A stretch of 64,000 nucleotides of DNA from Bdellovibrionales bacterium (GTDB lineage: Bacteria; Bdellovibrionota; Bdellovibrionia; Bdellovibrionales; JAGQZY01): NCBI GenBank assembly GCA_031429075.1, contig JANOYW010000028.1, positions 14,205 through 78,204 of the forward strand, in the 5' to 3' direction. Shown here piece after piece: positions 1-64,000 of the stretch; positions within the stretch are counted from its first letter, which is position 1, and every line of letters begins with the position of its first letter. Both the position numbers and the translations under genes were made by a program. The notes under the pieces are model-generated. The model worked only from the letters and a program-made list of their open reading frames with translations, was not told the origin of the DNA and made no database searches.

Positions 1-1362
1 GTTGAACACGAGGAAACTCTCGCCAAGCTCCCTTTGGGTGGAGACTTTGGGGGCGATTGGAAAGGCGTTACAAAACTTGCAGTGGCTCGCGAATATCAAA
101 AGTTGCGCTTCACCCCTGTAAAGGCTGGTATCGCCACGCTCTCAATTCACGATAAAAAAGGAACAAAGGTTTTTGAGTACCGCATTGAAGTTCGCGACAC
201 TAAGCTCACTCGTATTGTTCGGGAAATTCGCGCTTTACTCAGCGAGATTGAGGGAATCTCAATTAAAATCGTTAACGAAAAAGTTGTAGTCGATGGCAAA
301 GTTGTTCATCCCGAAGACCTCAATCGGATTGTGGCTGTTCTTAAGCAGTATGGTGCTGATGCCGCTTCTCTGGTTGAAGTAAGCCCTTTTGCTCAGCAAA
401 AAATTGCCGAGATTATTGAGCGTGAAATCAACAACCCTGACGTGCAAGTGCGAGCCCGCAACGGCAAATACATTCTCACTGGTGAAGTGAATGCGGCATT
501 CGACAAAGACAACGCAGAGCTCATTGCACGTACTTATCTGCCTCCACCTGTCTTTGGCGAAGCCGAAAACCAAGGGGATATTAAAAAACGCAAAGAGGAT
601 CCCGTTGTAAATTTAATTGTTGCGCGCCCTCCACCAGATCCGCAACCAAAAAAACTCATTCAGTTGGTTTTACATTATGTGGAGCTCAGTAAGGATTATT
701 CCAACAGCTCACGTTTTCAATGGACTCCAATTATTGGCGATAACACCAGCATGTCTTTTACTGTTGATTCGCGACAACCCAGCGGAGTGATCTCAAGTAT
801 CACCGGGACGATTTCCAATCTTTTACCTAAATTGAATTGGGCCAAGGCCCACGGGCATGCACGCATTTTAAAAACAACCAGCGTAATCACAAAACAAGAT
901 GTTTCGGGGCGCGTATCGCAAAAAACCACCATTCCCTATGTGACGCAAAACCAATTGGGCGCGTCCATCCCAGGCTCAGCCGAGGTTTCCCTGGTGTCTG
1001 ATATCACGCCAAGTATTGATAGCCCTCGCTCAGATCTTATCAATATGAAAATGACTTTTAATATTGGCAGTTTGGTTTCTCTGACAGCTCTTGGACCGAT
1101 CATTTCCAACAACTCTGTGACCACCGAGGTGGCCGTGCGCAGTGGCGAAAGTGCTGCCGTGGCTGGTCTCATTGGAAATTCACAGACAATGGACTACAAT
1201 AAAATTCCGGATGGTTTGCAAAATGCCTTGTTTTCGTTTTACACTTCGAAGGCATTTCAAAAAAACCAGTCGCAGTTTGTTGTCTTTGTTACACCCATCA
1301 TAAAATCGTCGGCCAGCACTGGCGTCGATAAGGTGAAAGAAAAGTTCCGCTTGAACGAATAG
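1..1362 (+). CDS. cpaC: Tad/Flp pilus outer-membrane secretin (CpaC/RcpA family), 5' end outside window
   Basis: Frame 1 is open from nt 1, so the TTG at 34 is probably internal. C-terminal secretin block GESAAVAGLIGN...SQFVVFVTPIIKS. Lies directly upstream of tadZ/cpaF and tadB. Confidence 0.8.
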   Translation, partial: VEHEETLAKLPLGGDFGGDWKGVTKLAVAREYQKLRFTPVKAGIATLSIHDKKGTKVFEYRIEVRDTKLTRIVREIRALLSEIEGISIKIVNEKVVVDGKVVHPEDLNRIVAVLKQYGADAASLVEVSPFAQQKIAEIIEREINNPDVQVRARNGKYILTGEVNAAFDKDNAELIARTYLPPPVFGEAENQGDIKKRKEDPVVNLIVARPPPDPQPKKLIQLVLHYVELSKDYSNSSRFQWTPIIGDNTSMSFTVDSRQPSGVISSITGTISNLLPKLNWAKAHGHARILKTTSVITKQDVSGRVSQKTTIPYVTQNQLGASIPGSAEVSLVSDITPSIDSPRSDLINMKMTFNIGSLVSLTALGPIISNNSVTTEVAVRSGESAAVAGLIGNSQTMDYNKIPDGLQNALFSFYTSKAFQKNQSQFVVFVTPIIKSSASTGVDKVKEKFRLNE

Positions 1363-1482
1363 GCCGTTTTACTTAGCTAGACAGCTAGATGGATGTCGGG
1401 TCTAGGATCCCGTGAAAAGAAGCATCTTTCCTCAAATATATCGGTGGTTTTGCCGATAATATACGAGGAGGGATCTAGCTCA

Positions 1483-3684
1483 ATGTCATTCAATGCAAAC
1501 TGTTTCATCATAGGTGTACTTGGCGGCAAAGGCGGCGTGGGCAAAAGTGTTTTTGCTGCCAATCTTGCTATTAAACTGGGGCAAGAACTCAAGACCTCGT
1601 CCTTGCTTATCGACGCCGATCAAAAATCCTGCGGTGATCAAAACTTTATTACTGGCTTGTTGGATCCAAAAACTTTAGAAGAAGTTTGTAATTTTACAGG
1701 AAGTATCAATACAAAAAATTTGCTGACGGTTGTCTCCTCACACTCCACGGCGCCTATTCACTTCCTCGGCGCCGTCAAAAGCCCAGGACAAACGTTTACG
1801 GTGTCGCCACCCATTGCTCTTAAACAAATCGCTCAGCTCTCGCATTTTTACAAATTTGTTGTCATTGATTTTGGAAATGATTTAGATGAATTACAGATGC
1901 GACTCCTCGAAGCCTGCACAACGGCTATTGTAGTTACCACGCCAGAAGTCCTCACCGTGAATCAAACACTACGCGTGATCAACGACCTCCGGGCCGCCAC
2001 ATTGCCAAATGAAATGATTCAAATTGTGCTTAATAAAGCCAGCAACGTGGGGCTTGCGCCAAGTCAACTGGAGCAATCTTTTAAAAGACCAATGCTTGGA
2101 GTGCTTCCGCAAGACGACGTCACAACGGCAAATGCCCTTAAGCGGGCCACACCCTTTCTTTTGCTTTCTCCCCAGTCGCCGCTCGCCAACAGTTACACCG
2201 AAATTGTTCGCAAACTTACCGGTGGTGTTTTACAAAAATTAAAAACCCTCACACGAAATAATATTCTCACTTTTGAAAAACAAGAGTCCTCGGATACAAC
2301 TGCGAAAAATTCCATTGATCCGCGCACACATCTTAAAATTACAATACATACCCGTTTGATCAAGGAAATGAACCTTAAAAACGACGACATCACAAAGGCC
2401 AGCAAAGATGCTGAAAAACGGCGCAAACTCGAAGGCGATGTGAAGGTTGCGATTTCGAAAATTCTTGATCAAGAGGCCCAGGGAGTTTCACCTGCGGACC
2501 GTAAACAAATCATCAAAGAAACTCTCGACGAAGCTCTTGGGCTAGGTCCTCTCGAGGATCTCCTTTCACAAGTCGATGTCAGTGAAATTATGGTCAACGG
2601 GTTTGATAAAATCTTTATCGAAAAAGGGGGCCGGCTACAGCTGAGCAAAACCCACTTCACTTCAAATATTCAGCTGCGCAATGTGATCGAGCGGATTGTT
2701 ACACCTCTTGGACGACGTATCGATGAAAAAACTCCCTATGTGGATGCACGCTTAGCCGATGGAAGTCGGGTGAACGCCATCATTGAGCCGCTTTCAATTG
2801 ACGGCCCTTCTCTCACAATTCGTAAATTTAAAAAGGATGCTTTTGGCGTCGACCAGTACGTTCAATACAATTCGATAAGTCGTCCAATGATGGATTTTTT
2901 AAAATTGGCCGTTGAAAATGGTTGTAATATTATTATCTCGGGCGGTACGGGGTCTGGTAAAACCACTCTCCTCAACTGTATGTCTTCTTTTATTCCTTCG
3001 ACAGAAAGAATTATCACCGTTGAAGATGCGGCTGAACTTCAACTTCGTCAGACCCACGTAGTACGGCTTGAAACTCGTCCAGCCAATATGGAGGGCGAAG
3101 GCGCCATCACCATTCGCGACCTTGTAAAGAACACTTTGCGTATGCGTCCCGATCGCATCATCGTGGGTGAGTGCCGAGATGGCGCTGCTCTCGATATGCT
3201 TGCCGCTATGAGTACCGGCCACGATGGTTCGATGACAACTGTCCACTCCAATAACCCGCGTGAAGCGATTGGACGACTGGAAACGCTTTGTCTGATGGCG
3301 GGGATGGATCTTCCTGTACGCGCCATTCGCGAACAGATTGCCGGTGCCGTCGACTTGATCGTGCAGATTTCGCGACTTTCTGATGGAAGTCGTAAGATCA
3401 TGAGCATTGCCGAGGTTCAGGGTATTCAAGGCGATACGCTCACCCTTCAGGAGGTTTTTGAGTTTAAAGAAACCGGCTTTGATAAAAATAGAAAAATTAT
3501 TGGACAATTTTTATCTAAGGGGCTTATTCCAAAATTTATTCAAGAGCTTAAAGAGCGTGGCATCGGTATTCCAAAGGATCTCTTCTCCAACGAAGCGGCC
3601 AATGCGCCCGCTCCCGTGGATACTTCGAAGCCCGCGGGCCCACAATACTCGGTTAAAAAAGCCAGTGGAGGGAGCAAACCATGA
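1483..3684 (+). CDS. cpaF: Fused TadZ/CpaE-like (MinD/ParA-type) domain + CpaF/TadA secretion ATPase
   Basis: N-terminal deviant Walker A GVLGGKGGVGKS, typical of CpaE/TadZ. The same frame continues into a CpaF-type ATPase (Walker A SGGTGSGKTT, VEDAAEL, GHDGSMTTVHSN). ATG 1483 is preceded by GAGGAGG; the longest ORF starts at 1393. Confidence 0.85.
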   Translation: MSFNANCFIIGVLGGKGGVGKSVFAANLAIKLGQELKTSSLLIDADQKSCGDQNFITGLLDPKTLEEVCNFTGSINTKNLLTVVSSHSTAPIHFLGAVKSPGQTFTVSPPIALKQIAQLSHFYKFVVIDFGNDLDELQMRLLEACTTAIVVTTPEVLTVNQTLRVINDLRAATLPNEMIQIVLNKASNVGLAPSQLEQSFKRPMLGVLPQDDVTTANALKRATPFLLLSPQSPLANSYTEIVRKLTGGVLQKLKTLTRNNILTFEKQESSDTTAKNSIDPRTHLKITIHTRLIKEMNLKNDDITKASKDAEKRRKLEGDVKVAISKILDQEAQGVSPADRKQIIKETLDEALGLGPLEDLLSQVDVSEIMVNGFDKIFIEKGGRLQLSKTHFTSNIQLRNVIERIVTPLGRRIDEKTPYVDARLADGSRVNAIIEPLSIDGPSLTIRKFKKDAFGVDQYVQYNSISRPMMDFLKLAVENGCNIIISGGTGSGKTTLLNCMSSFIPSTERIITVEDAAELQLRQTHVVRLETRPANMEGEGAITIRDLVKNTLRMRPDRIIVGECRDGAALDMLAAMSTGHDGSMTTVHSNNPREAIGRLETLCLMAGMDLPVRAIREQIAGAVDLIVQISRLSDGSRKIMSIAEVQGIQGDTLTLQEVFEFKETGFDKNRKIIGQFLSKGLIPKFIQELKERGIGIPKDLFSNEAANAPAPVDTSKPAGPQYSVKKASGGSKP

Positions 3685-4568
3685 ACTTTTTAAATACGTT
3701 GTTTTCTAATTCGTTTTTTGTGTTTCCCACCGTTGGCGGAATCGTTTTTCTTTTAACTTATTTGTGGTCCCATAAACTTTTAAGCTGGCTCTATAAAAAG
3801 AGTATTGGGCAAAAAGACGAAATCGCAAAGTACATGGAGCTCATGTTTGTCGAAGTTGATGATAAAAAACTCACTTATTCACTCCTGTCGATAAGCCTCG
3901 GCTTGGGATTGTTATTTTTTATGCTCTTTTGGCCCAACGTTACCGTTGGCTTGTTGTTTGGCTCGGTGTTTACAATGCTTGGTTGGACCGTGCCAAAATA
4001 TATCTTTCGCTCCATGTATGAAAAACGCTGTAATACCGTTGTAAATCAAATGGTGGATGCCACAACGATCCTCGCCAACGGAATTCGCGCCGGGCTCAGC
4101 GTTAACCAGGCCATGGATCGTGTTGCAAAAAATTTAAAGCCTCCTATTAGTCAAGAATTCCGCCTCGTTCTGTCACAAAACCAAATCGGTCGTCCCATCG
4201 AAGAATGTATGAATGAACTTGCTGAACGGGTTCCTCGCCCAGACATCCAAATGTTCGTTACTGCGGTTAATATTTTAAAAGAAACGGGCGGAAATATGGC
4301 CGAGACGTTTCAAACAATTAACTATACCATCCGCGAGCGGCAAAAAATTGAAAAAAAGATCGAAGCTCTAACGGCCCAGGGGGTTATGCAAGGAATTATT
4401 ATCAGCCTTGTCCCCGTTTTGCTATTGGTGATTTTTTATTTTGCCGACCGCAATTATGTGATGCCGATGTTTACGACCACTTTAGGATGGGTGTTTTTAT
4501 TTCTTATTTTCTCTCTTATTGCAGTTGGTGCTTTCTTTATCAAAAAAATAATTACCATCAAGGTGTAG
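3681..4568 (+). CDS. tadB: Tad pilus inner-membrane platform protein (TadB/TadC, T2SS-F family)
   Basis: ATGA start/stop overlap with cpaF at 3681-3684. N-terminal TM segment, cytoplasmic helical domain and C-terminal TM pair, typical of TadB/C. Operon context. Confidence 0.8.
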   Translation: MNFLNTLFSNSFFVFPTVGGIVFLLTYLWSHKLLSWLYKKSIGQKDEIAKYMELMFVEVDDKKLTYSLLSISLGLGLLFFMLFWPNVTVGLLFGSVFTMLGWTVPKYIFRSMYEKRCNTVVNQMVDATTILANGIRAGLSVNQAMDRVAKNLKPPISQEFRLVLSQNQIGRPIEECMNELAERVPRPDIQMFVTAVNILKETGGNMAETFQTINYTIRERQKIEKKIEALTAQGVMQGIIISLVPVLLLVIFYFADRNYVMPMFTTTLGWVFLFLIFSLIAVGAFFIKKIITIKV

Positions 4569-4569
4569 C

Positions 4570-6249
4570 ATGAAAAAATTCTTCTTGATTAGCATTTGGT
4601 TATACCTCACTTTGCCCCAGGCCCATGCGCTGGTTGATATGAAAAATGCAAATTTTTCGGACAACTGGGTGGATATCGTAGCTACAGACACAAACTCTCC
4701 ATTAAAAATTTCTAGAACTTACAGCAGTCGCTCTCTATTCACCGGACTTTTTGGCTTCGGCTGGTGCTCGCCCATCGAAAGTAAAATCGAAATTACAATC
4801 GAAGGGAACCTCACCCTCACAGAGTGCTCCATCGGAGCCATTAACTTTTATCCCGCCAACTACAATACTCAACAGATGGCCACAACCACCGAGAAAATTC
4901 TAACTTATGCTCGTAAGAACGAGGCCGGAAAAAGTAAAAAATATTTTGAGGATTTGCGAGAACAACTAAAAACAGATCACAAGCTGCGCACCCGTTATGC
5001 TGGAGAGGTGGGAATTCGCTTCACGCCTTCAAAAAACAGCGCATTTTTACTAAACGGTAAAGAACTCGATAAAATCGTTTTCGATGGCGCAAACTACGTG
5101 CGCACCACACCGGAAGGGCTTTTACAAAAATTTGATACCTCTGGAAAGCTTGTGTTTTTAATGGAAAAGCAAAAGACATTTTTAAGAATCGCCTATGCTG
5201 CAGGACTTCCTTCTGTGCTCACCGACAACCAAGGAAACAAGCTGACTTTTACTTACTACCCAGAGCGTAAGGTAAAGCAAATTTCGATGAATGGCCTCAC
5301 GGCAAACTACAAATTTGTTGCCGAAAACTTAGTGGCCGTGACGAATGCCTGGCAAAATGCCTACGCTTACACTTACGACGACAATCACAATATCACTAAA
5401 ATTCAGTTTCCAGATGGCACCTTTAAAATGTTGTCTTATGTGGAGTCAAAAGACTGGGTTCGTGAATTTAAAGATCGAGATGGCTGCGTCGAAACCTACG
5501 ATTTTACTCTCTCTCAAGAGAATCCAAAAGATCATTACTGGTCCACCGCCGTTAAGAACTGTAAGGGTAAGACTGTTTACAAGCATCGCTATGAGTTTTG
5601 GTATCAACTGCGACCTGATAAGGAAAAATATTTAAGCCGAGTTCTTTCCGAAAAGAACAACCAAACGCTGGATATTATGTACCATCAGGATTTGAGCAAA
5701 CCCATCTCCATTCGAAAAAATGCCGACGTAACAACTTACCAATACCTCCCTAATGGCACTCTCCGTCAGAAAACCGTGAGCTTATTTATTCCGCAATCCG
5801 ACGAAACGAATAAATACAGTCTTGCGTTTGACTACGATAAAGAGGGCCGTATTGAAAATGCAGTGACCGAGTATTTTAATAAATCCGGCAAACTCCTACG
5901 TAAAAAGAAGACTCTTTTTAAATATGATGTGGCTGGTCGACTCACTCAAGCCCGCAATTCTGACGGTCAGTTTGTAGACATCAAGTACAACTCTCAAGGT
6001 CTGATTATTGCCCTTGCTGATCATACAAAAAAGGAAGTTGTCATCGAGTACGATCCTAAAACACAAAAACCGACGTCGATTGCTCGGCCCGAGGTAGGAT
6101 CGCTGCAGTTGTCCTATGCGGCCACTGGAGAAATTAAGAAAATTAGCAACCGCGGTGGGTCTTCCACCACATCGCAAATTTTTTCGACGTTTAATAATTT
6201 CATTGATATGGTTGGACCCGTGTCGTCAGAACTAAGCTTAAATCTCTAA
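4570..6249 (+). CDS. Secreted YD/RHS-repeat protein (short, no recognisable toxin tip)
   Basis: Signal peptide MKKFFLISIWLYLTLPQAHA. N-terminal RTYSSRSLFTGLFGFGW motif. Repeated YD units (YTYDDNHNITKIQFPDGT, FDYDKEGRI, KYDVAGRLTQARNSDGQFVDIKYNSQGL). ATG lies 1 nt after the tadB stop. Confidence 0.75.
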   Translation: MKKFFLISIWLYLTLPQAHALVDMKNANFSDNWVDIVATDTNSPLKISRTYSSRSLFTGLFGFGWCSPIESKIEITIEGNLTLTECSIGAINFYPANYNTQQMATTTEKILTYARKNEAGKSKKYFEDLREQLKTDHKLRTRYAGEVGIRFTPSKNSAFLLNGKELDKIVFDGANYVRTTPEGLLQKFDTSGKLVFLMEKQKTFLRIAYAAGLPSVLTDNQGNKLTFTYYPERKVKQISMNGLTANYKFVAENLVAVTNAWQNAYAYTYDDNHNITKIQFPDGTFKMLSYVESKDWVREFKDRDGCVETYDFTLSQENPKDHYWSTAVKNCKGKTVYKHRYEFWYQLRPDKEKYLSRVLSEKNNQTLDIMYHQDLSKPISIRKNADVTTYQYLPNGTLRQKTVSLFIPQSDETNKYSLAFDYDKEGRIENAVTEYFNKSGKLLRKKKTLFKYDVAGRLTQARNSDGQFVDIKYNSQGLIIALADHTKKEVVIEYDPKTQKPTSIARPEVGSLQLSYAATGEIKKISNRGGSSTTSQIFSTFNNFIDMVGPVSSELSLNL

Positions 6250-6250
6250 C

Positions 6251-6310
6251 GGGAGTTTCTTTAAGAAACGACCTTGATCAGGGAGCTTCCTTAAGAAGCG
6301 ACCTTTTTTT
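6251..6310. terminator. Two tandem 25-bp hairpin units followed by a T-run, between convergent genes
   Basis: GGGAGTTTCTTTAAGAAACGACCTT (6251-6275) and GGGAGCTTCCTTAAGAAGCGACCTT (6281-6305), then TTTTT. Each unit has a 5-bp stem (GTTTC/GAAAC and GCTTC/GAAGC). Confidence 0.45.
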
Positions 6311-6623
6311 ACTCGGCCATGACTTCGTCGAGTTCTTTCTTAACTTCTTCTTGCCGATTTAACATATCCTGTTTGGCTTTTTCGGCCTGCTTCATTGCTT
6401 GGAACGGCAATTTTAAATCACTCTCTTTTGCCGAGTTGTAGGCAGAAGCCGTCAAGCGCGTTGCACCCTGACCGGCATCTCGCAAAATGCTTGTGAGCTG
6501 ACCCTTTTGTAAAAACTCATTGAGCTTGTGATCGAGAGTTTGCTCCCCCACCTTCATTTGCAGGCAAAAAACTACCACGCAAGTAATCAAGAACGACTTA
6601 ATTACAAAAAAAACCTCAGCCAT
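6309..6623 (-). CDS. Small membrane-anchored hypothetical protein
   Basis: 104 aa with an N-terminal hydrophobic helix (FFVIKSFLITCVVVFCL) and a charged helical C-terminus. Overlaps the upstream response-regulator stop by 8 nt. Confidence 0.45.
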   Translation of the reverse strand: MAEVFFVIKSFLITCVVVFCLQMKVGEQTLDHKLNEFLQKGQLTSILRDAGQGATRLTASAYNSAKESDLKLPFQAMKQAEKAKQDMLNRQEEVKKELDEVMAE

Positions 6624-7044
6624 GTTTCCTCCGACCAGGAGCCGCTTGCAGTGATTCTACCGCTTTTACCAAATCTGCACCCTCAAAAGGCTTTCGAATA
6701 TAGGCCGCATATCCCACATCTGGCGCTGTGAGTGCCAAAATGTCTTTGTCTAGCGCTGTGACGACAATAAATTGAATGTGCGGGTATTTCATCTGAACTT
6801 CCGTCATGATCTCAACACCGCTCTTACCCGGCAGCGAAAGATCCACCAACACACATTCAGGTTGGATGGCCAAGATCTCCGTGAGAGCCGTTTCGCCATC
6901 ATGGGACTCGCCCACAATATCATGCCCAGCTTTAGAGAGGTGGTAGCGACAGATCATTCTTATAAATGAGGCATCATCAACGATATAAATTTTCACGCTT
7001 CCAGTATAGCGGATCACCTTGTGTGCACCCAAGTGAGGGCTCAT
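6616..7044 (-). CDS. Single-domain CheY-like response regulator
   Basis: Receiver motifs KIYIVDDASF, VLVDLSLPG (phospho-Asp), VVTA, YIRKPF. Start trimmed to ATG 7044; the longest ORF reaches 7239. Confidence 0.8.
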   Translation of the reverse strand: MSPHLGAHKVIRYTGSVKIYIVDDASFIRMICRYHLSKAGHDIVGESHDGETALTEILAIQPECVLVDLSLPGKSGVEIMTEVQMKYPHIQFIVVTALDKDILALTAPDVGYAAYIRKPFEGADLVKAVESLQAAPGRRKHG

Positions 7045-7117
7045 GCCAATCAAGAATCTAGACGATTTGATGGGTTTTAACTTCTCTATACCCCTCTCCG
7101 AACCATTGGGGCATAAT

Positions 7118-8707
7118 ATGGTCATGAGTTTGTTCCAGACTTTTATAGAGCTTTTCTTGTCTCTCCTGATTTCATTTTCGTCTGCCGGTAAAAAAGAAGG
7201 CGTCACGCTTTCGAATTCGGTGGATGCCTCGATCACCATTCACCGGGTTTCGCTCTTACCAACGGTGGACAACGTCGATGGTATTTTTTCGCGCCCCGTA
7301 GATTCTAAACTTACAGAACTCATGCAAGCAGATCATCAGTGGCTTTACACTCCGGCACAATTTTCTGGCGAATTGGTATCGCCAGCCGAGCTCATAAAAT
7401 CACCAACAAAAGCCATTAAAATAAGTCGCTCCCTCAAAACGGATGCGTTACTCATCACCGAAGTGAGAAAAAATCCAAAAGATTTTGTTCTTGCCCTGTA
7501 TCTGTTTAGTGCCTTGGATGGCAAACTGATTTCGCATGTCGCCGCTACGGACCTTGCTCAAGACTCAATCGAAAAAGCCCTCAAACAACTGGAACTTTTG
7601 TACCAACAACTCAAATACCGAATTCCTTATGACGGAATGGTTTTGAGTCGAACCAAAAACCGAGTGACAATTAATTTGGGTGCACTGGATGGTTTAACTC
7701 CTGGGCAAGAGCTCACATGTAGCAAAATTATTGAGATTCAGCGCCACCCTAAACTGGGGCACATCATTCAGCACGAAAAAGTTTTGATCGGTAAGATTCG
7801 CCTTGTAAAAGTGGATCCAAAGTTGAGTTTTGGTGATATCGTTTCGGAAACCGAAGCCAGTTCCATTCAAAAAGAGGCAAAAATCACAGGCGCGCGGCCT
7901 ATTCAGTACTTGGCTGAAAAGTGGATCAAAGATGACTACATCCCTGCAGAACTTTTATTAAGCGAAAACAACAAGGTGAATGGGAAAATTCAAGAATGGA
8001 AACCCGAAATGCCACCGAGCTTTGGTTTAATTGGGGCGAGCTTTGGGCTTTCTAATTACCAGCAGGTTCTCACTTTGGCCAACACCACACTCACGGCGAA
8101 AAATTCCATCTATCCTACGATTTCCCTTTACGGCGAAATGTGGATCAACCCCGAATGGTTTGTAAACGTTGGAATTTCCCAAGGCACCGGCACCATCGAC
8201 AACCCCGTTGCCGGCGGCTCCCCGTCGAAACTTTCGGTGGCCACAGGCATGTATTCTTTGGATGTGGGATATAATATTCTTCTTCGCGATGACTTTTTTG
8301 ACTCTAAAATATTCGCGGCCTTAGGTTATATGAACTACGATATGGATGTAGATATCAGCTCTGGCAACGGTTTAAACGACACCGAGTACTCGGGCTTCCG
8401 CCTGGTTCTTGGAGGAAAAACCCCGCTTGATATCGCAAACAGATGGTATTTAGGAGCAACTCTCAACTGGTATATTAATTCGAGCTACAAGGAAAGTCCC
8501 TTTAGTTCGGGCTCTGACGACAGCAAAATTGTACAGTTTCGCTTTTTGCTGGATTACCGCTGGAGCGAGAGAATTTTGTTGAACTCAGCTTTGGATTTTA
8601 CAACATTTATGAGCGACTTCAACGGTGGCGGAAATCGCCCCTCAGCAGCCGTCAAGGGCAGCCAGCGCTTTCAGACGCTTAACTTTGGTGCGAGCTACAT
8701 GTTTTGA
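7118..8707 (+). CDS. Predicted outer-membrane beta-barrel protein, unknown family
   Basis: Signal-like N-terminus MVMSLFQTFIELFLSLLISFSSAG. The C-terminal half shows an alternating aromatic/polar strand pattern and ends LNFGASYMF (terminal Phe typical of BAM substrates). Confidence 0.5.
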   Translation: MVMSLFQTFIELFLSLLISFSSAGKKEGVTLSNSVDASITIHRVSLLPTVDNVDGIFSRPVDSKLTELMQADHQWLYTPAQFSGELVSPAELIKSPTKAIKISRSLKTDALLITEVRKNPKDFVLALYLFSALDGKLISHVAATDLAQDSIEKALKQLELLYQQLKYRIPYDGMVLSRTKNRVTINLGALDGLTPGQELTCSKIIEIQRHPKLGHIIQHEKVLIGKIRLVKVDPKLSFGDIVSETEASSIQKEAKITGARPIQYLAEKWIKDDYIPAELLLSENNKVNGKIQEWKPEMPPSFGLIGASFGLSNYQQVLTLANTTLTAKNSIYPTISLYGEMWINPEWFVNVGISQGTGTIDNPVAGGSPSKLSVATGMYSLDVGYNILLRDDFFDSKIFAALGYMNYDMDVDISSGNGLNDTEYSGFRLVLGGKTPLDIANRWYLGATLNWYINSSYKESPFSSGSDDSKIVQFRFLLDYRWSERILLNSALDFTTFMSDFNGGGNRPSAAVKGSQRFQTLNFGASYMF

Positions 8708-9192
8708 ACAAGGCGCCAAGCAGAGAAACGTCGTGAGACAATACGGCTCTTATCTCGATTCATGATAAAGGCCAACCCCAGTTTCCACTGTTGCGCATCC
8801 GCCTGAAGCACCTCTAATCGACAAACCCATTGGCCTTTGAGGCTTTGCTTCACTTCCCGCTGAAAATCCACGGCCCAAAACTGAGCGCTTTCACTGGCTT
8901 CGATTTGCTTTTGGCTCTCGGGAGTGATCGCATCACAAATGACTTCTGTGGTTTGCGTGAACCCTTGCGGCAAATTCACGCGCAACAAATTCATCAAAAA
9001 ATTTTTTGCTGTCACATTTGTGCATTCCCAGTTGGTCGCACCTTTAGCGCATTTTGTTTTGTCTTTAGTAATGATTTTTTTACTCTGATTTTCAAATATC
9101 ATAAAAAGGATTTTGTCCTTTTCGATGGGAGTCAGAGCCGCGAAGGACGATGAACTGAAACAAAGGAAAGTGAAGAAGATGATTGTTTTCAT
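8695..9192 (-). CDS. Hypothetical secreted protein
   Basis: Signal peptide MKTIIFFTFLCFSSSSFAA from ATG 9192. No recognisable domain. Confidence 0.45.
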   Translation of the reverse strand: MKTIIFFTFLCFSSSSFAALTPIEKDKILFMIFENQSKKIITKDKTKCAKGATNWECTNVTAKNFLMNLLRVNLPQGFTQTTEVICDAITPESQKQIEASESAQFWAVDFQREVKQSLKGQWVCRLEVLQADAQQWKLGLAFIMNRDKSRIVSRRFSAWRLVQNM

Positions 9193-9230
9193 AGAGCCCA
9201 AAATACCGACTTCAGGACCAACAAACAACA

Positions 9231-9259
9231 AAAAAGCCCGAGGGTCTCTCGGGCTTTTT
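9231..9259 (-). terminator. Rho-independent terminator of groES-groEL
   Basis: Stem AGCCCGAG/CTCGGGCT (9235-9242 / 9248-9255) with a 5-nt loop, flanked by A-run and T-run. Lies just 3' of the groEL stop. Confidence 0.7.
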
Positions 9260-9284
9260 AAAGAAAAGGAATGTTCAGCGATGA

Positions 9285-10940
<1,656 letters not shown>

Positions 10941-10968
10941 TCAATCCTCCAAAAATTAATTTAATATA

Positions 10969-11268
10969 CTAATTCAAAATTCCGAGAACATCGTTCTCAG
11001 TAATCATTAGATAGTCTTCGCTTCCAAACTTAAGATCTGTGCCCGCGTATTTGCTAAAAAGCACTTTGTCGCCAGCTTTAACTTCGAGGGGAAAAACTTT
11101 TCCGTCTTCGTTAACGCGACCTTTTCCTGTGGCGATAACTTCGCCTTTTTGTGGTTTTTCTTTAGCGGTGTCTGGAATATAAAGTCCACCTGCTGTTTTT
11201 TCATCTTCCTTCATTCTGCGAATGAGAATCCGATCATGTAAAGGACGAATAGTTTCTGTAGAGCCCAT
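10969..11268 (-). CDS. groS: Co-chaperonin GroES (Hsp10)
   Basis: [12 protein letters not shown]...[24 protein letters not shown]. Lies 31 nt upstream of groEL. Confidence 0.95.
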
Positions 11269-11315
11269 TAAATACCTCCTGGTCTTTAAATCAATTTTTA
11301 CTCGTATGTGGATGC

Positions 11316-11344
11316 AATATGGAAATAGCTCCTGTCCCTGTCAA
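11316..11344 (-). promoter_or_regulatory. Candidate groES promoter (TTGACA-N17-CATATT; also readable as CTTGACA ... CCATATT, sigma32-like)
   Basis: On the minus strand, TTGACA is at 11344-11339 and CATATT at 11321-11316, about 48 nt upstream of the groES ATG. Found by eye only. Confidence 0.4.
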
Positions 11345-11360
11345 GGTGACGGAGCTATTA

Positions 11361-11885
11361 TTATTGGATTTCGGAGGCTTTACTCTTTGCGTTATCTTTG
11401 GGGGATTTAGAAAATTTGAGAGGGAGTTTTTTCTCTTTGTCTTGAGTGTTTTTATAGGCGATGAGCAGTTCGCTCTTTTCGTCCTCTGTCAGTTTTTTAG
11501 TGGCTTCTTTAAACTCTTCTAAACTGAGCATTTTCAAATACATAGAAAAATAATCATGGATGTTGAGCTGGAGTGCTACGTCCACATTGAAGGTGAGCTT
11601 TTGTTCGTTGGTCTTACCCACATCTTCAGCGGTGTCTGCAGATTTTCCCTCTTGCCACACCTGGTTTTGATTGTGCCCTTGGGATTTGCTCAAGGTTTCG
11701 AGCTTTTGCTGGGCTTCGTGAACACGGGCCGATTTCCACTCTAAAAAGCTGTAAACACTCACTTTTTCAGTGTTAACTGCCGGCGCTGCTGGCGGTTGTA
11801 TCGACGGACTGGCAGACCCTTGACCTCTAGCCATGGTTGCTAAAACAAAGTTCAAACATAAAAACGTCATGATCCACTTTTTCAT
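11361..11885 (-). CDS. Hypothetical secreted protein
   Basis: ATG 11885 is preceded by GAGGAAGAGG. Signal peptide MKKWIMTFLCLNFVLATMARG. The rest is charged and helical. Confidence 0.5.
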   Translation of the reverse strand: MKKWIMTFLCLNFVLATMARGQGSASPSIQPPAAPAVNTEKVSVYSFLEWKSARVHEAQQKLETLSKSQGHNQNQVWQEGKSADTAEDVGKTNEQKLTFNVDVALQLNIHDYFSMYLKMLSLEEFKEATKKLTEDEKSELLIAYKNTQDKEKKLPLKFSKSPKDNAKSKASEIQ

Positions 11886-12124
11886 ACTTACAAACCTCTT
11901 CCTCTGCAGTTCTTTACAAGATCCGTGCCTAGCGAGATCTAACCTATTAGATTCCTTGTGCATTTGGTGACAATTTCAGGCTCCCTTCGGGTTTTTTATG
12001 GCAAAAAAATGTCCGCCCTAGATCTGCCGAGTGTCTGGATTTAGCCTTGCTCGCTGCATTTCAATACTCTTCTCTGGGCAATTTTCTAAAATAATAAGTG
12101 GTTCATCCTTTAAAAGGAGCATTC

Positions 12125-13177
12125 ATGCTGCGTATTAAATGGCCTCTTTGTCTCTTGCTCGCACTTTTCACCGCCGTTGCGGGTTGTGAAAGTGAAGACG
12201 ATGGCGACTCTTCTTCGAGCGGATCCGTTGTACCAGGAGTGATCGATGCCAACGGTGGCTTTAACGTAAAAATCAATAACCCTGTAAACACAGATCATTA
12301 CATTCATAAAGCTGGAGATTTTGCAGCCTCCTGTTCGGTGGCTTCCGGCGAAACGAGCTTTGCCAACCAAGATATTACCTGCATCGTAGAAATTGAAGAG
12401 CTTGCAGGAGCCAACACTGGCGTAAAGATGGTGGTGAACTCCCCACCTGGAATGTGCAAGTATGTTTTGCATTATCCTTATTTTTATTTTGGACGCGATT
12501 ATGGAGTGGGCCCAACGGCTGTGGTGGCAAACTTTGATGCCGACGGACTTTTTATCTCCGCTGGGTCTTCAATCACCGGGCCTGGCGTTTTCACTTCCAC
12601 GGGAGGAGTGAGTTGCAATTACGACTATAGCGCCTCCGACGGGCCCAACTGTTGCTATGGAGACTACACTCTTCGAACTATAACGCCCACATCCGATACC
12701 ACCGTAACGGCTAGCTGGGGCGGAAAGCCAGGCAACTGCGCTGCCGGCGCTGGACTCACTATGACCACTCAGGATAAGACCTACAACCTGCCCGTTGCCC
12801 AGTACAACTATTCCGGATCTGGTTTTAATAAAGAATTCTCCACCGGAGAGCGAAGCATTATCGATTTAGACTCTTCTCTTTACTACGCTAACTATTACAG
12901 TGGCGCAGCCCCTACGGCTTTAAAACAAGCGGGAACATACCCTGCAAATCCATACTACACTTGGACTTGTTATGATGATGCCCAGGAAACCGTGGCTCGC
13001 ATCCGCGTGCAAATTCGCGAATGGAATGAAGTGGCCGAGTTTGAGCTCGAAGCTGCTGGAGATCCCGACACTTCGGGTGTTGAACCCAACTGGGGCGCAA
13101 GCGTTAACGACTATCGCGATTGGCTCGACATGACTACAACATACCTCGACGCCTTTCCAGGAATGCCTGAGTTATAA
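12125..13177 (+). CDS. Cys-rich lipoprotein, unknown function
   Basis: AAGGAG SD before ATG 12125. Lipobox LFTAVAGC. Many paired cysteines (CSVASG, CIVEIE, CKYVLH, CNYDY...NCCYGDY, GNCAAG, WTCYDD). Confidence 0.6.
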   Translation: MLRIKWPLCLLLALFTAVAGCESEDDGDSSSSGSVVPGVIDANGGFNVKINNPVNTDHYIHKAGDFAASCSVASGETSFANQDITCIVEIEELAGANTGVKMVVNSPPGMCKYVLHYPYFYFGRDYGVGPTAVVANFDADGLFISAGSSITGPGVFTSTGGVSCNYDYSASDGPNCCYGDYTLRTITPTSDTTVTASWGGKPGNCAAGAGLTMTTQDKTYNLPVAQYNYSGSGFNKEFSTGERSIIDLDSSLYYANYYSGAAPTALKQAGTYPANPYYTWTCYDDAQETVARIRVQIREWNEVAEFELEAAGDPDTSGVEPNWGASVNDYRDWLDMTTTYLDAFPGMPEL

Positions 13178-13252
13178 ACAGATTTTCGGCTCGTAAAGCA
13201 GAGTCTTGCAAGTTCCAGTGCGCATAGATATGATTCCTCTTCAGGAGATTTT

Positions 13253-14608
13253 ATGCGCCATCGATTATTCAACACTTGTCTCGTTTTCGTTATCACCTTT
13301 TTTGTTTTCCGCTCCCACGCCAACGTCGTTGGCACGCACATGCAAAATTTTAATCCCACAACAAGTGGTCTTGATTTTGTGACTATTCAATCAACAAAGA
13401 CATTGCCCAAGGCAGAATTTGCGCTGGGTGTATGGGCCAACTACTCCATGAACTCTCTGCCATTTTTTAAAGCGCCAGGTGCGACAAGTGGTCAGACTTT
13501 TTCCGAACCCAACGACAAACTTCTTTCTGGAGATCTTAATTTAGGTCTCGGACTTTTTGATAATTGGGACATCGGACTCAGTTTGCCCACGATTCTCAAT
13601 CAAGACATCGATAGTTCCACTCAAGTCGGTGCTTACGATGAAAAGGGACTTACGGAAATTCGCCTCAACAGCAAATACCGTTTTTACGCCGAAGAAAACT
13701 GGGCTCTCGCGGTGGTGGGTTCTGTAAATTTTGATCGCATCAAAAATAATCCTTTCTCCGGCACTGACTCTGGTCCAACGTGGAATGTGGAAGGGGTTTT
13801 TGATTATGTAATCCAACCCGGAATGCTGTGGGCTGTGAACTTGGGTTATCGTCTGCGCGATGAAGGACAAGCCATTGCAAATTCAGACGTTCTTCCGCTG
13901 TCCGATCAAATTCTTTACTCGTCGGCGCTTTCCTATTTGCATACGCCGTGGGATACCACTTTTATTTTTGAAGTTTTTGGTAGTTCATTTACAAAAAACA
14001 CTCCCCTGGCCACCGACCGCTCGCATAGCAACTTAGAAGTTTTAGCCGGAGCTAAATATCAACTCACTCCCAAAATTGCCACCCATGCGGGTATCGCCAC
14101 CGAGGCCTACCGTGGCCACGCTTCGCCAGACATGCGCGTTTACCTGGGGATGGTGTGGATGATGGGCCCTATCCGTGAGCGCGTGGTTGTTGCGCCAGAA
14201 CCCGAGACAGTCGTTGTTCAGCAGACGACGGTTGTACAAGAAGAACAACCCACCGAAGTGATTGTTCTGTCGTCGATCAACTTTCATAACAAATTGGATG
14301 AAATGACCGCAGCCTCTCGCCGAGATTTTCAACCCACCATCGAAAAAATTAAAAACAATACGCAAACCTTGCGTAAAATTATTGTGGAAGGTCACACCGA
14401 CTCACGCGGCACCGATGCCTACAATCTGGGTCTCAGCCAACGACGAGCCAATTCAGTGGCCCGAGTTTTAAAAAGCGCTTTAGGCGAACAGGTGCAAATT
14501 GAAGGTGTTGGCAAAGGGGAATCTCGCCCCGTGGATCGCAATGACTCCGACAAAGGTCGTGCCGCCAATCGTCGCGTTGAGCTAAAAATTTATCGCAATA
14601 CGCCCTGA
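13253..14608 (+). CDS. OmpA-family outer-membrane protein (N-terminal barrel + C-terminal OmpA-like peptidoglycan-binding domain)
   Basis: Signal peptide. C-terminal motif EGHTDSRGTDAYNLGLSQRRANSVARVL...RAANRRVELKIY. Confidence 0.85.
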   Translation: MRHRLFNTCLVFVITFFVFRSHANVVGTHMQNFNPTTSGLDFVTIQSTKTLPKAEFALGVWANYSMNSLPFFKAPGATSGQTFSEPNDKLLSGDLNLGLGLFDNWDIGLSLPTILNQDIDSSTQVGAYDEKGLTEIRLNSKYRFYAEENWALAVVGSVNFDRIKNNPFSGTDSGPTWNVEGVFDYVIQPGMLWAVNLGYRLRDEGQAIANSDVLPLSDQILYSSALSYLHTPWDTTFIFEVFGSSFTKNTPLATDRSHSNLEVLAGAKYQLTPKIATHAGIATEAYRGHASPDMRVYLGMVWMMGPIRERVVVAPEPETVVVQQTTVVQEEQPTEVIVLSSINFHNKLDEMTAASRRDFQPTIEKIKNNTQTLRKIIVEGHTDSRGTDAYNLGLSQRRANSVARVLKSALGEQVQIEGVGKGESRPVDRNDSDKGRAANRRVELKIYRNTP

Positions 14609-14666
14609 GTTGGTTTTGACAACAGGCTTCGCTTCATCTCGCGAAGCGGGATGCCGACAAGGCATT

Positions 14667-15086
14667 ATGGGTTCCATCGTTAAGCTGTCGGCATTATTTT
14701 TAGTCGCAATCCTAGGAAGCGTGTTTTTGCTCTCCTCCCGTGCAAAGCTCACTCAACCAAAGTCTTTGCGTCACGTGTTAGGTGCCATCCAAATCAGCTA
14801 CGACAACGAAACTTATAAGGTTGTTAAGTTGAGCAAAGGAAACGATGTGCTCATCGAAATTTACAGCACCAAAGATGGCGCTCTCACGCTGCACTCGCAC
14901 TTCGAACTCCCAAATCAGCAGGACCTTCACTACGATTTTAGAACTGGTGTGGGCAACCTTTTCGCCACCGACATGGACTCTGATTCAGAAAATGAAATCA
15001 TTGTTCCCGTGATGGGACGAGGGTTGGAAACTGAACTAAAAATAATTAAGCACGATAAAGAAAATAAAAAATTCTATCTACTTTGA
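14667..15086 (+). CDS. Membrane-anchored hypothetical protein
   Basis: ATG 14667 gives MGSIVKLSALFLVAILGSVFLL as an anchor. The longest ORF uses TTG 14610, right after the ompA-like stop. Confidence 0.4.
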   Translation: MGSIVKLSALFLVAILGSVFLLSSRAKLTQPKSLRHVLGAIQISYDNETYKVVKLSKGNDVLIEIYSTKDGALTLHSHFELPNQQDLHYDFRTGVGNLFATDMDSDSENEIIVPVMGRGLETELKIIKHDKENKKFYLL

Positions 15087-16202
15087 TTTTCGCGCGGGTT
15101 TCAACACCGCTGGGGCCTTGATGCTTGGCTCTTCAACGCTGCCGAGATTCGCTTCTACGTCAGTGACGGTTCGCTTGCTCAAATCTCTCCACGACTTCCC
15201 TGCGCGCGCTTTTGGATCCATTTGATAGGACGTCACCGCCGACGAATGATCTTTGTAGTTTTTAGAAAATACGTGCGTTCCATCATTCTTGCTCACAAAG
15301 TACAGATACTCCGTATTAGCAGGCTGAACCGCGGCACTGAGGGCCTCAAGTCCGGGGTTGGAGATGGGTCCCGGTGGAAGGCCGCTTCTTTTATAGGTGT
15401 TGTAGGGATGATCGGCAAGCAGATCGCTCTTGGTAATATTTAAGCGATAGGCACCTGTTTTGAGAAGTCGTGCGTAAATAACTGTGGGATCCGTTTGCAA
15501 ACGCATTTTCTTTTGCAATCGATTATGAAAAACCGACGAAATTTGTGGTCGCTCAAAACCGGCACCAGTTTCTTTTTCTATGATCGAAGCCAACGTCACA
15601 ATTTGATGGCGCGCCCAGCCAGGACGAGTGCCAATTTTTTTAAACTTGTCTAAAAAACGCAAGACTAAACGCCGCGCGATGGTTCGACAGCCGTCAACTT
15701 TTGTAAAAAAATAAGTGTCAGGAAAAAGGTATCCCTCTAACGAAGTAAGCTCTTCCGGAAAGATGGACTTGATAAATTTTTTGTTAGTTGCGAGAGCTAC
15801 GAAGTCCTCCTTTTTACAGAGAGTGAGCTCTTCAAGTTTAGCGCCAATCTCGAACAAATTTGTTCCTTCGGGCACAATCAAACGATGTCCCAAAGACTTA
15901 CCGCTGCGGAGAATTTCAAACAGTCCGTTGAGTGTGGTTCCCACGGCAACTCCGTATTCACCAGACTTCATCTTTTTGTCATGACCAAAAATCCGCGCCC
16001 ACATCACAAATACTTCTACGGAACCGATCATTTCTTTGTCGTAAAGTTGTTGTCCAACTTCGCGCAAAGTATCATTATCTGTCACTGTGATAATTCTATA
16101 CGCCGAGTGCGGCAAGGCCTTGCTGTAATATTCCTGAGTTTGCCAAGCAACAAACGCACTCACTATGAGAGCAATCACTAAAATCCATTTTAGAAATCTC
16201 AT
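15078..16202 (-). CDS. mltG: Endolytic murein transglycosylase MltG (YceG family)
   Basis: N-terminal TM segment. YceG signatures LASIIEKET, DPTVIYA, YNTYKRSGLPPGPISNPG, YLYFVSKNDGTHVFS. Confidence 0.88.
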   Translation of the reverse strand: MRFLKWILVIALIVSAFVAWQTQEYYSKALPHSAYRIITVTDNDTLREVGQQLYDKEMIGSVEVFVMWARIFGHDKKMKSGEYGVAVGTTLNGLFEILRSGKSLGHRLIVPEGTNLFEIGAKLEELTLCKKEDFVALATNKKFIKSIFPEELTSLEGYLFPDTYFFTKVDGCRTIARRLVLRFLDKFKKIGTRPGWARHQIVTLASIIEKETGAGFERPQISSVFHNRLQKKMRLQTDPTVIYARLLKTGAYRLNITKSDLLADHPYNTYKRSGLPPGPISNPGLEALSAAVQPANTEYLYFVSKNDGTHVFSKNYKDHSSAVTSYQMDPKARAGKSWRDLSKRTVTDVEANLGSVEEPSIKAPAVLKPARKSK

Positions 16203-17713
16203 CGGCCTCCAGAGCTGTAATTCATCCCCGGTAAAATATTTTTGGAATCAAAGGGGGTTTCATCCTCTAAGCATGCCACAGGTACCGTGCAGTAATAAAC
16301 TGCGAAGGTGGACGTTGGTCGGTCGTTTCCTGATTTATCTCTGCCTCCGAATGGTAGTTTTGAACTCGCCCCATTGGTTGTGCGGTTCCAATTCACCAAG
16401 CCAGACCGCGCCTTTTGTACAACGTACTCATAGGTCTTTTTGTTTTTTGAAAAAATAGATGTGACCAAGCCAAAACCTGTTGAATTGTTAATTTGTACAG
16501 CCTCTTCCAAATCGCTCGCCGTATACACAGCTACATTGGGGCCAAAAATTTCGTTTTTTTGGTACACCGAGTTTTTGTTTATATCTTTGATTTTATAAAT
16601 ACTCGGAGTGACGTAATACCCTTTTTTCGAAAGCTCTAGCTGCTTTCCGCGCATGATCTTTTCGCTGCCTTCGCGAACCGCGATTTCTTGAAAACGCAAA
16701 TACGTATCCAAGGATTTTGCATTGATCAAGGGGCCCATAAATGGATTGTCCTTCCAATAGCCTATCTCTAATTTTTTTGCCGCTTGATAAAATTTTTCTA
16801 AAAATTCACCGGCAATCGACTCATGCAAAATCAAGCGGCTGGTACACGAACAGCGCTGTCCCGCCGAAGCAAAGGAGCCTATGAGAGATTCGTAAATTGC
16901 TTTTTCCATATCGGCATCATTCCAAACGATAGTGGCATTTTTGCCACCCATTTCTAGGGCATGGATCTTCCAATAGTGATTGATTGTGCCCTGTTTAATT
17001 TTAAGCCCCGTCTCGTAAGAACCCGTAAACAGGATTCCATCCACCAGCTCGTGCTCAACAAGGCGTCGACCGGTATCGCCCAAACCCTGAACCAAATTAA
17101 ATACACCGGCAGGAAAACCCGCCTTGTGAATACATTCGGCATAAACCTGTCCTGTGGCCGGCGTAAACTCCGACGGCTTAAACACCACCGTGTTACCGGT
17201 CATCAGAGCGGGAACGATATGGCCATTGGGCAAATGACCCGGAAAGTTAAACGGCCCTACTACAGACATCACGCCGCGTGGTTTGTAGATCACTTTTCCG
17301 CGAACTCCTGGCAGAGCGTTTTCGACCACCGTATCTTCGACCAGACGCATGGCTTGGTCGATCGTGATTGGAATTTTATTAATCATCGCTGCGACTTCGG
17401 TCAAACTCTCCCACTGGGGTTTGCCGGTTTCTCGAGAAATCACTTCGGAAATTTTTTGTTTGTTTTCTTCAAACACAGTTTGCAGTTTTTTAAGATAATC
17501 AATTCTAGTGGCGAGCGAAAGTTGCGACCATTCCGCAAAGGCTTTGCTTGCAGCCTCACAGGCGCGATCTACATTGGAGAACACGTAGGGAACATTCACC
17601 ACCGACTCGGAAAGATCGGCGGGACTTTTTAACTCGATCACGCCGTCTTCGCTCTCGACCTTGATGAACTGTCCTTGAATGTAATCGCCCAAATAAGGAA
17701 TACTCACAGCCAT
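16199..17713 (-). CDS. astD: N-succinylglutamate 5-semialdehyde dehydrogenase-like aldehyde dehydrogenase
   Basis: RETGKPQWESLTEVAAMINKI (AstD-like), EMGGKNA, and catalytic Cys context GQRCSC. ATG 17713 is preceded by AGGAGA. Overlaps the mltG start by 4 nt. Confidence 0.8.
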   Translation of the reverse strand: MAVSIPYLGDYIQGQFIKVESEDGVIELKSPADLSESVVNVPYVFSNVDRACEAASKAFAEWSQLSLATRIDYLKKLQTVFEENKQKISEVISRETGKPQWESLTEVAAMINKIPITIDQAMRLVEDTVVENALPGVRGKVIYKPRGVMSVVGPFNFPGHLPNGHIVPALMTGNTVVFKPSEFTPATGQVYAECIHKAGFPAGVFNLVQGLGDTGRRLVEHELVDGILFTGSYETGLKIKQGTINHYWKIHALEMGGKNATIVWNDADMEKAIYESLIGSFASAGQRCSCTSRLILHESIAGEFLEKFYQAAKKLEIGYWKDNPFMGPLINAKSLDTYLRFQEIAVREGSEKIMRGKQLELSKKGYYVTPSIYKIKDINKNSVYQKNEIFGPNVAVYTASDLEEAVQINNSTGFGLVTSIFSKNKKTYEYVVQKARSGLVNWNRTTNGASSKLPFGGRDKSGNDRPTSTFAVYYCTVPVACLEDETPFDSKNILPGMNYSSGGR

Positions 17714-17721
17714 GATTTCTC

Positions 17722-18738
17722 CTATAGCAAAGAGCAAAAAACGTTTTTGCCCAAAAATTGTTTTAGATATGCGTTACCCACTAGGTTTACAGAGACCGTG
17801 TCTTTTTCCACGGAAACAATGGTCTGTGCGCAAAAGAACTCACCGTCGTCAACATAACCAATGAGGGCTTCTTGCATCAACTTTTTGTTGCCCTCAACAG
17901 CTTTCACGATCTTTCCCTTTTTAATAACTGAGACCTCTTTTAACTTACAGCCATAGTGCGGACCTCCATCAAAGGGATCCACTTCATTTTTATAGGTAAA
18001 GCCCATTTTTTCCAAAAGATGTTTGGCGCCGCGAGTTTCTTCGGCCACTTCGCCAATCACAAGCCTGGCGCTGGAGTCCAAAAGGCACAGGTAAATGTCG
18101 TCTTCGGGAAAGAGTGTCTTAATAAAACCCTTGTGCTGCTGACTGACACGATCGGCCTCTTGGTAGTTCATGCCCGTGAATCGTCTGCCCAAAGCCTCCC
18201 AGAATTCACTTCGCCCTTCTTCGGTGAGTGGAGGGCTGAGCTCACACAGGATATTTTCCTCAAACGAAGTTGGCGTTATTCCCATATAGACAAAGCGACT
18301 TAGGCTTAATAGGCGCCCTAGTTTTATCGGTTGTCGGCGATAGCTTCGATCTAAAAGCAGACCGCCAATTTCCGTGGGGCCGCTGATGTCTTCGCCAAGG
18401 CTTAAAACACTATGAATAAAACCGACGCCTAAATTGGGGCTCTGTTTTTTTCGCTCAAAAATTTTAAAATAATAATGCGGAAACTTTTCGGTGCCGTGTT
18501 TTGCAAGGATGAGACAGGTTCCAATCACTCGTTGCTCTTCAATATCTTCCAGTGCAAATAGGTACTCCGCGTTTTCCTTATCTAACTCTCCGGCAAAACT
18601 TTGCAGACTGCGTTTGATCTTTTGTTTTAAGATTTTTGCATCCGCTGGGAGATTAAGCAGCGTAAACTGCTTTGCCAGTGCCAATAAATCTTCAAAATCA
18701 CCTTCACGAATACTTCTCACAATAAAACTCATAAACAC
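17722..18738 (-). CDS. astA: Arginine/ornithine N-succinyltransferase
   Basis: AstA-family N-terminus IVRSIREGDFEDLLALAKQ...LNLPADAKILKQKIKRSLQSF. Length 338 aa. Lies next to astD. Confidence 0.8.
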   Translation of the reverse strand: MFMSFIVRSIREGDFEDLLALAKQFTLLNLPADAKILKQKIKRSLQSFAGELDKENAEYLFALEDIEEQRVIGTCLILAKHGTEKFPHYYFKIFERKKQSPNLGVGFIHSVLSLGEDISGPTEIGGLLLDRSYRRQPIKLGRLLSLSRFVYMGITPTSFEENILCELSPPLTEEGRSEFWEALGRRFTGMNYQEADRVSQQHKGFIKTLFPEDDIYLCLLDSSARLVIGEVAEETRGAKHLLEKMGFTYKNEVDPFDGGPHYGCKLKEVSVIKKGKIVKAVEGNKKLMQEALIGYVDDGEFFCAQTIVSVEKDTVSVNLVGNAYLKQFLGKNVFCSLL

Positions 18739-20060
18739 ACCTTTTCAATCATACTTAAATAAAAATCTTCAGCCGTTTGTAAGTCTTTGATCAACACATG
18801 CTCTTCGGGAGTGTGCGTGTTGTACTGCCGATGCCCTGGCCCAAAAACAATGCAGTCAAAACCAAACCGGCTAAGGACGTTGGCTTCGTTGGTTACGGGT
18901 TGGGTCTTCATTTCTGCGGCAACTCCAAGTTGGCGAATCTTGAGCATACAGTCTTGGGCAAAGGGACTTTGAGGATTGGTACTAAATGGTTTTTTAGCAT
19001 CGAGAATGCGAAACACCGCACCAACACGCTTACACGTGTCCGCAATAAAACCCATCCACTGTGCATATACAGCCTCGGGAACATCAGATGTCCAGCGGAC
19101 GGCCCCCGCAAGTCGCACATGATCGTGGACCGTGCGAATACTGCCTATATTTAACGTAGAAAATGGCGGATCAAAATCTCCACTGATATACTTTTTAAAG
19201 TCTGTTTCGAGAGAGTTTATTGCACCGTAAATTTCGCGCAATTGTTTTCCGAGGGCGTCTGCTTTTTGTGCTGTTAAATCAAATTCCAACGCCGCCTGAG
19301 TGGGGATGGTATTAAAACTCACACCACCGTCGACGTTGAGCACCTGAATAGACTCTGGAAGTTTAATCAAGTACTCGAGCATTTTAACAATGGCATTCTC
19401 ACCCGTTTCGGGAGAGGCTGAGTGGGCCGCTTTGCCTTGAAATATTTTGCTCTGGGTGGAGGCCGTGAGTTCGTCCCCCGCCCACTCGTCTTCGTTCTTA
19501 CTTTTAAATGGAATAATAATTTCCAGGCGAGCAATTCCTTTTCCGGCATAGATGATCTGCAAATCTGTGGGCTCACCGATAAGTGCCAGCGTCGGCAAAA
19601 TTCTTCGCTCACGAACAGCCTTAATGGCCCCACGCATATGCTCCTCCTCTCCGAACGTTCCTAATAGAACTGCCGAGCCCGAAAGAGTTTTCCAATTTGC
19701 TCTCTTCATTGCAAAGAGCTTGCAAAGAAAGTCCAACTTTACATCGGCCGCCCCGAGGCCATAAATTTTATCGCCGCGAATGGACGCCTGAAACGGATTG
19801 AAGCCGGTTTTATTCCATAGCGCAAAAGAGCCTGGGTCCACCGTATCCAAATGCGTTTGTAACAAAAGCCTTTGCGGATTGTGACTTGGATGAATAAATA
19901 AATTAGCCTGTGATACCCCACTGGATACGTCTTCTGAGACTTGCGTAGAAAATCCTAAGCTCTCGGCCAGACCTTGCAAAAAGCGAACAGCTTCGATGTT
20001 CCCCTGCTCTGGAGAAGTATCAATGGCAATTAGCTTTTGGGCCGCTGATAAAAAGTCCAC
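18729..20060 (-). CDS. M20-family metallo-deacylase (ArgE/DapE-like)
   Basis: Motifs LLLQTHLDTVDPG, YGLGAADVKLD, GTFGEEEH. Overlaps the astA start by 10 nt. Confidence 0.75.
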   Translation of the reverse strand: MDFLSAAQKLIAIDTSPEQGNIEAVRFLQGLAESLGFSTQVSEDVSSGVSQANLFIHPSHNPQRLLLQTHLDTVDPGSFALWNKTGFNPFQASIRGDKIYGLGAADVKLDFLCKLFAMKRANWKTLSGSAVLLGTFGEEEHMRGAIKAVRERRILPTLALIGEPTDLQIIYAGKGIARLEIIIPFKSKNEDEWAGDELTASTQSKIFQGKAAHSASPETGENAIVKMLEYLIKLPESIQVLNVDGGVSFNTIPTQAALEFDLTAQKADALGKQLREIYGAINSLETDFKKYISGDFDPPFSTLNIGSIRTVHDHVRLAGAVRWTSDVPEAVYAQWMGFIADTCKRVGAVFRILDAKKPFSTNPQSPFAQDCMLKIRQLGVAAEMKTQPVTNEANVLSRFGFDCIVFGPGHRQYNTHTPEEHVLIKDLQTAEDFYLSMIEKVCL

Positions 20061-20073
20061 ACGCTCTCCGTCT

Positions 20074-21441
20074 TTAAGCTTTCGCGATTTCCAAAATTGA
20101 TTGTTCGATGATTTTGACGGCCTTTTCGATATCTTTGTCTTGCATAATAGCTGGGACGAGAAAACGCAATCGCAGAGGCTTTTTGCCGCACGTGTAACAC
20201 ATCAAGCCGTTTTTAAATAAAACTTTTATTAACTGGTTTACTTTGTCTTTGTCTCCAGAAAACGGCGTCACCGCAATCATCAGCCCCAGTCCGTCGGGAT
20301 CCTCGAGCAATCCGCGACAAGCACCGTCCATACTTTTTTTAAACTCTTGAATAAATTTTTGATGGATCTTTTGCACTTTTCCTTGCGGTCCAAAGTAGCC
20401 TTCACTCATTTCATCGAGAATCGCGATTCCTGCTGAAAGCGCCGACGTGGCTCCAGCAAAAGTCCCAGCGATCAATCCCGGCTTAGGATTGTACTCCTCG
20501 GTGTAAAGTGTCGCGGCCACCTGCACGGTTTTCGCAATTGTACAAAGATCCACGTACTCACCAAAGCCCATGGTCTGAAACGCAAATGCCTCGCCGGTTC
20601 TTAAAAAGGTTTGTACCTCGTCGGCCCAAATGGCGATTTTGTTTTTTCTGCACTCTTCAAAAAGAGGAATAAAAAAATCAAGCGGTGCGGAGCGGTAACC
20701 GCCTTCGCCAAGCATGGGCTCAAAACAGAAAACCGCAATTTGATTTGGAAATTTTGTGATGTGCTCGCGAAGTGCGCTGAGAGCAATTTCACTGCTGCGC
20801 GGGTTTGTTTTGTCGTAAAAGGGAATGCGCAAAACTTCGTTGTACGTTGGCAAACCTTGTTTGTAGTCAGGATTGTCAGTGATTTCGGCCATCATCGTTG
20901 AGCGACCCGAGAACGCATTCTCAACGGATATTACATATTTTGCTGGCGAGTTTTTTTGCCGCGCCATTTTGAGAGCATTTTCGTTGGCCATTGTTCCGCA
21001 AGTTGAAAGCCAAACATGTTTTAAACGGCTGTTTTTAGCAAGACCAACAAGTTTACGACTGATCTCCACATACTCTTCGCCGGGTTGAAGGTGACCTTGG
21101 TTCACGGTGTCCTGAAGAGCACCGTGAACGCCGGCAGCAAGAACGCGCGGGTGGGAATGCCCCAAAAGATGTACACCAATTCCGTTAATTAAATCTAACT
21201 TAACACTGCCATCCTGACACTGCACGTAGGGTCCGTTGCCAAGGCCGCTGCCAATGTACGGCCAGTAAAGTGGTCGTCCGCGATACTTACCAATTTCTTC
21301 GAGAAGTTTTTTATACTCTTCAGTCAGATCCGCCTGCGGCCCACGCACATCGTTGATGGCTTCGGTTTCTTTCATCACTTTTTGGACCAATTTTTGGACT
21401 TCGGCTTCAAGATTAATTTGGTTTTTCATTTTATGTAGCAC
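20074..21441 (-). CDS. Class III PLP-dependent aminotransferase (AstC/ArgD-like)
   Basis: LDLINGIGVHLLGHSHPRV and ...EPMLGEGGY...WADEVQT, typical of class III transaminases. First gene of the ast-like operon. Confidence 0.75.
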   Translation of the reverse strand: MLHKMKNQINLEAEVQKLVQKVMKETEAINDVRGPQADLTEEYKKLLEEIGKYRGRPLYWPYIGSGLGNGPYVQCQDGSVKLDLINGIGVHLLGHSHPRVLAAGVHGALQDTVNQGHLQPGEEYVEISRKLVGLAKNSRLKHVWLSTCGTMANENALKMARQKNSPAKYVISVENAFSGRSTMMAEITDNPDYKQGLPTYNEVLRIPFYDKTNPRSSEIALSALREHITKFPNQIAVFCFEPMLGEGGYRSAPLDFFIPLFEECRKNKIAIWADEVQTFLRTGEAFAFQTMGFGEYVDLCTIAKTVQVAATLYTEEYNPKPGLIAGTFAGATSALSAGIAILDEMSEGYFGPQGKVQKIHQKFIQEFKKSMDGACRGLLEDPDGLGLMIAVTPFSGDKDKVNQLIKVLFKNGLMCYTCGKKPLRLRFLVPAIMQDKDIEKAVKIIEQSILEIAKA

Positions 21442-21454
21442 TTGCGCTCCCTCG

Positions 21455-22252
21455 ATGGCTCAATTAAAATCATTATCTATGTTACCACTTTGCCTATTAG
21501 TATCACTGACATTTTGGGTCTCGTCAGCATTTCCCGACGCTTCGACAGACACTGTTTTCACCCAGGCTCTCGAGAGTTTCAAGCAAACTGATCTTACGAA
21601 AAGTCGTGAAAGTTTTCTGCAGCTTTTACAAAAATCTCCGAATGACCCTGTATTGCTTTATAACCTGGGTCTGGTGGAGTCCTCCGACCAACATCCAGGG
21701 CGCGCCATGGCTTACTGGCGCAAAGCGGTATTTTTGCAGCCTGGGTTTTCCCCCGCTGTCGCCGGCATTCGTCAGCTTGAAAAACAAAAAAATCCCTCGA
21801 TTGTTCCCGCTCAGTGGTGGCAAAAAGGACCACGCTACGTGTCTTTATTCTGGCTCTTGGTAATTTTGCTTATTTTCATCGCGCTGAGTGTTGTTTTTGG
21901 GGTCAGAAGAAAACGAGCCATTAAACTAAAAATCCCCGAACCCCCTCTGTGGCCCGTGCCCGTTTGCATCACGACGTCTGCTCTCTTAGCGGGCTTTATC
22001 GCACTCCACATCAGCCTTCTTCACTGGCACACCATGGCCATCGTGATGGAACCTGTCGCCATCCACTCGTCACCAAACGTTGATTCCCCCGCATTGTTTG
22101 ATTTTAAAGAAGGCGATGAAGTTGTTGTGCACCGGCAAAACGGCGATTGGTTGCAGATCCAGAGAGGTTCTACTGCCATTGGGTGGGTACAAAAAAACGC
22201 AATTTTTATTCATTCCGGTCCACCTCTTGCGCCAACGGCTTCCAGCCTTTGA
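21455..22252 (+). CDS. TPR + transmembrane + SH3b-like domain protein
   Basis: Signal-like start at ATG 21455. TPR-like LLYNLGLVES...AMAYWRKAVFLQPGF. Two hydrophobic helices. C-terminal GDEVVVHRQNGDWLQIQRGSTAIGWVQKNAI. Confidence 0.55.
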   Translation: MAQLKSLSMLPLCLLVSLTFWVSSAFPDASTDTVFTQALESFKQTDLTKSRESFLQLLQKSPNDPVLLYNLGLVESSDQHPGRAMAYWRKAVFLQPGFSPAVAGIRQLEKQKNPSIVPAQWWQKGPRYVSLFWLLVILLIFIALSVVFGVRRKRAIKLKIPEPPLWPVPVCITTSALLAGFIALHISLLHWHTMAIVMEPVAIHSSPNVDSPALFDFKEGDEVVVHRQNGDWLQIQRGSTAIGWVQKNAIFIHSGPPLAPTASSL

Positions 22253-22283
22253 CTTTCCGCTTCAGCCTTTCTAAACTGCCTAC

Positions 22284-23033
22284 ATGAAATGCTTTCGTAT
22301 TTTAATTTTTCTTTTTAGCTCTTTGTTGCTCATCTCCTGCGTCACAGAGCCCAAGGTAAATCTCAACACTCCAGAGGGTCTTTTTAAACTTGGCGATTTT
22401 TATCAAAAACAAGAGCGCTACGAAGAAGCTATCAATCAGTACAAAGCCCTTTCGAACAAACATCCTTACAGTAAATTAGCCATAGAGGCTGAGCTTCGAG
22501 TGGCTGATTGTCATTTTAAAAAAGAAGACTACATTGAAGCCTACAGCGCCTACAAAATTTTTAAGGAGCTGCATCCAAAACATGCGATGATGGATTACGT
22601 TACTTACAATGCGGCTGAGAGTTTGCGCGAAGATCTTCCGTCGACAGTGGATCGCGATCTCACAACCGCGTCCCAGGCAATTAATTACTACGAAGAGATC
22701 ACCGCGCTTTATCCGCAGTCGAAATACGCGGCCGATGCCAAGGAGAAGCGCTTCAAGCTGATTCAAATGCTTGCAGACAAAGAACTCTACATTGCCGACT
22801 TTTATTTTAAGCAAGAAAAGTATTTAGGCGCTCTCACGCGCTACGAATTATTTTTACAATCTTTTCCTCTCAATCAAAAAGTTCCCTACGGGCTCTTGCG
22901 TGCAGCGCTTTCGGCTAAATACGGAAAACTTCCTGATCGAGCCGCAGCCCATGTTCAGAAATTGATTTCGGAACACCCACAGTCTTCAGAAGCTTCGACG
23001 GCGAAAAAGGAGTTCTCTGGTGTTGCAGGATGA
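22284..23033 (+). CDS. bamD: Outer-membrane protein assembly factor BamD (YfiO/ComL family lipoprotein)
   Basis: Lipobox SLLLISC. TPR-like repeats with YEEAINQYKAL, YPYSKLA, YPQSKYAADA. 249 aa. Confidence 0.75.
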   Translation: MKCFRILIFLFSSLLLISCVTEPKVNLNTPEGLFKLGDFYQKQERYEEAINQYKALSNKHPYSKLAIEAELRVADCHFKKEDYIEAYSAYKIFKELHPKHAMMDYVTYNAAESLREDLPSTVDRDLTTASQAINYYEEITALYPQSKYAADAKEKRFKLIQMLADKELYIADFYFKQEKYLGALTRYELFLQSFPLNQKVPYGLLRAALSAKYGKLPDRAAAHVQKLISEHPQSSEASTAKKEFSGVAG

Positions 23034-23559
23034 TCTCAAAATACTTTTAGATACAGCCAAGGACCACTTCAATAAGGGTCATTACAAGTTAGCTGAGCCG
23101 CTTTTATTACAGCTGCATAGCGAACCCAATCAAAAACCAGATGTGCCTTACATGCTGGCCTCCATAGCTTTTGATAAGGGCCAATTAAAACGCGCCATTC
23201 AATTGTTTAAGCACTCGCTCGAAATCGATCCTGAATTTACTGACTCCAGCGTGGGTCTCTCCATCATTCTCAACGATCTCGGTCGTTACGATGAGGCTAA
23301 AAAAGTCTTCGAGGACGCCTATTCGATCATGAAGCAAAAGCAAAAGCTTGGAAAAGATGCGTTTTTGCTACAGAAACTCGCGCAAAAGCACACAGAGCTT
23401 GGCGACTTATACGCTGCTAACAACCTTTTAAGTGATGCTGTTCTTGAATATCAAAAGGCGTTGAAGCACCAGCCACAAAGTGAAGAGCTGCAAAATAAAA
23501 TCGATAAGTTTCTTTCTCTTTCATCAATTAACGATACGGGGTTATATGCAACAACTTAA
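23020..23559 (+). CDS. TPR-repeat protein
   Basis: Repeated TPR-like helices (GHYKLAEPLL, GQLKRAIQLFKHSLEIDPEF, GRYDEAKKVFEDA, LLSDAVLEYQKALKHQP). GTG start overlaps the bamD end. Confidence 0.55.
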   Translation: MLQDDLKILLDTAKDHFNKGHYKLAEPLLLQLHSEPNQKPDVPYMLASIAFDKGQLKRAIQLFKHSLEIDPEFTDSSVGLSIILNDLGRYDEAKKVFEDAYSIMKQKQKLGKDAFLLQKLAQKHTELGDLYAANNLLSDAVLEYQKALKHQPQSEELQNKIDKFLSLSSINDTGLYATT

Positions 23560-24064
23560 AGAAAATATGACGCCTTTTATTTCGCAAAAGAAAATCGCCG
23601 AACTTGTGCATCGTCTCGCTAAAGAAATCGAAATCGACTACCACGGACGCGAAGTCATTTTTATTTGCCCTCTGAAGGGTTCTGTTTTTTTTGTAGCCGA
23701 TCTCATGCGACAAATCTCGCTCCAACAAAAAGTCGACTTTGTTTATCTGACGTCCTCTGAAAAAGGCGGATCCTTAAAAATTATCAAGGACATCAGCACC
23801 AACGTTCAGGGAAAAAACGTTATCATCGTCGAAGAGATCATTGATAATGGACGAACACTGAATTTTTTGAAAAGTCGATTGATGGCGTCGAATCCCGCAT
23901 CGCTTAAAATTCTCACACTTCTCGACAAACCCGCCCGCCGCGAAATTCCTCTCAAACCAGATTATATCGGAATGACAATTGATGATCGTTACGTAGTGGG
24001 TTACGGAATGGACTCGGATGAACTTGGACGAAACTACACGGACATTTACTCGTATAAAATGTGA
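23546..24064 (+). CDS. hpt: Hypoxanthine-guanine phosphoribosyltransferase
   Basis: PRPP-binding loop VIIVEEIIDNGRTL, plus LLDKPARREIPLKPDYIG and VVGYGMD. Confidence 0.9.
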   Translation: MQQLKENMTPFISQKKIAELVHRLAKEIEIDYHGREVIFICPLKGSVFFVADLMRQISLQQKVDFVYLTSSEKGGSLKIIKDISTNVQGKNVIIVEEIIDNGRTLNFLKSRLMASNPASLKILTLLDKPARREIPLKPDYIGMTIDDRYVVGYGMDSDELGRNYTDIYSYKM

Positions 24065-24588
24065 ATAAGACTCTTAATGTTATCTCATTTAAAATAGGTT
24101 GGGCTGTTTGTCTTTGGGCGGCTTCACAAAGTTATTCGTGGCTGATTCCATGGCTCTGTGGCGTTGGTCTCGTAGCTATCAACGTATCTGTGCAAAAAAA
24201 ACGTCGTCTGGCGCTGGCCAAGGTTTTTACTGTGGTGGTCTTTGGCTTTCTTTTTGAGTTACTCAACCAGCACTTAGGTTTTTACGAATTTCCAAACCAT
24301 AACTCCTTCTTCCCTCCGTTATGGCTGCTCTCGTTTTGGCCTGTTTTTTCGCTTTTATTTATTGAATTCATCGATGGTTACGCCAATAAACCTTTATGGT
24401 TCCATCTACTGATCGGCGTATCCGGAGCGGTTGGATATTATTTTGGAGAATGGGCAGGACTTATTATTTTTCGACGCCCACTCGAAATCTATCTAACACT
24501 GTTTTGCTTCGCGTGGGCTTTTCAATACTTCTTTATTGTAAAAGTTGTTCAGATCGTTCGGCGTCGACCCATTCTGTCGTTGGACTAA
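24061..24588 (+). CDS. Polytopic membrane protein, unknown function
   Basis: GTG within ATGTGA overlaps the hpt stop. 4-5 hydrophobic helices. The 3' end overlaps the convergent rimO by 56 nt. Confidence 0.45.
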   Translation: MNKTLNVISFKIGWAVCLWAASQSYSWLIPWLCGVGLVAINVSVQKKRRLALAKVFTVVVFGFLFELLNQHLGFYEFPNHNSFFPPLWLLSFWPVFSLLFIEFIDGYANKPLWFHLLIGVSGAVGYYFGEWAGLIIFRRPLEIYLTLFCFAWAFQYFFIVKVVQIVRRRPILSLD

Positions 24589-25930
24589 TGATATGCCCAA
24601 CCATGTCGTAGTCGTGGCTGGCCGTAATTTTTACGTTCACGATGTCTCCAACCTTCGCATCGCCTTCGTTAATTAATACCACACCGTCGATACCTGGCGC
24701 CTGTTGCGACGTGCGCCCCTGGAGTAAAAGTTCAGATTCTTCGCTCAACCCGTCGATAATAACTGGCAGCGTTTTGCCCACGAATCGTTTGTGAATTTTT
24801 TTGCTCATCTTCTGTTGCAACTTCATAAGGCGATGAAATCTTTCTTCTTTAACCTCTTCGTCGATTTGATCTTCCATTTTACCACCCGCAGTTCCATCTT
24901 GTGGAGAGTATTTAAAGCACCCCACTCGATCAAACTTTTGCTCTTCGACAAAGGCCATAAGCTCCGCAAATTCCTCTTCACCCTCGCCAGGAAATCCGAC
25001 GATAAACTGTGTCCTGATAACAGCCTCAGGCATCAGACGACGAATGTTATTTAAGGTCTTTTCGATTTCAACCCGAGTCATTTTACGGTTCATTACCTTT
25101 AACATCTTATTGTTGATATGCTGAAGTGGCATATCGAAGTATTTCACTAAGTTTTTTCGCTCTCGCATCAACATGAGAACATCTTCATCAAGTCCGTCTG
25201 GATACAAATACAACAAGCGAATCCAGTCTAAACCTTTTACATCCGACAGCGCTTTTAAAAGCTCAAAGGGTGAGTCTTTAATTTCCGGGTTTTGTCGGCG
25301 GAGATCCCAACCATAATCTGTAAAGTCGTGTGAAATAATATTCACTTCGCGCACTCCACCCGCAACAAGCAACTTTGCTTCGTTGATAATGGCATCCACT
25401 CGGCGCGACTGAAGGTTTCCGCGAATTTTTGGAATGGCACAAAACGCACATCTTTTAAGACAACCCTCAGAAATCTTAATGTAGGCACGGTAAAACGGCT
25501 CGGAATTCACGCGCGGAGTGCTTTCCTCTTGCAAATATGTCGGCAAATGAAAGTACGCTTTCTGTGCCAATCCCTCTTCTTTAGCCTTCAGGATCTGAGA
25601 AATTTTTTGAAATTCACCCGACCCCACAAAAATATCCACTTCGGGAAGTTCTTTAACTAGTTCATCCTTATACCTTTGCGGCAGGCACCCTGTGACAACC
25701 AAGTTTTTTAGTTTTCCCGTTTCTTTATATTCAGAGGCATCTAAAATTTTCTGGATTGATTCTTGTTTCGACTCGTCGATAAAGCTGCAGGTATTCACGA
25801 TGATAGTTTCGGCTTCGCTTTCGTTTTGCGTGATCTCGTAGCCATCTTTAAAGAGTGAACCCAACATCATTTCACTATCAACGAGATTTTTGGGACAACC
25901 GAGACTTATCATGTGGACTGTTTTTTTCAT
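24533..25930 (-). CDS. rimO: Ribosomal protein S12 methylthiotransferase RimO (radical SAM MTTase)
   Basis: N-terminal ISLGCPKNLVDSE, radical-SAM SEGCLKRCAFCAIP, and a C-terminal TRAM-like segment. Confidence 0.85.
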   Translation of the reverse strand: MKKTVHMISLGCPKNLVDSEMMLGSLFKDGYEITQNESEAETIIVNTCSFIDESKQESIQKILDASEYKETGKLKNLVVTGCLPQRYKDELVKELPEVDIFVGSGEFQKISQILKAKEEGLAQKAYFHLPTYLQEESTPRVNSEPFYRAYIKISEGCLKRCAFCAIPKIRGNLQSRRVDAIINEAKLLVAGGVREVNIISHDFTDYGWDLRRQNPEIKDSPFELLKALSDVKGLDWIRLLYLYPDGLDEDVLMLMRERKNLVKYFDMPLQHINNKMLKVMNRKMTRVEIEKTLNNIRRLMPEAVIRTQFIVGFPGEGEEEFAELMAFVEEQKFDRVGCFKYSPQDGTAGGKMEDQIDEEVKEERFHRLMKLQQKMSKKIHKRFVGKTLPVIIDGLSEESELLLQGRTSQQAPGIDGVVLINEGDAKVGDIVNVKITASHDYDMVGHIISPTTEWVDAERSEQLLQ

Positions 25931-25936
25931 GGGATC

Positions 25937-26620
25937 CTAGAACTCGCTCACTTGAGCGTCTTTGGGTGGTGTATAGGTAAATACAGCGTCCTTAATGGAC
26001 TTATCAAATTCAACGTTCGTAAACTGATAGATGGTTTCGTTTTCCATGGCATCCCAATATTTAAACTGGGCAATGACCTGTTTCGTTTTGTCCACCAACA
26101 CTTGAGCCTTTTGAATTTCCTGCATGGATTTTTCAGGTTTTAAAAAATAAACCACCATGTCGTCTTGCTCCACAGATTTGTCCACTTGGAAAAAACGAAA
26201 GACTCCACCGTCGGTTAGAATTTGTAAAAGCAAATGCGATTTCGCCTTTTTGTTTGCGAGTTTTGTTTTCGCCACTTGAGTTTTTGAGTTTTTTGCATCT
26301 TTTACCGGTGGGCTCACCAGCCACAGATTTTTGCCATCAACGACGACGAGAGACCGTTCTTTGCCCGTCTCTTTATCCGACTCCGTAGACGTGAGCTCCA
26401 TGCGGAGCTTACCCTTCTTCATTTGCAGAGTTCCCTCAGAGGATTTTGTCTGCTCAAGAGCATTTAATTTGTCGGTCTTGTTTACCGCCATGGTCACGGT
26501 TTTCGCGACGATGTACTTTGCATCCACTTTTTTTAGGAGTTCCACTTGATCCGCGCGTTGGGTTGCAGAACCCGCCAAAGAAAGCCAAAAAAGACAAACC
26601 GCAAAGACCCAATGTTTCAT
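25937..26620 (-). CDS. LolA-like outer-membrane lipoprotein carrier/sorting protein
   Basis: Signal peptide MKHWVFAVCLFWLSLAGSA. LVVVDGKNLWLVSPP resembles the LolA DGxxLWxYxP block. Confidence 0.55.
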   Translation of the reverse strand: MKHWVFAVCLFWLSLAGSATQRADQVELLKKVDAKYIVAKTVTMAVNKTDKLNALEQTKSSEGTLQMKKGKLRMELTSTESDKETGKERSLVVVDGKNLWLVSPPVKDAKNSKTQVAKTKLANKKAKSHLLLQILTDGGVFRFFQVDKSVEQDDMVVYFLKPEKSMQEIQKAQVLVDKTKQVIAQFKYWDAMENETIYQFTNVEFDKSIKDAVFTYTPPKDAQVSEF

Positions 26621-26695
26621 CCCTATGACTTAGCAAATTCTTCAAAAAATCTCAATTTTTACAATCTGAAATGAAAAACTTTTAAGCTGAATGGC

Positions 26696-27316
26696 TCACT
26701 CCTTTAGAGCCATTAGACAACTTTCCCGGTACACGAGAGCAACTGCCTGAAACCCCTGAGGTTTCCCCAGTGCCACCCAGACGGCCCTGGCCGTGGAACC
26801 CGTTGTAATGACATCATCGTAAAACCACACTCTTTCACTTCTGCGAACGCTGAGGGACTGCGTGATTCTCTGCGCTTGACCCCGCTCCCTTCGCCCTTTT
26901 GACTTATAGTGAGCTCGCGGCTCAATCTTCAGTGCCGTGGCTTCCACTCCCAAATATTTTGCTAATACGTGCGCGCCCTCCGAAGCATGATCACAGGTTT
27001 TATTTTTAGGAATGACGTAAACTATCTGGGTGGGCGGAGGTCCCAAAGAGTAGGTGAGATAGCGACGAAAGATTCGTTCCCGCGCGAGTGTTAAGCCCGT
27101 AAACTTTTGTGATCGAACCAAGCATTCAATGGCTTTTGAAGATTTGCTCCAGGTCCACATCGCAGATACTGGAAATTCGGGCGTCACAAAAAAACCCCTG
27201 AAAAATCGCTCTTGGTGCCACAAAATCTCCCAACAGGCGTCGCAAAGCAGATCTCTCTGCCCCCAACCACTCGCGCACAGCGCGCAGACTCTAAGATAAC
27301 ATTTAAAGGTTTTCAT
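26696..27316 (-). CDS. comF: ComF-family phosphoribosyltransferase
   Basis: N-terminal Cys pairs CALCASGW...LCDACW. C-terminal PRT motif VWFYDDVITTGSTA. Confidence 0.75.
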   Translation of the reverse strand: MKTFKCYLRVCALCASGWGQRDLLCDACWEILWHQERFFRGFFVTPEFPVSAMWTWSKSSKAIECLVRSQKFTGLTLARERIFRRYLTYSLGPPPTQIVYVIPKNKTCDHASEGAHVLAKYLGVEATALKIEPRAHYKSKGRRERGQAQRITQSLSVRRSERVWFYDDVITTGSTARAVWVALGKPQGFQAVALVYRESCLMALKE

Positions 27317-27402
27317 TTAATCAGTATTATCAGCAACTTATATGCCATCAATGGCGTTTTTGTTTTAACGAAACTGGATTGACTATTTCCGGGAGTCGGA
27401 GC

Positions 27403-29295
27403 ATGTTCGTTTCCTTCATGAGAAGAGAAAAAGCCTCTGTTGGCGAATCTACAGTTATTCTCGCGGCTCTTGGTGTTGTGTTTGGAGACATTGGTACCAG
27501 TCCCCTCTATGCTATGCGTGAGGCTTTTAACCATGCCGATGGCATGACGACCGATGCCGGTAATGTTCTGGGTGTCCTTTCACTAATGATCTGGTCCTTG
27601 ATTCTTATTGTTTCGCTTAAATATTTAATGTTTGTTTTGCGCGCAGATAACAAGGGCGAAGGCGGAGTTCTAGCTCTTACAGCTTTGATCTCTTCGCTGC
27701 GTCCTGTAGAGAACACAAAAAGAAGTATTATACTGATGTTTGGGCTCTTTGGAGCGGCGCTGTTGTTTGGTGATGGTGTCATCACTCCGGCGGTTACAAT
27801 CCTTGGAGCCGTTGAGGGCCTGAATGTTGCCACCCCTATGTTCAAACCTTTTGTTGTTCCAATCACTATTACTATTCTTGTGGTTCTTTTTTGGGCGCAA
27901 CATTATGGAACAGCAAAAATTGGCGCTGTGTTTGGTCCCATCATCCTCCTGTGGTTTGCAACTATTGGAACTTTGGGAATCTTTGCGATTGTTAAGGCCC
28001 CAGTAGTTCTCGAAGCCTTCAATCCCATCTACGCCATTGATTTCTGCATCCATGGTGGTAGCAAAATCCTTATTGTTTTGGGCGCTGTTTTTTTAACAAC
28101 GACCGGGGCCGAAGCCATGTATGCGGACATGGGGCATTTTGGTGCCTCCGCTATTCGCAAAGCTTGGTATTATGTCGCCTTCCCCTGCTTGCTCCTAAAT
28201 TATCTCGGCCAGGGCGCTCTTTTGCTCACTTCGCCGGAAGCAAAAGCAAACCCATTTTTCTATCTTGTGCCAAGCTGGGGTCTGTATCCAATGGTTGTTC
28301 TTTCGACGATGGCTGCGGTGATTGCTTCGCAGGCGTTGATCACGGGTGTTTATTCTATTTCTCAGCAAGCGATTCACTTAGGCTATCTTCCTCGACTGCG
28401 CATTGTGCACACTTCGAGTATTGCTAAGGGGCAAATCTACATGCCCCATATCAACTGGCTACTGCTTGGAATGACGGTTTGGTTAGTGATCACATTTCAA
28501 ACATCCAGTGCGCTCGCGGCCGCTTATGGAATTGCCGTCGCTCTCACAATGATCATTACTACGGCTTTGGCTTGTATTGTTGCGCGCCGATTGTGGCGCT
28601 GGTCGGCCACCGTTACTTCTATCGCCTTCGTTTTGATGATGGCTGTGGATCTTGTGTTCTTGTCATCAAACGTCATCAAAATTCAACATGGCGGTTGGTT
28701 TCCTTTGGCGCTCGCATCTGTTCTTTTTATGATCATGACCACCTGGAAAACAGGTAAAGTCATACTTTTTGAATACCTAAAATCTCACACCATTCCCTTT
28801 GAACAGTTTCTAAAAGACATCCGCACCAAACCACCGGCCCGTGTTCCTGGAACTGCTGTGTTTATGACGGCGGAGCCCTCCGGGATTCCCCTCGCTCTTC
28901 TGCATAATGTGAAACACAACAAGGTTCTGCACGAACGAAATATTTTTCTGACTATTTTTGTAGAAGAAGTTCCGTTTATTCGTAAAAATGCCCACGTTGA
29001 AGCCACTGAATTAAAAGATGGGTTTTACCGAATGTCCGTTCGTTATGGTTTTATGGAAAACCCAGACATCACCGATATCTTTGACGTCACCGGCGAAAGC
29101 CAAATCGTTCTTGATCCGGAACAAACGTCCTTCTTTCTGGGTAAAGAAACTATTATCGCTACTCACAATCGAGGCATGGCGATATGGCGTGAAAAACTTT
29201 TTTCGTTTATGTCCAAAAATTCCGAAGGCGCCATCGTCTTTTATAATATTCCACGCCAACAAGTTGTGGAACTCGGCGTTCAAATCGAACTCTAA
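27403..29295 (+). CDS. kup: KUP/HAK/KT potassium uptake transporter
   Basis: LGVVFGDIGTSPLYAMRE signature, about 12 TM helices, and a C-terminal cytoplasmic domain. The longest ORF starts at TTG 27379. Confidence 0.92.
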   Translation: MFVSFMRREKASVGESTVILAALGVVFGDIGTSPLYAMREAFNHADGMTTDAGNVLGVLSLMIWSLILIVSLKYLMFVLRADNKGEGGVLALTALISSLRPVENTKRSIILMFGLFGAALLFGDGVITPAVTILGAVEGLNVATPMFKPFVVPITITILVVLFWAQHYGTAKIGAVFGPIILLWFATIGTLGIFAIVKAPVVLEAFNPIYAIDFCIHGGSKILIVLGAVFLTTTGAEAMYADMGHFGASAIRKAWYYVAFPCLLLNYLGQGALLLTSPEAKANPFFYLVPSWGLYPMVVLSTMAAVIASQALITGVYSISQQAIHLGYLPRLRIVHTSSIAKGQIYMPHINWLLLGMTVWLVITFQTSSALAAAYGIAVALTMIITTALACIVARRLWRWSATVTSIAFVLMMAVDLVFLSSNVIKIQHGGWFPLALASVLFMIMTTWKTGKVILFEYLKSHTIPFEQFLKDIRTKPPARVPGTAVFMTAEPSGIPLALLHNVKHNKVLHERNIFLTIFVEEVPFIRKNAHVEATELKDGFYRMSVRYGFMENPDITDIFDVTGESQIVLDPEQTSFFLGKETIIATHNRGMAIWREKLFSFMSKNSEGAIVFYNIPRQQVVELGVQIEL

Positions 29296-29496
29296 AGGTA
29301 CGGACACACTTTTTGGGACTTGTTGCGTAAAAAAAATCTAACCTTTTTCAAAGGGCTTCTTTTTAAGACACGTCCATTCATGGACTCGCTCGCAGCTCGA
29401 AACATCGTGTTTGCGAGAGGTCTTAAAAAGAAGCCCTTTGAAAAAGGTTAGATTTTTTTTACGCAACAAGTCCCAAAAAGTGTGTCCGTACCTTTA
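29293..29496. repeat. Perfect 77-bp inverted repeat with 50-bp spacer (204-bp palindromic element; MITE-like or giant bidirectional terminator)
   Basis: The arms 29293-29369 and 29420-29496 are exact reverse complements (checked base by base). The outermost triplets are the TAA stops of kup and rlmH. The spacer holds smaller hairpins (TCCAT/ATGGA, CTCGCA/TGCGAG). Confidence 0.9.
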
Positions 29497-29970
29497 TTCG
29501 TTGTGGTAGGGGATGCCCTTAAGAATTGTGAAGGCGCGGTAGATTTGTTCTAGCAAAAAGAGTTGGGCTACGTGGTGGTTCATGGTCATTTTTGACAAGC
29601 TGATTTTATCGTTGGCGCGCTTTTGGATGGCTTCGCTAACGCCGTAGGCCCCACCAATAATAAACGTGCAGCGACGGGAACTGAAATGTTCCTGAAGTTT
29701 CGAAAGCTTTTTTGAAAACTCAATGGAGGTCATCGCTTTACCGCCCACATCGCAAAGGATCACATAGTCTTTATCGTCGATTTTTTTAAGAAGGCGCTCG
29801 GCTTCGCGCTCGATTTTTTCTTCGATCTTTTCGCGCGCTTCACGGTAGGGCTTGATAGCCGCAACTTCAAATTTGATAAAATGATTTAATTTTTTTTCGT
29901 AAATTTGTTGAGCGAGCGCAAGCCAGTTCTCTTTGTCTTCGGAGACAACAAGCAGCTGCATTTGCGTCAC
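29494..29970 (-). CDS. rlmH: 23S rRNA (pseudouridine1915-N3)-methyltransferase RlmH
   Basis: SPOUT/RlmH C-terminus FIIGGAYGVSEAI...ISLSKMTMNHHVAQLFLLEQIYRAFTILKGIPYH. Confidence 0.9.
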   Translation of the reverse strand: MTQMQLLVVSEDKENWLALAQQIYEKKLNHFIKFEVAAIKPYREAREKIEEKIEREAERLLKKIDDKDYVILCDVGGKAMTSIEFSKKLSKLQEHFSSRRCTFIIGGAYGVSEAIQKRANDKISLSKMTMNHHVAQLFLLEQIYRAFTILKGIPYHNE

Positions 29971-29973
29971 AAA

Positions 29974-31014
29974 CTATTTTCCTATTTCTGGTTTATCAAG
30001 GGTTGGATCTTTCAACTTAAGATCCTCCGCCATTCTCCAAAGGTTTTCTAGATTGTATTCCATGCGGACGTAATCATAAAAAATATGAACAATCAAAGAC
30101 CCAAAATCCACAAGGACCCAGCGCCCCTCATCCATTCCCTCGATGCCCACAGGAGTCAGACCATATTGATTTTTGACTTCTTTGTAGAGCCACTCACCCA
30201 GGGACTGTGTGTGTCGCTTACTTGTTCCTGAAGCGATGATCACATAGTCCGATGGGGCGATCATTTCTTTTAAATGCAGGGCCCGTACATTGATGGCTTT
30301 TCTATCAAAAAGAGTGTTTGCACAAAACTCAGTAAACAAACGGTAATCGCCCACTTTAGGGCCGATAAGAGGATAGAGATTGTGCTCTTTAATATATTCT
30401 TCCACTCGGATATCTAAAAACTTATCAACACTGCGATTGGTTTTTAAAAATTTGCGAATCTCTGTGGCGGCAACGTCGATTCCTTTAACACGCAAAAACT
30501 CAACGGTTCTGCCGGTTGTGAGAGCAATAAAAGAGCGGTCAAGAACGTCAACATAAGGACGAAGCTCAACGGGAAGATCTTCCTTACTAAACGGTAAAAT
30601 GTTTCCCGGGCGGCTCACCACGATAAAGTTGCACATTTCCAGAAGCTTTTCGAACTTGTGCCATTTATGAATTTGATAAAATTCATCTAAACCTACAACA
30701 AGATGAATTTGTTCCGGTGTGTACTCTTCGAGATACTTTTCCACAGTTTGAATCGTGTAACTTTTCCCTTTGCGACGAATTTCTTGATCGTCTACTTCAA
30801 CATTATCAAAGTCTTGCAAACCTGCTCGAACCATCTCCGCGCGCTGTTCGGGCGTTGGACCATCGACAAAATCTTTTAATGGGTTTTGGTGCGCCGGAAT
30901 CACATACACTTTGTCGATTTTTGTTTTTTCGAAAATATTTTGAATACAGTATGTGTGACCCATATGAAAGGGATCAAACGTGCCGCCATAAAGGGCAATT
31001 ATTTCATTACGCAT
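29974..31014 (-). CDS. nadD: Fusion protein: nicotinate-nucleotide adenylyltransferase NadD + ribosomal silencing factor RsfS
   Basis: N-terminal YGGTFDPFHMGH (NadD). The C-terminal ~120 aa carry RsfS motifs DYVIIASGTSKRHTQSL...WVLVDFGSLIVHIF. One uninterrupted ORF of 346 aa. Confidence 0.85.
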   Translation of the reverse strand: MRNEIIALYGGTFDPFHMGHTYCIQNIFEKTKIDKVYVIPAHQNPLKDFVDGPTPEQRAEMVRAGLQDFDNVEVDDQEIRRKGKSYTIQTVEKYLEEYTPEQIHLVVGLDEFYQIHKWHKFEKLLEMCNFIVVSRPGNILPFSKEDLPVELRPYVDVLDRSFIALTTGRTVEFLRVKGIDVAATEIRKFLKTNRSVDKFLDIRVEEYIKEHNLYPLIGPKVGDYRLFTEFCANTLFDRKAINVRALHLKEMIAPSDYVIIASGTSKRHTQSLGEWLYKEVKNQYGLTPVGIEGMDEGRWVLVDFGSLIVHIFYDYVRMEYNLENLWRMAEDLKLKDPTLDKPEIGK

Positions 31015-32053
31015 TGTTTGAGTCCTTTACAAAGACGATCTCTGATAACTTATTTACAAGCTGAGGAAGATTCGTTCTCGTTGCTGCAGAAATCTTAATT
31101 ATTTGTTTTTCGCCTTTTTTTGCAAATTGAGCCTCTAAATATTCAAGACGATCAGGCGTTGTTGAATCTATTTTATTAAACACGACAACTTGCGGACGTG
31201 TTGCAAGAGCACGATAGCCCTCTTGCTCCTGATTCAGGGAGTCGTAGGCCTTGAGTTCCTCGTTGATATCACAAAAATCCTGCCACACATCACGGTCGGA
31301 GAAGTCACTTACATCTAATAGGTGAACAAAACATTTAGTTCTTTCGATATGCTTTAAAAACTTATGTCCCAAACCGTGACCGAGATGGGCCCCTTTAATA
31401 AGGCCTGGAATATCGGCGATGATAAAGTTTTTATCATCAGAAATGGAGACAATAGAAACAACCCCAAGTTGTGGGTTGAGAGTTGTAAACGGATAGTCGG
31501 CTATCACAGGCTTGGCCGCCGTCACCGAAGACACCAATGTTGATTTTCCTGCGTTTGGAAAGCCGATAATTCCCACATCGGCGATGGTTTTAATTTCGAT
31601 CATCACATCGACAAGTTGTGCGGGTTCGCCGGGTTGTGCATAAGTAGGAGCTTGGTTCACGCTGGTTTTAAAAAAGGTATTTCCTTTTCCGCCGCGCCCA
31701 CCAGTTAAAAACTGATAATCCCCCGCTTTTTCGATATCCAGAAGAATTTGTCCTTCGAGATCTTTGACCACGGTTCCAACAGGAACTTCGACGATGAGAT
31801 CTTTACCATCGGGTCCACTCATTTTTTGAAAACCACCGGGATGCCCGTCTTCGGCTTGAAGCTTTCGCTTCCCCGTATACGAGTACAAGCTGCTTACGTT
31901 AAGCGTCGCACGAAAAACAACGTGTCCACCGCGACCACCATCTCCACCGTCGGGTCCACCGCGAGGAACAAGGGCTTCACGGCGAAAACTGACTTTTCCA
32001 GCTCCACCTTTACCTGATTGCAATTGAATTCTAATTTGATCTACGAACTTCAT
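31007..32053 (-). CDS. obg: GTPase Obg/CgtA
   Basis: MKFVDQIRIQLQSGKGGAGKVSFRRE, a Gly-rich Obg fold, G1 GFPNAGKST and G3 DIPGLI. Confidence 0.95.
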   Translation of the reverse strand: MKFVDQIRIQLQSGKGGAGKVSFRREALVPRGGPDGGDGGRGGHVVFRATLNVSSLYSYTGKRKLQAEDGHPGGFQKMSGPDGKDLIVEVPVGTVVKDLEGQILLDIEKAGDYQFLTGGRGGKGNTFFKTSVNQAPTYAQPGEPAQLVDVMIEIKTIADVGIIGFPNAGKSTLVSSVTAAKPVIADYPFTTLNPQLGVVSIVSISDDKNFIIADIPGLIKGAHLGHGLGHKFLKHIERTKCFVHLLDVSDFSDRDVWQDFCDINEELKAYDSLNQEQEGYRALATRPQVVVFNKIDSTTPDRLEYLEAQFAKKGEKQIIKISAATRTNLPQLVNKLSEIVFVKDSNNA

Positions 32054-32080
32054 GGGGACTCGCTACGAGCGATAAGATTG

Positions 32081-32101
32081 TGCGAGAGAGATCCTCTCGC
32101 A
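32081..32101 (-). other. Intercistronic stem-loop between rpmA and obg
   Basis: Perfect 8-bp stem TGCGAGAG/CTCTCGCA with a 5-nt loop and no following T-run. Possibly a processing or attenuation structure. Confidence 0.35.
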
Positions 32102-32116
32102 ACATTCAAACTCAGA

Positions 32117-32383
32117 TTATGCCGATTTAGCTTCGGAATAAACGCTCACTTTAAATTTTTGTTTTGTGATGCGCTCAAACTTAACTTGGCCTAAAATTAC
32201 AGAATAAATCGTATGGTCACGTCCAATGCGAACGTTATTCCCTACGTAAAATTCTGTGCCACGCTGGCGAACTATAATAGTTCCCGGAGTTACAGTTTCG
32301 CCACCAAATCTTTTAACACCTAGTCTCTTACTTTGACTGTCGCGGCCGTTCTTTGTACTACCCGCGGCTTTCTTCGATGCCAT
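32117..32383 (-). CDS. rpmA: 50S ribosomal protein L27
   Basis: [24 protein letters not shown]...IIVRQRGT, the canonical L27 pattern. Confidence 0.97.
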
Positions 32384-32402
32384 ACTTCACCTCTACTATT
32401 GA

Positions 32403-32936
32403 TTATTTAGTTTTCTTTGCGACTTTCTTTTTCGTCGCGCCCGTAGTTTTCTTTTTAGTTGTGGTTTTTTTCGCTTTAGAAGCAGTGGCTTTCTTTTTAG
32501 GAGCCGCAGCTGCTTTTTTAGCTTTTACCGCTTTTTTCTCGCCTGAATTCGCCGCAGCCAATTTAGCTGCTTTTTTTGCTGGGTCTTTTACTGGAGCTGA
32601 CATTTCTGTAACAACTTTTTCACCAGTGGGTCCAACAATCGATTTAACAAACAACTCTGTATACGGTTGTCTGTGGCCCGTAAGACGTCTGTAGCCCTGA
32701 CGACGACGGCGTTTAAAAATAATAATTTTTGGATTTTTGCTTTGCTGAGTAACGACCACAGTAACTTTGGCGTCCTTCACAAGTGGCGAGCCAAATTGAG
32801 TGGTTTCACCAGAAACTATCAGAACTTCGTTCATATCAAATTCATCACCAAGATTTTTTTCGAGCTTCTCGACGCGAACAACGTCTCCCGCTTTGACTTT
32901 ATATTGTTTACCGCCTGTGCGGATGACTGCGTACAT
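32403..32936 (-). CDS. rplU: 50S ribosomal protein L21 with a 77-aa Lys/Ala/Thr-rich C-terminal extension
   Basis: MYAVIRTGGKQYKV...FKRRRRQGYRRLTGHRQPYTEL is the L21 core (~100 aa), followed by ...PAKKAAKLAAANSGEKKAVKAKKAAAAPKKKATASKAKKTTTKKKTTGATKKKVAKKTK. ATG 32936 lies 4 nt after AGGAGG. Confidence 0.9.
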   Translation of the reverse strand: MYAVIRTGGKQYKVKAGDVVRVEKLEKNLGDEFDMNEVLIVSGETTQFGSPLVKDAKVTVVVTQQSKNPKIIIFKRRRRQGYRRLTGHRQPYTELFVKSIVGPTGEKVVTEMSAPVKDPAKKAAKLAAANSGEKKAVKAKKAAAAPKKKATASKAKKTTTKKKTTGATKKKVAKKTK

Positions 32937-32940
32937 AGGA

Positions 32941-32954
32941 CCTCCTGAAGGAGG
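32941..32954 (-). promoter_or_regulatory. Possible SD-sequestering hairpin at the rplU ribosome-binding site
   Basis: The minus-strand RNA reads CCUCC-UUCA-GGAGG, then UCCU, then AUG. The GGAGG arm is the only SD for rplU. Confidence 0.35.
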
Positions 32955-33015
32955 TAAAGAAGTGCCACAGCGCAAAAGTTTTGTCAATAAAACCGCCTAC
33001 TTCAAAGGCAAAAAA

Positions 33016-33043
33016 ATAGGCCTGCTTAACAAGGCAGGCCTAT
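33016..33043 (-). terminator. Rho-independent terminator of the histone-like gene
   Basis: 10-bp stem ATAGGCCTGC/GCAGGCCTAT with an 8-nt loop, followed on the minus strand by TTTTTTT. Confidence 0.75.
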
Positions 33044-33067
33044 TAGTATATCTAAATTTAGAACGGA

Positions 33068-33262
33068 TTACAGATGATCGATAACGATATCTCTCGCCAT
33101 AACCGTTTTGCGTCCATCAGCCTTTGCAGACTCTGAACCTTTTTCACATAATGCTTCTACGGCTTTACTGAGTATGTCGATGGTTTCAGCGGAAGTGTTA
33201 AAGCCATATTTATCTTTAATGTGTTTCTTTACTTTGCTCGTGACGACAAGAACGTCTGCCAT
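33068..33262 (-). CDS. Histone-fold DNA-binding protein (bacterial histone, Bd0055/HBb-like)
   Basis: 64 aa: MADVLVVTSKVKKHIKDKYGFNTSAETIDILSKAVEALCEKGSESAKADGRKTVMARDIVIDHL. The GRKTV..RDI block matches the L2-alpha3 signature of archaeal histones. AGGAGG lies 5 nt before the ATG. The gene has its own terminator. Confidence 0.75.
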   Translation of the reverse strand: MADVLVVTSKVKKHIKDKYGFNTSAETIDILSKAVEALCEKGSESAKADGRKTVMARDIVIDHL

Positions 33263-33444
33263 GAAGACCTCCTAAAGTGCATAAATTGCTTCCTAGAATC
33301 TATATTAGGGGCCCTGAGAGTTCAAAAGAAATAAAAGCGGCGTCTCAGCGTGTTTTTTAGCTCATTTAAAATCGTTTTTTATTAGTAATTTTATATACTT
33401 ATCGAAAGCTTCACGGCGCCTGTCGGGGTTCGCCGCCTTGCGGC

Positions 33445-34905
33445 CTAAATCTCAATAATTTTATCGCCGTCCACTTGCATGAGCTTGGCACTCCGCAAAC
33501 CATCAGCCTGGGGACTAATCCATACAAAGGCCTTTTGCCCCTGAAACTTTGTACATTCCACATCGAGAAAGGCAGGAGACCATGTGCCGGGATTTAAATG
33601 CTCGATGGCCCCAATGATTTCATGGCGCACAATATGGGTGTGTCCATAGATGACTCTTTTTGTGGAGGTGATCATGCCTGAAAGCGATAAAACTTCCTCA
33701 TCGGGCTTCTTATAGAGCGATATATAGGACTGCACGTTGCGGCTGTAGAGGAAATAAGGGGGAAACAGAATTCCCACCGGCACCAGCATCCAATAGAAGG
33801 AGATTTGATAGATCTTATCAATTAATAAGAACGCATAGAGCAAAAGAAAAAAACCAAACAGAAAAATAAATGTTCGATCCAGCCACAGTTCTTTTAAAAT
33901 CTTTAAGGGGCTGTCCGAAATGGGCTGTGCGAAGAGCGGTTGAAGCTCACGCACCATTCGCGGTGTGGCATTGGCTTTTTTGGCAATTTCATCAACACGG
34001 TCTTCGATGGTTAGGGGGTTTTGTAAGGCGCGTAGTGATCGATGACGAAGTGTTTGAATAAAGGTCATAACCGTTGACCAAAACCCCGTCCAGATGAGAA
34101 GGGGTTGGGCGCGCAGCATGTATTTGAAGTAGGCCTTGGTAAAACCCCAAGCCGAAAGCAAATAGTTTGCGTCGACGTGGGGATTAAAGAAACCCATGCC
34201 GTTACTTAAGTAGCGGCACGCTAAATCGCCAAAAGGTAAGCGCACCAGCAGTCGATTGTAGTCCACCACCACCGGATTGATGGGGTCTTGCATGCAGCAG
34301 AAAGGATCGTGCTGGTGTCCGTGTTCAACCAGGGTGTCTTTGTTGCTGATGTAAAACCATTCCACAAAACGCACGTGTCGACGCTGCTCGATGTCTAATT
34401 TTAAAAGTTCGAGGATTTTTTTTTGAACGTCGAGCCAGTTGAGTTCGAGATCATGGTTGCCAATGACAAAAACCACGCGATGACCTTCGCCCACAAACCA
34501 CGTCAGGGCTTCCACCCAAATCGGGTGATCTTTAAGAATCATTTCAATTTTATAAATGGATTTTTCTTTTTCCGTATCCAAACCGCGACGCGACTCCAGC
34601 CAGGAGACATGGTAGCCCGGCTCTTTGGGAAACGATGTCACGCTGTCAAAATCAAAAATATCGCCATTGAGAATAAGCTCGACGGTTTTGCCTTGAGCTT
34701 CGCTATGAATATACTTAAGGAACGAAAAAAACTCCGCATCAAAAAAAAATTCTTTCGACTTAAATTTTTTCCATAGAGGATGTTTATGGTTTAAGGGCTC
34801 CGATTCGCAAAGGTGAAGGTCACTCACCACAGCCGTGTGGCTGGCTGTAGAAAAATCGATCTCCTCATTTGAGAAATCGATGTGAGTAGAAACCGTCTCT
34901 ACCAT
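33445..34905 (-). CDS. Membrane-associated metallophosphoesterase (calcineurin-like)
   Basis: MPE motifs VSDLHL, NGDIFDF, IGNHDLE, EHGHQHD and, after about 190 aa containing three hydrophobic segments, YGHTHIV. Confidence 0.7.
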   Translation of the reverse strand: MVETVSTHIDFSNEEIDFSTASHTAVVSDLHLCESEPLNHKHPLWKKFKSKEFFFDAEFFSFLKYIHSEAQGKTVELILNGDIFDFDSVTSFPKEPGYHVSWLESRRGLDTEKEKSIYKIEMILKDHPIWVEALTWFVGEGHRVVFVIGNHDLELNWLDVQKKILELLKLDIEQRRHVRFVEWFYISNKDTLVEHGHQHDPFCCMQDPINPVVVDYNRLLVRLPFGDLACRYLSNGMGFFNPHVDANYLLSAWGFTKAYFKYMLRAQPLLIWTGFWSTVMTFIQTLRHRSLRALQNPLTIEDRVDEIAKKANATPRMVRELQPLFAQPISDSPLKILKELWLDRTFIFLFGFFLLLYAFLLIDKIYQISFYWMLVPVGILFPPYFLYSRNVQSYISLYKKPDEEVLSLSGMITSTKRVIYGHTHIVRHEIIGAIEHLNPGTWSPAFLDVECTKFQGQKAFVWISPQADGLRSAKLMQVDGDKIIEI

Positions 34906-35675
34906 GTGAGCTTATTTTCTTTAGGTTCGATAACTTTTAAGATGAGGATAGACAGTTCGTAGAGCAAAACCATGGGTACCGCCAAAAGCATCATACTGAT
35001 CGCATCGGGCGGCGTAAATACCGCCGAGGCCGCCGCGATGGCAACGATGGCGTAACGTCGCATTCTCGTCAAACCGCGACTGGAAACAATTCCCACCATT
35101 CCCAGCAGAACAATAATCAGAGGCATCTCGAAAGCGGCCCCAAAAACTAACACAGTCATCAGGAAAAAAGAAACATAGTAGTCAATGGTGATCAACGCTT
35201 TGTCGGTTGTTCCGCCAAACTCCATAAGAACTTTCAAACCCGCTGGTAAAACCAAAAAATAAGCAAAACTAACGCCTATTAAAAAAAGAATTGTCCCGAA
35301 GAAAATAAAATATCTGCCGAATTTTTTTTCTTTCAAGTACAAACCAGGCTCTATGAATTTCCAAACATGGTAAATCCAAACTGGGCAAGCCGCTACCAAA
35401 CCAGCTATAACCGACACTTTGATGTGCGCCATAAATTTTTCTGTGGGTGCATTAAAATAAAGTCCCTCACCAGGAGGTAAAAGCTTGGCAATGGGCTGGC
35501 GTACAAAATCGAAGATATACTCGCTAAAGTACCATGCGGCACAGGTAAAAAGAACTATGGCATAAAGAGAATAGACAATGCGAGTTCGTAACTCGGACAA
35601 ATGCTCTACGAGTGTGAACGAATCTTTTTCTGGTGACTCGGGATCATGTACTTGATTTTTTTTCGTCATGTTCAT
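34899..35675 (-). CDS. tatC: Twin-arginine translocase subunit TatC
   Basis: LVEHLSELRTRI, six TM helices, AAASAVFTPPDAISM. Confidence 0.9.
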   Translation of the reverse strand: MNMTKKNQVHDPESPEKDSFTLVEHLSELRTRIVYSLYAIVLFTCAAWYFSEYIFDFVRQPIAKLLPPGEGLYFNAPTEKFMAHIKVSVIAGLVAACPVWIYHVWKFIEPGLYLKEKKFGRYFIFFGTILFLIGVSFAYFLVLPAGLKVLMEFGGTTDKALITIDYYVSFFLMTVLVFGAAFEMPLIIVLLGMVGIVSSRGLTRMRRYAIVAIAAASAVFTPPDAISMMLLAVPMVLLYELSILILKVIEPKENKLTW

Positions 35676-36006
35676 CTACCAAAAGTTGCTCTTGATGTTT
35701 TTTAAGTTCGGCTTCGAGGTCCACAGTCACCGAGTGTTCATCCTCTAAGAGTTGCGAACGAATGTGCTCTTTAGAATCATAAACAGCGTCTTGGATTTCG
35801 GCAATGGCGCCAAGACCTTCCTGCATGGGTTTTTTGAGTTCCTCTTTCATTTCTAAGAGTCCACCTGAAAGATCGGTGGTGGCTTTTTTAAATTCGTTCA
35901 TCATGCGGCCCAACACCTTGGCGACCTCTGGAAGCTGTCTGGGCCCAATGAGTAAAAGAGCTAATACACCAACAATAAGAATTTCGGAAAAGCCTAGATT
36001 AAACAC
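35644..36006 (-). CDS. Twin-arginine translocase TatA/TatB-family protein (TatB-like)
   Basis: MFNLGFSEILIVGVLALLLIGPRQLPEVAKVLGRMMNEFKKA, with an acidic C-terminal tail. Overlaps tatC. Confidence 0.8.
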   Translation of the reverse strand: MFNLGFSEILIVGVLALLLIGPRQLPEVAKVLGRMMNEFKKATTDLSGGLLEMKEELKKPMQEGLGAIAEIQDAVYDSKEHIRSQLLEDEHSVTVDLEAELKKHQEQLLVDEHDEKKSST

Positions 36007-36050
36007 AGTCCTGCTAGATTAGCGGGTGACCTATTTGCTGTCACCTTTTT

Positions 36051-36662
36051 TCATTGATTCTTACAGTTTTTAAGGCTTTGGCCGTTTTGGTAAATGCCCT
36101 TTTCAACCAAGATGTCTTGCGCGAGAGATGAACCTGTTTTGGCCTGTAAGTCCATTAAACGCAAAATATTAGCAGGGTCGGAACCGATGGTTTTTCGACT
36201 CATCACCATAAATACATCCACAAACAAGCTAAATTTTTGCGCGATTTCCATATACATTTTTGCGTACGTATCTTCGTACATTCCGCGTGAAAGCGACGAA
36301 TAGGCTGTGGCACCCATGTCGATATAATAATCCACGTCGACCACTTTGCGCTGGAAGGAGTCGGAAAAAAACCCACTCATGTAAAGCGCACTATCGCCGA
36401 GTTTTTTTAGAAGATCGTAGCGTTGTTTTTGTGGAGCATTGGCGGCTCGTAACATCATCTCTGCAAGGGTATCGCGAGTTCGTTTTCCCGAAGCTTCTTC
36501 CTCGCTATATAAATTTGTCGCTAAAAGATAATGATTTAGTAAATCAACCAGGTAGGCTTCGACATGCGGGTAGGTTTCGATTTTTCTATCAAGTAGTGCC
36601 TCTTTCAGAGACTGCCTGAAAAAGGTTTTTGAGTCTTCGCCAATGGATATAATGGGCTTCAC
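36051..36662 (-). CDS. Hypothetical cytoplasmic protein
   Basis: 203-aa helical protein with no signal peptide and no motif I recognise. Confidence 0.4.
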   Translation of the reverse strand: MKPIISIGEDSKTFFRQSLKEALLDRKIETYPHVEAYLVDLLNHYLLATNLYSEEEASGKRTRDTLAEMMLRAANAPQKQRYDLLKKLGDSALYMSGFFSDSFQRKVVDVDYYIDMGATAYSSLSRGMYEDTYAKMYMEIAQKFSLFVDVFMVMSRKTIGSDPANILRLMDLQAKTGSSLAQDILVEKGIYQNGQSLKNCKNQ

Positions 36663-36745
36663 AGTTTTATTTTAACACGCAACTAGCGATTCTAAAAAAA
36701 GATTTCGCATCTATAATCTCAACTTTGTCTCACTATAAGACGTTT

Positions 36746-39388
36746 TTATGTAAAACTCTTCTTAGGTCGAGACCCTGGCTCAGAAGGGCCCACAACCGAG
36801 AGCGCAAACGGCTGCGAAAACAGCTTTTTTGCCAGGCTTTGCACGTCGTGACTGTTTACTGCGCGCACTTTAGATTCATAATTGTAAATCTCCTCATAGG
36901 AAAGCCCGTAGATTTCATTAAATGCTATGGACGAAGCCACCGAGGAATTTTTTTGCAAACCAATGTCGTGACCTCCGATGAGATAATTTTGCGCTCTTTG
37001 TAATTCGTCTTCGGAAATGGCTGTGTTGACCATTTTTTGTAGCTCGTCTTGCATCATCGCAATGGCGGTGTCCACTTTTCCTGGAGAACATCCAATATAA
37101 GTTGCAAAGTAGCCAGCTCCCAAACCTTCCATTTTCATTGGCGACACGCTGTATGCAAGCGATGCTTTGTCGCGCAATTCAATAAACAAACGCCCACCCT
37201 GTCCAGAGAGCACAGCTTCTAAAACCTGTAATGTGTAGCGATCTGGAGAATCCAGCGTCAGCCCCTGTACGCCGCAAATAATGTGCGATTGCTCTTTATC
37301 TAGTTTTTCAAAATGGTAAAGATTTTCGGTGAGGGCCTGAGCACCGTGGAGTTTTGCTACTACTTTTTGCTCACTGTTTTGTAATTTTGCAAGCACTTGC
37401 TTCCAACCGTGCAAATCAAAATCGCCAGAAACCGAGGCCACCGCCCCTGAAGGGTGGATGATTTGTTTTAAATACTGCTCAACATCCTTGGCCGTGATCC
37501 GCGCGAGAGTTTCGTCGCTACCGAGCGGATCTATGGCATAGGGGTGACCTTGAAAAATCATTTTCTGAAACCATTGGACGGCGATGGTTGCCGGAGAATC
37601 CTTGCGCGAGCGCAAAGTTTCTAAAATGGATATTTTTTCACGCTCCAAAATCGAAGTTTGAACATCAAAACCCACCAGAACGTCTTCAAAAAGGGACGTC
37701 AGCGATGATTCAAACTCCGAAAGTCCGTCAACGACGAGTCCGAGAGTGTTTCGACCAGAGTAGGAATACAAACTGCTTGCCATACCATCCGTGAGCTCGC
37801 GAAGTTTTTGCTCAGAATGTTTTTTGGTTTGCGAACTCCAAATTCGCCCCGCAAGCTCTGCCAGGCCAGCCATATTTTCTGGGACCGCTTGCGCTCCACC
37901 TAAAAACGCAAGACGCAAATTGTAGATCGGTGTTTCGAGGGACTTCCGCGAAAAAAGGCGCAGTCCGTTGGGCAGTGATTGTGACTCTACCTTTGAAACA
38001 GCACCGGTCGCGCGCGGCGCTGCCCGCTTTTGATTTTGGCTGCTTCCGTTATTAGCCACAGGGGTTTGCGGGCAAGTGAACGTCCATGCTGTAAAAAGTT
38101 TTTCGACTTTTTCTTTTTCTGCAGGCACCATGGCGGTCATCAAGATAACTTTTGGGTTGAGATATTTTCTTGCCACACTCAACACATCTTCTTTTGTGAC
38201 GCCAGCTAAGGACTGATGAAATTTTTCGTGAAATAGCAAATCTTCCACCGCTTCGAAATTTCCGCCATATTTTCTGGCCAGGCCACCTACTGTTTCCATG
38301 GTGTAGGCTTCTTCGGATAAAAAATTAATCTTTGCTTTGTCGAGCTCCTCTTGAAGAGCACCTTTTTCGAGGAACTCGTTGAGACAGCTTTGAATTTCGC
38401 CAAAAGCGAGCTCCAGGTGTTTGGGGTTAAGACTTCCAGAAATAGAAACAAAGCCCTCTGCCTGTGACGGCGCCCACAAACCTGCACCGATGGAGTTCAC
38501 TAAATTTTGCTGCATGCGCAGTTTTCGATATAAACGAGAACTGGCCCCCTGCCCCAAGATCAGCACCATACATTCGAGGGCTGCTAAATCACTGTGTTGG
38601 ATCTGAATACCTGGCCAGGCAATGTAAAACACCGCTTCCTCGAATTTGGATTCTTCGACAAAGATTTTTTTGGAACTGATTTTTGCGGGCGCTATTCGTT
38701 CGGGTTTTTGAGTTGCGCTTTTGCTCACATCGCTGGTCATTTCCTTCACATCTGACTGAAACGTTGCTGCCTCAAAGTCACCAGTTACGACAAGAAACAT
38801 GTTATTGGCCACGTAGCGTTCGGCAAAAAACGAGCGCAGCCTCTCTACGGGGACATCTTGAATGTTTTTTTCGTAGCCGATCACCGGCACTGAATACGGA
38901 TGGCCTGCATAAAATTGTTCAAAGAGGTTTCTACTGGCCCGGCGACCAAGACTGTCGTGACTGCGTTTGATTTCTTCGATCACCACTTCGCGCTCACGGT
39001 CCACTTCTCCAGGATCAAAAGTAGGCGTGGACACCATGTCGGCGATGATTTGTAGGGCTTCTTTGTAAAAATGTTTCGAAATGGTGATGTAGTAGACTGT
39101 TTGGTCAAACGACGTGTAGGCGTTGATTTCTCCGCCGCAAGCCTCCACTCGAGCTGCAATCTCTCCGGCTTTAAAGCTTTTTGTCCCTTTAAATACAAGA
39201 TGTTCGATAAAATGACTAAGGCCCTCGTCGCCCTTGCGCTCGTCGGCACTACCATTGCGGGTCCAAATTTGCACCGATACGACCGGCGACTTATGGCTTT
39301 CGACTCCAATGACCTTAAGACCTCTAGACGTTGTAAATTCATGAATCATTGGTATATTCCCCGTTCTATGTTTGGGTTGTATCTTCAC
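36746..39388 (-). CDS. M16-family zinc peptidase (tandem pitrilysin-like halves)
   Basis: Inverted zinc motif HFIEHLVFKGT in the first half. A second M16-like repeat follows in the C-terminal half. Alternative ATG start at 39349 (MIHEFTTSRGLKV). Confidence 0.85.
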   Translation of the reverse strand: MKIQPKHRTGNIPMIHEFTTSRGLKVIGVESHKSPVVSVQIWTRNGSADERKGDEGLSHFIEHLVFKGTKSFKAGEIAARVEACGGEINAYTSFDQTVYYITISKHFYKEALQIIADMVSTPTFDPGEVDREREVVIEEIKRSHDSLGRRASRNLFEQFYAGHPYSVPVIGYEKNIQDVPVERLRSFFAERYVANNMFLVVTGDFEAATFQSDVKEMTSDVSKSATQKPERIAPAKISSKKIFVEESKFEEAVFYIAWPGIQIQHSDLAALECMVLILGQGASSRLYRKLRMQQNLVNSIGAGLWAPSQAEGFVSISGSLNPKHLELAFGEIQSCLNEFLEKGALQEELDKAKINFLSEEAYTMETVGGLARKYGGNFEAVEDLLFHEKFHQSLAGVTKEDVLSVARKYLNPKVILMTAMVPAEKEKVEKLFTAWTFTCPQTPVANNGSSQNQKRAAPRATGAVSKVESQSLPNGLRLFSRKSLETPIYNLRLAFLGGAQAVPENMAGLAELAGRIWSSQTKKHSEQKLRELTDGMASSLYSYSGRNTLGLVVDGLSEFESSLTSLFEDVLVGFDVQTSILEREKISILETLRSRKDSPATIAVQWFQKMIFQGHPYAIDPLGSDETLARITAKDVEQYLKQIIHPSGAVASVSGDFDLHGWKQVLAKLQNSEQKVVAKLHGAQALTENLYHFEKLDKEQSHIICGVQGLTLDSPDRYTLQVLEAVLSGQGGRLFIELRDKASLAYSVSPMKMEGLGAGYFATYIGCSPGKVDTAIAMMQDELQKMVNTAISEDELQRAQNYLIGGHDIGLQKNSSVASSIAFNEIYGLSYEEIYNYESKVRAVNSHDVQSLAKKLFSQPFALSVVGPSEPGSRPKKSFT

Positions 39389-40516
39389 ATTCCGTACTGC
39401 TTACAGCGCTGTCGCTACTGTGACTTCGCCACTTATGTTCACGATCAAATTTTACCCCCAGAAGATTATGTTTTGTTGCTCAAAAAAGAGCTTTTAGCAA
39501 AAACCCGACTATTCCCTTCCAAAAAGTTACGTTCTATTTACTTTGGCGGCGGAACACCGAGTCTTCTGGAGACTTCTCTCATTCTATCCTTGCTCGACGA
39601 GATTGCAAAGTGTGGCTTAGAAATTTCTCAAGAAACTGAAATTACTTTGGAGATCAACCCGGCAACTCTTGAACGCAATAAAATTACCCGCCTCATCGAG
39701 GGCGGTGTGAATCGCTTTTCAGTAGGAGCACAAACATTTAACGAGGACCTCTTGCGAGACGCTGGGCGCAAACACAGCAGCTCTGACACTCGCCAGACCT
39801 TAGACTTGTTAGCGGGGCGCGGAATCAATTACAGTTTTGATTTACTTTTCGCATTGCCCAAGCAAACGCTGAGTATGCTTGAAGACGATCTGGCAATTAT
39901 TCAATCTTATTCACCCCCCCATCTCAGTGCCTATTGCTTGACTGTTCCGGAGGGGCACCCCATGTCGTTTCAGCGAGCCTCCGATGAGCGTCAGGTGGAA
40001 ATGTTTCAGCTGATTGAAGATCGCTTATTGAGCGAAGGTATTCTTCGTTATGAAATCTCGAATTTTGCCAAAAAAGGGTTTGAATCAAAGCACAATCTTC
40101 TCTACTGGCAAGACGAGGAATATCTGGGGATTGGCCTCAGTGCCCATTCCTATCTTAAACAAAAATCACCTTGGGGCGTTCGCTTTTGGAATCCCTCAAG
40201 CATCGAGAAGTACCAAGAAACGATTCACCAGCTTTCTGGAGATTATTTGCAGACGCTGGAGAGCATGGATTGCTTAGAGTCTCCCGACGAAAAAGATTCT
40301 CTGTTTGATTATTGTCATACGTCTTTGCGTCTCGAAGAAGGGCTCAGCGAAGAAAATCTTTTGAAAAAGTTTTCTAAAATTTCCGCTAAACCCGTATTGG
40401 GCGAGCTTGAAACATTGCAAAAAAATGCTTTGCTGATTCGCCAGCAAACGGGTCGCTGGGTTTTGACTGAAAAGGGGCGCCACATGAGCAATTACGTGTT
40501 TTCGTGTCTACGTTGA
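39368..40516 (+). CDS. hemW: Radical SAM heme chaperone HemW (HemN-like, oxygen-independent coproporphyrinogen oxidase family)
   Basis: LYLHIPYCLQRCRYCDFAT, YFGGGTPS, SVGAQTF and a HemN_C-like C-terminus. Alternative start at 39341; the longest ORF (39071) runs antisense through the peptidase gene and was trimmed. Confidence 0.85.
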   Translation: MFGLYLHIPYCLQRCRYCDFATYVHDQILPPEDYVLLLKKELLAKTRLFPSKKLRSIYFGGGTPSLLETSLILSLLDEIAKCGLEISQETEITLEINPATLERNKITRLIEGGVNRFSVGAQTFNEDLLRDAGRKHSSSDTRQTLDLLAGRGINYSFDLLFALPKQTLSMLEDDLAIIQSYSPPHLSAYCLTVPEGHPMSFQRASDERQVEMFQLIEDRLLSEGILRYEISNFAKKGFESKHNLLYWQDEEYLGIGLSAHSYLKQKSPWGVRFWNPSSIEKYQETIHQLSGDYLQTLESMDCLESPDEKDSLFDYCHTSLRLEEGLSEENLLKKFSKISAKPVLGELETLQKNALLIRQQTGRWVLTEKGRHMSNYVFSCLR

Positions 40517-40561
40517 CAACCCAGTATTGGGCCTCATAATGTAGGCAAACAAAGGAATCCC

Positions 40562-41098
40562 ATGAGCGACGAGACAGAACAAAACGATGAAAAAACTGAC
40601 GTGAACGTCGACTTTCGCGAAGACTCCGAACAAAGTGGAGCTCTCTCGGAAGATGCGTTGCGTGAAGATTTGACCAAAGCGAAAAATGAATACCTCTACC
40701 TTCGCGCCGAATTTGATAATTATCGACGGCAAGCGACGAAAGAACGCTCTGATCTTATCCGTTTTGCTGGCGAACGGCTCGCAAAGGATTTACTGGATAC
40801 CTTGGATATTTTCGACTCCGCTCTCGCAGCAGAAGTGACAGAAGCCAATTTCAAAAATTTTGTTTCTGGAATTGAACTCACCGCCCAGCAGCTTCGTTCT
40901 ACTCTAGCCAGACATCAAATCAATGAACTCCCCAGCCAAGGCGTTTTGTTTGACCCTAATTTACATGAAGCTTTAAGTTCTGAGGTGACGAGCGCTGTTC
41001 CTCCGGGACATATTTCACGGGTTTTTAAAAAGGCGTACAAATTTCACGATAAAATTATACGCCCTGCTCAGGTGGTTGTGGCCAAAGAAAAAGAGTAA
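40562..41098 (+). CDS. grpE: Nucleotide exchange factor GrpE
   Basis: [35 protein letters not shown]-type C-terminus. Confidence 0.92.
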
Positions 41099-41103
41099 GT
41101 GGA

Positions 41104-41940
41104 ATGTCGCCTAAAAATTATTACGAAATTTTAGGCCTTTCGCACGAAGCCTCCGCTGACGAAATTAAAAAAGCGTTTCGGAAATTAGCTCTCAAGCTTC
41201 ACCCTGATAAAAATCAAAATGATCCTATTTCTGAAAATAAATTTAAAGAAGTCACTTCGGCCTATTCGGTTCTATCGGATCCGTTTAAAAAGCGCGATTA
41301 TGATCGAGTTCACTTTCCGCCGAAGACCGTTAAAAAACCAATACCTCGACCTGCGCCACCGACCGCATCATCTGCGGCGGCTAAAAGAGCCACTTCGATT
41401 GGCAGAAATTTAATTTATCATCTCAACTTGACCCTTGAAGAAGCCTTTTCGGGTTGTGAAAAAAATATATCGTATGTTCGCGTCGCGCACGGGAAAAGGA
41501 CCACTTCGCAAGTTGGCGTATCTATTCCTCGCGGGATCCGACAGGAAAAAAAACTGCGGATTCGCGGCGCAGGGGAGTCCCAAACCGCTCAACAAGTCCC
41601 GGGTGATCTCGTGGTCCATATTCACATCCTTCCACATGCGAAGTTTTCGCTGGATGAAAATGATGTTTTTCTGCGGACGTCGCTTTCTCTTTATGATCTC
41701 CTATTGGGTGACCCTATCGAAGTCGCAACGCTGCACGGTCCTGCGCACGTCGTGCCACCTCGTTTTGATGAATTTGGGGCTCTAAGCCTGCAAATCGCAC
41801 AAAAGGGATTCCAAATTGCCGAAAATGCGAACACCTACGGTGATCAATATGTGCGTTTTACAGTTGATGTCCCTCAGAGTTTGGATGAAAATCAAAAAGA
41901 AAAACTTCGCCAAATAAAGCGACACTCGGAGAAAAAATGA
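41104..41940 (+). CDS. J-domain co-chaperone lacking a zinc finger (CbpA/DnaJ class II-like)
   Basis: J domain [33 protein letters not shown]. The C-terminal beta domains have no CxxCxGxG repeats. Confidence 0.8.
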
Positions 41941-43892
41941 TACGTCCTTTTGTGCTGATTCCTTTGCTTTTTTTAGCTCTCATCGGGTGCCAAACTACAA
42001 CCTACGTTGAAGAAAACAAAACTGTTTCTCAGCCCTCTTCCGCCAGTGTACAAAAAACCTATCAAGATGCGCTTCAGTACTTTGATCACGGTCAAGATGA
42101 ACAGGCTACGAATCTGCTCAAACAAATGTTGAAAAAAGATTCCCCGAATGATCTCACGGATGATGCGCTCTTACTTTTAGGACGAATTGATTTTCGCAAA
42201 AGACAGTACTCCTCGGCCTATAAGTATTTTGATCAGGTTTTTAATTCCACTTTTCAAAGCCCGCGCGAAAACGAAGCGCGAATTTTCGCTGTGCAGTGTC
42301 TTCTCGCTCAGGACCAGCAAGAAGCGGCGGAAAAACTCATTCGCAGCTCTTTGGGACAACCCTCTTTAACCAGCAAAGAAAAAGCATATCTCTTAGAGGC
42401 TCAACTTCCGCTATTATTAAAACGCGATTCTCAACTGGAAACTTTTGAAGCCCTCGCGTTTTTGGCACAAAACCATCCCAATACAAACTCTCGAGAAAAA
42501 TATCGCGACCTCGCAAAAAACTTTATCGATTCACGTCTTAAATCGACTGAGCTTAAAGAGCTTTCGGAAGACTCTGAACTTGGCGACTTTCGCGCGGAAG
42601 CTATGTTTAAGTACGGTTTGGCGATGGTCTCGGAAAACAGACTCGACACCGCGAAAACATACTTCTCTCGCGTTATCAGTGTTGCTCCCAACTCCTACCT
42701 AGCCCAACAGTCCGAAAGCATGTTGAAGCAACTCGATGCTCGGGCCTTTGTAGAGACCAAAACAATTGGTGCGATTTTGCCAATGTCTGGCCCCTACGCG
42801 CAAATTGGCGAACAAACGCTTCGCGGACTGCAATTAGCTCTTGGAATATCCGGTTCTCAAAGTCGATTTAATATTCGACTTGTTGTGCAGGATTCTCTAT
42901 CCACACCTGAAGACTCTTCGAAGGCTGTGGAGAAACTTGTTCTCACAGATCACGTTATCGCAATTGTTGGCGGACTCTCTGCAAAAACTGTGGTGGCAGA
43001 AGCTACCAAGGCTCAGGAGTTGGGCGTTCCTTTTTTAGCCATGTCGCAAAAATCCGATCTCACTAAAATTGGCCCTTTTGTGTACTCCACCTCTCTGACG
43101 CCTCGACTTCAGGTGGATGCCCTTGTTAGTTATTCTATGGAGAAACTTAAACACCGACGTTTTGCTATCATTTATCCAAATGATCGTTACGGTGTAGAAT
43201 ACGCCAATATCTTTTGGGACGTGGTGACTTCACGTGGTGGCAAAATTACTTCGGCGCAAACTTATGCTCCGGGCGAGACTGATTTTAAAGCCCACATAAA
43301 AAAAATGGTGGGAACTTACTATCTAGAAGATCGACACCAAGAGTATCAAGACCTTTTGCGGGACTGGAAAAAGAAAAACACCAACAAGCGTAAACAACCT
43401 CCAGAAACCTTACTCCCTCCTATCGTGAATTTTGAATCTTTATTCATACCGGATGGACCAAAGGCGCTGGGGCAAATTGCGCCCATGCTTTCCTTTAATG
43501 ATGTGAACAGTATTCAGCTATTGGGCACAAATCTTTGGAGCTCGCCAGATTTTATTCAGAGAGCGCAAAATTTTGTTGAGAAGTCCGTTTTAGTCGACAC
43601 CCATCTTCCAAATTCCCCCGAATATTTAAACTCCGACTTTTACCAATCCTTCCGTCAGGCCTACAAGGACCGACCCGGAAGTTTTGCTTTACAGGGCTTT
43701 GATTCCGGCCGCCTCGCCCTTGCTGTGTTAAAAGATGGTCCGCGCAATCGCGTAGATTTTTTACGTTTACTTTCATCGGCAAACCAAGTGGCTGGCGCCT
43801 TGTCTCCACTGAAAGTTTCTTCGGACCGCGAAGTGCAAAGACAACTTGTTTTAATGGCCGTCAAAAAAAATCAGTTTGTTCCTGCGGAGTAA
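41937..43892 (+). CDS. Lipoprotein with N-terminal TPR region and C-terminal type-I periplasmic-binding-protein fold (LpoA/LppC-like architecture)
   Basis: Lipobox LALIGC. TPR-like helices in aa 40-260. Then [26 protein letters not shown]...IVGGLSAKT, typical of LivJ/LpoA_C-type domains. Confidence 0.5.
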
Positions 43893-44034
43893 AAGTTTTA
43901 GTCGCTTTTTGCAACATCGCCTGATTCGAGACGATTTTACTAGCTACTGCTCCAGTTGAGTTTTTGACACTGCGGTTTTTTCCGCTAAATCCAGACCTTT
44001 ACTGCCTCTTTTTTTGTAAAGGCAGGATTTTATT

Positions 44035-44099
44035 TCTCCGAAGAGTTATCAAAGACACAACAAGAATCTTGTGGCTGTTGTTGCCTGAAGATTCGGAGG
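44035..44099 (+). promoter_or_regulatory. Possible anti-SD/SD pairing in the lon 5' leader
   Basis: UCUCCGAA (44035-44042) can pair with UUCGGAGG (44092-44099), which contains the lon SD (7 Watson-Crick pairs plus 1 G-U). The lon ATG is at 44105. Confidence 0.3.
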
Positions 44100-44104
44100 A
44101 ATGA

Positions 44105-46495
44105 ATGGATCAAAACAATTTGAATATCCCTGAAATGCTGCCGATGCTCCCTGTTCGAGACATAGTGATTTTTCCATATATGATCATTCCCTTGTTTGTC
44201 GGACGCGAAGCTTCTATCCAGGCCGTCGAAGAGAGTCTGAGTAAAAATCGCCTGATCTTCTTGGCTTCACAAAAAGAGTTCAACGAAGAAACTCCAAACC
44301 CAGAAACTATTTACAAAACTGGAACCGTCGCAATGATTATGCGCATGCGCAAACTTGCTGATGGCCGAGTTAAAATTTTAATTCAAGGTATCAGTAAAGC
44401 TCGAGTGACTTCGTACACTCAGAACGAGCCTTTCTTTAAAGTTGCCATTGAAAAGATCGATGACACTTTTACTCCTTCAGAAACGCTACAACCACAGGTT
44501 GAAGAGCTAATTAAGAATGCAAAAGAGCATCTCGAGAAAATTATTGCTCTTGGCAAAATGCTTTCTCCAGATATTCTTCTGGTTCTTGACGACATCCAAG
44601 AGCCTGGCCGTATCGCCGACCTCATCGCTAGCAATCTAGGGTTAAAAGTCTCCGATGCACAAGGCATTCTTGAAACGACAGATCATGTAGACAGACTGAA
44701 GCAAGTTGTAAATTTACTCGTATCTGAACTCGAAACGCTGCAGGTTCAATCGAAAGTCCGTTCCACAGCTAAAGACGAAATGTCTAAGTCGCAAAGAGAG
44801 TATTTTTTGCGCGAACAAATGAAAGCTATAAAGAACGAGCTTGGCGAACAAGACAGTAAAGGTGACGACCTCGAAGAGGTTCGAAAAAAGCTCCTCGCGG
44901 CACAAATGCCGCCAGAAACCGAAAAAGAAGCACTTAAACAACTTGGTCGACTTGAGCGCATGCATCCAGACGCCAGTGAAGCATCTATGCTTCGTACGTA
45001 TTTAGATTGGATGACTGATCTTCCGTGGAATAAATCTTCTGAAGATTCCATCGATTTAAAGTCTGCTAAAGAGATTTTAGAAACTGATCACTTTGGCCTC
45101 GAAAAAGCCAAAGACCGCATTATGGAATTTTTAGCTGTTAGAAAACTAAAGCAAACGGTCAAGGGGCCCATCCTTTGTTTTGCAGGTCCTCCTGGAGTAG
45201 GTAAAACCTCTCTAGGTAAGAGCATTGCTAAGGCTATGGGGCGGAAATACCATAGAATTTCTTTGGGTGGAGTTAAAGACGAAGCAGAGATTCGTGGCCA
45301 CAGAAGAACTTACGTGGGTGCAATGCCTGGAAAAGTGATTCAAGCACTCAAACAGTGCGGAACTCGAAATCCGGTGTTTGTTCTCGATGAGATCGATAAA
45401 CTTGGAAGTGACTTCCGAGGTGATCCGAGTGCAGCGATGCTTGAGGTGTTAGACCCAGAGCAAAATGCTACCTTCCGCGATAACTATCTAAATGTAGATT
45501 TTGATTTAAGTAATGTATTGTTTATTGCCACTGCGAACGTTCTTGAAAACATACCTCCCGCTCTCCGCGATCGTATGGAAGTGATTCATCTTTCTGGTTA
45601 CACAGAAAACGAAAAGCTTTCTATCACAACAGATCATGTTGTTAGCAAGCAGTTGGAAAACAACGGTATCACCGAAGAACAGTGTCGCTTTACTAATGAG
45701 GCACTTGCTTACCTGATCGCGCACTACACTCGCGAAGCGGGATTGCGTAATCTCGAAAGAGAAGTAGGCTCGATTTGCCGTAAAGTTGCAAAAATGATCG
45801 TCATGGGTGATTTAAAATCCGTAACGATCACTAAAGAAAAAGTCATCGATTACCTTGGTGCTCCTCGCTACCTAAAAGAGGATCGCCTCGAAGAAGACAC
45901 TGTTGGTGTGTGCACCGGGCTTGCCTGGACACAAGCTGGTGGACAAGTTCTGTACGTTGAAGCTCTTGGAATGAAGGGCAAAGGCGGATTGACTCTTACA
46001 GGTCAGATGGGCGATGTGATGAAAGAATCTGCCACGGCAGCACTTTCCTATGCGCGAGCTCATGCTGAACAACTGGGAATTGAAGACAATTGGTTTGATA
46101 CTAATAATATTCACATCCACTTACCTGCTGGCGCTGTTCCAAAAGACGGTCCTTCTGCTGGTATCACAATGGCCACGGCCATTATTGGTCTGATTACACA
46201 AATCCCAACTCGCAAAGATGTAGCGATGACGGGCGAAGTGACTCTGACTGGACGTGTATTACCGATTGGTGGGGTTAAAGAGAAGTGCCTTGCGGCCTAT
46301 AACCACGGAGTAAAAACTGTGATTCTACCCATGGCGAACCAAAAGGACATTTCAGATATTCCAGATGAAATTCGCAATAAGATGAGCTTTATCTTTGTAG
46401 AACACCTTGATGAAGTCCTGCACATTGCTCTCAATCAAGAGAATAAGAAGTCTGCTTCTCCGCGCAAGAAAAAGCACAAAGAAGTAGCTGCGTAG
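44105..46495 (+). CDS. lon: ATP-dependent protease Lon
   Basis: [15 protein letters not shown], Walker [10 protein letters not shown], catalytic [12 protein letters not shown] and [19 protein letters not shown]. Confidence 0.97.
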
Positions 46496-46536
46496 TTTAT
46501 GAAATAACGGGTTGTCTTGAACAACCCTAAAAAAAT

Positions 46537-46560
46537 AAAGGCCACTTCCTGGTGGCCTTT
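46537..46560. terminator. Bidirectional-type terminator hairpin between lon and the convergent HTH gene
   Basis: 9-bp stem AAAGGCCAC/GTGGCCTTT with a 6-nt loop, and an A-run on the plus side (a T-run for the minus-strand gene). A second 7-bp hairpin GGGTTGT/ACAACCC lies at 46509-46527. Confidence 0.55.
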
Positions 46561-46637
46561 ATCGGAGAACGATGACGCTTAAATAAGAGATTCCCTCTAT
46601 TTGGGACGGGCGATGGATCTCTCTTGTTTTTTCACCG

Positions 46638-47012
46638 TTATTCTCCTCCGTGAATGCGACTATTTTCTTTTTCCAAAATCATTACCAAAGTTTTTAAATC
46701 AGAAACCTGCTGCTTAAGTTGTAGGATTTGATCCTCTTTGCTTTGCAAAGAATCCAAGTAAGCGCGCTTTAATTCGTCCAATAAAAGCTTTGTTGTCAGA
46801 ATCGGATCGCTGGAAGACACGGATGGGCGCGTGTAGTTCATTATGACTTCGGACTGTTCCATGCCTACTCGTGGCTGACCATCCTCTTGAATAAGGTACT
46901 TACCGTCTTCGAGCTTAAACTGGATCTTGTGCGACTTAATACGACGGCGGAGAGTCGATACACTGATGTCGTGCTTAATTGCATAGTCATTCAGTGGTAT
47001 CCAAGTGCTCAT
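46638..47012 (-). CDS. Small HTH DNA-binding protein with C-terminal coiled coil
   Basis: N-terminal LNDYAIKHDISVSTLRRRIKSHKI (excisionase/MerR-like HTH). C-terminal heptad-like LQSKEDQILQLKQQVSDLKTLVMILEKEN. Confidence 0.45.
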   Translation of the reverse strand: MSTWIPLNDYAIKHDISVSTLRRRIKSHKIQFKLEDGKYLIQEDGQPRVGMEQSEVIMNYTRPSVSSSDPILTTKLLLDELKRAYLDSLQSKEDQILQLKQQVSDLKTLVMILEKENSRIHGGE

Positions 47013-47112
47013 TGCGTCGTCTCCATAACTGACTCCTTCGTCAACTGACTACTCAAGGTTAGCACATCATCTTTTCGTGTAAATGCTTATTTTGTTCGCT
47101 TTTCTGCCTGTT

Positions 47113-47128
47113 CACTGGCTAGCCAGTG
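47113..47128. promoter_or_regulatory. Perfect 16-bp palindrome in the divergent HTH/patatin intergenic region (candidate operator)
   Basis: CACTGGCTAGCCAGTG is its own reverse complement. It lies 57 nt upstream of the patatin ATG and 101 nt upstream of the HTH gene ATG. Confidence 0.4.
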
Positions 47129-47184
47129 CCTATTCATTCAACAAGTGTTTGATTTTATTGATTTTTCTCTGCTATGCTCGACCT

Positions 47185-48396
47185 ATGAAGCTGTCCCACA
47201 AAAAAAAGATCGCCCTCGTCCTTAGTGGGGGTGGCATTAAGGCTGCCGCGTTTCACATCGGCGCCTGTCTTGCTCTTAAAGAAAAGGGATTCAAATTTGC
47301 GGGCGGAACTAAAGAAGAAGTTTCGGCCAAATATGGCAGTGACGAGCTCACTATTAAATTTTATGTAGGCTCTAGCGCAGGTTCCGTGATCAGTACTTTT
47401 TTGGCTGCGGGCTATTCACTCAACTCCATCATTCATGCGTTTGAACAGGGATCCACTGAACTTTCCGATGGCTTAAAATCCGAAAAACCTTTCGATGAAG
47501 ATTTGAGCCCCCTCACCTATCGGGATATTTTTTCGATCAACGCCAAAGAGATGCTGCAAATTGTTCCGAACCTTTTTAAAAATCGCGGCACCTCCATTGT
47601 GACTGGGGGCCTGGAAGTTCTTTTAAAAAACGGCCTGCGATTGAATGGTTTATTCTCGACCAAGGGCCTGGAAAAATATATTCGTAACGAAGTTTGGAAG
47701 AGCAACACTTTTACCGACTTGGGCGTGGACTTATACATTGTGGCCACTCAGCTCAATCAAAGCCGCAAGGTGATTTTTTGCGCGAAAGATGAGTTGTCGA
47801 AAGACCACTCCATTCTTTACGCCAATTACGCCAGTGTGAGTGATGCCGTTGCTGCATCGGCTGCCCTTCCCCCTGCCTTTTCTCCCTACCCCATTAAAAA
47901 TTCAGATGGCCAGGATATTTATTTTTTCGACGGTGAAATCCGCGATACACTCTCATCTCACGTGCCGGTGGACCATGGCGCCGACCTTGTGATCGCAAGC
48001 TACTCCATTCAACCCTACAATTACAATAAAACCATGGGCAGTCTGCATGAGTATGGAATCCCCGTGATTTTAAACCAAGCCTTGTACCAAGTTGTTCAAC
48101 AAAAAATTGAAAATGCCATTCGAGCCCGAAAGTCTATCGAAACCATTTATAAAGCCGTCGATGGATATTTGAAGCAAGTTGATATTGCCGATGAACACCG
48201 ACAAAAACTTTTGGAAATTATCGCCGAACGGGCAAACTTTAAACCCAACACGGATTACATTTATATCCATCCGCACGCGCAAGACTACAAAACATTTTTC
48301 GCCGATCACTTCAGCTTAAATCCACAAATATTAAAAGATCTTGTCCAGTCGGGTTTCCGCTCAGCGCTTTATGCTTTAAGAAAATGGGATATTTAG
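47185..48396 (+). CDS. Patatin-like phospholipase
   Basis: Oxyanion LSGGGIKAAAFHIG, nucleophile elbow GSSAGS, catalytic Asp context FFDGEIRD. No signal peptide from ATG 47185. Confidence 0.8.
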   Translation: MKLSHKKKIALVLSGGGIKAAAFHIGACLALKEKGFKFAGGTKEEVSAKYGSDELTIKFYVGSSAGSVISTFLAAGYSLNSIIHAFEQGSTELSDGLKSEKPFDEDLSPLTYRDIFSINAKEMLQIVPNLFKNRGTSIVTGGLEVLLKNGLRLNGLFSTKGLEKYIRNEVWKSNTFTDLGVDLYIVATQLNQSRKVIFCAKDELSKDHSILYANYASVSDAVAASAALPPAFSPYPIKNSDGQDIYFFDGEIRDTLSSHVPVDHGADLVIASYSIQPYNYNKTMGSLHEYGIPVILNQALYQVVQQKIENAIRARKSIETIYKAVDGYLKQVDIADEHRQKLLEIIAERANFKPNTDYIYIHPHAQDYKTFFADHFSLNPQILKDLVQSGFRSALYALRKWDI

Positions 48397-48417
48397 TCCC
48401 CTCATAAATACTTCCCT

Positions 48418-49908
48418 CTACAAAGAATAAAAAACGGCGTTTTTTACAAAAGAATAGAGTGGGTAGGAAAATATCCCAAACAGAATCATTACGACGGCCA
48501 TCACTAACGAAACCGACTGAGTGAGATAAGCTTGTTTGGAGGGGCGAAGTGTTCCTCCATCATACATGTACATCGTAACGATAGGACGCAGGTAAAAATA
48601 AACTCCCATAGCCGAAGCAACCATGGCCATTACGCCCAACCAAAAATAACCTTGGTTCATGGTGGCAGCGATTAAATAAAATTTACCGAAAAATCCCAAT
48701 GTCGGTGGCAGGCCTGCCAGACTGAGTAATAAAACAGACAGGGAAAACGCCGTTAGGGGTGCGCGTTTCGCAAGACCTTTAATATCATCAATCAAGAGAA
48801 TGCTATCGGCCTTACTCTCTAAGGACGAAACGATAGAGAGGGAGCCAATGGTCATTAATATATAAGTGAGAAGATAAAATAGCATACTGGTTGTGCCTTC
48901 TTCGGAAGAGGCGCCAAAGCTGGCTGCGATCAGACCCATAAGAGCATAACCCGAGTGGGCGATGCTTGAATAAGCCAACATTCGCTTAATATTTTCTTGG
49001 CGAAGAGCTGCAACACTTCCGCCGATCATTGTGATGACCGCTAACCACTGTAGTACGTAGACAAGGTTCGATTTTTCGATGGCCTCTGTGTAAAGAAAAA
49101 GACGCAAGAAAGCGATGAAACTTGCCAGCTTCACGCCCGTTGCCATTAAGGTTGTCACAGGAGTCGCGCTGCCTTGGTAAACATCGGGAGCCCAGCCATG
49201 AAATGGAATGAGCGAAACTTTAAAGCCCATGCCCGCCACAAGCAGGCCCATGCCCACTAAGAACAGGCGATTCGTGAGGAGCAGTTCTCCGCTGCGAGCT
49301 CCGATTTCCTGAAGAACTGTCGTTCCTGTTGTTCCAAAAATAAAAGCCACGCCGTACAAAAATATGGCGGAGCCAACGGCGCCGAGTACAAAATATTTAA
49401 AGGAGGCTTCTTTAGAAAGAACTTGTTCTTTGCTTAATGCGATCAAAAGGTAGATTGATAGCGACATCAGCTCGATAGCAATAAATGTGATGAGTAGGTT
49501 GTTTGCCATAGTCACCAAAATCATACCCACAACAGAGTTCAAAACTAAAAAGATATGCTCCGAAAACTGATAGTCTTTTGTAGAGCTGTTTTCATAAAGC
49601 TGCATCAAAACAAAACCGGCAACCACATAGAGCACGTAGGCACTCCAAACAGAGATGCCGTCAACAATCAGGCCATTAGAGAAGGCTGTTAGAAAATTCA
49701 TGTTGGAAAGTTTCCAATAGCCACTCACTAAAGAAATGTTCAATCCGGCCGCTGAGACGACACCAACAATGGACCATACTAAAGACACAAAGGGATTCAT
49801 CTCTCGCCCACGAAAGGCTTTGACCGAGATGGGCACAAGGCTGGCAAGAAAAAGAACCACGAGGGGGCTGATGACAATGAGATCTGCGGGGTTAAACGTA
49901 TTTAACAT
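48418..49908 (-). CDS. nuoN: NADH-quinone oxidoreductase subunit N
   Basis: About 14 TM helices with an antiporter-like pattern (LAYSSIAHSGY). Last gene of the nuo cluster. Confidence 0.9.
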   Translation of the reverse strand: MLNTFNPADLIVISPLVVLFLASLVPISVKAFRGREMNPFVSLVWSIVGVVSAAGLNISLVSGYWKLSNMNFLTAFSNGLIVDGISVWSAYVLYVVAGFVLMQLYENSSTKDYQFSEHIFLVLNSVVGMILVTMANNLLITFIAIELMSLSIYLLIALSKEQVLSKEASFKYFVLGAVGSAIFLYGVAFIFGTTGTTVLQEIGARSGELLLTNRLFLVGMGLLVAGMGFKVSLIPFHGWAPDVYQGSATPVTTLMATGVKLASFIAFLRLFLYTEAIEKSNLVYVLQWLAVITMIGGSVAALRQENIKRMLAYSSIAHSGYALMGLIAASFGASSEEGTTSMLFYLLTYILMTIGSLSIVSSLESKADSILLIDDIKGLAKRAPLTAFSLSVLLLSLAGLPPTLGFFGKFYLIAATMNQGYFWLGVMAMVASAMGVYFYLRPIVTMYMYDGGTLRPSKQAYLTQSVSLVMAVVMILFGIFSYPLYSFVKNAVFYSL

Positions 49909-49910
49909 GG

Positions 49911-51458
49911 TTATTCTCTCGTCTCTGCTGATTCTACCGCAGCTTCTGCACCGTAGATGTTCAACTGATAATTGCTCTTGTTCTCAATAAAATGTCGAAT
50001 GGACGCGTCGCTGTAACTGAGAAAATGTTGAGGAAAAATTCCCATCCAGAAAATAAGAATTACAATCGGTGTTAAAACCAATCCTTCGCGCAAATTTAAA
50101 TCCTGCATTTCTGGATGTTTAACAACCGTCTCGCCCTTTTCACCGAAGAAAACCTTTTTCACCATCCACAACATGTAGGCTGCACCCAGGATAACTCCCG
50201 AAACAGCTAAGGCGGCGATCCACTTGTTGTAACTGAAGGTTCCAATAAGAACTAAAAATTCACCTACAAAACCATTGGTCATTGGTACGGCAATACTTGA
50301 AAAAGTGATGATCAAGAAGAAGATGGCATAAATCGGCATGGCTGTTGCGAGTCCACCATACTTCGCAATTTCACGAGTGTGTGTGCGCTCGTAAATCATA
50401 CCAACTAGCAAAAACAAACCACCCGTACTCACGCCGTGCGCGAGCATTTGGTAAAGTCCACCCGTAAGACCGTAGGTGTTCAACACAAAAAGACCTAAAA
50501 TAACATAGCCCATATGTGACACTGAAGAGTAGGCCACTAGTTTTTTTACATCCACCTGAACCATGGCCACAAGGGCGCCGTAAATGATTCCAATAATTCC
50601 CACGGCGATAAATAAAAAACCCCAATAGGCCGCTGCTTCGGGAAATAGGGGAAGTACAAAACGCACAAAACCGTAAGTTCCCATCTTTAGCATGACTCCG
50701 GCAAGAATCACCGAGCCTGCAGTGGGCGCTTGAACGTGGGCATCTGGCAACCACGTGTGCAGAGGGAACACCGGAACTTTAATGGCGAACGCACCGGCGA
50801 AGGCGAAGAACAACAATGTTTGCGGAGTAAAAAAGTCACCCTCTACAAAGGGAATGGAGAGCTGGTAAAAATCCATAATGCTCGCACTATAATAACCGAG
50901 CTGCGCACGACATTGAAGAATGAGGTAAACAATAGCGGCCAACATAAAAACCGAGCCGGCCATGGTGTAAATAAAAAATTTGTACGTCGCATAGATGCGA
51001 TTTTCGCCACCCCAAATACCGATCATAAAATACATCGGAACTAAAGACAGCTCGAAGAAAAGATAAAATAATATGCTGTCGAGGGAGAGGAACGATCCCA
51101 AAACGGCCGACTGAAGAACAAATAAGGCGATATGATAGCCTTTTACTTTTTGATCAATGGCATTCCAGCTAGCCCCGATAACAAGCGGAGTCAGAAGAGT
51201 TGTTAGAACAACCAAAAGTAACGACCAACCATCCACACCCAGATAATAAGCAATGCCATAATCAGGCAGCCAGTTAGCGTACTCGACCAGTTGTAGATCC
51301 GGGCTGCTTTTATCAAAAAGCTTTAATAAAAAAAGACTTTCAATAAAGAGAGCGACGCCACTCACCAGAGACACCCAACGAACGATTTTATCGTCGTTGA
51401 TAAATAGCAGCACAAAGGCCACGACAAGAGGTAATAAAATCAAACTTGATAAAAACAT
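49911..51458 (-). CDS. nuoM: NADH-quinone oxidoreductase subunit M
   Basis: HTWLPDAHVQAPTAGSVILAGVMLKMG and LVAYSSVSHMG, typical of NuoM/ND4. Confidence 0.92.
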   Translation of the reverse strand: MFLSSLILLPLVVAFVLLFINDDKIVRWVSLVSGVALFIESLFLLKLFDKSSPDLQLVEYANWLPDYGIAYYLGVDGWSLLLVVLTTLLTPLVIGASWNAIDQKVKGYHIALFVLQSAVLGSFLSLDSILFYLFFELSLVPMYFMIGIWGGENRIYATYKFFIYTMAGSVFMLAAIVYLILQCRAQLGYYSASIMDFYQLSIPFVEGDFFTPQTLLFFAFAGAFAIKVPVFPLHTWLPDAHVQAPTAGSVILAGVMLKMGTYGFVRFVLPLFPEAAAYWGFLFIAVGIIGIIYGALVAMVQVDVKKLVAYSSVSHMGYVILGLFVLNTYGLTGGLYQMLAHGVSTGGLFLLVGMIYERTHTREIAKYGGLATAMPIYAIFFLIITFSSIAVPMTNGFVGEFLVLIGTFSYNKWIAALAVSGVILGAAYMLWMVKKVFFGEKGETVVKHPEMQDLNLREGLVLTPIVILIFWMGIFPQHFLSYSDASIRHFIENKSNYQLNIYGAEAAVESAETRE

Positions 51459-51465
51459 TTCTTCC

Positions 51466-53397
51466 TCACACCATCAGGAGTAATAGGGTCGCAACCACGC
51501 CAACAACGATCATCAAAGTGTAGGACTGTAGCTGACCCGTTTGTAGGGATCGCAAACCTTCACCCGCGCTTTTAATAAAATCGGTTAGTTTATATGTCGA
51601 TCGATCAATGAATCCTATATCTGCTTTCGTCCATAGGATCCGCGAAAATTTAATCAGCGGCTGTATGAACGCAAGTTGATAAAACTCATCAATATAATAT
51701 TTGTTCGCAACAAGGTTGTGCAAAGGCCGCAACTTAGTGGCAAGAGTTACAGGAATGTTTGGTCTTAGCGCGTACATATAAAAGGCGATAAAAGCAGAAA
51801 TCGAAGCGAGCAATACACTGACCACCATCAAAGTCATTTCGAGACCAATAGAGCCGTGCTCAAGCCCCGGAATAGGACGAATCACCGGCTCTAACCAATG
51901 CTCTAAAATGTTTGACGGGTGACTTGGTAAAAACGTTGAGAGACCGTGCGGTACACCCAGCCAGCCGGCAAATACTGATAGTGCTGCGAGTACGATCAAT
52001 GGAATCGTCATGGTGGGAGGTGCTTCGTGGGGATGAGTCTCTTTTGGAACTCGAGAGCCTCCCCAAAAAGTCATCGCCATTAAACGTGTCATGTAAAAAG
52101 CCGTACAAATCGCAGCGACAACGGCGACTAACCATAGCATTGGACTTCCTTGTGGACTGTGAAAGGACATCCATAAAATTTCGTCTTTACTAAAAAATCC
52201 CGAAAAGAAGGGCGCGCCGATGATGGCAAGCCAACCACAAACAAACGTCCAATGGGTGATTGGTAAATACTTTTTGAGCCCGCCCATTTTACGCATGTCT
52301 TGCTCTTCGTGCATGGCATGGATCACACTGCCCGAGCCTAAAAACATAAGCGCTTTGAAAAAGGCGTGGGTCATTAAATGAAAGAAGCCCGCACCAAAAG
52401 CGCCCACTCCCACAGCTAAAAACATATATCCCAATTGTGAAACTGTGGAATAGGCCAGCACTTTTTTAATGTCGTTTTGTGCAATCCCCATTGTTGCCGC
52501 AAACAGTGCTGTTGCCGCACCAACAATGGCCACAACTGCCATAGCGTTTGGAGCAAGAAGAAATAAAGGGTTCAAACGAATGATCATATAGACACCCGCT
52601 GTCACCATGGTCGCTGCATGAATCAGCGCCGACACAGGAGTTGGGCCAGCCATGGCATCGGGAAGCCATACGTAGAGTGGAATCTGTGCGGACTTACCGG
52701 CAGCTCCCACAAAAAGAAACAAGCAGGCGAGAGTCATGGCGGCTGTCCAAGTTGTCTCTGCCGTCTCCGGCAGGACAGAAATTAATTGCGCGAAATCAAT
52801 GCTTCCAAAGGTAACAAAAAGCATAAAAATCCCAAGCAAAAATCCTGCGTCGCCGATTCGATTGGTAACAAACGCTTTCATGCCGGCAGCGGCTTTTGCT
52901 TTGTCCGTAAACCAAAAACCAATAAGAAGATACGAACACAGTCCAACACCTTCCCAGCCTACAAACATCAGGATGAGATTCGCTCCGAGAACAAGGAGGA
53001 GCATGTTGAAGATGAAGAGGTTCAGGTAACTGAAATATTTTGCGGGGCGCTCATCGTGCGACATATAGCCAACGCTAAACAAATGAATCAGCGATCCAAC
53101 TCCCGTGATAATCAGCACCATCAAAATGGAAAGTTGATCCACTACAAAAGCGACGGGGATATCCAATCCGCCCAAAGACAACCAAGTAAAATACTCAATG
53201 CGCAAACTTCGCTGGTCGGCGGGCAGGCCAACTAACTGACTAAAGAACATCACCGCAGCCGCAAACGAAACACCTACCGCTGTCGTGGCAATGGTGCCAG
53301 CAAGGACTCCATTTTGGCTGCGAAAGCGCAGTCCATTAATTAAAAAACCGACAACCGGCGATAACAATAAAAGTGCGAGTAAAACATGATTGGACAT
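51466..53397 (-). CDS. nuoL: NADH-quinone oxidoreductase subunit L
   Basis: VWLPDAMAGPTPVSALIHAATMVTAGVY and LAYSTVSQLGYM. 643 aa with a C-terminal amphipathic/TM extension typical of NuoL/ND5. Confidence 0.93.
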   Translation of the reverse strand: MSNHVLLALLLLSPVVGFLINGLRFRSQNGVLAGTIATTAVGVSFAAAVMFFSQLVGLPADQRSLRIEYFTWLSLGGLDIPVAFVVDQLSILMVLIITGVGSLIHLFSVGYMSHDERPAKYFSYLNLFIFNMLLLVLGANLILMFVGWEGVGLCSYLLIGFWFTDKAKAAAGMKAFVTNRIGDAGFLLGIFMLFVTFGSIDFAQLISVLPETAETTWTAAMTLACLFLFVGAAGKSAQIPLYVWLPDAMAGPTPVSALIHAATMVTAGVYMIIRLNPLFLLAPNAMAVVAIVGAATALFAATMGIAQNDIKKVLAYSTVSQLGYMFLAVGVGAFGAGFFHLMTHAFFKALMFLGSGSVIHAMHEEQDMRKMGGLKKYLPITHWTFVCGWLAIIGAPFFSGFFSKDEILWMSFHSPQGSPMLWLVAVVAAICTAFYMTRLMAMTFWGGSRVPKETHPHEAPPTMTIPLIVLAALSVFAGWLGVPHGLSTFLPSHPSNILEHWLEPVIRPIPGLEHGSIGLEMTLMVVSVLLASISAFIAFYMYALRPNIPVTLATKLRPLHNLVANKYYIDEFYQLAFIQPLIKFSRILWTKADIGFIDRSTYKLTDFIKSAGEGLRSLQTGQLQSYTLMIVVGVVATLLLLMV

Positions 53398-53406
53398 AAT
53401 TTATAC

Positions 53407-53712
53407 CTATCCGCGCAAATGCTCAAAAAAGCTAATGTTGAGTTCTTTGAATTTTTTAAACAGCATCACTGCCAAGGCAAGCCCAACGCCAGCTTCTGCC
53501 GCGGCGATAGCCATAACAAATAATACAATCACTTGCCCATCGAGGTTTTGATTAAAGTGTGAAAACGTCACGAAGGTGAGGTTGACCGCGTTGAGCATAA
53601 GTTCAATGGACATCAACATAACAATCATATTTCTTCGCAGTAAAATTCCCGACAGTCCTAAACAAAACAAGATGGCAGAAACAATAAGATAGTGTTCTGT
53701 CCCGATCATCAT
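53407..53712 (-). CDS. nuoK: NADH-quinone oxidoreductase subunit K
   Basis: MMIGTEHYLIVSAILFCLGLSGILLRRN...SIELMLNAVNL...AAAEAGVGLA. ATG 53712 lies 1 nt after the nuoJ stop. Confidence 0.9.
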   Translation of the reverse strand: MMIGTEHYLIVSAILFCLGLSGILLRRNMIVMLMSIELMLNAVNLTFVTFSHFNQNLDGQVIVLFVMAIAAAEAGVGLALAVMLFKKFKELNISFFEHLRG

Positions 53713-53713
53713 A

Positions 53714-54226
53714 TTAACGGTCATGGGTCCCTCCGCGAATTCGTGAAAGTGCCACAACTCCAACCGGAATCACCAAGAGCAAAACGCCCAGGAGTTCAAA
53801 GGCCAGCACATATTTTGTAAATAATAGCTTCGCGATATCAATCACCTCGTAAGCTTCGTAGGTGACGCTTCGCTGAAGTGACTGCGGAGTCCGAAGAATG
53901 ATCGAAGTTAATAAGCCCGATAACACACCAACCGATAAACCTTTAGTAAGTGCAGAAATATTTCCACCACTAAATTTTTCGTCGTCCTTGTTGGTGTCGA
54001 TTAACATTAGCACTAAAACAAACAGCACCATGACCGCACCTGCGTAAACCATGATCTGCACAGCGCCAACGAAGGGAGCCTGTAAAAGAAAAAACAAACC
54101 GGCAACACCCAACATCGAAAGCACCAAGTGGAGCGCACAGAGAAGTGGATTTTCGTGCATCACGACTCCCACTGCCGCTGCGACCGTTGCCGCCGCCAAA
54201 AAGTAAAACAAAACAATCTCTGCCAT
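53714..54226 (-). CDS. nuoJ: NADH-quinone oxidoreductase subunit J
   Basis: NPLLCALHLVLSMLGVAGLFFLLQAPFVGAVQIMVYAGAVMVLF, typical of NuoJ/ND6. ATG 54226 lies 1 nt after the nuoH stop. Confidence 0.88.
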   Translation of the reverse strand: MAEIVLFYFLAAATVAAAVGVVMHENPLLCALHLVLSMLGVAGLFFLLQAPFVGAVQIMVYAGAVMVLFVLVLMLIDTNKDDEKFSGGNISALTKGLSVGVLSGLLTSIILRTPQSLQRSVTYEAYEVIDIAKLLFTKYVLAFELLGVLLLVIPVGVVALSRIRGGTHDR

Positions 54227-54227
54227 C

Positions 54228-55385
54228 TTACACCGCACTTCCTGCCATTAATATGAGATACGCTGTTGCGAGAACATTCGCCAAGGACCACGGAAGCATT
54301 GTCTTCCATCCCAGATCCATGAGTTGATCATAACGAAATCGCGGCAATGTCCATCGCACCCAAATAAAAACCCAAAGAAAAAACAAAATCTTCAACAACA
54401 TCACAACGTGCATCACCAGCGCTGCCATCACATTGCCAAGATTGACCGAGCTAAAAGCGCCGCGAACCGCGCTCGTTAGAGAGTCCGACAAAGAAAACGG
54501 AAGTTCATAGCCGCCAAAGTAAAACGTCACCATCACGGCAGAGGCCACCATCATGTGCCCGTACTCGCCGATGTAAAACAGAAGCATTTTGAGGCCGCCA
54601 TACTCGGTGTGATATCCGGCGACCAACTCTCCTTCGGCCTCCGGCAAGTCAAACGGTAACCGATTGGTCTCGGCAAAGGCTGCCGTTGCAAATAAAAGAA
54701 ATCCAAGGGGTTGATAAAAAATTCCCCAATTTGGCAAAAACGGAATTAAAATTTCTTTGCCAAAAAACATAAAATGCAAAGGACCTTTTTGCAGCTCGAT
54801 CATGTTGGAAAAATTAAGTGTCTGATACAACATCAACATTCCAACAAGCGACAATCCCATGGCCAATTCGTAGCTAATCATCTGGGCACTGGCTCTGAGT
54901 GCACCAAACAATGAATACTTGTTATTAGATCCCCAGCCCGCCAGTAAAAGCGCGTAGGCTCCTAATGATGAAATTGCGAGGATAAAAAGAATTCCTATAT
55001 CGAGATCGTAGCTTTGAAATTTAAAAGTGTAAGGCCCCCATTCGGAACCAAACATTTGGAAGGGCTGAATATCAATTGGCATTGAGAGGGGGATTCCACC
55101 AAACGCAATGGCCCCTGGTACTAAAGCTAAAACTGGGGCCGCATAATAAAGAAGCGCGTGGCTCTTGGGCGGAACAAATTCTTCTTTAAATAAAAACTTA
55201 ACTGCATCCGCCAACAATTGTGTGAGACCAAGGGGTCCCACGCGATTTGGTCCAAAACGATTTTGAATAAATGCTGATCCTCGTCGCTCCACCCAAACCA
55301 GAATGGGGACGAGTTGTACCATCAATAAAAAGATGGCGAGCATTTTTATAACATTGACTGTAATTTCAAAAACATCCGATCCCAT
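54228..55385 (-). CDS. nuoH: NADH-quinone oxidoreductase subunit H
   Basis: WVERRGSAFIQNRFGPNRVGPLGLTQLLADAVK and AETNRLPFDLPEAEGELVAGYHTEY, typical of NuoH/ND1. Confidence 0.93.
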   Translation of the reverse strand: MGSDVFEITVNVIKMLAIFLLMVQLVPILVWVERRGSAFIQNRFGPNRVGPLGLTQLLADAVKFLFKEEFVPPKSHALLYYAAPVLALVPGAIAFGGIPLSMPIDIQPFQMFGSEWGPYTFKFQSYDLDIGILFILAISSLGAYALLLAGWGSNNKYSLFGALRASAQMISYELAMGLSLVGMLMLYQTLNFSNMIELQKGPLHFMFFGKEILIPFLPNWGIFYQPLGFLLFATAAFAETNRLPFDLPEAEGELVAGYHTEYGGLKMLLFYIGEYGHMMVASAVMVTFYFGGYELPFSLSDSLTSAVRGAFSSVNLGNVMAALVMHVVMLLKILFFLWVFIWVRWTLPRFRYDQLMDLGWKTMLPWSLANVLATAYLILMAGSAV

Positions 55386-55388
55386 GGT

Positions 55389-55754
55389 CTATTCCCAATC
55401 CAGCGCTTTCGCTTTTATCTCCCAGAGCAACCCAAAAACAAACAGACCGATAAAAACAAATAGCTCCCAAAACATGAAAGCTCCTTGGCCAGCGTCGACG
55501 AAGTCGCGATAAGCAACGGCCCACGGGTACAGAAACAAAATTTCGATATCAAACATGATAAATAAAATGGCGGTTAAATAAAAACGAATGGAGACGTTGG
55601 TTTTTTTGGTTTCTTGTCCCGGCAGTCCGCACTCGTAGGGCATATATTTGGCTGCCGTTTTTTTCTTTTTGGGGCCCAATAGTGAAGCCACATAAACAAG
55701 CAGTGTTCCGAAAGTTCCGACCATGAGAGCCAGTACTAAAATAGGCAAAATCAT
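55389..55754 (-). CDS. nuoA: NADH-quinone oxidoreductase subunit A
   Basis: YECGLPG...RFYLTAILFIMFDIEILFLYPWA, typical of NuoA/ND3. Its stop lies 3 nt before the nuoH ATG. Confidence 0.9.
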   Translation of the reverse strand: MILPILVLALMVGTFGTLLVYVASLLGPKKKKTAAKYMPYECGLPGQETKKTNVSIRFYLTAILFIMFDIEILFLYPWAVAYRDFVDAGQGAFMFWELFVFIGLFVFGLLWEIKAKALDWE

Positions 55755-55866
55755 AAATCACACTCCGCCGTGTTTTTTACTTAGTTTTTACTTTTTGTGT
55801 CTCCTTAGTAAGTAACTGAAGTCTTTATAAAATTCGAGCCCTTTTTGTATCTTTTTAGCGATTATT

Positions 55867-58800
55867 ATGAGAAATCATCTGCGCATGTCGTTTTTGAATT
55901 TTGATCAAAATTTGAACAAAGCTCTTGCTCTCAAGAACGCTCGCATAACCTCTGCGGATCAGTTATTTTCTGCTGCTTTTTTAATCAGCCAGTCGTCCCC
56001 TGCGGCGAATGCCGCACAGCATTTGGTTGTAACAAAAGATCTCACCAGCGCTCATAAGTTTTTAAATTATCTAGATTTTTTTTCTAACTATTCGGGTGAA
56101 AAAAAATACGAAACCGCTGTTTTACCTCCCCACGACATTTCTCCCTACTCGGGCCTTTACAGTTCTCGTGCCGGGATGCAGCAACGACTTCGATGGTTGT
56201 ATCTCGCATCACTTCCCCGCACCGCAACTGTTTTTGTGGCCCCCATCAAAGCCCTCGCGCAAATTACTTTGCCGCAGGAGCAGTTTTTAAACGCCATTCA
56301 ATTTTATAAAAAAGGCGATGTTTTGCCCGAAAACCTGGGTGGCTTGCTATCTTCGCTGGGCTACCTTTCTGTGCCGGCAGTGGAAGATCCTGGAACCTTT
56401 TCCTTGCGCGGTGGAATCGTGGATCTTTTTTCGCCAGCCCACAGGCTCCCCATACGTATCGAACTTTTTGGCGATGTGATCGAATCTTTGCGTTGGTTTT
56501 CTCCGCAAACACAGCTTTCAGTTTCCGAAACCTCTGAGTTTTCTTTGATCCCCGCCCATGAGATTCTTTTTTCCGACGACAGTATCCTTCGCTGTTGCAA
56601 AACTCTCGACGGCCAAAAGAGCGAAGCCGACATTCCATCTCTGCAATCACAGGTGCGCAATCAAACTTATTTTGATGGCATTGAGTTTCTGCTTTCCTAT
56701 TTTTACGAAAAACCTTCTCTCACTGCTGACTTTTTACCAAAAGAGCGACTCACCTGGATGCCGGATGCCCTGGCTTCAGATGCACAGCTCGTCAGTGATT
56801 TTAATCACCTCGTTGATGAATACAAACAGTACTCAACGCATATTCCAGCGCCCGACCGCATTTACGCCAAAAAAGAAGTGTTCGATACATCCCTTGTTCC
56901 ACCGATTCTCAGTTTAGAAACTTTGGATATGGGAGATAGCACAGATTCGGTTTTTGATTTTCCCTCGCGAACCATCACGCCCGCAAAATCCACCATCTAC
57001 CCAGAACGCGTTGATTTGTTGGCAAAAAAAATCGCGGAGATCAAGGCCACCCGCGGCCACGTATTTTTATGTGGCACTTCGGAAACGCAGTTTAAACGTT
57101 TAGCTCTTGCCTTCGAAGAGCACGCTTTACAATTGAAGTGGGTCCTCGAGCCCACGCCGTTGACTGTGATGCGGGAGGAACAGACTCAAAACAAAAAAAT
57201 TGTGCATTTTTTAAATCACCCACTGGACACAAGCTTTCATTCCCTAAGCGAGGCTTTAGCATTTATTGGTGTGGAACATTATTTAAAAAAATCCGAAGCC
57301 CGCAAAACGCAAATTAAAGCAGAAATCAGCAAAGCCGAAGCTTTAAGCTTTTCTGAATTGCGCGAAGGTGATCCGGTGGTGCACACCCAACACGGTGTCG
57401 CTCTCTATCTCGGTTTGAAAGTGATGAATATCGGTGGCATCGAAGCGGAATTTTTAGAATTAAAGTTTAAAGATAACGCCAAACTCTTTTTGCCAATCTA
57501 TCGCCTCAGCCAAGTACATAAATACGCTGGAGCAGGAAATAATTTTTTATTAGACAAACTCGGTGGCAAGCAGTGGGAAAAAACTAAAGCCAAAGTGCAA
57601 ACGCGCCTCCGCGAAGTGGCAAATGAGCTTGTACAGCTGTATGCAAAACGCATGGCACTCACGCGACCTACTTATGATGTAAACAATGCGGATTTCGCGC
57701 AATTTGAGGACAGCTTTCCCTACGAAGAAACCGTGGATCAAATTAAAGCTCTCGATGACATCAAGGCAGATTTTTCTCGCGAGCGCCCCATGGATCGACT
57801 GATCTGCGGTGATGTGGGCTTTGGAAAAACAGAAGTCGCCATGCGAGCGGCCTTTCTTGTTGCGTCGCAAAAGCAGCAGGTGGCGATCTTAGCACCCACA
57901 ACGATTTTAACCTTTCAGCATATGGAAACTTTTAAAAAACGCTTTGCTGGCTGGCCTTTGCAAATTGCCGTTCTCAATCGTTTTGTAAGTACCGCTGATG
58001 CACAAAAAGTTATCAAAGACTTAAAAGAGGGTCGTCTTGATATTTTAATTGGAACCCATCGACTGCTGAGCAATGACGTTCAGTTTTCAAACCTGGGTTT
58101 GTTGATTATCGATGAAGAACAAAAGTTTGGCGTTAAACACAAAGAAAAAATTCGCTACCTAAAAAATACAGTGGATACGCTAGCGATGTCCGCCACTCCC
58201 ATTCCTCGCACCCTCAACATGAGTCTTCTCGGGTTGCGTGATTTGAGTTTAATCAACACTCCTCCCCACGATCGACTGCCAACGCGCACTTTTGTTTCCA
58301 AATTTGATATGGCCGTGATTAAAAAAAGTGTCATGAGCGAAATCAAACGCGGAGGGCAGATCTTCTTTTTACACAACCGTGTGCAAAGCATCTATGCGCT
58401 GTCTGACGATCTAAGAGCGAATCTCCCAGGTGTACGCATGGCTGTGGCGCACGGTCAAATGGATGAGAATTCGCTCGAAAAAACCATCGTTGCTTTTTTT
58501 AATCGCGAGATCGACATGTTAGTATGCACAACGATTATCGAGTCAGGAATGGATATTCCAAACGCCAACACTATGTTTGTGGATCAAGCCCACGCTTTGG
58601 GTTTGAGTCAACTTTACCAACTGCGCGGTCGCGTGGGTCGCGGAAAGCAGCGGGCGTTTTGTTATCTTTTGATTCCGCGCAGTGGTGGCATCGACGATAT
58701 TGCAAAAGAGCGATTGCGAATTTTACAACAGAACTCGGCCCTCGGCAGTGGCATCCAAATTGCTCAGTATGATCTTGAGTTGCGAGGAGCTGGCACTCTC

Positions 58801-59343
58801 CTCGGCGAAGAGCAATCAGGCGCAGTGGATGCCGTGGGCTACGAACTTTATATGGATCTATTAGAAATGGCCATCAACGAGGCCAAGGGGCAACCCATTG
58901 AAGAGACGGTGGAGCCAGAAATAAATTTAAAGATGAAAGCTCTTATTCCACACGCTTATATGCCAGACATTCGTTTGCGATTGTCATACTACAAAGCGCT
59001 TTCCAACATTCAAACAGTGGATGAGATTGATCAAATTGAGGTGGCACTTCGTGATCAATTTGGGCAACCGCCGGATGAAGTTTTTAACTTGATGGGCCTT
59101 ATGATGATTCGCCTTTTGTGCAAAAAATTAGGAATCCGCGATGTTTCAAGCGGGATCAACACCATCAGCTTGATTTTTACCGAACTCACAAAACTTCCGC
59201 CCACAAAGGTGATCGAGCTCACTCAGTTGCCCAACAAAAAATACACGCTCACCCCCGACAGCCGCCTGCGAATTCGCATGAACGCTATTACATGGCAAAA
59301 CGTATATGCGGAATTGGAATTTCTCGAGAAGTATTGTCCTTAG
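55867..59343 (+). CDS. mfd: Transcription-repair coupling factor Mfd
   Basis: RNAP-interacting CarD-like GDPVVHTQHGVALY. SF2 helicase motifs CGDVGFGKTEVA, IIDEEQKFG, MSATPIPRTL, LYQLRGRVGRG. TRG motif region. Confidence 0.96.
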   Translation: MRNHLRMSFLNFDQNLNKALALKNARITSADQLFSAAFLISQSSPAANAAQHLVVTKDLTSAHKFLNYLDFFSNYSGEKKYETAVLPPHDISPYSGLYSSRAGMQQRLRWLYLASLPRTATVFVAPIKALAQITLPQEQFLNAIQFYKKGDVLPENLGGLLSSLGYLSVPAVEDPGTFSLRGGIVDLFSPAHRLPIRIELFGDVIESLRWFSPQTQLSVSETSEFSLIPAHEILFSDDSILRCCKTLDGQKSEADIPSLQSQVRNQTYFDGIEFLLSYFYEKPSLTADFLPKERLTWMPDALASDAQLVSDFNHLVDEYKQYSTHIPAPDRIYAKKEVFDTSLVPPILSLETLDMGDSTDSVFDFPSRTITPAKSTIYPERVDLLAKKIAEIKATRGHVFLCGTSETQFKRLALAFEEHALQLKWVLEPTPLTVMREEQTQNKKIVHFLNHPLDTSFHSLSEALAFIGVEHYLKKSEARKTQIKAEISKAEALSFSELREGDPVVHTQHGVALYLGLKVMNIGGIEAEFLELKFKDNAKLFLPIYRLSQVHKYAGAGNNFLLDKLGGKQWEKTKAKVQTRLREVANELVQLYAKRMALTRPTYDVNNADFAQFEDSFPYEETVDQIKALDDIKADFSRERPMDRLICGDVGFGKTEVAMRAAFLVASQKQQVAILAPTTILTFQHMETFKKRFAGWPLQIAVLNRFVSTADAQKVIKDLKEGRLDILIGTHRLLSNDVQFSNLGLLIIDEEQKFGVKHKEKIRYLKNTVDTLAMSATPIPRTLNMSLLGLRDLSLINTPPHDRLPTRTFVSKFDMAVIKKSVMSEIKRGGQIFFLHNRVQSIYALSDDLRANLPGVRMAVAHGQMDENSLEKTIVAFFNREIDMLVCTTIIESGMDIPNANTMFVDQAHALGLSQLYQLRGRVGRGKQRAFCYLLIPRSGGIDDIAKERLRILQQNSALGSGIQIAQYDLELRGAGTLLGEEQSGAVDAVGYELYMDLLEMAINEAKGQPIEETVEPEINLKMKALIPHAYMPDIRLRLSYYKALSNIQTVDEIDQIEVALRDQFGQPPDEVFNLMGLMMIRLLCKKLGIRDVSSGINTISLIFTELTKLPPTKVIELTQLPNKKYTLTPDSRLRIRMNAITWQNVYAELEFLEKYCP

Positions 59344-59357
59344 GTCCTTCGCTTCGC

Positions 59358-60278
59358 TCAGGATGATGTGTCACCGCTTGTCAGATATTCCTGCATTTTG
59401 GGATAAAAACAGGGAAGTGGTTTTTGTACGAGTTCGACGATTTCTTTTTCCTTGAGGCTGGCTGGACTTCGGGGGATTGGCAGATCAATGCACGAGAGAA
59501 AAAGTTGCGAAAACATGAGTTCGCAGGGGTTTTGCTTATTAAAGCGAGCCTTATATTGAGGCTCTAATTTATCACAGCTGGTTTGTATGGTGAGTCGGTG
59601 CTGATGTAAAATATCTTTAGCTGTGATTTTACGTTCGTCTTCGCTGAAAAAAGACTTACTAAATTGTGAACTCGTCGCTTTTTCTACGTCTCCCTTTTTT
59701 TGTAGAAGCCATTGCTTTATTTTTGGCTGCTTATAGTTTTCGAGTTTTGCCACTAGTTCGAAGATTTTTTTTTGGATATACTTTTTATTTTTTTCCTGCT
59801 GAGAAAGAAATTGTTTTTCCTCCTGTTCACAAACCTGCTTTACCTCTAATAGATTTCGTGCGCCGCTCGGCTGGAGTTTTGCACAAATCATATTTTCTCT
59901 TTTTAGCTGATCTTGCAAAACCACCAGAGTTTCTAGCCCAATCATTTGTGCGGAAGCTTCATCGTAAATTTTAGCGTTACGGTCCTGAGTGCCAGCCACG
60001 GAAACCATGTGACTGAGGGCAATATAGCTCGACGATGTTTCAATTTTTTCATTTTGTATATACTGTCGAACACACAAACTCATTCCCTTTTGGTTGTAAC
60101 CGGGGCAAAGAATTTCGGTTTTCTTTGCAAACAACGCGTCCATTCGCCTCTCGCCAGCAAGACGCTCTTTATCAACGTAAGTCGCCATGATCGAAACCGT
60201 GGAGGCATTTGCAAATAAAAGTAGAAAAATCCAGCAATACATCCCTACAATGCTAGCTCTTTTGCCCCAAAAGCTCAT
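59358..60278 (-). CDS. Hypothetical secreted/membrane-anchored protein
   Basis: N-terminal hydrophobic segment VGMYCWIFLLLFANAS. The rest is Lys/Gln/Glu-rich with several cysteines. No known motif. Confidence 0.4.
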   Translation of the reverse strand: MSFWGKRASIVGMYCWIFLLLFANASTVSIMATYVDKERLAGERRMDALFAKKTEILCPGYNQKGMSLCVRQYIQNEKIETSSSYIALSHMVSVAGTQDRNAKIYDEASAQMIGLETLVVLQDQLKRENMICAKLQPSGARNLLEVKQVCEQEEKQFLSQQEKNKKYIQKKIFELVAKLENYKQPKIKQWLLQKKGDVEKATSSQFSKSFFSEDERKITAKDILHQHRLTIQTSCDKLEPQYKARFNKQNPCELMFSQLFLSCIDLPIPRSPASLKEKEIVELVQKPLPCFYPKMQEYLTSGDTSS

Positions 60279-60382
60279 TCATCTTGCCTTATTTAAGGCC
60301 TTTAGTTGAGCGAGACTCAACCTTCGTGCTGTTTTGCCTTGGGTGACTTCGTCCTTACTCACTCTCTTGCTATCCTTAAGGG

Positions 60383-61954
60383 ATGCGACTTTTGCTTTCT
60401 CTTATGCTGCTTTTATCAATTCCGTCCTCCGAGGCTGTGGAAATCCAAAATTTGACCCTCGAACAAAAAGTGGGACAGATGTTTATTTTTGGGTTCGCTG
60501 GCACAAAGCTCAATAAAAACTTAAAAGCACACCTTCGCAAACACCAGCCAGGAGCAGTCATTGTTTTTGGCCGAAACATAAAAACTCTTTCACAAACATC
60601 CGATTTGAATTCCGAACTTCAAAAATTGACCTTGAGTTATTCTGAAGTGCCTCTCTTTGTTGCCATTGATCAAGAAGGTGGATCAGTTTCTCGTATTAAA
60701 ACATCTCCTGGCTTGCCAAGCGCTTACACTATCGGCAACACCAACGATACCGCCCTGTCGTTTCAAGCGGGTCGGGTGACGGGGCAAATTCTAAGACTTT
60801 TGGGCTTTAATATGAACCTCGCACCGGTTCTAGACGTCACGGACTCACAGTTGCATTCGTTCATTGCTTCGCGAAGTTTTTCCGAGTCGCCCCACAAAGT
60901 GAGCTCCATGGGAGTCGCTTTTGCTCAGGGTCTCGAAGAGAGCCAGATCATTCCTGTGGCAAAGCATTTTCCGGGTCACGGTTCCATTTCGTTGGATACA
61001 CACAGAACCACTCCTCACAGACAGATTTCCTATCAAACTTTATTGAATTCAGATCTGATACCTTTTAGCCAGTACGCCAGCTCCGAAATTTTGGGCGGAA
61101 TCATGGTGGCCCATATCTCCTATCCTCTCATCGATTCCTCACAGCTCCCGGCCACATATTCAAAACACCTGATCACGCAAGTCCTCACAGAAGAGCTAAA
61201 ATATAAGGGCCTCATTATGACAGACGACATAGAGATGGCGGGTGCTGCTGTCCTTCCTTTGGTGGAAGACCGTGCCATTGCAGCTATTCTTGCTGGGAAT
61301 GATCTTGTCATGCTGGCATGGTCCACAGAGTTACAAAACAAGGCCGTAGCCGCCGTTGTGAGTGCGGTAAAATCCGGTCAAATTCCAGAAGAACGCATCG
61401 ATCAAAGCGTGCAAAAAATCTTAAAATTTAAAAAATCCTATGCTTTATCCTCGCGGCGAACCTTAGCCAGTAAAGCCACGTTGAAGAATGATCTAAAAAA
61501 TATTCAATACAACAGTATTTACGACGATATCGTCTCGCGCTTTTTTAAATCTTTACCCGGGCTGGAAAAAACCGAGGCGGAATACGAAAACCTACACGTT
61601 GTAAGTTCATCGTCTAATTTTACAGATTCTTTCCGCAGATATATCAAAAATCAAAGCACAACGATTTCTGATAAAATAAAATCAATTCGCCAAATTAAAA
61701 CACCGACACTTTTTATTGTGCATGTTACAAATGCAAATCAGTTAAAAGATCTTTACGCCCTCAGTCCTGAGCAGAAAAAAAATATCGTCGTGGTGAGCTC
61801 TAATGCCAAGGCTCACTTTAAAGATAAATCCGGGTTTATGGATGTGGTTGAGGTGTTTTCGATTCATCCAAATCTAGGTGGATTCACCGCCGACGCCATC
61901 AATCGAACAGCGAGCACTGTTTCTCTCTATGAAGAGTCGGCGCTCACACGCTAG
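60383..61954 (+). CDS. Secreted glycoside hydrolase family 3 protein (NagZ-like beta-N-acetylhexosaminidase domain + unknown C-terminal domain)
   Basis: Signal peptide MRLLLSLMLLLSIPSSEA. GH3 motifs AIDQEGGSVSR, KHFPGHG, GLIMTDDIEM. Confidence 0.8.
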   Translation: MRLLLSLMLLLSIPSSEAVEIQNLTLEQKVGQMFIFGFAGTKLNKNLKAHLRKHQPGAVIVFGRNIKTLSQTSDLNSELQKLTLSYSEVPLFVAIDQEGGSVSRIKTSPGLPSAYTIGNTNDTALSFQAGRVTGQILRLLGFNMNLAPVLDVTDSQLHSFIASRSFSESPHKVSSMGVAFAQGLEESQIIPVAKHFPGHGSISLDTHRTTPHRQISYQTLLNSDLIPFSQYASSEILGGIMVAHISYPLIDSSQLPATYSKHLITQVLTEELKYKGLIMTDDIEMAGAAVLPLVEDRAIAAILAGNDLVMLAWSTELQNKAVAAVVSAVKSGQIPEERIDQSVQKILKFKKSYALSSRRTLASKATLKNDLKNIQYNSIYDDIVSRFFKSLPGLEKTEAEYENLHVVSSSSNFTDSFRRYIKNQSTTISDKIKSIRQIKTPTLFIVHVTNANQLKDLYALSPEQKKNIVVVSSNAKAHFKDKSGFMDVVEVFSIHPNLGGFTADAINRTASTVSLYEESALTR

Positions 61955-64000
61955 GGCTCAAGTCTTCGCAAACGAAATTCGTAATCCATGGCTGATGAGC
62001 GGAGAGTGTCGATAAGAAATCCACTTTCATCGAGGTTATTATAAATTCTTTCTAAGCGGCACGCATCGGCAGTGGAGCTCACATCCCGGTTAAAGGCATA
62101 ACGCATGACTTTTTCGGAGAAGCAAACCTTAGCGGCCGTTTGCTGTGAAAGACTTTGGCTGTAATCAACACCACCGTTTACGTTGGTATTTCCTTCGCTG
62201 ATGATAGCCGAAAGGTTCACTTGCGAATTAATCGGCACCGTTGTTTGAATAGTGTTGCTTGTTTGACTAAAAATCGGTTCTTGCGTGATGTACGAGCCGA
62301 ATGAGTTGTAGTTCGATAGCGCAAAACCCAACGGATTAATAAGGTTGTGGCATCCGATACAACTTGCACCGGATGTCTTTATTTGCACCTTGTCGCGCGT
62401 TGTAGAAACGTGGGGTGCTGGTGTATTATTAAAAATATCCAGGGCGTCCCCTGGTGGCTGCCCCAGCGTCATGCATAAAATTTCTTTTCGAATATGAATA
62501 CCGCGGATAATAGGGCTGGAGATTTCACTCCCAGAAACCAGAAGGGCTCCGCGCGTGAGTAAACCTGCACGTTGGCCGGCTAGAAAGCGCACAGCATTGC
62601 TTTCTGTAACAGACGCCGCTGCTGGTGTTGATTGCCCATACAAATTCATCAACCCCGAAGACCGAGCAAATGAAATATCCGATGTGAAGAGCCTTTGAAA
62701 ACTTCCTCGAGATCTTGCGGTATAGGAATAAAGCTCTTCTACTTCGTTGATCATATCTTGTCGCAACTGAGAATTAAACGTCACATTTGAAATAAGCGGG
62801 AATCGCTGGTTGGGTGTAAAATTTGGAGTGCTCTCCAGCTTCAACCAGTCATTCATGTACTCCCGCATGCTATCATCGAGTTTGGAAGATTGTGAAAGTG
62901 TATAATTCAAAACTTTCAAATATCCGTCCTCAGTGCTTAGGTCTTCACTTGCAGCAAAATTCCATAGAGCTTCGTCGGGCATCGTATTCCAAAAGCGGTA
63001 GCTCAAACGATTAATGATCGCAAAGGAACTCAACCAGTAAACGCTGGAGTTTTGATATTTTTGTCCGACTAAATTTTGATCCTCAGTTTGCGTTAAGAAG
63101 TGTGGCGAAACCAACAATCTAAAAAAGAGACGACTAAGTCCATCTTGAACTGAACCCGAAGTTCCTAATTCCGTTAATAGCGGCTCGGCTTCGTCAACGA
63201 CAAAACCCGTTTGCAGGCGAACATTCTGTTCGGGGGTGCGCAGTGGTCGTCGAAGGACGCGGCTTCCTAGGTTGTTAACAAGGCGACTACGGCAGGTTGC
63301 ACTTAATGAAGAAACTGTTGTACTCGTACAAGCGGCGGGCGAAAGATTAATAAAATAAGTCGCAACAGACTGCGTATGTCCAGAGTTTGTCGATATGGCT
63401 GTCGCTAAGCGATCCGCCACATCAAAAAATCCTTGGGCGTGGTCACCGCCGAAGATATTACTTTCTCTTTTAAAATACACTCCAACATCTGCAGGAAAGA
63501 AAACTCCACTCATGGCGTTATTTACTAGTGTCGTGGCTGTACTGCGGGTCAATGCTGGCGCCAAAAGATCTACTAGCGTATTGCGATACTGCCGCAGGCT
63601 TAAACGCTTGGAATCAGATTGTTTTATTTTTGTATAGTCGATTGCACTTTCATTACAGGTGTATGGAGATTTTTCGGACGACATCTCCAAAATCCAGGAA
63701 TATAAAACTTGATAATCGGCGTCAGAAATTTTCACTGAACCTTGAGGCATATTATTATTTGTGGCAATAGGATCGACAAAGTTTTTTAATCGGAAAATTA
63801 ATTTTGATCGATTGGGTGTGCCGGCAACGACCAACCCATTTCGTATAAATTCAGCGCCGTTTGCCAGGTTAAAGGATGCTGCTCCACCGCCTTCGCTGTG
63901 ACAGGATTTGCAATTCGTATCTAGTATTGTTTTAACTTTTCCAAAAAGTTCCTCTTCCACACTGAAACCTGAAGACGCTGAGGTCACACTTGAATGCATG
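61951..64000 (-). CDS. DUF1592/DUF1588-type protein with CxxCH heme-binding motifs, 5' end probably outside window
   Basis: CKSCH near the N-terminus and CIGCH near the C-terminus. Overall resemblance to the planctomycete-type DUF1592/1595/1588 family. No signal peptide after the ATG at 63999, so the true start is probably upstream of the window. Confidence 0.55.
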   Translation of the reverse strand, partial: MHSSVTSASSGFSVEEELFGKVKTILDTNCKSCHSEGGGAASFNLANGAEFIRNGLVVAGTPNRSKLIFRLKNFVDPIATNNNMPQGSVKISDADYQVLYSWILEMSSEKSPYTCNESAIDYTKIKQSDSKRLSLRQYRNTLVDLLAPALTRSTATTLVNNAMSGVFFPADVGVYFKRESNIFGGDHAQGFFDVADRLATAISTNSGHTQSVATYFINLSPAACTSTTVSSLSATCRSRLVNNLGSRVLRRPLRTPEQNVRLQTGFVVDEAEPLLTELGTSGSVQDGLSRLFFRLLVSPHFLTQTEDQNLVGQKYQNSSVYWLSSFAIINRLSYRFWNTMPDEALWNFAASEDLSTEDGYLKVLNYTLSQSSKLDDSMREYMNDWLKLESTPNFTPNQRFPLISNVTFNSQLRQDMINEVEELYSYTARSRGSFQRLFTSDISFARSSGLMNLYGQSTPAAASVTESNAVRFLAGQRAGLLTRGALLVSGSEISSPIIRGIHIRKEILCMTLGQPPGDALDIFNNTPAPHVSTTRDKVQIKTSGASCIGCHNLINPLGFALSNYNSFGSYITQEPIFSQTSNTIQTTVPINSQVNLSAIISEGNTNVNGGVDYSQSLSQQTAAKVCFSEKVMRYAFNRDVSSTADACRLERIYNNLDESGFLIDTLRSSAMDYEFRLRRLEP

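Follow-up and report, generated by a model that had tools for sequence, protein, structure and literature searches.

Within the window, that is, the whole 64-kb stretch of DNA that was analysed, the convergent genes kup and rlmH meet at a long palindrome, and the features of the junction were assigned as follows.

27379–29295, + strand: kup (K+ uptake permease; PF02705, PF22776), open reading frame taken from the first TTG (630 aa with a start at 27403 in public gene calls)
29293–29295, + strand: native TAA stop of kup, in the hairpin base (from the open reading frame and empty-site relatives)
29293–29496, no strand: full perfect palindrome, 77-nt arms and 50-nt tip, both native stops included (from repeat search and folding)
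29296–29493, no strand: element proper, 198 bp, AGGTACGG...CCGTACCT, a REPIN-like hairpin (from comparison with other copies and empty sites)
29297–29322, + strand: conserved family terminus (REP "head") GGTACGGACACACTTTTTGGGACTTG, kup-proximal (common to all copies in two MAGs and identical to the RAYT-flanking sequences)
29323–29369, + strand: copy-specific inner left arm, with its exact mirror at 29420–29466 (from copy comparison)
29370–29419, no strand: tip module "core A" (from folding and recurrence in at least 7 other copies)
29467–29492, − strand: conserved terminus GGTACGGACACACTTTTTGGGACTTG, inverted, rlmH-proximal (from repeat search and other copies)
29485–29486, no strand: IS30-family insertion site (TC on +, GA on −), empty in the window (from other samples with identical rlmH)
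29494–29496, − strand: native TAA stop of rlmH, in the hairpin base (from the open reading frame and empty-site relatives)
29494–29970, − strand: rlmH (SPOUT methyltransferase, 158 aa; from the open reading frame and homology)

The perfect inverted repeat reported in the preliminary description, with smaller hairpins in its spacer, was recovered by both repeat search and folding. The arms (29293–29369 and 29420–29496) were complementary at 77 of 77 nt (100%) across a 50-nt spacer, and no other inverted repeat of at least 30 nt with a spacing of up to 500 nt was present in the 64-kb window; for a 47-nt arm probe the expected number of chance matches was 0. The palindrome folded at −151 kcal/mol as RNA (z = −25) and at −103 kcal/mol as DNA (z = −23), with the spacer forming two small hairpins (−18.5 kcal/mol, z = −2.8). 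These hairpins of core A (29372–29376 paired with 29381–29385, and 29389–29417) together with the long stem give a T/Y-shaped end, to which covariation lent modest support (3 two-sided changes, 93% of cells paired). When folded singly, an arm of the window copy reached just −7.2 kcal/mol and showed no short (∼14 bp) REP palindrome of its own. A search of Rfam in E-value mode (positions 28900–29900) returned no match above threshold; the best, BTnc060, scored 26 bits against a gathering score of 229 and can be attributed to the long hairpin.

As had been described, the outermost triplet of each arm is a TAA stop, one belonging to kup and the other to rlmH, and comparison with relatives refined this point. 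In element-free relatives, where the kup–rlmH spacer was 50 nt (L041) or 28 nt (L044/L045), Kup ended in ...QIEL-TAA and RlmH in ...HNE-TAA, exactly as in the window. Because they are present in relatives without the element, the outer 3 nt of each arm were assigned to the genes as native stops; the element proper is therefore ∼198 bp long, and the palindrome is extended by a coincidence of TAA and TTA. Donation of the stop codons by the element was considered and rejected, as the empty sites carry the same TAA stops. With native stops, the ancestral overlap that had been reconstructed earlier, in which kup would read on through YSLW into rlmH, fails: the relatives have a spacer of 28–50 nt and unchanged C termini with TAA.

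The kup–rlmH site was occupied in all relatives with an RlmH identity of at least 91%, and empty sites were found in distant relatives, with unrelated spacers. A locus-specific signature, the first ∼11 nt of the inner left arm (TTGCGTAAAA...), was common to the window copy and the orthologous element of relatives L038 and L017. Between these identical locus-specific sub-termini, the interior differed at the same site, with core A in the window and core B in a 95% relative. A flip/flop of core B between L017 and L038 was also considered and rejected, the two being the same element read on opposite strands. No transposition event or within-species filled/empty polymorphism was found among the compared loci.

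Extra copies, for which the preliminary description had proposed a search, were found elsewhere. The 26-nt end GGTACGGACACACTTTTTGGGACTTG recurred as inverted pairs in two Bdellovibrionales MAGs, on no fewer than 14 contigs of the first and 3 of the second; an exact 20-mer of the head likewise matched 14 contigs of MAG GFS_9251 and 3 of MAG VAR_61, mostly as inverted pairs 82–200 nt apart. All copies in these two MAGs lay between ORFs. Family members were 109–228 bp long (198 bp in the window), and each inverted head pair held a different interior, with arms that were perfect over the outer 36–74 nt and near-perfect farther in. Copy number was in the tens, a lower bound given that the MAGs are fragmented. 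For the window's own genome, multi-copy status rests on contig breaks and alternative continuations: contigs with its rlmH often broke inside the element or ran into other family members (L003, L007, L008). The repeat accounts for the breaks and mis-joins of metagenome assemblies of these organisms at kup–rlmH. Conservation of a single-copy sequence at this locus in distant relatives had been named earlier as evidence against the MITE reading; several relatives do have the locus occupied, yet the sequence exists in multiple copies. A metagenome scan with the 20-mer added no family members. All that it returned was a similar-looking repeat end from rumen Bacteroidota, which was dropped as a relative: one independent family-level match is about what chance gives for a 20-mer in that amount of sequence, and the repeat end had no IS or RAYT in its neighbourhood.

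A stem alignment of five sequences (four independent copies) showed two-sided changes at 17 of 74 pairs and one-sided changes at 3, and 98% of stem cells were paired, a value reached by none of 500 shuffles. In the dispersed copies the head, starting GGTACGGAC..., formed no palindrome of its own; an 8-bp REP stem (GGGACTTG/CAAGTCCC) occurred only in the RAYT-flanking copies. In each family member, two inverted 26-nt heads enclose a copy-specific interior that is near-perfectly self-complementary and carries a small tip that is itself structured. Of 31 ends across the family, 18 lay flush with a gene's stop codon. The dinucleotide TA was absent at about one-quarter of the termini (e.g. CGCG-AAGGTACGG, GGGA-AAGGTACGG and GTGA-AAGTACGG); where present, it was usually the start of the neighbouring gene's TAA or TAG stop, and TGA occurred too.

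At one locus (L014) the inverted heads bracketed a 197-aa ORF encoding an HUH/Y1 transposase, for which REP-associated tyrosine transposases (RAYT) were the best matches. This ORF matched Pfam Y1_Tnp above the cut-off (E = 5e-10) and scored 73.5 bits on the NCBIfam model REP_Tyr_transpos (curated cut-off 80), as against 23.6 bits on the IS200 model. The best solved structure was 4er8 (E. coli TnpA-REP), with which the HYH (residues 61–63) and YIYRNPV motifs aligned. RAYT homologues at 90, 66, and 62% identity occupied the same slot (S49 peptidase, RAYT, 156-aa gene, Exo_endo_phos), and all were flanked by the same inverted heads. Bracketing by inverted heads was seen in L014, L032–L036, L055, and L056; the 24 P0002 contigs read represented two gene arrangements, 17 of them a single neighbourhood (L032–L036 and collapsed duplicates), and in L037 the RAYT segment was joined the other way round, by inversion or by an assembly loop-back. 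No paralogous RAYT copies were seen, the transposase being single-copy in one syntenic slot down to 62% identity. In Bdellovibrio bacteriovorus CP102930.1, a 43%-identical RAYT lay within inverted repeats of 33 nt whose start is likewise GGTACGGAC. A tblastn search of the 64-kb window with RAYT gave no match, which places the gene outside these 64 kb. Some of the metagenome samples holding the window's rlmH also held a head-bracketed RAYT, and the RAYT was assigned to the window's organism by this same-sample co-occurrence and by head identity.

Taken together, the palindrome is very probably one copy of a Bdellovibrionales REPIN-like family linked to a syntenic RAYT. It belongs to a dispersed REPIN-like family and so adds an example to a known type of element; no new type of system is involved. 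The RAYT of these Bdellovibrio-like bacteria most probably spreads the hairpin family, and we infer that the element is mobile. On single-stranded DNA, such as the lagging-strand template, the RAYT would recognise the head together with the hairpin next to it and would cut and rejoin there, moving or copying the entire hairpin in trans, while its own gene would stay in place and be inherited vertically. Two causes are proposed for arm complementarity: only foldable copies may serve as substrates, and intra-strand template switching at replication may correct long quasi-palindromes. Such substrate selection and template-switch correction could explain why copies differ at many positions, yet their arms stay mirrored.

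Among the other explanations, the one that survives best, although it is still unlikely, is that the palindrome is a miniature derivative (PATE/MITE) of a still-autonomous IS200/IS605-type IS, its Y1 unit being mobile and not a domesticated RAYT. The transposase does belong to the Y1_Tnp superfamily and falls just under the RAYT equivalog cut-off, and the transposase unit and the small elements have the same ends, as an IS/MITE pair would. These points are outweighed by the scores on the RAYT and IS200 models, by the single transposase slot that is syntenic across species without visible paralogues, and by ends that are symmetric inverted repeats, in contrast to the asymmetric LE and RE of IS200/IS605.

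The mobile-element reading of the preliminary description was an IS630/Tc1-mariner MITE with 75-bp terminal inverted repeats, a TA duplication, and a DDE transposase encoded at another genomic locus. Its broader part stands, in that the palindrome is a non-autonomous, multi-copy hairpin repeat with conserved inverted termini (GGTACGGACACAC...), and most ends, both of those at kup–rlmH included, have TA just before the terminus. The IS630 link, the TA duplication, and the predicted empty site do not. Termini that lack TA, and TA that is mostly stop-codon bases where it occurs, speak against a target duplication, and the empty sites differ from "element and one TA removed." The proposed search for an IS630-family transposase with matching ends yielded none in 57 loci, and in the loci examined (as opposed to whole genomes) the sole coding unit within these termini was the Y1/HUH enzyme. 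Because the same heads bracket a single-copy, syntenic RAYT, the signature is that of REPIN–RAYT and not of a TA-duplicating MITE, and we regard the IS630 origin as improbable.

The other reading offered at first, an unusually long bidirectional terminator or RNA hairpin that evolved locally under selection at the convergent kup/rlmH junction, is very improbable. Its appeal lies in the position between convergent genes and the extreme stability of the RNA hairpin; the orthologous gap of an 81% relative (L040) also holds an unrelated hairpin with a 35-bp stem, suggesting that hairpins are tolerated or favoured at this junction. Against it, a promoter and terminator scan of the element found nothing, with no terminator-like site on either strand of 29293–29496 by consensus and tails of just UUUAUU and UUUAGA, and Rfam likewise gave no match. 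Numerous unrelated loci, and the surroundings of the RAYT gene, carry the same termini and tip; a local origin is refuted by this dispersal of the family. Finally, a fold-back chimera of assembly is scarcely credible: chimeric reads can yield perfect palindromes and L037 resembles a loop-back through inverted repeats, but the identical element lies between the same genes in independent ENA and NCBI assemblies (L001, L002), one with a single-base arm mismatch, and orthologous sites are occupied in other species.

To return to the REPIN-like family, the window copy probably also serves as a 3′-end hairpin on both convergent transcripts, a predicted secondary role. For annotation, the palindrome should not be taken as a terminator or regulatory RNA. 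A broader and much more tentative proposal, which we consider possible but doubtful, is that Bdellovibrionota carry a distinct REPIN–RAYT lineage, with ∼200-bp hairpins docking specifically on stop codons in the forms TAG|GTACGG, TAA|AGGTACGG, or TGA with an A-run, T-shaped exchangeable tips, a RAYT with gene-end specificity, and a function as 3′-end punctuation for the host. If so, the elements would be more than a passive selfish repeat, and the same-site replacement of core A and core B would represent modular exchange between copies. In other samples, the family is itself a target of secondary insertion: an IS30-family element of 1037 bp, with a 2-bp duplication, was inserted in the rlmH-proximal arm, at a constant point within the REP head that was used in at least two different family members. 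This point, ACGGA|CACAC, was also the site of a 54-nt insertion.

The REPIN–RAYT relationship has been studied almost wholly in Gammaproteobacteria, and these results extend it to predatory Bdellovibrionota, for which no REPIN or RAYT description was found in the searchable literature. The same architecture exists in a cultured and completely sequenced species, B. bacteriovorus CP102930.1, which could be used for experiments. The family offers a good natural system for the study of palindrome upkeep and of target choice by a tyrosine transposase: its hairpins are very long and nearly perfect, about one-quarter of stem positions bear mirrored substitutions, and its ends lie on stop codons.

REPINs are inverted REP doublets that form a hairpin, show frequent compensatory changes, and are linked to RAYTs (PMC3116915), which are single-copy and vertically inherited (PMC5581495; bioRxiv 10.1101/2021.07.10.451892). 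Like the REPIN–RAYT systems of Pseudomonas fluorescens SBW25 (GI–GIII) and the REP/BIME elements of E. coli with TnpA-REP, the kup–rlmH family has an inverted conserved doublet forming a long hairpin, is extragenic and dispersed with frequent mirrored changes, and has a cognate HUH/Y1 transposase within the same inverted repeats, single-copy, syntenic, and vertically inherited. It differs in size and number, at ∼200 bp and tens of copies (a lower bound), whereas a typical REPIN is ∼100 bp and present in hundreds of copies (bioRxiv 10.1101/2021.07.10.451892); its interiors are highly copy-specific, its tips are exchangeable (cores A, B, and C), its ends lie flush with stop codons, and its arms each lack a short REP palindrome. 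In the GTAG and CGTC REP superfamilies, a terminal GTAG or CGTC lies beside a stem of 5–13 bp (PMC3733652), whereas here the head begins GGTACGGAC... and a further 9 nt precede the stem. Correia/NEMIS elements of Neisseria and IS630-related MITEs share the small size, the absence of coding sequence, the multiple copies, and the terminal inverted repeats, and often lie at gene 3′ ends between convergent genes with TA on their flanks, but they duplicate TA and are DDE-related, whereas in this family TA is not universal, coincides with stop codons, and goes with a tyrosine HUH enzyme. IS200/IS605 elements and PATEs share the Y1 HUH transposase, single-stranded hairpin recognition, and the lack of a classical target duplication; IS200/IS605 differ in their asymmetric sub-terminal hairpins and multi-copy IS, where the present family has symmetric ends and a single-copy, syntenic transposase gene. 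Some insertion sequences target REPs, such as IS1397 and ISKpn1 in enterobacterial BIMEs (see reference 41 of PMC3116915). The IS30-family element inside the REP head is a comparable case, from a different IS family and in a different host clade.

The preliminary description had reported a perfect inverted repeat with 77-nt arms whose outermost triplets are the TAA stops of the convergent genes kup and rlmH. Both statements were borne out, the second by the gene coordinates. The features concerned are as follows.

27379–29295, plus strand: kup, whose TAA stop is the outermost triplet of the palindrome
29293–29369: left arm, 77 nt, 100% complementary to the right arm
29296–29493: element proper, its boundary taken from the native stops at empty sites
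29420–29496: right arm, 77 nt, 50 nt from the left arm
29494–29970, minus strand: rlmH, whose TAA stop is the outermost triplet of the palindrome

The palindrome exceeds the element by 3 nt per side solely because kup and rlmH both end in TAA. Elsewhere in the window no inverted repeat of at least 30 nt within 500 nt was found, and a 47-nt arm probe matched at these two arms only (chance expectation zero); a search of Rfam gave no significant match for the element. The predicted fold of the element is a single long stem capped by two small hairpins, with an energy of −151 kcal/mol for RNA (z = −25) and −103 kcal/mol for DNA (z = −23); the value for the isolated tip was −18.5 kcal/mol (z = −2.8). 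Upstream of rlmH (29974–31014, minus strand), a 346-aa protein combines a NadD-type nucleotidyltransferase (PF01467) with an RsfS ribosome-silencing domain (PF02410), an apparent nadD-rsfS fusion conserved in all relatives examined.

For the family scan, the 20-mer ACGGACACACTTTTTGGGAC was searched in one genome per species. Of the Bdellovibrionales MAG GFS_9251, 14 contigs contained it, and of MAG VAR_61, 3 contigs; a check for further copies had been proposed in the preliminary description. Copies share a common end, (A)AGGTACGGACACACTTTTTGGGACT. The interior beyond it is specific to each copy and mirrored in the opposite arm; outer perfect runs span 36–74 nt and total lengths 109–228 bp. 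The tips are distributed over the loci compared (L numbers) as follows.

Core A: the window, L003, L015, L020, L023, L025, L030, L031
Core B: L017, L021, L038, L039
Core C: L012
Plain hairpin: L008, L016, L026, L028

A repeat in Bacteroidota also has the exact 20-mer as its conserved end (...CTACCTATACGGACACACTTTTTGGGACATTATC plus a variable part), in opposite polarity (L013, L018, L019, L024, L046–L054); no transposase was seen beside it at these loci, and at the level of one family its occurrence there is probably coincidence.

Family ends were scored as docked where an open frame of at least 90 codons had its stop within 3 nt of GGTACGG or overlapping it. This applied to 18 of the 31 assessable ends, which represent fewer independent loci than the count suggests because some ends are orthologous between species. 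The docked stops were TAG, TAA, or TGA, as in TAG-GTACGG, TAA-AGGTACGG, and TGA-AAGGTACGG. Such flush stop codons explain the frequent TA at the ends, which the preliminary description had read as a target duplication; that reading is disfavored, as TA is absent from about a quarter of the ends. The enzyme may choose such targets, or selection may have trimmed dispensable DNA between gene ends.

At L014, a 197-aa ORF lies between two inverted family ends that are separated by 727 nt. The protein matched Pfam Y1_Tnp above the cut-off (E = 5e-10) and, in NCBIfam, scored 73.5 bits as REP-associated tyrosine transposase (RAYT; cut-off 80) versus 23.6 bits as IS200. Among solved structures its best match is E. 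coli TnpA-REP (4er8), with which both the HUH motif (HYH, residues 61–63) and the tyrosine motif YIYRNPV aligned. Bdellovibrionota commonly carry homologues, several of which JGI names RayT. For P0002, a 90%-identical homologue, the neighborhood S49 peptidase / RAYT / 156-aa gene / Exo_endo_phos was present on 17 of the 24 contigs read, and homologues with 66 and 62% identity lie in this slot as well. In one sample (L037, compared with L032–L036) the RAYT segment is reversed relative to its flanks, both of which resemble the same side, through either inversion between inverted heads or a loop-back assembly artefact. All RAYT genes compared are bracketed by inverted TA(A)-GGTACGGACACAC(T)TTTTGGGACTTG, and at several flanks an 8-bp hairpin, GGGACTTG-N6-CAAGTCCC, follows the head (the conserved 26-nt terminus). 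Since heads are kept around the 66 and 62% identical RAYTs, conservation of the head exceeds that of the protein.

B. bacteriovorus, whose genome is complete (CP102930.1), has a RAYT of 43% identity between 33-nt inverted repeats (L057:1426–1458 and 2131–2163) that begin GGTACGGAC, as the family head does, and the right repeat overlaps the TAG stop of the neighboring gene, again as in the family. This cultured, completely sequenced strain is a possible experimental model. The searchable literature yielded no work linking Bdellovibrio to RAYTs, REPINs, or REP elements. No RAYT was found in the 64-kb window; that encoding P0002 is presumed to belong to the same organism on two grounds only, namely occurrence in the same samples as the rlmH (ERZ27314275, BUSI22 series) and identical heads.

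RAYTs are characteristically single-copy genes that stay at a fixed location, are inherited vertically, and are flanked by inverted repeats, and a REPIN is an inverted repeat doublet that folds into a hairpin (PMC3116915; PMC5581495; bioRxiv 10.1101/2021.07.10.451892). We consider it very likely that the kup-rlmH element belongs to such a REPIN–RAYT system; its mobility and mechanism would follow, by homology, those of TnpA-REP and IS200/IS605 single-strand transposition. Origin from a still-autonomous IS200-type element is unlikely. The preliminary description had suggested an IS630 MITE and a search for a matching IS630-type transposase, but the gene found within the family ends encodes a Y1_Tnp protein related to TnpA-REP and is probably a RAYT; together with the ends lacking TA, this leaves very little probability for such an origin. 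That the hairpin arose locally as a terminator can hardly be entertained, as a consensus scan placed no terminator-like site in the element. The chance that the palindrome is an assembly artefact is next to negligible.

Orthologous kup-rlmH junctions were reached via RlmH homologues, listed here with RlmH identity to the window.

L038 (= L017 of GFS_9251), 95%: element with identical heads, the same locus-specific sub-terminus (just inside the head) TTGTTGCGTAAAA, and a core-B interior
L039, 91%: element of the core-B type whose head (GTTACGCATATACTTTTTGGTTAC) has diverged and whose far end is truncated
L040, 81%: unrelated hairpin with a stem of 35 bp, together with about 200 nt
L041, 81%: just 50 nt, empty site
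L042:2978–3114, 66%: related element with a diverged head (GGACGGCCTCACCTTTGGGACTCAATGCATAAAT...; GGACGGCCTCACCTTTGGGAC) filling the same gap
L044/L045, 64%: just 28 nt, empty site

The two empty sites have the same ends as the window, ...GVQIEL-TAA for Kup and ...YHNE-TAA for RlmH; the TAA stops are therefore native. The ancestral junction put forward in the preliminary description, in which kup would read YSLW into rlmH, works arithmetically yet is contradicted by these relatives. Either occupation of the site predates the 91% divergence, or the site has been struck repeatedly. In L038, 7 additional nt (TAAAGGC) lie on the kup side of the element. In L042, the rlmH stop is a TAG directly on the element, and the Kup frame (the contig holds the last 8 kup codons only) lacks its stop and continues 30 codons into the element. 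The perfect hairpin of L040 (2975–3090; GGACAATCCGGTGCCAGGTCCTGTTTAATTCGGA...) begins 4 nt past the rlmH stop and may belong to a second family of repeats that exploits this niche. When window 29323–29466 was compared with the same site in L038 (2978–3212) and L017 (2000–2227), the outer 36 nt of both arms were identical, including the locus-specific sub-terminus, and the entire interior differed, core A versus core B. The interior has been swapped symmetrically while the outer 36 nt per arm were kept; another copy may have served as donor in a gene conversion, or the insertion may have been nested.

Contigs encoding the exact RlmH of the window were also looked up (10 loci). L002 carries an identical element and L001 the same element with a single T-to-G change in one arm; the arms are therefore not invariably perfect. 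In L004, L006, L009, and L010, the contig ends inside or just past the repeat. At L003:10478–11070, identical rlmH and left arm are followed by a core-A tip variant and a right arm that is truncated, with unrelated genes instead of kup beyond, representing either a haplotype from REPIN-mediated rearrangement or a metagenome chimera joined at the repeat. Six of the ten loci (L004–L008, L010) have an IS inside the rlmH-proximal arm, whole or with the contig broken within it; it is complete in L005, L007, and L008. Beyond the IS, L005 returns to the window's element, and L007 and L008 enter a different palindrome with only the terminus ...CACACTTTTTGGGAC in common. The IS in L005 (4474–5510, 1037 bp) codes for an IS30-family transposase of 312 aa (196 bits in NCBIfam against a cut-off of 80); its terminal repeats agree at 21 of 30 positions, and the 2-bp GA is duplicated within GGTACG[GA]CACAC (window 29485–29486). 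Because two different family members carry it at one and the same position, the IS30-family element appears to target the head sequence. An insert of about 54 nt with two small hairpins (GGGCACGGAGCGAGCTCT..CGAACGAGCGCCGAA.GCGC...) was seen in the right-hand head at GTGTGT^CCGTACC, within 1–2 nt of the IS30 point, in two copies, each from a different MAG (L031, about 3650–3705 in reverse-complement coordinates, minus strand; L021:1292–1345).

Covariation in the long stem was assessed on an alignment of five core-A elements, equivalent to four independent copies. Changes were two-sided at 17 of 74 pairs and one-sided at 3, with 98% of cells paired; none of 500 shuffles reached these values, and shifting the partner by one column lowered pairing to 51%. 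For the tip (seven copies), three two-sided changes and 93% pairing were found, with 2 of 500 shuffles equally good, which gives modest covariation support for the tip structure. Frequent compensatory changes in REPINs were already noted by Bertels and Rainey (PMC3116915), and in the present family they are more extensive. The matching of the arms would be explained by selection for a foldable substrate and by templated quasi-palindrome correction through intra-strand template switching. Such correction is established from E. coli quasipalindrome mutagenesis.

The element thus shows most of the features that mark members of REPIN–RAYT systems. Its family differs from typical REPINs in several respects: the element is about 200 bp long, tens of copies were seen, each arm is without a short palindrome, the tips are modular, and the ends adjoin stop codons; unlike in tagged REPs, the head has no GTAG/CGTC tag. 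As in REPINs, the copies are inverted doublets, dispersed and extragenic, with compensatory changes, and as in REPIN–RAYT systems, a single-copy, syntenic RAYT is flanked by the same repeats.

Follow-up and report, generated by a model that had tools for sequence, protein, structure and literature searches.

The locus described here raises two questions: whether a short ORF on the minus strand of a 64,000-nucleotide stretch of bacterial DNA (the window) encodes a true bacterial histone and, if so, how such a protein would engage DNA. The answer that we favour, with a probability of about 93%, is that the ORF is orthologous to Bd0055/HBb in both position and sequence and that its product would be a dimeric, non-specific nucleoid protein that bends DNA. 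All of the function proposed in this work is transferred from that orthologue, with which the protein shares 83% identity.

The ORF is a real gene that encodes a histone. The original prediction placed a 64-aa reading frame on the minus strand here, and the translation is exactly as quoted, starting from an ATG at 33262..33260 (Table 1). A database search returned 1064 homologues at E ≤ 1e-3 and, among the matches listed, nearly all are exactly 64 aa long. Furthermore, a scan that used one genome per species found 291 genomic loci with a relative of the gene, the labels of which are essentially all Bdellovibrionales, Pseudobdellovibrionaceae, or Bdellovibrio. When the family is clustered at 50%, 499 clusters remain for E ≤ 1e-3 and 53 for E ≤ 1e-10, and doublets as well as forms extended at the N-terminus are among them. 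An identical protein (100%) is encoded by a Bdellovibrionales MAG (JANPLN010000015.1, hereafter L001), the DNA of which is about 90% identical to the window over 10 kb. The gene is under strong purifying selection: in comparison with 79 orthologous loci, pN has a median of 0.12 and pS one of 0.81, and pN/pS ranges from 0.03 to 0.2 overall and from 0.03 to 0.06 against three near relatives (L002 to L004). We also considered a 55-aa ORF that overlaps the gene on the plus strand (33108..33275) and rejected it as a shadow ORF, because, in the frame of the minus strand, the great majority of substitutions among orthologues are synonymous; the comparison with L002, for instance, yields 30 synonymous and 4 non-synonymous substitutions in that frame. 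A second histone resembling Bd3044 was sought with the family HMM in the six-frame translation of the window, and none was found, the sole match being the ORF already known.

Table 1. Coordinates of the histone gene and of its expression signals in the window
Feature	Position	Strand	Remarks
Histone CDS (64 aa plus stop)	33068..33262	(-)	ATG-started ORF; bacterial dimer-type α3-truncated histone, orthologue of Bd0055/HBb
Shine-Dalgarno sequence AGGAGG	33268..33273	(-)	Read directly; 5-nt spacer TCTTC before the ATG
Intrinsic terminator	33005..33044	(-)	Hairpin 33044..33015, T-run 33014..33005
Candidate sigma-70-type promoter TTGAAC-N17-TAGATT	33297..33325	(-)	Found by eye; putative

The gene had also been credited with strong and independent expression signals, a description that suits its Shine-Dalgarno sequence and its terminator but not its promoter, for which there is only a weaker candidate. 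Direct reading confirms the AGGAGG announced 5 nt ahead of the ATG, and 80 of the 81 upstream regions of orthologues have a similar core (GGAG, GAGG, or longer) at this position. On the downstream side, a terminator scan agreed within one base with the coordinates first proposed (33016-33043). The hairpin consists of 11 pairs, 6 of them G-C, closed by an 8-nt loop and followed by TTTTTGCCTT, and when folded alone it reaches -18.2 kcal/mol; a weaker second hairpin with its own T-run was reported at 33011..32993. Among the orthologous loci, 62 of 81 present a hairpin (≤ -8 kcal/mol) and a T-run at most 110 nt from the stop codon, with sequences that are unrelated to one another. Thus, given the frequency of both signals, signals for stand-alone expression are a trait of the family.

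Upstream, a gap of 182 nt separates the histone from the stop codon of the preceding gene, which encodes a 486-aa calcineurin-like phosphoesterase, and a sigma-70 consensus scan of this gap reported no minus-strand promoter. The candidate in Table 1 (TTGAAC at 33325..33320 and TAGATT at 33302..33297) agrees with the consensus at 8 of 12 positions, which is below the threshold of the scanner and accounts for its absence from the output. Its hexamers are kept in the window and in L001, L003, and L004, those of L002 read TTGAGT/TAAATT, and the intervening spacer varies. From the upstream gap and the terminator, we infer that the gene is monocistronic. An Rfam scan of positions 32000-34000 returned nothing above noise, with one match (E 0.95) inside the phosphoesterase gene, and thus provides no explanation in terms of a leader RNA or an sRNA.

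The surroundings of the gene bear on its orthology. In the direction of the histone strand, the order is a tatA/B-family gene, tatC, the phosphoesterase gene, the histone, rplU (L21), rpmA (L27), obg, an nadD-rsfS fusion, and a SPOUT methyltransferase gene. In 49 of 74 loci, the gene directly 5′ of the histone encodes the phosphoesterase and has the same orientation; among these loci are those of Bdellovibrio HCB isolates and of B. bacteriovorus Bd16 (L044), whose chromosome has the histone gene at about 52 kb. This common neighbour makes the gene of the window a positional orthologue of bd0055. In other loci, tatC is adjacent to the histone, and TatC is encoded upstream in many. The histone gene of the window and bd0055 are alike in being stand-alone, with a Shine-Dalgarno sequence and a terminator of their own, as well as in their upstream neighbour. 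The downstream side is peculiar to the clade of the window, as rplU-rpmA-obg directly follows the histone in just 5 of 77 loci, and this arrangement is absent from the Bdellovibrio isolates sampled. With ori-proximal gene dosage in mind, we also searched the window for a replication origin, but its GC skew is uniformly negative and shows no switch. As a separate observation, the L21 encoded next to the histone carries a conserved C-terminal tail of about 75 residues, rich in Lys, Ala, and Pro and similar in character to histone H1.

At the protein level, Bd0055/HBb of B. bacteriovorus HD100 (UniProt Q6MRM1; PDB 8fvx, 8fw7, 8cmp, 9ezz, and 9f0e) has the same length of 64 aa, and phmmer aligned residues 1-64 of the window histone with residues 1-64 of both Bd0055 (8fvx_A, E 1.1e-27) and HBb (8cmp_A, E 1.3e-27). 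The near-colinearity suggested in the original prediction therefore extends over the full length, with 53 of 64 residues identical and zero gaps; the match to the family profile has an E value of 6e-40. Further phmmer matches in the PDB were HTkC (9f2c), the Leptospira protein HLp (9qt0), HmvA (8bdk), and a histone-fold protein from M. kandleri (1f1e). None of the 11 differences from Bd0055 (positions 3, 14, 17, 19, 20, 21, 30, 35, 37, 40, and 43) affects a column that is invariant (31 columns) or near-invariant (9 columns) in a 39-sequence alignment of the family. Among them are the replacement of G19-Q20-M21 by Y19-G20-F21, flanking loop L1, and the substitutions L40E and V43S, and the window protein has a slightly smaller net charge than Bd0055, with a lower computed pI (7.9 vs 8.9). 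L40E and V43S alter the surface of α2, and a change in dimer-dimer packing could follow.

The fold itself was examined in an AlphaFold2 model built from the same 39-sequence alignment. The model has a mean pLDDT of 82 and comprises, according to DSSP, helices at residues 2-19 and 25-48 and a one-turn helix of three residues at 56-58. When it was compared with the PDB using Foldseek, the top ranks were occupied by 9ezz, 8fvx, 9f0e, and 8cmp (TM 0.75-0.81, rmsd 1.8-2.3 Å), so that the histone fold that had been claimed is upheld, with HBb/Bd0055 as the best matches and a superposition of the model on their structures at a TM of about 0.8 and an rmsd of about 1.9 Å. After these, the matches listed were HLp and HTkC, followed by nucleosomal histones, MHF/CENP, and other histone-fold chains. 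In α3-truncated histones, α3 has 3 to 4 residues and α2 is approximately one turn shorter than in nucleosomal histones (PMC11390915). The protein of the window has this form, with α2 at 25-48, α3 at 56-58, and a chain that ends 6 residues past D58. In the scheme of Schwab et al. (PMC11390915), it is a "bacterial dimer" histone of the α3-truncated family, which is the type reported for the class Bdellovibrionia.

The residues to which function has been assigned in the orthologue can be followed one by one. Hu et al. (PMC11317129) defined the main DNA contacts of HBb by MD as N22, R57, S9, T53, T8, S24, K10, K12, K52, and K16, and all ten are identical in the window histone. The S9-K10 pair, a conserved motif of bacterial histones (PMC10627809), and the lysines of α1 are likewise present. 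In HBb, the RD clamp is formed by R51 and D58 and reinforced by D49 (Hu et al., PMC11317129). These three residues are the same in the window protein; across the family alignment, R51, K52, T53, and D58 never vary and D49 almost never does, which agrees with the RKT loop and the Arg/Asp pair noticed at the outset. As for the dimer core, which in HBb consists of L31, I35, L38, V11, and I59 (Hu et al., PMC11317129), the sole change is the conservative I35V. Finally, for Bd0055 to bring the ends of DNA within FRET distance, the substitutions S45F/A48H/I61L were required (Hocher et al., PMC10627809), and the window histone has S45, A48, and I61, as Bd0055 does. The suggestion that the C-terminal surface needed for tetramers is absent is supported by this agreement with a non-tetramerising protein.

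By analogy with HBb, we propose that the protein would form a head-to-tail homodimer through its antiparallel α2 helices, with a core made of L31, V35, L38, V11, and I59, and that four-helix-bundle tetramers of the archaeal or eukaryotic type would not be possible. Binding to DNA would be independent of sequence and would rely on contacts with the backbone and the minor groove made by the paired L1-L2 loops (N22, S24, K52, T53, and R57) and by the beginning of α1 (T8, S9, K10, K12, and K16). Individual dimers would then bend DNA locally, by about 84 degrees over 36 bp, in a manner similar to HU/IHF, and, when the protein:DNA ratio is very high, dimers may densely coat straight DNA in an end-on fashion. 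The model for this proposal is HBb, a dimer that binds DNA non-specifically throughout the genome and compacts it by bending it about 84 degrees over 36 bp (Hu et al., PMC11317129), and which, according to the literature on α3-truncated histones, "strictly forms dimers". The resemblance to HU/IHF is a functional analogy only, between small, abundant, dimeric, and largely non-specific DNA benders that may stiffen DNA at high density; the folds are unrelated, and no membership in that family is claimed. In the cell, the protein would be a very abundant and probably essential nucleoid-associated protein, given that Bd0055 ranks 12th among 2125 quantified proteins and is the top protein of the nucleoid fraction, and that 133 plus 150 attempts to delete its gene yielded zero deletants. 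A 2025 preprint nevertheless calls the in vivo function of Bd0055 unknown and reports maximal transcription of bd0055 late in the growth phase.

Whether filament or bending is the physiological binding mode of the Bd0055/HBb family is disputed, and the alternative that survives best is an end-on "nucleohistone filament" in which each dimer uses one L1-L2 interface and straight DNA is encased by approximately one dimer per 2.5 bp. Contacts between a basic ridge and an acidic underside, along with the exchange of N-terminal tails, would hold the assembly together. Hocher et al. (PMC10627809) arrived at this arrangement from a crystal structure of Bd0055 with 35 bp of DNA, ladders in EMSA, more than 60 dimers per 147 bp in AUC, and a lack of FRET between the ends of the DNA. 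Since the orthologue is very abundant, such dense coverage would be feasible, and both the N-terminal segment MA(D/E)VLVV and the L1-L2 residues are conserved in the window histone. However, in the same study, deletion of AEVL at the N-terminus left the FRET behaviour unaffected, and Hu et al. (PMC11317129) reached a different conclusion, the bending of DNA by single dimers, from two other co-crystal forms, compaction in TPM, constraint of supercoils, ligase-mediated circularisation, and MD. They argued that the FRET data lend limited support to the filament, which may represent what happens at high density, as with HU. The window protein is, in addition, less basic than Bd0055, and L40E could alter the electrostatic contacts between dimers. 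As the physiological mode of binding for the window histone, we consider the filament possible but doubtful; filament and bending may apply at different concentrations, as is the case for HU.

A more elaborate proposal would assign a role to the peculiarities of this locus. It starts from the relocation of the histone gene, in this clade, to a place directly before rplU-rpmA-obg, where partial read-through of its terminator could tie the dosage of the histone to the making of ribosomes and to the control of growth rate. In addition, the clade-specific surface changes (Y19-G20-F21, L40E, V43S, and the lower pI) could shift the balance between bending and filament, and the tail of L21 could act as an extra polycationic nucleic-acid binder. 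We regard this joint reading as improbable.

Another rival of bending by an HBb-like dimer is the archaeal mode, in which HMf-type proteins build four-helix-bundle tetramers or hypernucleosomes that wrap about 30 bp per dimer. The window histone does resemble HMfA and HMfB (1b67, 1a7w, and 5t5k) in its histone fold, in the GRKT-x4-D motif of L2-α3, in the RD clamp, and in the use of L1-L2 and α1 for DNA contacts. Furthermore, HBb constrains supercoils in vitro, as HMfB does, and a single HMf dimer bends DNA at an angle similar to that of HBb (PMC11317129). Of the line-up with HMfB that was originally proposed for L2-α3, the likeness of the motif stands, but the sequence similarity is non-significant, both for the family profile against HMf structures (E 0.88 for 1a7w and 0.15 for 1b67) and for BLASTP against an HMfB sequence (E 0.11, misaligned). 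The structures also differ: α2 is one turn shorter in the window protein and α3 has a single turn instead of around 10 residues, the chain ending 6 residues past D58, and A48 occupies the place where HMfB has His49 in its tetramer interface. No Arg occurs between residue 1 and R51, and hence the sprocket arginine of L1 (R19 in HMfB) is absent, as has been reported for bacterial singlets (PMC10627809). In that study, a modelled hypernucleosome of Bd0055 fell apart in MD, MNase digestion produced no ladder, and the triple mutant was needed for FRET, S45, A48, and I61 being the non-tetramerising state. Archaeal-style wrapping of DNA by the window histone, a mode that work on Bd0055 has largely disproved, is thus very unlikely.

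The next-best matches in sequence and structure point to another form of wrapping, that of the face-to-face (FtF, DUF1931-type) histones, closed tetramers around which about 60 bp are wrapped. HLp of Leptospira perolatii (9qt0-2; E 5.9e-5 for 9qt0) and HTkC of Thermococcus kodakarensis (9f2c; E 9.4e-6) match with a TM of about 0.67-0.75 and belong to the same α3-truncated superfamily, with a short α2, a one-turn α3, the RD clamp, and non-specific DNA binding in common with the window protein, which also has a weak match to DUF1931 (18.3 bits). That match is nevertheless below its threshold (21.8), HBb is a far stronger match (97 bits vs 26-29, and 83% identity vs 38-42%), and, within Bdellovibrionota, FtF histones have been reported for the class Bacteriovoracia, while bacterial dimers are the type of the class Bdellovibrionia (PMC11390915). 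HLp and HTkC form stable tetramers, whereas the window protein is placed with HBb, a strict dimer. We consider it very unlikely that this gene encodes a face-to-face histone.

The original prediction had also pointed to Pfam PF00808 (CBFD_NFYB_HMF), and this model is indeed the best Pfam match, yet at 20.0 bits (E 8.5e-4) it is below the gathering cut-off of 21.4; the NCBIfam model NF043032 (archaea_histone), likewise a best match, reaches 21.2 bits against a cut-off of 50. The identification is therefore based on the PDB sequence search and on the comparison of structures. The sub-threshold scores account for the label "hypothetical protein" that the named homologues bear at NCBI. The least credible reading, that the locus has no part in chromatin and is a spurious ORF or a histone-fold protein-protein scaffold of the NF-Y/TAF type without a DNA role, could invoke those scores and labels, but it is at odds with more than 1000 homologues of fixed length, a pN/pS far below 1, the conservation of all DNA-contact residues, and an orthologue that is enriched in the nucleoid and binds DNA in crystals and in solution.

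An HBb-like nucleoid protein that is very abundant would be encoded by a highly expressed gene, and silent sites, like the consensus Shine-Dalgarno sequence and the terminator, offer some indirect indication in this respect. Between the window and L001, pS is 0.024 for the histone, a value that rests on 64 codons and small counts, and 0.033 for L27; L21 and obg reach 0.23-0.25, and the five remaining neighbours 0.33-0.49. In the comparison with L003, pS is 0.27 for the histone (again from 64 codons), 0.30 for L27, and 0.39 for L21, and it amounts to 0.67-0.83 in six non-ribosomal neighbours. A constraint on silent sites on a par with that of ribosomal protein L27 would fit strong codon selection in a highly expressed gene.

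The window histone is already known as a kind, being an ordinary member of a structurally solved family. Hocher et al. found homologues of Bd0055, highly conserved in amino-acid sequence, in 67% of Bdellovibrionota genomes, and the statement that bacterial histones are little explored, with which the locus was first introduced, is outdated now that crystal structures with and without DNA, proteomics, attempts at deletion, and surveys of the family have been published. The clade-specific placement before rplU-rpmA-obg, the constraint on silent sites, and the H1-like Lys/Ala tail of L21 are minor features that go beyond the cited literature.

Histones were regarded as restricted to archaea and eukaryotes, a view that the bacterial ones have overturned, and the way in which the histone of Bdellovibrio engages DNA, by bending it or as an end-on filament, is still debated. 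To this discussion, the locus adds a further orthologue of a protein that has been solved both free and bound to DNA, in this case from an uncultured lineage of Bdellovibrionales, and it confirms that the functional residues of the Bd0055-type histone are fixed across the order. It also illustrates that curated HMMs (Pfam and NCBIfam) still miss the Bd0055/HBb family at threshold, so that its genes are routinely labelled "hypothetical", and that a codon-level constraint rivalling that of a ribosomal protein may serve as a proxy for expression that can be used in uncultured genomes.

The histone gene is followed immediately, on the 3′ side of its main terminator, by a second and weaker terminator-like hairpin with its own T-run, which lies ahead of a TTGACA hexamer and the Shine–Dalgarno sequence of rplU (coordinates in the table). 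Two terminators in tandem would keep the histone gene transcriptionally separate from the operon for ribosomal proteins.

Features around the histone gene, in window coordinates
Feature	Position	Strand	Remarks
Apparent nadD-rsfS fusion ORF	29974-31014	-	346 aa; two domains in one ORF
Ribosomal protein L21 (rplU)	32403-32936	-	177 aa; Pfam L21p domain
Second terminator-like hairpin + T-run	32993-33011	-	Weaker than main histone terminator
203-aa ORF	36051-36662	-	Upstream of tat genes

The L21 gene that adjoins the histone gene itself encodes an H1-like tail. The Pfam domain covers just residues 1-100 of the protein, and the C-terminal ~75 residues form a Lys/Ala/Pro/Thr-rich, histone-H1-like extension that includes AKKAAKLAAANSGEKKAVKAKKAAAAPKKKATASKAKK. 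Across the four nearest related loci (L001-L004), the composition of this tail and the total length of the protein (177-182 aa) are kept, while the sequence of the tail drifts.

Another ORF of the neighbourhood joins a CTP_transf_like domain of the nicotinate-nucleotide adenylyltransferase type (residues 8-149) to a ribosomal silencing factor RsfS domain (residues 231-326), and is an apparent nadD-rsfS gene fusion; it is 98% identical in L001, a Bdellovibrionales MAG with the identical histone protein, and 89% in L003. The 203-aa ORF had no Pfam match at E ≤ 1e-3; its amino acid identity is 94% in L001 and 87% in L003, with pN far below pS. It is apparently conserved and has no assigned function.

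Relatives of the histone were also found in other records. For instance, a Bdellovibrio-type histone with 84% identity is encoded at 377-568 of JBLMWG010000244.1, a 3.4-kb contig from a MAG binned as "Bacillota bacterium", and upstream of it lies the phosphoesterase gene that also precedes the window's histone gene; mis-binning seems more likely here than a true Bacillota histone. Many representatives of the homologues clustered at 50% (P0121, P0128, P0130 and P0133, among others) are 120-270 aa long and were matched by the query in two stretches; they are doublet histones or N-terminally extended forms. P0121, for example, has 133 aa and scores E 1e-23.

Within the family, residue Cys39 of the histone at 33068-33262 on the minus strand, in the middle of helix α2, is invariant in all 39 aligned members. 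The HBb structure paper (Hu et al.) uses none of the words "C39", "cysteine" or "disulfide"; a redox or structural role for this residue is possible.
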